Shown in pieces: positions 1 through 24,000 of a stretch of 24,000 bases of DNA; the first letter of the stretch is position 1; the number at the start of each line of letters is the position of its first letter. Source of the DNA: Desulfonatronovibrio hydrogenovorans DSM 9292 (GTDB taxonomy: Bacteria; Desulfobacterota; Desulfovibrionia; Desulfovibrionales; Desulfonatronovibrionaceae); contig NZ_JMKT01000016.1 of the NCBI RefSeq assembly GCF_000686525.1, forward strand, positions 69,616-93,615, read 5' to 3'. The notes beneath the pieces were generated by a model. The model was not told the DNA's origin, searched no databases, and was given only the letters and a program-made list of their open reading frames with translations. A program made the translations under genes and the position numbers.

Positions 1-69
1 AGCAAAGCAGTCCCCTACCTGCTGTCTGGCGCCTCAATTTATATGAAAATTTGGCCTGCAAAATCGCCC

Positions 70-98
70 TTGACATGTAACCATCGTAACATTTAAAT
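70..98 (+). promoter_or_regulatory. sigma70-like promoter candidate for the ChrB_N-domain gene (possibly leaderless)
   Basis: TTGACA at 70-75, 17-nt spacer, TTAAAT at 93-98. The ATG at 106 follows 7 nt after the -10 and there is no Shine-Dalgarno in between. Motif match only. Confidence 0.35.
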
Positions 99-105
99 TG
101 TTCAA

Positions 106-669
106 ATGAACTCAGAAAGATGGCTATTGCTAACATACAAGGTGCCCCCTGAACCGGCTAGAAAGCGCATTGCGCTGTGGCGCAAGCTCAAGGGCATGGG
201 CGCTGTTTACCTGCAAAACGGTGTCTGCTTGCTGCCCAAGACAGACGACCACACCCGCCAGTTCAAAATCATCGAAAACGAGATCAACAAGATGGCAGGT
301 GAATCCATTCTGCTGGAAACAACCGCCCTTGATCCGGCACAGCAGGAGAAGGTTATTGCCCGCTTCAGGGCTGACCGGGACGAGCAATATAAGGAATTCA
401 TCGGCAAGTGCTCGGATTTTGAAGCTGAAATCGCACATGAAACCCAAGTCCAGCACTTCACCTACGCTGAACTGGAAGAGAACGATGTCGATCTTAAAAA
501 ACTCCAGTCTTGGCTGGAAAAGATCGCTAGGCTCGACTTCTATAGGGCCAACCTGGCAACCGAGGCAGCAGAAAGACTCAAGGGCTGCGAGGCATTGCTG
601 GATGCCTACGCCCAGCGCGTATTCCAGGCCCATGAAAAAAGCTGCAACGAACCCCACAAATCCCAGTAA
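106..669 (+). CDS. ChrB N-terminal-domain protein (chromate-resistance ChrB-like, short form)
   Basis: 187-aa ORF. The N-terminus WLLLTYKVPPEPARKRIALWRKLKGMGAVYLQNGVCLLP matches the remembered ChrB_N pattern (W..L.....P...R.R.WR.L...GA..L.DGVYLLP). The overlapping ORFs in other frames look like shadows. Confidence 0.75.
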   Translation: MNSERWLLLTYKVPPEPARKRIALWRKLKGMGAVYLQNGVCLLPKTDDHTRQFKIIENEINKMAGESILLETTALDPAQQEKVIARFRADRDEQYKEFIGKCSDFEAEIAHETQVQHFTYAELEENDVDLKKLQSWLEKIARLDFYRANLATEAAERLKGCEALLDAYAQRVFQAHEKSCNEPHKSQ

Positions 670-797
670 CCCCAGGGAATCTTAGATGTACCTGCTGATT
701 ATCATCACCTGAAACCCATTGTCTGCAGGCATGACAGACACAACAACACATGCGTCTGTTCGCAGACTCAGCTGATTAGAAAACTCGAGCGTGGTGT

Positions 798-2069
798 GTG
801 ATAAAAGAAACTGGTCCCATAAAAGTCCCAACCGGCGGCAAACCCAGAAGCTGGCTCAACCGAACTGTTGTAGGAGCAGGCATCACCAGTGCACTGGGGG
901 ACTTCTGCTATGAAACTACGACCGTAATCCTGCCAGGCTTTCTGGCCGTGCTTGGTCTGCCGGCTGCGATTCTTGGACTCATTGAAGGTATTGCCGATGC
1001 CGTGGCCAGCTTCACCAAGATGGTTTCAGGCTACATAGCCGATAAACTGGGATATCGAAAGTTGCTGGTACTGACCGGATACAGCTTGACGCCCCTCGGG
1101 CAGGTTCTGATCGCACTGGCCGCATCCTGGCCGCTGATTCTGGTCGGACGCACCTTATCCTGGTTCGGCAAGGGGCTGCGTGGCCCCCTGCGTGACGCCA
1201 TTGTTGCCCAGGCCGTGTCACCACAAACACGCGGTCGTGCTTTCGGGTTCCACCGGGCAACAGACACCATAGGGGCCGTGTTGGGGCCCCTGCTCGGGGT
1301 GGCCCTGCTGGGCTGGGCAGAAGGACTGTACTGGAGTGATGCTTCAGGGCCATTCCGGATGGTCCTCTGGTTATCCCTGATTCCTGGAGGACTGGCGGTT
1401 CTGGCCTTTCTGATGCTGGTCAATGACCCACAGCACATGCCCAATCCGGCCATGCGCTTCTTCAGCACACTACGCAGTCTTCCCTCGCGCTTCAAAGGTT
1501 ATCTCGGAGCAGTCGGGATCTTCGGCATGGGCGATTTTTCCCACACTCTGCTGATTCTGGCAGCCACCACCCTGCTCACCCCTTCACTGGGAGTAGTCCA
1601 GGCAGCACAAGTGGCAGGGCTACTCTACGTTTGGCGCAATGTGGCGCAGGTTGCCGTGTCCTACCCAATAGGGGTAGTTGCTGATCGCATCGGCCAATTT
1701 CCGGTGTTGATTGCAGGGTATGCTCTGGGCGTGCTTACGGCCATGCTGATGGCAGTGGCCTTCTGGATGAACATTGACAGCGTGTCGTTGCTGGCCTTCA
1801 TTTTCTTCATTGCGGGCCTTTTTATTGCGGTTCAGGAAGCACTGGAGTCCACAGTCACGGCAGAGATGGTGCAGCCAGACACCCTGACCACTTGCTACGG
1901 TGCCCTGGGTACAGTCAATGGCACGACCAAGTTCGTTTCCAGTGCAACCGTTGGCGTGGTGTGGACTGCTGTATCCCCAGTGGCTGGTTTTGGGCTAGCA
2001 GCGGTGCTGATGGCTGTCGGCACATTAACACTGCTGCGCTTAAGGGCAGATGGACAAGATATGTGCTAA
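798..2069 (+). CDS. MFS transporter
   Basis: 423-aa ORF with a GTG start, hydrophobic throughout with about 12 predicted helices. It has an MFS motif-A-like loop, GYIADKLGYRK. The start codon is uncertain because the RBS is weak. Confidence 0.85.
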   Translation: MIKETGPIKVPTGGKPRSWLNRTVVGAGITSALGDFCYETTTVILPGFLAVLGLPAAILGLIEGIADAVASFTKMVSGYIADKLGYRKLLVLTGYSLTPLGQVLIALAASWPLILVGRTLSWFGKGLRGPLRDAIVAQAVSPQTRGRAFGFHRATDTIGAVLGPLLGVALLGWAEGLYWSDASGPFRMVLWLSLIPGGLAVLAFLMLVNDPQHMPNPAMRFFSTLRSLPSRFKGYLGAVGIFGMGDFSHTLLILAATTLLTPSLGVVQAAQVAGLLYVWRNVAQVAVSYPIGVVADRIGQFPVLIAGYALGVLTAMLMAVAFWMNIDSVSLLAFIFFIAGLFIAVQEALESTVTAEMVQPDTLTTCYGALGTVNGTTKFVSSATVGVVWTAVSPVAGFGLAAVLMAVGTLTLLRLRADGQDMC

Positions 2070-2109
2070 ATAAAAAAAGCAAACTCATTGGCCTTTTTTA
2101 AAAAAAACC

Positions 2110-2138
2110 TTGCTACTCGGCACTCTCCAGGATATAGT
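2110..2138 (+). promoter_or_regulatory. sigma70-like promoter candidate for the FeS/cyt b/decahaem operon
   Basis: TTGCTA (2110-2115), 17-nt spacer, TATAGT (2133-2138), in an AT-rich 117-nt gap upstream of the GGAGG RBS and the ATG at 2187. Confidence 0.4.
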
Positions 2139-2186
2139 TTTATTAAAAAATTTAAGTATCCAATTAATTAAGCCTGGAGGTGTTGA

Positions 2187-3044
2187 ATGCAGGAAGAAAG
2201 AATGAAACGCCGCCACTTCCTGAAAGGGGCTGCAGCATCCGGGGCTCTACTGCTTTATCGGCCCGGCCTGGCTGGGGCAGGTCCTGACCTGTCCAGACAG
2301 TCAGCTTTTCTTTATGACAGCATAAAATGCATCAATTGCGGAGTCTGCGAAAAAGCGTGCAAAAGGGTCAACGGGCTGCCCGAACATGCAAGCGTCATCT
2401 ATATGAGCCAGAACGCTTCAGGGCTGCCGGTCCACATTACCAGGCGCAACTCCTGCATGCAATGCATCCGCCCGGCATGTGTCAGGGCCTGTCCCACAGG
2501 AGCGACTTTTCTCAGGGGAAACGGTCTGGTCAGTTATGATTCCCAGAAATGTGCAGCCTGCGGGTACTGTGTTGACGCCTGTCCCTTCAAGCACCCCAGA
2601 ATGTCCAAGACAGCCTATTTCAACCTGCGCAATGTCTGGGTGAACAGGTGTACAAGTTGCGGAGCCTGTGCCCAGGCTTGCCCGGAAGACGCCCTGCATT
2701 TTAATTTTCGACAGGACATTCTGGCTATGGCCAAAGAACGCCTGGCTCAGATCAAATCAACTTATTCTTTACCCCAGGCCCAGCTTTACGGAGAAGAAGA
2801 CCTGAACCTCATCTGGATACTGGCTGGCAGCCCGGACAAATACGACCTGCCCGGCCCCACCGCTGCAGCAGTGGTGGATACCTCTCTGGCATTCTGGAAA
2901 GATATTGTCCGCCCGACCACGCTGCTTCTTTCCCTTATGGCAACAGGCATTTTAGGAGTAACCTACTTTTTTGCCCGCCGTAACCATCTCAAAGAGCTGG
3001 CCAGACTCAAACAGATTGAGCAGGAGGAAAAAGATGTCAAATAA
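2187..3044 (+). CDS. Tat-exported 4x[4Fe-4S] ferredoxin-type subunit, FdnH/HybA-like, with a C-terminal membrane anchor
   Basis: GGAGG lies 7 nt upstream. There is a twin-arginine signal, MKRRHFLKGAAASGALLL. Four Cys clusters are present: CINCGVCEKAC, CMQCIRPACVRACP, CAACGYCVDACP and CTSCGACAQACP. The C-terminal hydrophobic helix LLLSLMATGILGVTYFF resembles the FdnH anchor, and the protein seems collinear with E. coli FdnH as I remember it. Confidence 0.9.
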   Translation: MQEERMKRRHFLKGAAASGALLLYRPGLAGAGPDLSRQSAFLYDSIKCINCGVCEKACKRVNGLPEHASVIYMSQNASGLPVHITRRNSCMQCIRPACVRACPTGATFLRGNGLVSYDSQKCAACGYCVDACPFKHPRMSKTAYFNLRNVWVNRCTSCGACAQACPEDALHFNFRQDILAMAKERLAQIKSTYSLPQAQLYGEEDLNLIWILAGSPDKYDLPGPTAAAVVDTSLAFWKDIVRPTTLLLSLMATGILGVTYFFARRNHLKELARLKQIEQEEKDVK

Positions 3045-3702
3045 CAGCAGCGAAATCTTGATCCAAAGATTCAACAAGAGGCGCAGATTCGTGCACTGGC
3101 TTCACACCTTTGCCTTTTTCGGGCTCCTGTGTACGGGTGTTCTATATACTACTCCTTTGTTGTCCCAATGGACCGAAAGCGGCCTGGCCGGTACTTTGCA
3201 CAGATACTTTGCAGTGATTTTTCTTTTAGCCCCTTTTGTCTATATTGTCATAGATCCCAAAGGATTCAGGGAGTTCATCAGCGATACCCTGAAATTTGAA
3301 AAGAGCGATATAGGATTTCACCTGGCCATGCCCCGATATATTCTGGGCCATACCGGCGGTATACCGCCTCAGGGAAAACTTAACGCCGGGCATAAAATTC
3401 ATCATATCCTGATGGGTATTCTCTATCTTGCCCTGGCCATATCCGGACTGTCCATGTGGCTGGGAGTCGGCTACATGGGACCACCTGTATTCAACTTCAT
3501 GGGTGTACTCCACAATATCGCTGTATTCATCATTGTGATTACAACCCTGGGCCACGTATATTTCACCCTGGTTTACTGGGCCCTGCCCGGCATGATCAGC
3601 GGCAAGGTCAGCGAGACCTACGTCAGAATGGAGCATAAAAAATGGTGGGATGAAGAGCTGGCCCCGAAGCTGAAGGGTTCATCTCCCAAGAGCGGATCAT
3701 GA
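3034..3702 (+). CDS. Dihaem b-type cytochrome, FdnI / Ni-Fe-hydrogenase cytochrome b family
   Basis: I place the start at ATG 3034, with AGGAGG at 3022-3027 and an 11-nt overlap with the upstream stop, rather than at the track start 2971. There are four hydrophobic helices with conserved His positions (FVHWLHTF, GHKIHHIL, LHNIAVF..GHVYF). The FdnI-like segments GKLNAGHK and GMISGKVS....HKKWW are present. Confidence 0.85.
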   Translation: MSNNSSEILIQRFNKRRRFVHWLHTFAFFGLLCTGVLYTTPLLSQWTESGLAGTLHRYFAVIFLLAPFVYIVIDPKGFREFISDTLKFEKSDIGFHLAMPRYILGHTGGIPPQGKLNAGHKIHHILMGILYLALAISGLSMWLGVGYMGPPVFNFMGVLHNIAVFIIVITTLGHVYFTLVYWALPGMISGKVSETYVRMEHKKWWDEELAPKLKGSSPKSGS

Positions 3703-3767
3703 CCGAATGAAACAACCTTTTGAAATCCTGACCGCAATACTCCACAGCAAGGCAAGGAGGCTGTCCA

Positions 3768-6236
3768 ATGCTAAAAAACCATAAACATATACTCATGTTG
3801 ATCCTGGGCCTGTTCGTTCTGAACCTCTTTATCATGTTTCAGAACAGGGATGCCGGAGCCAGAGCCAAGTATGATCCGTCAGGATACTGGATAGCTCCCA
3901 TCCTTCCTGAAGGCCCCAGAATATTTTTCAGCGAAGGTCATGCCATTGATACCCCTGAAGCAGTCATGGCTGAAATCACAGAAATCTACATCAGCAACAA
4001 CTCAGAGATTAAGGTTACTTTTGTCATTCCAGGCTATGAACATGACACCGCCCATGTGGAGCTGACCATGGCAAAATGGCTTGAACATGAAAATACATGG
4101 ATGAGCATGCTGCAGAGGACCAGGGAGCGCGGACCGCAAAGCGACCCAAGGTATGGAGACGGAGCCAAGGTAATCCGGGGGGCAAATCTGCGCCTGGAAA
4201 GTGGCTCTGCCTTAACCGGTGGAGAGCCGGTCAGCGGTGGCATGCGTTTTTCAACCTGGCTTAAAGCCGGACCAGGTGATTTTGGAAACCTGTCAGGTGA
4301 ACTGATGCCCATCACCTTCAAAGATGGAGTACAGTGGCGCCGCAGCAGCGACCACAATCCGGCAAGCTACGGCCATCCGGATGACAGCCTATACCATGAA
4401 TTCGTGGCCGGAATAATTGATGAAATAAACAGAAATGGAGCCTGGGAACAAGGGATTTACCGTATTGGAGTAACTGAAAGGAACAGGGGCCAGGAAGGCT
4501 ATATCAGATTTAACGCAGTGACTGATTTTGAATTTGATGGAAAAAGCAGTGCGCGGATTTTAGACAGCCATGAACGAAGGCATACCGCCGGAGAAGCCGT
4601 GGCCACAGGCTCCTGCAACGGGTGTCATGGGGACAACATGCGTTTCCCCACCAACAGGGTGCATAGTGAACTCAGACATGATCCAACTGTCTGCGCCAAT
4701 TGTCATAACTCCTATACCTGGGATTCCCGCAATGCATACGCAGAAGTGGACGGTTGGCCCAGCCTGGATTTAAGAACAATGGTCCATAAAATTCATGCCG
4801 GGATCGAAGGTTATGCAGCAGATGCCTATTTTTACCAGCAGGTCAGGTTCCCGGACTGGACCCTGGGCAGAACTCCCAGACCCAGCCAGGACATCCCGTA
4901 TCCCAACAGTCCTGGCGTGGCCAATTGCACCTCATGTCATGTTTATTCGGATAGTGATGCAACTTACGCCTGGCAAAGACCAAATCCCGACCCAGAGGGC
5001 TGCGCAACTTGTCATGGCAAAGGAGGAGTCGTTTTCTGGGAAGCCCAGCCTGACGATCCTGACTATGAATACATCTCAAGGACATATGACTGTGGCTATG
5101 ACTGCTCCAGCTGTCATGGAGGGGGACAAAGGCCAATTAAACACAATGCAGACTACTACCACAAGGTGACCGAACGCCAGGAAAGGCTGGCCCTTTCCAG
5201 ACAACATGTCATGAAAGTCACCAGGGTGGAAAACGCCGTAGCAGGTCAAAGACCGGTGGTTACCTGGCGGGTGCGTAAAAATGATGAGTACCTGGATCTC
5301 TTTTCGGGTGAACACGGATCTTTCCTGTTTACTGAAGATAAGGACCTGTTTGATGAAGGAGGTGCAGTCCGGCTTGGTATTGGATGGGGGCATAAAGAAG
5401 ACTGGACCAACCAGGGAATCGGCCCCAGGAGTTCAGGAGCCATGGGAGACCCTTTTCATGAGGTAGCCCATATCGACAATACTATCCCAGGTCAGGACCA
5501 GACCACAGCAGTGACCACATTTGACTTACCTTTGCCCGAGCCAGCTTATTCCGGAAGAAACGGCTTTGTAATCATTGAATTTGGCCCCGAAGAAATACGT
5601 CTGAACAGCAGGTTGAAGAGAATTTCCCTGGGGCAGGGAATAAACAGCTTCCTGGATGACCGCCGCCAGATTGTTACTGCTGACAATTGCCTGGGTTGCC
5701 ATGCAACCATGGGCCGGCATGGCACTTATGCTGACCAGGATATCACCACCTGTGTCTCCTGCCACAATGCCGGTTCCATGACCCGGGACGCAAGTGCGCT
5801 TCAGGGAAACGTGGACTTTATGTATATGATTCACGCAATCCACGGGACAGGAGAAAAAAGGACAAGGTTTGACCGCAGGCGGGATCATACTGTTGAGGGG
5901 CATTTCAGTGGAGGCTACTCATATGTTTCCTATCCCAACACCATCCTGGAATGTGCTGCCTGTCATGTTAATGATTCTCACAATCCTGTGGGCAAGGAAT
6001 TTAAGAGACTGGGGCTGATCGCAGACAAAGGCAAGGACAAATACCTGTCAGGGGCTGGAATCGCTGCCCCTTTGTCATCAGCCTGTTATTCATGCCATGA
6101 GAACACTGAAGATTTGCGGGCCAACAAAGAGCTGCAGCACCATTTGTATCATTCAGGAGGAAACATCTATGGTGAGCATGATCATGCTTATTTTGCAGAT
6201 AACAAGGAAAACTGCCTGACCTGTCATCAAAAATAG
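3768..6236 (+). CDS. Decahaem c-type cytochrome, MtrC/OmcA-like architecture
   Basis: AGGAGG RBS. The N-terminal hydrophobic signal or anchor is ILMLILGLFVLNLFIMF, followed by ARA-K. There are ten CxxCH motifs in two pentads, at C283, 309, 387, 412, 446 and at C641, 662, 729, 773, 816. Haem-free segments cover residues 1-282 and 451-640. MVHKIHAG and MIHAIHG motifs are present. Confidence 0.9.
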   Translation: MLKNHKHILMLILGLFVLNLFIMFQNRDAGARAKYDPSGYWIAPILPEGPRIFFSEGHAIDTPEAVMAEITEIYISNNSEIKVTFVIPGYEHDTAHVELTMAKWLEHENTWMSMLQRTRERGPQSDPRYGDGAKVIRGANLRLESGSALTGGEPVSGGMRFSTWLKAGPGDFGNLSGELMPITFKDGVQWRRSSDHNPASYGHPDDSLYHEFVAGIIDEINRNGAWEQGIYRIGVTERNRGQEGYIRFNAVTDFEFDGKSSARILDSHERRHTAGEAVATGSCNGCHGDNMRFPTNRVHSELRHDPTVCANCHNSYTWDSRNAYAEVDGWPSLDLRTMVHKIHAGIEGYAADAYFYQQVRFPDWTLGRTPRPSQDIPYPNSPGVANCTSCHVYSDSDATYAWQRPNPDPEGCATCHGKGGVVFWEAQPDDPDYEYISRTYDCGYDCSSCHGGGQRPIKHNADYYHKVTERQERLALSRQHVMKVTRVENAVAGQRPVVTWRVRKNDEYLDLFSGEHGSFLFTEDKDLFDEGGAVRLGIGWGHKEDWTNQGIGPRSSGAMGDPFHEVAHIDNTIPGQDQTTAVTTFDLPLPEPAYSGRNGFVIIEFGPEEIRLNSRLKRISLGQGINSFLDDRRQIVTADNCLGCHATMGRHGTYADQDITTCVSCHNAGSMTRDASALQGNVDFMYMIHAIHGTGEKRTRFDRRRDHTVEGHFSGGYSYVSYPNTILECAACHVNDSHNPVGKEFKRLGLIADKGKDKYLSGAGIAAPLSSACYSCHENTEDLRANKELQHHLYHSGGNIYGEHDHAYFADNKENCLTCHQK

Positions 6237-6285
6237 TTGATTCGACCTGAAACCATAACCTTCAAAATCGAACCTGGTTCAGGTG

Positions 6286-6317
6286 GCGGGGCTCTGAGCT
6301 TTATGCTCAAGCCCCGC
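6286..6317. terminator. GC-rich hairpin between convergent cytochrome genes (candidate terminator)
   Basis: GCGGGGC (6286-6292) pairs with GCCCCGC (6311-6317). An inner TGAGC (6295-6299) pairs with GCTCA (6305-6309), around the loop TTTAT. A weak T-rich tract ATTTATGTT follows on the + strand. Confidence 0.5.
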
Positions 6318-6324
6318 ATTTATG

Positions 6325-6600
6325 TTACAGGGTCACAAGATACTTAAGCAAAGCTTGGCGTTCTGCATCACTCAGGGCAGGACCGAAATTGCCCTTACCC
6401 ATCATCCTGTCAACAGTACTTTTCCAGCCATCCAGATCGTGCCCGGCTCTTTCAATCCGTCCTGCTCCGTGACAGGTTGTGCATCTGGTTTCCATAATAG
6501 CCTGTCCGTCTCCGGCCTGGAGCTTCATATCCTGCAAACCGAACATGAATAGACTACCCAGCATAACAAGACAAATTGAAGTCAGTAGAACTCTCTTCAT
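6325..6600 (-). CDS. Small exported monohaem cytochrome c
   Basis: The start is placed at ATG 6600 (MKRVLLTSICLVMLGSLFMF signal peptide), with AGGAGG immediately upstream. There is a single CTTCH motif. The pattern CxxCH...R....GW..TV.RM......L...E...L.KYL resembles the haem-binding domain of quinohaemoprotein amine dehydrogenase alpha, from memory. Confidence 0.75.
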   Translation of the reverse strand: MKRVLLTSICLVMLGSLFMFGLQDMKLQAGDGQAIMETRCTTCHGAGRIERAGHDLDGWKSTVDRMMGKGNFGPALSDAERQALLKYLVTL

Positions 6601-6739
6601 TTGTTCCTCCTTATTCAAAAGATTAAGGTTATAAAAAACCCTAACAGAATTACTGCTGTCTGACAACTATGCAGCAGAATTCTCAATGACCTGTCCGGAA
6701 AAAAGGCCAGGAATTATGTAGGCGATTCTAACAAAAAGA

Positions 6740-7039
6740 CTATGGACAGCAGGAATCTGGGGACAAGACTTTGCGCAGGATCGGCACTTTGACCAGCCAT
6801 CCATACAAGATGGCCTGGGCGCAGCCAACTCCCGGGCGGACATACACGGCTTCAACCGGGCAATTGGTCATGCATGCTCCGCATTCCATGCATGCATCCC
6901 GGTCAAGGATCAGTGCTTTCCCATCCTGCAGGGCAAAGACCTGGTGCGGACAAACGTCAAGGCAATTGCCGCAGCCTATGCACAGGTTCTTATCAAAGCA
7001 TAGGGTGGCTACGTCTGGAAGGTGTCTGAATGTCTTCAT
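6740..7039 (-). CDS. hgcB: HgcB, mercury-methylation 2x[4Fe-4S] ferredoxin
   Basis: 99-aa ORF starting 7 nt after the hgcA stop. It carries CIGCGNCLDVCP and CMECGACMTNCP, an extra conserved Cys in GVGCA and a C-terminal vicinal pair, DSCCP. The N-terminus MKTFRHLPDVATL is typical of HgcB. Confidence 0.9.
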   Translation of the reverse strand: MKTFRHLPDVATLCFDKNLCIGCGNCLDVCPHQVFALQDGKALILDRDACMECGACMTNCPVEAVYVRPGVGCAQAILYGWLVKVPILRKVLSPDSCCP

Positions 7040-7046
7040 AATACTT

Positions 7047-14580: not shown

Positions 14581-15785
14581 AGCCCGCCCATGGTAAACAT
14601 TCCATCATCGTAGATAGTTATCACATCCTTATTTTTCAGATGCGCACGCACTGTTTTCTTTTCAGTGTTCACCAGATCCCAGTGCAGGGCCGAATCATTA
14701 AAGCCCAGCTCTTTTTTCAGTTCCTTGGTCAGTGTGTCTGGGTCATCTGAAAAAGTATCTGAGTAGGAAGCTCCAAGGGCAACATGGCAGTTGCCATTAG
14801 GGCCACCAAAATTCTCATCAAACAAAGTATGAGCCATAAACTTGTCTATGCGTGAAAACCGTTTGTCTGTCAGTGAAAACTCGCCCAGAAAAGAAGCTCC
14901 CTCATCAAGGGCTACCTGTTTGAGCAAAAATTCCTGCCCTTCCTCTGCTTCGGCCTTGACAACCTTGCCGTCCTGAAACTCAAGCCGGACCCCCCTGACC
15001 AGGTTGCCACTCCGATACGAGGGCTGGTCAGCATAAAAAACACCCTGGGTCCTTCGATAGTCCGGAGAAAGAAAAATTTCAAAACTGGGGATGTTATGAC
15101 CGGACACACCCAGCCATTTTCTTTTCAATCCCGGAAAGACCTTTAAATCCGTATTTTCGGACACAACATGAAAGTATTCCACATCCATCTGATTGAGCCA
15201 GGTCTTGACCTTTTTTGAGGTCTCAAAAATGCTCTGCCACAAGGCTCCAGGGTCAGCCTGGTCCAGGTATGCTGCCTTGATTATCTGCCTTTTATACTCA
15301 TCAATCTCCATCCCAGCCTTGGAGGCAAGTTCCCCGGTGGGGTAGAGGCAAAGGCTCCATCCAAATTCACCCTTATTCTCCCTGTCTTCCAGTATGTCTC
15401 TTAAGTATTTCTTGGTAACAGCATATTTACCAATTCTTGAAGGATCGACATCTTTGAGGTGGGTCAGTGATTCAGGCCCCAAAAGGGAAATAAGACCATT
15501 AAGAGAGGAATAAAGTTCAGCATCCCCCGGGATTCTGAACTCAAGCTGATGGTCCTGGGCACTGGTAAAGAAGGTTTTTTCAAGATCTTCAGGCAGATTG
15601 ATCCTGACCACCGGGTTGAGTTCCATTATCAGCAACTGCCTGTATATTTCATCAGCCAGTGGAAGACAGGCCTTATCAGTCCTGATCAAAACGATATTAT
15701 CTTTGACAAATGGATTTTTACGGGCCTTTTTCATGCCCCAGATCATGACCTGGGCGTACCTGTCCAATTCTTCCGTGGTAAACAA
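14577..15785 (-). CDS. M29-family (AmpS/PepS-like) aminopeptidase
   Basis: 402 aa with a TTG start and AGGAG upstream. The N-terminal EELDRYAQVMIWG resembles the LEKYAELLV.G pattern of M29 enzymes. A CHVALGASY metal-site-like motif lies near the C-terminus. The family call is from memory. Confidence 0.7.
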   Translation of the reverse strand: MFTTEELDRYAQVMIWGMKKARKNPFVKDNIVLIRTDKACLPLADEIYRQLLIMELNPVVRINLPEDLEKTFFTSAQDHQLEFRIPGDAELYSSLNGLISLLGPESLTHLKDVDPSRIGKYAVTKKYLRDILEDRENKGEFGWSLCLYPTGELASKAGMEIDEYKRQIIKAAYLDQADPGALWQSIFETSKKVKTWLNQMDVEYFHVVSENTDLKVFPGLKRKWLGVSGHNIPSFEIFLSPDYRRTQGVFYADQPSYRSGNLVRGVRLEFQDGKVVKAEAEEGQEFLLKQVALDEGASFLGEFSLTDKRFSRIDKFMAHTLFDENFGGPNGNCHVALGASYSDTFSDDPDTLTKELKKELGFNDSALHWDLVNTEKKTVRAHLKNKDVITIYDDGMFTMGGL

Positions 15786-16396
15786 TTTTCATCTCCTTTG
15801 ATGTTCAATTCGTGCATTAGACTGATAATCTGTTCAGGGCTAAAAATAAAGTCATTGGTTGGTTCCAGACCAAGCTCAGCAATCCAGTCCTGATTCAGTT
15901 CGTGATATGTCTTTGCAGTGGAGTTTTCCATGTCCAGACCAAGGCACTGAACTTTCTTAACAATAACCTCTTCAGCTGCCTCCAGTTCTACAAATCTGCC
16001 AAAAGGGAGAATATCCAGGCAGATCTTGACATCTTGCATTTTCCATACCTGTCTGAACTTCTCATACTTAAGCCAAATAGAGTATCCTAGGGAACAGAAA
16101 ATTGCAAAGACTTCTCCGGCATCTCCAATGGTCGTTTCAAATTCCTGCCTGGTTTTAGCGATCCCAGGCCCGGCATCAGGGACAGGAAGTTTAAGGGTAA
16201 GTTTATTGGCCATTCCAGAACGAATCCTTAAAAGACAGTCTCTCTTCCTGAGTCGCCCGGTTTGGTCATCAAGCACAATATTCTGCTCAAAATACCATGG
16301 GCTGGAATGAGCTTCCATTCCAGCCAATCTTGTGGTTATTTCCCTGAAGCCCTCTACCCTGAACTTCAGCTCCGTTTCAATCTGCATTACTTTCAT
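15743..16396 (-). CDS. CYTH-domain protein (class IV adenylate cyclase CyaB / triphosphatase-like)
   Basis: The N-terminal IETELKFRV carries the ExExK signature of CYTH. The protein continues through LRIR....LTLK and ends the domain at ICLDILPFGRFVELEA. It has about 40-50 extra C-terminal residues compared with the typical ~180 aa. A GGAG RBS is present. Confidence 0.8.
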   Translation of the reverse strand: MKVMQIETELKFRVEGFREITTRLAGMEAHSSPWYFEQNIVLDDQTGRLRKRDCLLRIRSGMANKLTLKLPVPDAGPGIAKTRQEFETTIGDAGEVFAIFCSLGYSIWLKYEKFRQVWKMQDVKICLDILPFGRFVELEAAEEVIVKKVQCLGLDMENSTAKTYHELNQDWIAELGLEPTNDFIFSPEQIISLMHELNIKGDENCLPRKNWTGTPRS

Positions 16397-16443
16397 TCAT
16401 CTCCAAGGATTCCTGAGACCGCCTGATCATTCATCGATTTCTT

Positions 16444-16473
16444 TTGACAACTTCCCTTATTAGTACCTATACA
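16444..16473 (+). promoter_or_regulatory. sigma70-like promoter candidate for the REC/HD-GYP gene
   Basis: TTGACA (16444-16449), 18-nt spacer, TATACA (16468-16473). The -35 element coincides with the TTG that the ORF track uses as a start, which supports ATG 16540 as the real start. Confidence 0.35.
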
Positions 16474-16539
16474 CCTATTAAAGATCAACAAGTTGTAACT
16501 TATCCTGATCCCTTTCTTTTCAATATCCCGGAGCAGCAT

Positions 16540-17724
16540 ATGGTAAATCAGAGGGTCCTTTTTGTTGACGATGACCTAAACATCCTTGAAGGATTCCAGC
16601 GCACCCTGCGCAAAAAATTCCAGGTGGAAACTGCAACTGGCCCAATGCAGGGACTTCGGACCATCAATGAAAAAGGTCCATACGCTGTAGTGGTGGCCGA
16701 CCTTAAAATGCCCAAAATCAGCGGCATTGAATTTCTTTCCAGAGTCAAAAAACTGTTTCCAGAGACTGTCAGAATAATGCTGACCGGACATGGAGACCTG
16801 AATGTGGCCATGGAAGCCATAAACCAGGGAAATGTATTTCGCTTCCTGGTCAAACCGTGCGCACCCCATGAGATTGACAATGCCTTGCAGGCAGGGATTG
16901 AACAGTATCGTCTGGTCACCCTGGAAAAGGACATCATGGAAAAGACTGTTACCGGGATTACCGACACCCTGACGGACATATTGACCATCACCAATGAAGA
17001 AGCCATGGGCAGAGCAACAAGAATCAAACGATTCGTCCGGGACGTGGCTCTGCACCTGGGTGAGACAGATGTCTGGTTTTATGAGACCGGAGCTTTACTG
17101 TCCCAGATCGGATGCGTTGTCCTGCCCCAGGCAATCCTGCAGAAAATTAAAACCGGGGAAAAACTTGAAGATGAAGAGCTGGAGCTGTTCAGTCAACACC
17201 CCTTTATTGCCTCGAATCTGATCAGCAAGATACCCAGACTGGAAAAGCTGGGCAACATGGTCGCCTACCAGGAAAAACATTACAATGGAGATGGGTTCCC
17301 AGCTGGCACGGTCAAAGGCAGGGATATCCCTCTGGGATCTCGGATTCTAAAGATCGTTCTGGACTATGACCTGCTCATAAACAGAGGGTTTTCGAGAAAA
17401 GACAGTTTACTGCGGATGCTGGACAGAAAGGGACGCTATGATCCAAAAGTAATAAAGGCATTTATTGAAGTCCTTCAGCTGGAGGAACAATACTCATATA
17501 GCAGGGTCTCAGTGAAAGATCTGCTGCCTTACATGATTGCTGGAGATGAGATCCTGTCTTTAAGCGGCATGCTCCTGCTTCAAAAAGGAAGCGAATTGAC
17601 TCTGAGCCAGGTGGAGAGACTGAACAGTCTGGAAAAGACCTATGGAGTCAAACAGCCCATTTCAGTATTGATTCCTCCAAAGGAAATCCGCAGGAAAAAA
17701 GAATCATTAACCCGGGAAGGTTGA
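16540..17724 (+). CDS. Response regulator with a degenerate HD-GYP domain
   Basis: ATG 16540 has GGAG 7 nt upstream. The REC domain looks intact (VDDD, ADLKMP, LTGH, VKPC). In the HD-GYP-like domain the HD dyad reads SQ (ALLSQIGC), HHE reads YQE and GYP reads GFP (YQEKHYNGDGFP). Confidence 0.8.
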   Translation: MVNQRVLFVDDDLNILEGFQRTLRKKFQVETATGPMQGLRTINEKGPYAVVVADLKMPKISGIEFLSRVKKLFPETVRIMLTGHGDLNVAMEAINQGNVFRFLVKPCAPHEIDNALQAGIEQYRLVTLEKDIMEKTVTGITDTLTDILTITNEEAMGRATRIKRFVRDVALHLGETDVWFYETGALLSQIGCVVLPQAILQKIKTGEKLEDEELELFSQHPFIASNLISKIPRLEKLGNMVAYQEKHYNGDGFPAGTVKGRDIPLGSRILKIVLDYDLLINRGFSRKDSLLRMLDRKGRYDPKVIKAFIEVLQLEEQYSYSRVSVKDLLPYMIAGDEILSLSGMLLLQKGSELTLSQVERLNSLEKTYGVKQPISVLIPPKEIRRKKESLTREG

Positions 17725-17741
17725 CCTGCCCCGGTTTTTTT
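17709..17741 (+). terminator. Rho-independent terminator candidate
   Basis: AACCCGGG (17709-17716) pairs with CCCCGGTT (17729-17736) at 7 of 8 positions. The 12-nt loop contains the TGA stop. A T7 run follows. Confidence 0.4.
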
Positions 17742-17755
17742 CAGACAGACTCCAG

Positions 17756-18979
17756 TCAGTCTTCATCAGACTCCATTGCTGTCCTGCCGTCCTTAAGTGC
17801 CAGAGCCTGCCATGACTCCAGTCTGTCTAACAGCCCCATTCTGCCCAGATATTCCAGGTCAAAATCAGGAACGAAGTAGTCAGGGTTAACGATATAGTAT
17901 TTGCGTTCCAGGATGTTGGCCGCATAAACTGCGCTGACCGGGTTAAAGGTCTGGACCGGCTTGGAGGGATTGTGGTGAAAGGCTATGGCCTCAACAATGG
18001 AAATCGGCAGTCCCCATATCCCCATGAGATATGCACCTATCTCGGCATGGGTCGTGCCCATGATCTCCAGCTCCACTTCATGTACAGACCGATTTTCTTG
18101 ACGCACCTTTTCCAGGATCATGTTGTAACGGTCTGGAAGCTGACTTGCCAGAACAAGCTTGCCCACATCATGGAGCAAACCTCCAATATAGCATTCATCA
18201 GCCATATCCTTGGTAATTCCTTCAGCCCGCCCCAGCTTTTCAGCCAGCCTTCCTGTTGTCAGGCAATGCTCCCACAGATCCTTAAGAGAGAAACCCGGGA
18301 CCCTGGAAAAATCAAATACAGAAAAAATATGTACTGACAATATAAGGGACCGGATCACGTTTGTGCCCAGGAGGGTGGCGGCCTGTTCCGGACTGGAAAT
18401 ATGCCTGCAGAACCCGAAAAATGAAGAATTAACCAGCTTTAACAGCTTTGCACACATCCCCACATCCTGGGAAATAATTTTGCCGATTCTGGCCAGAGAA
18501 GGCTCTGGGCCTGAAAGCTCCCTGACTACCTGATGATAAACCTCAGGCACAGCCGGAAGAGAACCGATGCTGTTTATAACAGACTGGACTGAGTCATCTT
18601 CGATCAAGTCCTTGATAGCCACGGCCTTTTCAATCACTGCTTTCAACTGCTCAGAACTGCAGGGTTTTGAGAGATACTGGTGAGCAGGCAGGACTGTCTG
18701 GATGACTGAGTCAATATCCGAGTGTCCTGACAGGATGATCCGGATGGTGCGCGGATATTTCGTCATTACCTGGGTCAGCAGTTCTGCACCGTCCATACCC
18801 GGCATGCGCATGTCTGTAACAACGACATCCATCGGCTCTTTACCCATAAGGGCCAGCGCTTCTGACCCGCTCTGAACAAAAAACATCTTCCACTCGGTCC
18901 GCATAGGCCTGAGCATTCTTTTCAAGCCACTAAGGATGTTCTGCTCATCATCTACAAAAAGAACCTGTTTTACATGCAC
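17756..18979 (-). CDS. Response regulator with an HDOD output domain
   Basis: The start is preferred at GTG 18979, with GGAGGAGG just upstream and 16 nt after the kinase stop; the track start is 19069. The REC signature is VDDE, TDMRMPGMDG, LSGH, SKPC. The HDOD region contains LPAVPEVY...LLKLVNSSFFG...LLHDVGKLVL. Confidence 0.85.
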   Translation of the reverse strand: MHVKQVLFVDDEQNILSGLKRMLRPMRTEWKMFFVQSGSEALALMGKEPMDVVVTDMRMPGMDGAELLTQVMTKYPRTIRIILSGHSDIDSVIQTVLPAHQYLSKPCSSEQLKAVIEKAVAIKDLIEDDSVQSVINSIGSLPAVPEVYHQVVRELSGPEPSLARIGKIISQDVGMCAKLLKLVNSSFFGFCRHISSPEQAATLLGTNVIRSLILSVHIFSVFDFSRVPGFSLKDLWEHCLTTGRLAEKLGRAEGITKDMADECYIGGLLHDVGKLVLASQLPDRYNMILEKVRQENRSVHEVELEIMGTTHAEIGAYLMGIWGLPISIVEAIAFHHNPSKPVQTFNPVSAVYAANILERKYYIVNPDYFVPDFDLEYLGRMGLLDRLESWQALALKDGRTAMESDED

Positions 18980-18995
18980 AAGCCTCCTCCTTTGC

Positions 18996-20957
18996 TTACG
19001 GCTGAGGTATCCTGACCGAGAAAAGAGTTCCCTGGCCAGGCGTTGAATCAAATGTGATGCTGCCCCCATGCTTGTCTACAACGATGGAATAAGCTATGGC
19101 CAGGCCCTGGCCCGTGCCCTTACCCACGGGTTTTGTAGTAAAAAACTGGTTGAACACTCTGTCCTGGTATTTAGCAGGAATCCCTGCTCCGGTATCTTCA
19201 ATCTGTATTTCCACATAACCTTCAGCTACACCAACCCTGACCTTGATCAGTCCCTTCTCATCCGTACCCTGCACCTTTTCTTTAATAGCCTGGGCTGCGT
19301 TAACAATAAGATTTAAAAAAACCTGATTAAGATCATGAGGATAGCCCCGGATACCTGGCAGGTCAGGGGGAAAAGAAGTCTTAACTTCTGCCACGTATTT
19401 CCACTCGTTTCTGCATATGGCGATGGTGTTTTCCAGAGAATCCCTGAGATCAAAGTAGGTCATTTCATCACGTTCACCAGGGTGGGAAAACTTTTTCATG
19501 GCCTTGACTATAGTACTGATCCGCTCCAGCCCCTGCAGGGACTGCTCTATGGATCTGGGAACTTCGGAAACGAGAAAATCATAATCTGCCCTCTCCCTGG
19601 CTGCATCCAGGTTTTTGACTAAATCCCGGTCCAACAACTCCCTGACAATTGTGTCATATTCGTCAACCAGACCCATGATATCTTCAAAGACGTCCTTCAA
19701 AAACCTGGTATTATCCCCAACATACTGGGCTGGAGTGTTTATTTCGTGAGCTATGCCGGCAGCCAGTTCTCCCACTGCTTCCAGCTTCTGGGCATGGGCC
19801 AGCTGCATCTCCAGGGATTTGCGCTCAGAAATGTCGTGGAAAATTAGGACGACTGATTTTTTCTGTTGAAATTCTTCCTCAAAAGCACAAAAGGAAACAG
19901 GAACCACTTCTCCGGCATGATCTTTGAGTTTGATCTCTTTATGATACACAGGCAGGCATTCAGTACAAAAATCAAAACCAAGTTCTTGCCCGTCAAAGAC
20001 TTTTCTAACCACCTGATCATAATCTTTACCCAGGAGGTCATTGTCCTTAAATAATTTTTCAGCCTCTTCATTTAACCTGACTATCTTTCTGGACTCAATA
20101 TCCACCACCACCAGAGATACATTGATGGCCTGCAGAACAGAGTTGAGTATCCTTTCGTTTTCTTCAAGGCCCATCAACGCCCTATTCCGGCTGGTGGTGT
20201 CTTCTCCGATTGCCTGATAATAAAGAAACTCCCCGTTTCCATCATACATTGCCCTGGCAGTCCACTTTTGCCAACCCACAGATCCATCAGGCCTGGTGGC
20301 AGCAAACTCATAATAATCAATCGGATTCTCTCTGGTCAGTTTATTTAGCCTTTTGTGGGCTTCAGCCTTGACTTCTGCCGGCAACAGGTCATGCCACGTT
20401 CTTCCTATGAGTTCATCAGCAGATTTTCCAAAAAAATCACAATAGGCATTGTTTACAAAATAAAGAGTTGAATCTTTATGAAAAGTGCAGACCATGATGG
20501 GCATATCCTGAGACAGTCGGCGAAACTTTTCCTCACTGTCTTTCAGTTTATTTTCTACAGTTCTACGCTTCAGCTCCAGCTCGGCTTCCTTTTGCTTCCT
20601 GCGCAGAGCAAGATCAATTTCAGCCACCAGCTGCCCGCTTTCCACTGGTTTCCTAAGATAAGCATATGGAAGAGTCTCGGCAGCCCTTTGAATGGTATGC
20701 TCATCATACAGAGCAGAAATAAAGATTACAGGTATGGACCAGTTGTTTCTGATAATTCCTGCGGCCTCTATGCCGTCCATTTCACCAGGCAGCATGATAT
20801 CCATTAAGACCACATCCGGTGGTTGCCGGGCAATGCTTTTGATAGCCTCATCCCCTGTTCCGGCTTCAGCACACACTTCATAGCCATGTTTCTGAACCGT
20901 CTTTTTTAAAATGGTCCTTGCAGTCTGGTCATCTTCAACAATCAAAATTTTCTTCAT
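18996..20957 (-). CDS. Hybrid sensor histidine kinase (N-terminal REC, PAS x2, HisKA, HATPase_c)
   Basis: The REC signature is IVEDD...LMDIMLPGEMDG...KP. Two PAS-like regions follow. The H-box is AAGIAHEINTP. The ATPase G-boxes are EDTGAGIP and GTGQGLAI. Confidence 0.9.
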   Translation of the reverse strand: MKKILIVEDDQTARTILKKTVQKHGYEVCAEAGTGDEAIKSIARQPPDVVLMDIMLPGEMDGIEAAGIIRNNWSIPVIFISALYDEHTIQRAAETLPYAYLRKPVESGQLVAEIDLALRRKQKEAELELKRRTVENKLKDSEEKFRRLSQDMPIMVCTFHKDSTLYFVNNAYCDFFGKSADELIGRTWHDLLPAEVKAEAHKRLNKLTRENPIDYYEFAATRPDGSVGWQKWTARAMYDGNGEFLYYQAIGEDTTSRNRALMGLEENERILNSVLQAINVSLVVVDIESRKIVRLNEEAEKLFKDNDLLGKDYDQVVRKVFDGQELGFDFCTECLPVYHKEIKLKDHAGEVVPVSFCAFEEEFQQKKSVVLIFHDISERKSLEMQLAHAQKLEAVGELAAGIAHEINTPAQYVGDNTRFLKDVFEDIMGLVDEYDTIVRELLDRDLVKNLDAARERADYDFLVSEVPRSIEQSLQGLERISTIVKAMKKFSHPGERDEMTYFDLRDSLENTIAICRNEWKYVAEVKTSFPPDLPGIRGYPHDLNQVFLNLIVNAAQAIKEKVQGTDEKGLIKVRVGVAEGYVEIQIEDTGAGIPAKYQDRVFNQFFTTKPVGKGTGQGLAIAYSIVVDKHGGSITFDSTPGQGTLFSVRIPQP

Positions 20958-21077
20958 GCCAGATCCTTAAAAACTTATTGAATTTAATTTGCTGGAATCC
21001 AAACGGAGAAGCCGGCCAGATTATTTGGATATATATAGAAAAGAGTCCTCAGAACCTGGTAGCAAGGCAACCAGTTT

Positions 21078-21554
21078 CTACTGGCCTGCAATGCTTATTT
21101 CCACGACCAGCTTGCCTTTGGCACAGGAAAAAGGAACAGACAGGATAGGGGAAGAAGGAATATGGTCAAGTTTACGGCCTTTTCCCTGAACTACTCTTGG
21201 TGTTTTAGCCTTAAAAACCATGCCTGACTCGGCCAGCTCCTTACGGGCCTGGCCGGATATCATATTGGTCAACTCGCCCACAGCATCAGCAATATCATCA
21301 TTGAGTTCAGTATAGTTCTCAAAAAGCATATTATTGACTATGGATAAAATAACGTCTTTGCCAAGACTAAGGGACAACACTCCCTTGGAGTAGCCATCTA
21401 TTTCCAAAAGACCAGTGATATCGCCGACAGATGTTCTTTTTTTGTTCAGGTAAGGCTTTCCAGGAACAACCTCGATATTCGCCATACTGGAGAGGACACT
21501 TTGGACTGCGTTTAGAACCGGGTTTATGAATTCGACATTGTATTGCTCAGCCAT
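21078..21554 (-). CDS. cheX: CheX-family CheY-P phosphatase
   Basis: The start is preferred at ATG 21554 (MAEQYNVEFINPVLNAVQSVL). The protein is collinear with remembered CheX sequences: FINPF......VL..M, GDITGLL, DAVGELTNMISG. The track start, TTG 21617, is less likely. Confidence 0.85.
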   Translation of the reverse strand: MAEQYNVEFINPVLNAVQSVLSSMANIEVVPGKPYLNKKRTSVGDITGLLEIDGYSKGVLSLSLGKDVILSIVNNMLFENYTELNDDIADAVGELTNMISGQARKELAESGMVFKAKTPRVVQGKGRKLDHIPSSPILSVPFSCAKGKLVVEISIAGQ

Positions 21555-21642
21555 GGAGTTATAATGGACTCCACTTTTTTCAGGGTCAACTGTTAAATGG
21601 CAATTTTTTCCGGGCAAAACCCAGGCCTCTTGGCCTGGATAC

Positions 21643-22866
21643 TCAAATAAGCATGTGGGAAACCTGTCTCAAGGCTTCCCCGTGCTTTTGGAAAAGATCA
21701 ACCACTTGATTTGTGCCGAGCTTCAGTTCCTGCCAGAAATCATCCTCCATTCCAGGCAAAACATAACTCCAGCCTCCGGCAATAGCAAAAGCCACAGCCA
21801 TATTGTCGGCCAGCTGGATTATTGCGGCCTGGCGGGGCAGGTCTGAACCTTTGGCCTGATGATGATTGCCAACCAGGCTGGCCAGCCTGTCCGGACAGCC
21901 CCAGGCCCTCAGGAGTTTTTCTCCCAGTCCGGCGTGATTGAAGCCAAGAATAACTTCTTCAGCCTCAGGCAGGGGAAGAGTATTTCCTCTGGCATGAAGC
22001 AGAACCTGCAGGTAAGCTTGGGGAAGGTTTTTCAAAAGCAATAAACGCCCCACATCATGCAAAAGCCCGGCAGTAAAAAACTGCTCGCCCTCGAACCCGC
22101 ACAACCTGGCCAGTTCCTTGGAAAAAATAGCGCAGCTTATGGAGTGGCGCCAGAAAGTAGACACATCCATCAGGTCCGAGGGAATGTCCTTGAACATGGG
22201 CATGGCGATAATCCCCAGGGCCAGACTGGATACACCCTCTACTCCGATGATGGCCACAGCCCTTTCAATTGAATCTACCTGAGATGGGAAAGCATATATG
22301 GGGCTGTTGACAAGACGCAACAGCTTGGCGGTAAGATTGACGTCCAGACGCACAACATCGGCTACATGCCGGGCTGAACTGTCCGGAGACTTTAAAATCT
22401 CCTGCAACCTGAAATAGGTATCTGGAACTGAAATCAGCTCCATCTCATGGCTGACAATATCCTCAGGACCTCCCTCTTCCTTAAAGAAAAGATCCCGCAT
22501 CCCCTGATGTTCAGTGGCCCGGAATTCATGCCCGCATGGCAGGACCCAGTCACCGGCCTGGACCAGGCGGGACATGGTACTCTCCAGGACCTCCCTGTAC
22601 AGGCTGTTGAAGACTGGGCTGTCCGGATCAACATAATTGAAATATGGCCGGACATGCTCCTGGCAGCGCCTGGCCAGGTCTTCCAGATCCTCTTGCTCCC
22701 CTTGAGATATGACACGGACCCAGCTGATGCCCAGATCAATCAGACCCTGGATATGTCCAACGGACAAAAGAGTACCCTTGGGAATGAAAACACTGTCATC
22801 CACTCCAGGCACGTCTTTGCCTATCTCCATTCCAGGCTGAAGGTGCTCAGTACAGACTTTTTTCAC
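21643..22866 (-). CDS. HDOD-domain protein with an uncharacterised N-terminal domain of about 180 aa
   Basis: The start is preferred at GTG 22866, with GGAGG 7 nt upstream. The HDOD region contains LLRLVNSPIYAF...AGLLHDVGRLLL...GNHHQ. I do not recognise the N-terminal part. Confidence 0.8.
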   Translation of the reverse strand: MKKVCTEHLQPGMEIGKDVPGVDDSVFIPKGTLLSVGHIQGLIDLGISWVRVISQGEQEDLEDLARRCQEHVRPYFNYVDPDSPVFNSLYREVLESTMSRLVQAGDWVLPCGHEFRATEHQGMRDLFFKEEGGPEDIVSHEMELISVPDTYFRLQEILKSPDSSARHVADVVRLDVNLTAKLLRLVNSPIYAFPSQVDSIERAVAIIGVEGVSSLALGIIAMPMFKDIPSDLMDVSTFWRHSISCAIFSKELARLCGFEGEQFFTAGLLHDVGRLLLLKNLPQAYLQVLLHARGNTLPLPEAEEVILGFNHAGLGEKLLRAWGCPDRLASLVGNHHQAKGSDLPRQAAIIQLADNMAVAFAIAGGWSYVLPGMEDDFWQELKLGTNQVVDLFQKHGEALRQVSHMLI

Positions 22867-22950
22867 TCCTGAACCTCCAAATTTCAACGTAAACCACCAG
22901 CTGATGGCCAAAATAAGCTTCAATCAAGTCAGTCACATTCTACTCCGGGC

Positions 22951-23829
22951 CTATTCCATTCTTTGATAGACCATTCCTCCGGGTTTTCTCACAGGCTGAA
23001 ATATGTTGGTTATACTGTGCAGTGACTCTGAGTGGCCGAGGATGAGATATCCACCAGGCTGAAGGTTGTCGTAAAAGGCATTTATGACCTTCTTTTTCAT
23101 GGCCAGGTCAAAATAAATAATCACATTGCGGCAAAATACGATCTGCGATCTTGGGATGGTTTTCAAGGCAGCAGTATCGTTCAGGTTAATCTTTTGAAAA
23201 TTGACATTTTTCTGGACCTTGGGATGGATTCGGTATCCGCCCGGCTCCTTGGTGAAATATCTGGCTATGATGTCTTTGGGGGTATTGCGAAGTGAATAAT
23301 CATTATAAAGACCCTGCTTTGCCTTCTCAATCATTGCGCTTGATATATCATTGGCAGTAATCCTTATTTTCCATCCGATTATGCCCAGCTTGAGAATTTC
23401 ATGAAGCATCATGCTCAGTGTGTAGGGCTCTTCACCTGACGAACAGCCAGCTGACCAGATATTCAGACTTTTTCTGCCTGAGTTTTTCTGCTCGTCAAGA
23501 GTGGGCATCAGGATGGAATCCCTGAACACATCCAACTGTTTCTGATCCCGAAAAAAGCTGGTTTCATTGGTGGTCATCTTTTCACAGAAGACCTCTATTT
23601 CCTGTTTTCTGTCTGCACCATGACGAAGATATTGATAGTATTCGGAAAAACTCTTGAGCTTGAGTTCAATAATCCTTGAACGCAGCCTGTTTTCAAGCAG
23701 ATACTTTCTTTGCTTGGGAACATCTATCCCGGCCAGCTGGTAGATAAAAGAGCGCAGTTCCTCAAACTCCTTATCAGTCAAGGGGGTGGTAGTGCGAAGA
23801 CCCAGAGGCTGCGAACTGAAAAATGACAT
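22951..23829 (-). CDS. cheR: CheR protein-glutamate O-methyltransferase
   Basis: The protein contains LTDKEFEELRSFIYQLAGI and TNETSFFRD, plus the SAM-binding segment IWSAGCSSGEEPYTLSMML and a C-terminal LQPGGYLILGHSE. Confidence 0.9.
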   Translation of the reverse strand: MSFFSSQPLGLRTTTPLTDKEFEELRSFIYQLAGIDVPKQRKYLLENRLRSRIIELKLKSFSEYYQYLRHGADRKQEIEVFCEKMTTNETSFFRDQKQLDVFRDSILMPTLDEQKNSGRKSLNIWSAGCSSGEEPYTLSMMLHEILKLGIIGWKIRITANDISSAMIEKAKQGLYNDYSLRNTPKDIIARYFTKEPGGYRIHPKVQKNVNFQKINLNDTAALKTIPRSQIVFCRNVIIYFDLAMKKKVINAFYDNLQPGGYLILGHSESLHSITNIFQPVRKPGGMVYQRME

Positions 23830-24000
23830 TAACTTGTTGATCCTGGTTTACTGATGCTTATTTGAGATATCAAAAGATCAAGGTCCGCTATCATACTGTC
23901 CATCCAGCCCAGAATAGCTCTTGACCAGCTTATCGGACTCTGGGTGGATCATAAAAAATAGTACCCTAGAACAGGATATCCTGTAAAGATCCAATGTCCA

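Follow-up and report, generated by a model that had tools for sequence, protein, structure and literature searches.

A putative menaquinone-linked complex with an OmcA/MtrC-type decahaem cytochrome in Desulfonatronovibrio hydrogenovorans

Ohc of Desulfovibrio vulgaris (ohcBAC, DVU3143-3145) is a three-subunit Desulfovibrionales membrane complex without a molybdopterin subunit: an FeS protein on the periplasmic side, a membrane protein with haem b and a multihaem cytochrome c together connect periplasmic cytochromes with the menaquinone pool (PMC4641369, PMC6491731). The CbcL/MtrH/MtoC family is regarded as the inner-membrane entry or exit of extracellular electron transfer and is thought to be bidirectional (PMC6295460); like CbcBA, it is found in Geobacter and iron oxidisers and combines an FdnI/HydC-like dihaem cytochrome b with a multihaem cytochrome c. 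Modules of the PhsABC type pair a four-cluster FeS protein carrying a C-terminal helix with a four-helix dihaem cytochrome b, and their PhsB-like FeS protein is exported together with the molybdopterin subunit.

We analysed a 24,000-nucleotide stretch of the genome of the alkaliphilic sulfate-reducing bacterium Desulfonatronovibrio hydrogenovorans (hereafter the window), in which genes for an FeS protein, a dihaem cytochrome b and a decahaem cytochrome c follow one another. This triad resembles Ohc in subunit make-up, and Ohc is biochemically uncharacterised; OhcA is an octahaem cytochrome of another family whereas the triad partner, of MtrC/OmcA type, is a decahaem containing two beta-barrel domains, and the gene order is B-A-C in Ohc but FeS-cytochrome b-cytochrome c here. 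CbcL/MtrH/MtoC and CbcBA differ from the triad in having the cytochrome b part joined or next to the cytochrome c part, no FeS subunit intervening, and in a c part that is not of the MtrC/OmcA family. The triad shares both membrane-module subunits with the PhsABC type, but it lacks a molybdopterin subunit, has a decahaem gene downstream, and its FeS protein bears its own Tat signal. Tentatively, since we consider it somewhat short of an even chance, we read the triad as a single periplasm-facing inner-membrane complex that would pass electrons from menaquinol to the decahaem and on to an acceptor, and that would derive from a PhsBC/FdnHI-type module.

Operon layout and component proteins

All three genes lie on the + strand: the FeS gene (A, 2187-3044, 285 aa, WP_028575521.1), the cytochrome b gene (B, with its ATG at 3034 and extending to 3702, 222 aa, WP_028575522.1) and the decahaem gene (C, 3768-6236, 822 aa, WP_028575523.1). 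As an earlier note on this sequence had described, A and B overlap by 11 nt, 65 nt separate B from C, and the ribosome-binding sites are strong. These sites (GGAGG for A, AGGAGG for B and C) stand 8-9 nt before the start codons, and the reading frames are complete. No terminator-like site was found on the + strand between B and C. Downstream of C, a GC-rich hairpin (6286..6317, strand unassigned) lies between the decahaem gene and a convergent gene, and the region 6237-6330 folds with a dG of -37.7 kcal/mol (z = -5.5 vs shuffles); it probably acts as a two-way terminator where the operon ends. The tight packing, the strong ribosome-binding sites, the lack of a terminator between B and C and the strong hairpin after C are in keeping with a single complex. 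In the A/T-rich gap upstream of A, a sigma-70-like candidate (TTGCTA-17-TATAGT, 2110..2138, + strand) matches at 9 of 12 positions; such sites are no commoner in the region than in shuffles, and it is a weak candidate for the triad promoter.

The convergent gene (6325..6666, - strand; called gene 6325-6600) encodes a small monohaem class-I cytochrome c with one CTTCH motif and PF13442, PF00034 and SorB-like matches. Its convergent position is also kept in D. magnus, and it was not found adjoining the triads of loci L002 and L003; this cytochrome is a possible but unproven redox partner of the triad. As the earlier note had stated for the operon, no molybdopterin gene was present there; the rest of the window and the 6 kb farther upstream had none either, and no porin, MtrA-like or other multihaem gene was detected in the window or adjoining any triad.

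The FeS protein was found to be collinear with FdnH, its best PDB match (1kqf_B, E=1e-27), with all 16 cluster cysteines present in four groups (C48/51/54/58, C90/93/98/102, C122/125/128/132 and C155/158/161/165) and a single hydrophobic helix at about residues 240-266 as C-terminal membrane anchor. Its N-terminus carries the twin-arginine motif MKRRHFLKG, including the RRHFLKG reported previously, and scores 21.1 bits (E=2.8e-4) against Pfam TAT_signal, slightly below the 22.7 cut-off. The predicted Tat signal peptide (residues 1-31, 2187..2279, + strand, MKRRHFLKGAAASGALLLYRPGLAGA) is likely cleaved after LAGA. It is nothing unusual for a four-cluster FeS subunit to bear a Tat signal of its own: HmcB, NrfC and DsrO have one, as does a HybA-like FeS protein at locus L021.

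Cytochrome b, annotated as 'formate dehydrogenase subunit gamma', contains four hydrophobic transmembrane helices, scores 62 bits against PF01292, and is collinear with FdnI, its best solved-structure match (1kqf_C, E=1e-12). All four haem-ligand histidines are kept (His21/56/160/174, corresponding to FdnI His18/57/155/169), and so is the quinone-site motif NAGxK (N117-A-G-H-K, corresponding to FdnI N110-A-G-Q-K). E. coli FdnGHI thus shares with the triad the cluster cysteines, the haem ligands and the quinone motif; unlike it, the triad has no FdnG and a Tat-bearing FeS protein, and both proteins lie far under the NCBIfam equivalog cut-offs (101.5 bits against 334.7 for FDH-beta; 80.9 bits against 115.85 for TIGR01583).

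The third gene encodes, as proposed earlier, an OmcA/MtrC-like decahaem cytochrome. Exactly ten CxxCH motifs are arranged 5+5 (residues 283-450 and 641-820) in the OmcA/MtrC domain plan of barrel, five haems, barrel, five haems, which it has in common with Shewanella MtrCAB/OmcA. It scores 137 bits against PF22113 and 188 bits against TIGR03507 (cut-off 209.3), and the only significant Foldseek matches of its AF2 model, a low-confidence one (pLDDT 61), were UndA, OmcA and MtrF (1.5e-17 to 3e-10). Identity to classical family members is only 23-26%, and the protein is a member of a branch of the OmcA/MtrC family from soda lakes. It differs from MtrCAB/OmcA in that the locus has no MtrA or MtrB, in that its one hydrophobic segment, N-terminal and either a signal peptide or an anchor, is without a lipobox Cys, and in that 20 of its 21 cysteines are in haem motifs, which leaves no spare pair for the domain III disulfide.

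Conservation of the triad and nearest relatives of its modules

Searching genomes for co-occurrence showed that the FeS, cytochrome b and decahaem genes recur in this order in D. magnus and in two soda-lake MAGs, one from Desulfonatronospira and the other a second Desulfonatronovibrio MAG (3-4 further genomes or MAGs), with triad proteins at 64-91% amino-acid identity, and 64-67% across genera. The genes flanking the triad differ between these genomes, and since order is conserved at such identities while the flanks differ, the arrangement is not due to chance. FeS and cytochrome b relatives this close occur only in the same triads. Furthermore, in a Desulfohalobiaceae MAG the gene of a decahaem orthologue (55-56% identical) comes immediately after those of an FeS protein and an NrfD-type subunit and shares 14 nt with the latter; such an NrfC/NrfD-like pair beside the decahaem (the variant at loci L005 and L023) recalls Aeromonas NetBCD-MtrCAB, in which NetCD adjoins mtrCAB. 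Both the synteny amid unrelated flanks and this independent coupling to FeS and NrfD subunits support the reading as one complex.

Decahaems coupled to inner-membrane modules form one distinct clade, without the collagen-like Gly-rich tether of other family members; the lipobox Cys is lost in two of its members, D. hydrogenovorans among them, and kept in 3 of 5. More distant family members sit in outer-membrane porin-cytochrome or T2SS clusters. The separateness of the clade, together with its tether and lipobox losses and the retained cofactor sites, likewise favours a joint complex.

Outside the triads, an exhaustive search placed the nearest relatives of cytochrome b (42, 36 and 35% identity) in operons for a PhsA-like molybdopterin subunit, an FeS subunit and a cytochrome b. 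One operon also encodes a TorD-like chaperone and another a rhodanese, and the FeS subunits of these operons are 27-32% identical to that of the triad and lack a Tat signal; a ~39-residue N-terminal extension of the triad protein is absent in the PhsB-like relatives at loci L024, L026 and L027. PhsBC-type (thiosulfate/polysulfide-reductase-like) modules are nearer in sequence to the FeS-cytochrome b pair than Fdn-N is, so that the 'Fdn-like' label of the earlier note holds for collinearity with FdnHI and not for closest kinship. Its suggestion that a cytochrome occupies the place of the catalytic subunit, with gain of a Tat signal, fits these data, as the nearest module relatives sit behind a molybdopterin subunit and have Tat-less FeS proteins; the Tat signal itself is no special mark. 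That the nearest module relatives are of reductase type is also in line with menaquinol oxidation.

Direction of electron flow and alternative roles

In the proposed complex, the molybdopterin subunit of a PhsBC/FdnHI-type module would have been replaced by the decahaem. Cytochrome b, with two haems b, would hold a menaquinone/menaquinol site close to the haem on the cytoplasmic side; the FeS protein, leaving the cytoplasm through its own Tat signal and anchored by its C-terminal helix, would act as a wire of four [4Fe-4S] clusters; and we infer that the decahaem, exported by Sec and in D. hydrogenovorans free of a lipid anchor, would dock on it in the periplasm. Electrons would pass from menaquinol via the cytoplasmic-side and periplasmic-side haems b, the four clusters and ten haems c, ending on an acceptor in the periplasm or outside the cell. 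The result would be a reverse redox loop: since the protons of quinol would be set free at the cytoplasmic face, the membrane potential would help to drive electrons towards acceptors of low potential. Such a drive is known for thiosulfate reductase PhsABC, which oxidises menaquinol and requires proton motive force, and is inferred for CbcL/CbcBA. In the CbcL family an FdnI/HydC-like cytochrome b does work with a multihaem cytochrome c in quinol oxidation, which supports this route (PMC6295460).

Several points count against this reading. Among the Desulfovibrionales, the named membrane complexes with a cytochrome c (Qrc, Ohc, Nhc, Hmc, Tmc) are all assumed to work inward (PMC6491731). The lipobox kept in 3 of 5 clade members means that the decahaem may instead lie at the cell surface or on the outer membrane. 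The organism is strictly an H2/formate-oxidising sulfate reducer, and since the hydrogenases in its periplasm can pass electrons to cytochromes directly, an outward quinol-to-cytochrome route would bring no obvious bioenergetic benefit. The same complex could run as a cytochrome c:menaquinone oxidoreductase akin to Ohc or Qrc, taking electrons from cytochrome c3, hydrogenase, formate dehydrogenase or an external donor (Fe(0), reduced minerals, a syntrophic partner) through decahaem, FeS clusters and two haems b to menaquinone at the cytoplasmic side, with energy conserved as a redox loop as in Fdn-N. We consider this somewhat unlikely. The FdnHI architecture and cytoplasmic-side quinone motif are those of an energy-conserving inward loop; the lineage lives on H2 and formate, and where acetate is oxidised syntrophically D. 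magnus acts as the partner that consumes H2/formate (PMC6295475); Ohc, the Desulfovibrio analogue with FeS protein, octahaem c and haem b protein, is assigned the direction TpIc3 to menaquinone (PMC6491731, PMC4641369); and members of the CbcL/MtrH/MtoC family are present in Fe(III) reducers and Fe(II) oxidisers alike (PMC6295460). However, the FeS-cytochrome b pair is nearest to PhsA-like reductase-type operons and not to dehydrogenases, and characterised MtrC/OmcA proteins are mainly terminal reductases. Moreover, Qrc normally already does the inward job in sulfate reducers of the Desulfovibrionales.

It is also improbable that the decahaem is merely co-transcribed and acts in the same pathway from the outer membrane, cell surface or soluble periplasm, with the FeS-cytochrome b pair a general membrane anchor and link to quinone for some Tat-exported enzyme whose gene lies elsewhere (a periplasmic hydrogenase, formate dehydrogenase or molybdoenzyme) or a donor to soluble cytochrome c3. 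Hydrogenases are indeed served by HybA-type FeS proteins that carry a Tat signal of their own, three clade members kept the lipobox, the wider decahaem family is the surface component of porin-cytochrome clusters, and the spacing before C is looser than the A-B overlap. Yet related genomes couple the decahaem to two different inner-membrane modules, once by overlapping genes, no porin, MtrA-like or second multihaem gene lies in the window or beside any triad, the D. hydrogenovorans protein has lost both tether and lipid anchor, and the close relatives of the pair are confined to triads. That the pair is a decaying molybdoenzyme-operon remnant next to an unrelated cytochrome gene is very improbable: the molybdopterin gene is indeed missing, and FeS and cytochrome b scores fall under all curated family cut-offs, but cofactor ligands, frames and ribosome-binding sites are intact, the FeS protein gained a functional-looking Tat signal, and the triad is kept across genera.

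The menaquinol-to-decahaem direction of the earlier note is plausible, and the opposite direction equally precedented. Its view that the combination was no described system stands for the MtrC/OmcA version, since our literature search found no paper describing an FeS-cytochrome b-MtrC/OmcA-type decahaem triad; an FeS protein, cytochrome b and multihaem cytochrome c without a molybdopterin subunit is known as Ohc (PMC4641369, PMC6491731), and coupling of an FdnI-like cytochrome b to a multihaem cytochrome c is known from CbcL/MtrH/MtoC (PMC6295460). The novelty lies in the choice of an MtrC/OmcA-type cytochrome for partner, the principle being familiar from Ohc, CbcL/Cbc, Phs and NetBCD. In D. 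hydrogenovorans the triad most likely wires the menaquinone pool to the decahaem, with electron flow outward rather than inward modestly favoured.

Layout and surroundings of the operon

The operon consists of three co-oriented genes on the forward strand. Gene A (2187-3044, +) encodes an FeS protein of 285 aa with 16 Cys in four ferredoxin-type clusters, the twin-arginine (Tat) motif RRHFLKG and one C-terminal hydrophobic helix; gene B (ATG at 3034, end at 3702, +), preceded by an AGGAGG site, encodes a four-helix cytochrome b of 222 aa (PF01292); and gene C (3768-6236, +) encodes a decahaem cytochrome c of 822 aa with ten CxxCH motifs arranged as 5+5 and one N-terminal hydrophobic segment. 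Genes A and B overlap by 11 nt, and 65 nt separate B from C. The three-gene layout described in the earlier note therefore matches the sequence in its coordinates, overlap, gap, Cys clusters and haem motifs. Its claim that the operon holds no molybdopterin gene was likewise borne out: the window, the 6 kb before it and the neighbourhood of every triad are free of molybdopterin genes, including FdnG and PhsA/PsrA. No terminator-like site was found between B and C, and base composition was uniform across the region. A promoter and terminator scan returned site counts no better than those of shuffled sequences, and among the scanned signals only a strong hairpin 3' of gene C (dG -37.7 kcal/mol, z -5.5) was convincing.

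Convergent to the decahaem gene lies a small monohaem class-I cytochrome c (6325-6666, -; CTTCH; SorB/c553-like), which may serve as a redox partner; its position is kept in D. magnus, and it is absent beside the triads of two MAGs. The operon also adjoins the mercury-methylation pair (6740-8018, -), formed by hgcB (6740-7039; NF040864, 120.6 bits, cut-off 99) and hgcA (7047-8018; NF040863, 396.8 bits, cut-off 275). Since both genes score above their cut-offs, D. hydrogenovorans looks like a potential Hg methylator. Just past hgcA, at 8373-10398 (-), are a MOT1-family molybdate transporter (PF16983, 179 bits) and a TauE/SafE sulfite-exporter-like protein; it is curious to find a molybdate transporter beside a module that derives from a molybdoenzyme but lacks molybdenum, though this may be coincidence. 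A dense signalling island follows at 10763-23829, with two PAS-GGDEF proteins, an HD-GYP-like response regulator (HD_5), two HDOD proteins, a hybrid histidine kinase, CheX and CheR. Upstream of the operon, a ChrB_N protein (106-669, +) and, in the 6 kb of DNA before the window (L001, 1-6000), a ChrA chromate transporter, PadR- and ArsR-type regulators, a radical SAM protein, a rhodanese and a DsbD-like thiol-disulfide protein together look like a metal or oxyanion stress neighbourhood.

Conservation and relatives of the FeS-cytochrome b module

The three proteins are identical to D. hydrogenovorans accessions WP_028575521, WP_028575522 and WP_028575523, labelled '4Fe-4S dicluster domain-containing protein', 'formate dehydrogenase subunit gamma' and 'multiheme c-type cytochrome', respectively. 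The genome search that the earlier note had proposed, for co-occurring FdnH-like, FdnI-like and MtrC/OmcA-like genes, showed that the FeS-cytochrome b-decahaem order recurs at three further places: in D. magnus (83-91% identity), in a Desulfonatronospira MAG and in a second Desulfonatronovibrio MAG (63-68%). The flank differs in D. magnus, where feoAB takes the position held by hgcAB in the window. At the locus of the second Desulfonatronovibrio MAG (L003), the decahaem gene is directly followed (5792-7237, +) by a second FeS protein with a Tat signal (319 aa, C-terminal helix) and by a small, His-rich membrane protein of 161 aa; upstream, the opposite strand carries a fragment of a further FdnI-like cytochrome b (272-721). 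For both the FeS and the cytochrome b protein, close relatives were found only in these triads. The next-best FeS relatives are generic and about 30% identical, and the contexts of remote FeS homologues (FeS+NrfD, hydrogenase+HybA) revealed no more than a generic FeS family.

Among solved structures, gene A best matched FdnH (E=1e-27) and gene B best matched FdnI (E=1e-12). The Fdn beta and gamma hallmarks are present, namely four [4Fe-4S] Cys clusters with a C-terminal membrane helix and a four-helix dihaem cytochrome b with four His. His21/56/160/174 of gene B align with the FdnI haem ligands His18/57/155/169, and its N117-A-G-H-K loop aligns with N110-A-G-Q-K of FdnI, a loop that in the Fdn-N structure lines the menaquinone site near the cytoplasmic-side haem. 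However, both proteins scored below the curated Fdn cut-offs (gene A against TIGR01582, 101.5 bits, cut-off 334.7; gene B against TIGR01583, 80.9 bits, cut-off 115.85). Fdn-N proper was rejected on these scores, the absence of FdnG and the PhsBC-like nature of the nearest relatives; assignment of gene A to HmcB, HybA, DsrO or NrfC was rejected as well, all scores being far under the cut-offs.

When gene B was searched exhaustively with HMMER against 1.84 billion representatives, only seven proteins fell below 1e-30. Its closest relatives outside the triads, P0083, P0086 and P0084 (42, 36 and 35% identity), are each encoded in an operon with the order molybdopterin subunit-FeS-cytochrome b. The top NCBIfam match of these molybdopterin subunits, below its cut-off, is the thiosulfate reductase PhsA; one operon also carries a TorD-like chaperone and another a rhodanese. 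Their FeS subunits start right at the first cluster, without a signal peptide, whereas gene A carries a 39-residue Tat-bearing extension. This comparison supports the earlier proposal that the module lost its catalytic subunit and that its FeS protein has its own export signal. The proposed kinship with FdnH and FdnI holds at the level of structure matches and haem ligands, but not as membership of the curated Fdn families. Because the Fdn structure matches are accompanied by sub-cut-off scores and the nearest relatives belong to PhsA-like operons, the module is, from its sequence, best described as PhsBC/FdnHI-type. The gene B family is moreover modular, as it includes natural single-chain fusions of an FdnH-like FeS domain to an FdnI-like cytochrome b (P0125, P0169) and of a dihaem c domain to cytochrome b (P0166).

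A separate clade of OmcA/MtrC-type decahaems

Gene C matched PF22113 with 137 bits (cut-off 30) and the OmcA/MtrC family TIGR03507 with 188 bits, slightly under the cut-off of 209.3. Two pentahaem domains alternate with two beta-barrel domains, and an AF2 model showed beta-rich segments at residues 65-265 and 480-620. This model, built from 17 homologues (pLDDT 61), was confident only in the two beta-barrel domains and low in the haem domains, and was used solely for family-level fold matching; in Foldseek against the PDB its only significant matches were UndA, OmcA and MtrF. Together with the ten CxxCH motifs and the PF22113 score, these matches uphold the earlier description of the third gene as an MtrC/OmcA-like decahaem.

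Homologues sharing 33-45% identity occur in soda-lake and related organisms (Desulfurivibrio and Desulfurispira, and MAGs of Geobacteraceae, Desulfuromonadales, Desulfobacterales, Clostridiales and Thioalkalivibrio). They carry a lipobox and, after it, a collagen-like Gly-rich tether, and several are encoded beside further multihaem cytochromes, putative porins or T2SS genes, in outer-membrane conduit clusters. At the Desulfurivibrio alkaliphilus CP001940 locus (L014, 1453-10421), flanked by T2SS genes, a candidate outer-membrane electron conduit comprises a 9-haem cytochrome, a TPR protein, a CHRD protein, two further multihaem proteins and a 457-aa protein that has no Pfam match and may be a porin, and ends with the decahaem homologue. 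The triad-linked decahaems, in contrast, form a separate clade without the Gly-rich tether. The N-terminal lipobox Cys is missing in the window and D. magnus proteins and present in 15 other family members, and no porin or MtrA-like gene was found near the locus. A classical Mtr pathway was accordingly rejected at the window locus, where MtrA, MtrB and a porin are not nearby and the lipobox is missing.

The basal clade member, from a Desulfohalobiaceae MAG (55-56% identity), is encoded directly behind an FeS protein and an NrfD-type subunit, and its gene overlaps that of the NrfD-type subunit by 14 nt. The decahaem is thus linked to two different quinone-interacting modules, which is the strongest genomic argument for a functional link to the inner membrane.

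Electron flow and comparison with known systems

The anatomy argues for an electron wire that joins the decahaem to the menaquinone pool; it would run from a quinone site at the haem b on the cytoplasmic side through the haem b on the periplasmic side and four [4Fe-4S] clusters to ten haems c. We infer that the decahaem is periplasmic and docks on the module, and likewise in which direction electrons flow. Outward flow, which would be a reverse redox loop helped along by the membrane potential, is modestly favoured, because the nearest module relatives belong to reductase-type enzymes, because the OmcA/MtrC cytochromes are a family of terminal reductases, and because FdnI-like cytochromes b of the CbcL family oxidise quinol for low-potential acceptors (PMC6295460). 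A serious rival is inward flow, in which the triad would act as a cytochrome c:menaquinone oxidoreductase like Ohc or Qrc: H2 and formate sustain the host, the native direction of the Fdn architecture is inward, and Ohc itself is assigned to transfer from TpIc3 to menaquinone (PMC6491731, PMC4641369). Alternatively, the FeS-cytochrome b pair may work for a different Tat-exported enzyme or for soluble cytochromes, with the decahaem located elsewhere.

A more specific reading, which we consider unlikely, makes the triad a stand-in for a Phs/Psr-type reductase that works with haem and without molybdenum or, in reverse, an electron-uptake module. The MtrC-like decahaem would then be the periplasmic catalytic subunit of an inner-membrane complex, in which menaquinol electrons, driven by the membrane potential via a reverse redox loop, would reduce polysulfide, thiosulfate, sulfur or metal species, possibly as an adaptation of soda-lake sulfur cyclers; in the reverse variant, electrons would be taken up from minerals or a syntrophic partner. 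Relevant to this reading is Dethiobacter alkaliphilus, a soda-lake sulfur and thiosulfate reducer without molybdopterin oxidoreductases, whose multihaem cytochromes are upregulated on thiosulfate (PMC10376724).

Several known systems resemble the triad in part. Ohc, as defined (PMC4641369), is an operon that encodes a periplasmic FeS protein, a membrane protein with haem b and a multihaem cytochrome c but no molybdopterin subunit, a plan that the triad shares; however, OhcA is an octahaem cytochrome, and the triad cytochrome is of the ten-haem MtrC type and not OhcA-like. CbcL, MtrH and MtoC likewise combine an FdnI-like cytochrome b with a multihaem cytochrome c, but as one polypeptide (multihaem c plus HydC/FdnI-like b) without FeS, whereas the triad has separate genes and an FeS subunit; fusion to a c-type domain does occur among gene B relatives (P0166). 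The membrane subunit of NrfCD, SirCD and NetCD is haem-free and NrfD-type (PF03916), in contrast to the PF01292 protein of the triad; at the Desulfohalobiaceae locus, an NrfD-type subunit accompanies the orthologous decahaem. NrfCD-like pairs are known beside mtrC, as in NetBCD. PhsBC-type modules are closest in sequence, the nearest relatives of the FeS-cytochrome b module being beta/gamma subunits of PhsA-like operons, but the triad has no PhsA/PsrA. The impression of an unfamiliar gene combination thus stood in part: a description of the triad was not found in literature on Desulfonatronovibrio with multihaem, MtrC or OmcA, but its principle is already known from the Ohc, CbcL/MtrH/MtoC and NetBCD precedents. 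Apparently new, in that we did not find it described, is the pairing of such a module with a decahaem of the OmcA/MtrC family, without MtrAB, in sulfate reducers.

In the textbook view, MtrC/OmcA decahaems are terminal reductases of the cell surface and rely on MtrAB. Here, a decahaem clade in hydrogen-oxidising sulfate reducers is found with two module types, has lost the tether and, in two species, the lipid anchor. D. hydrogenovorans and D. magnus, the latter a partner in a syntrophic acetate-oxidising culture (PMC6295475), are both cultured, which makes expression and biochemistry directly testable. The triad is a concrete candidate route for electron exchange between alkaliphilic sulfate reducers and low-potential acceptors, minerals or partners. 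If the clade is wired straight to inner-membrane quinone modules, the MtrC/OmcA family would be redeployable as the periplasmic head of a respiratory complex, and molybdoenzyme scaffolds could exchange their catalytic subunit for a multihaem cytochrome.
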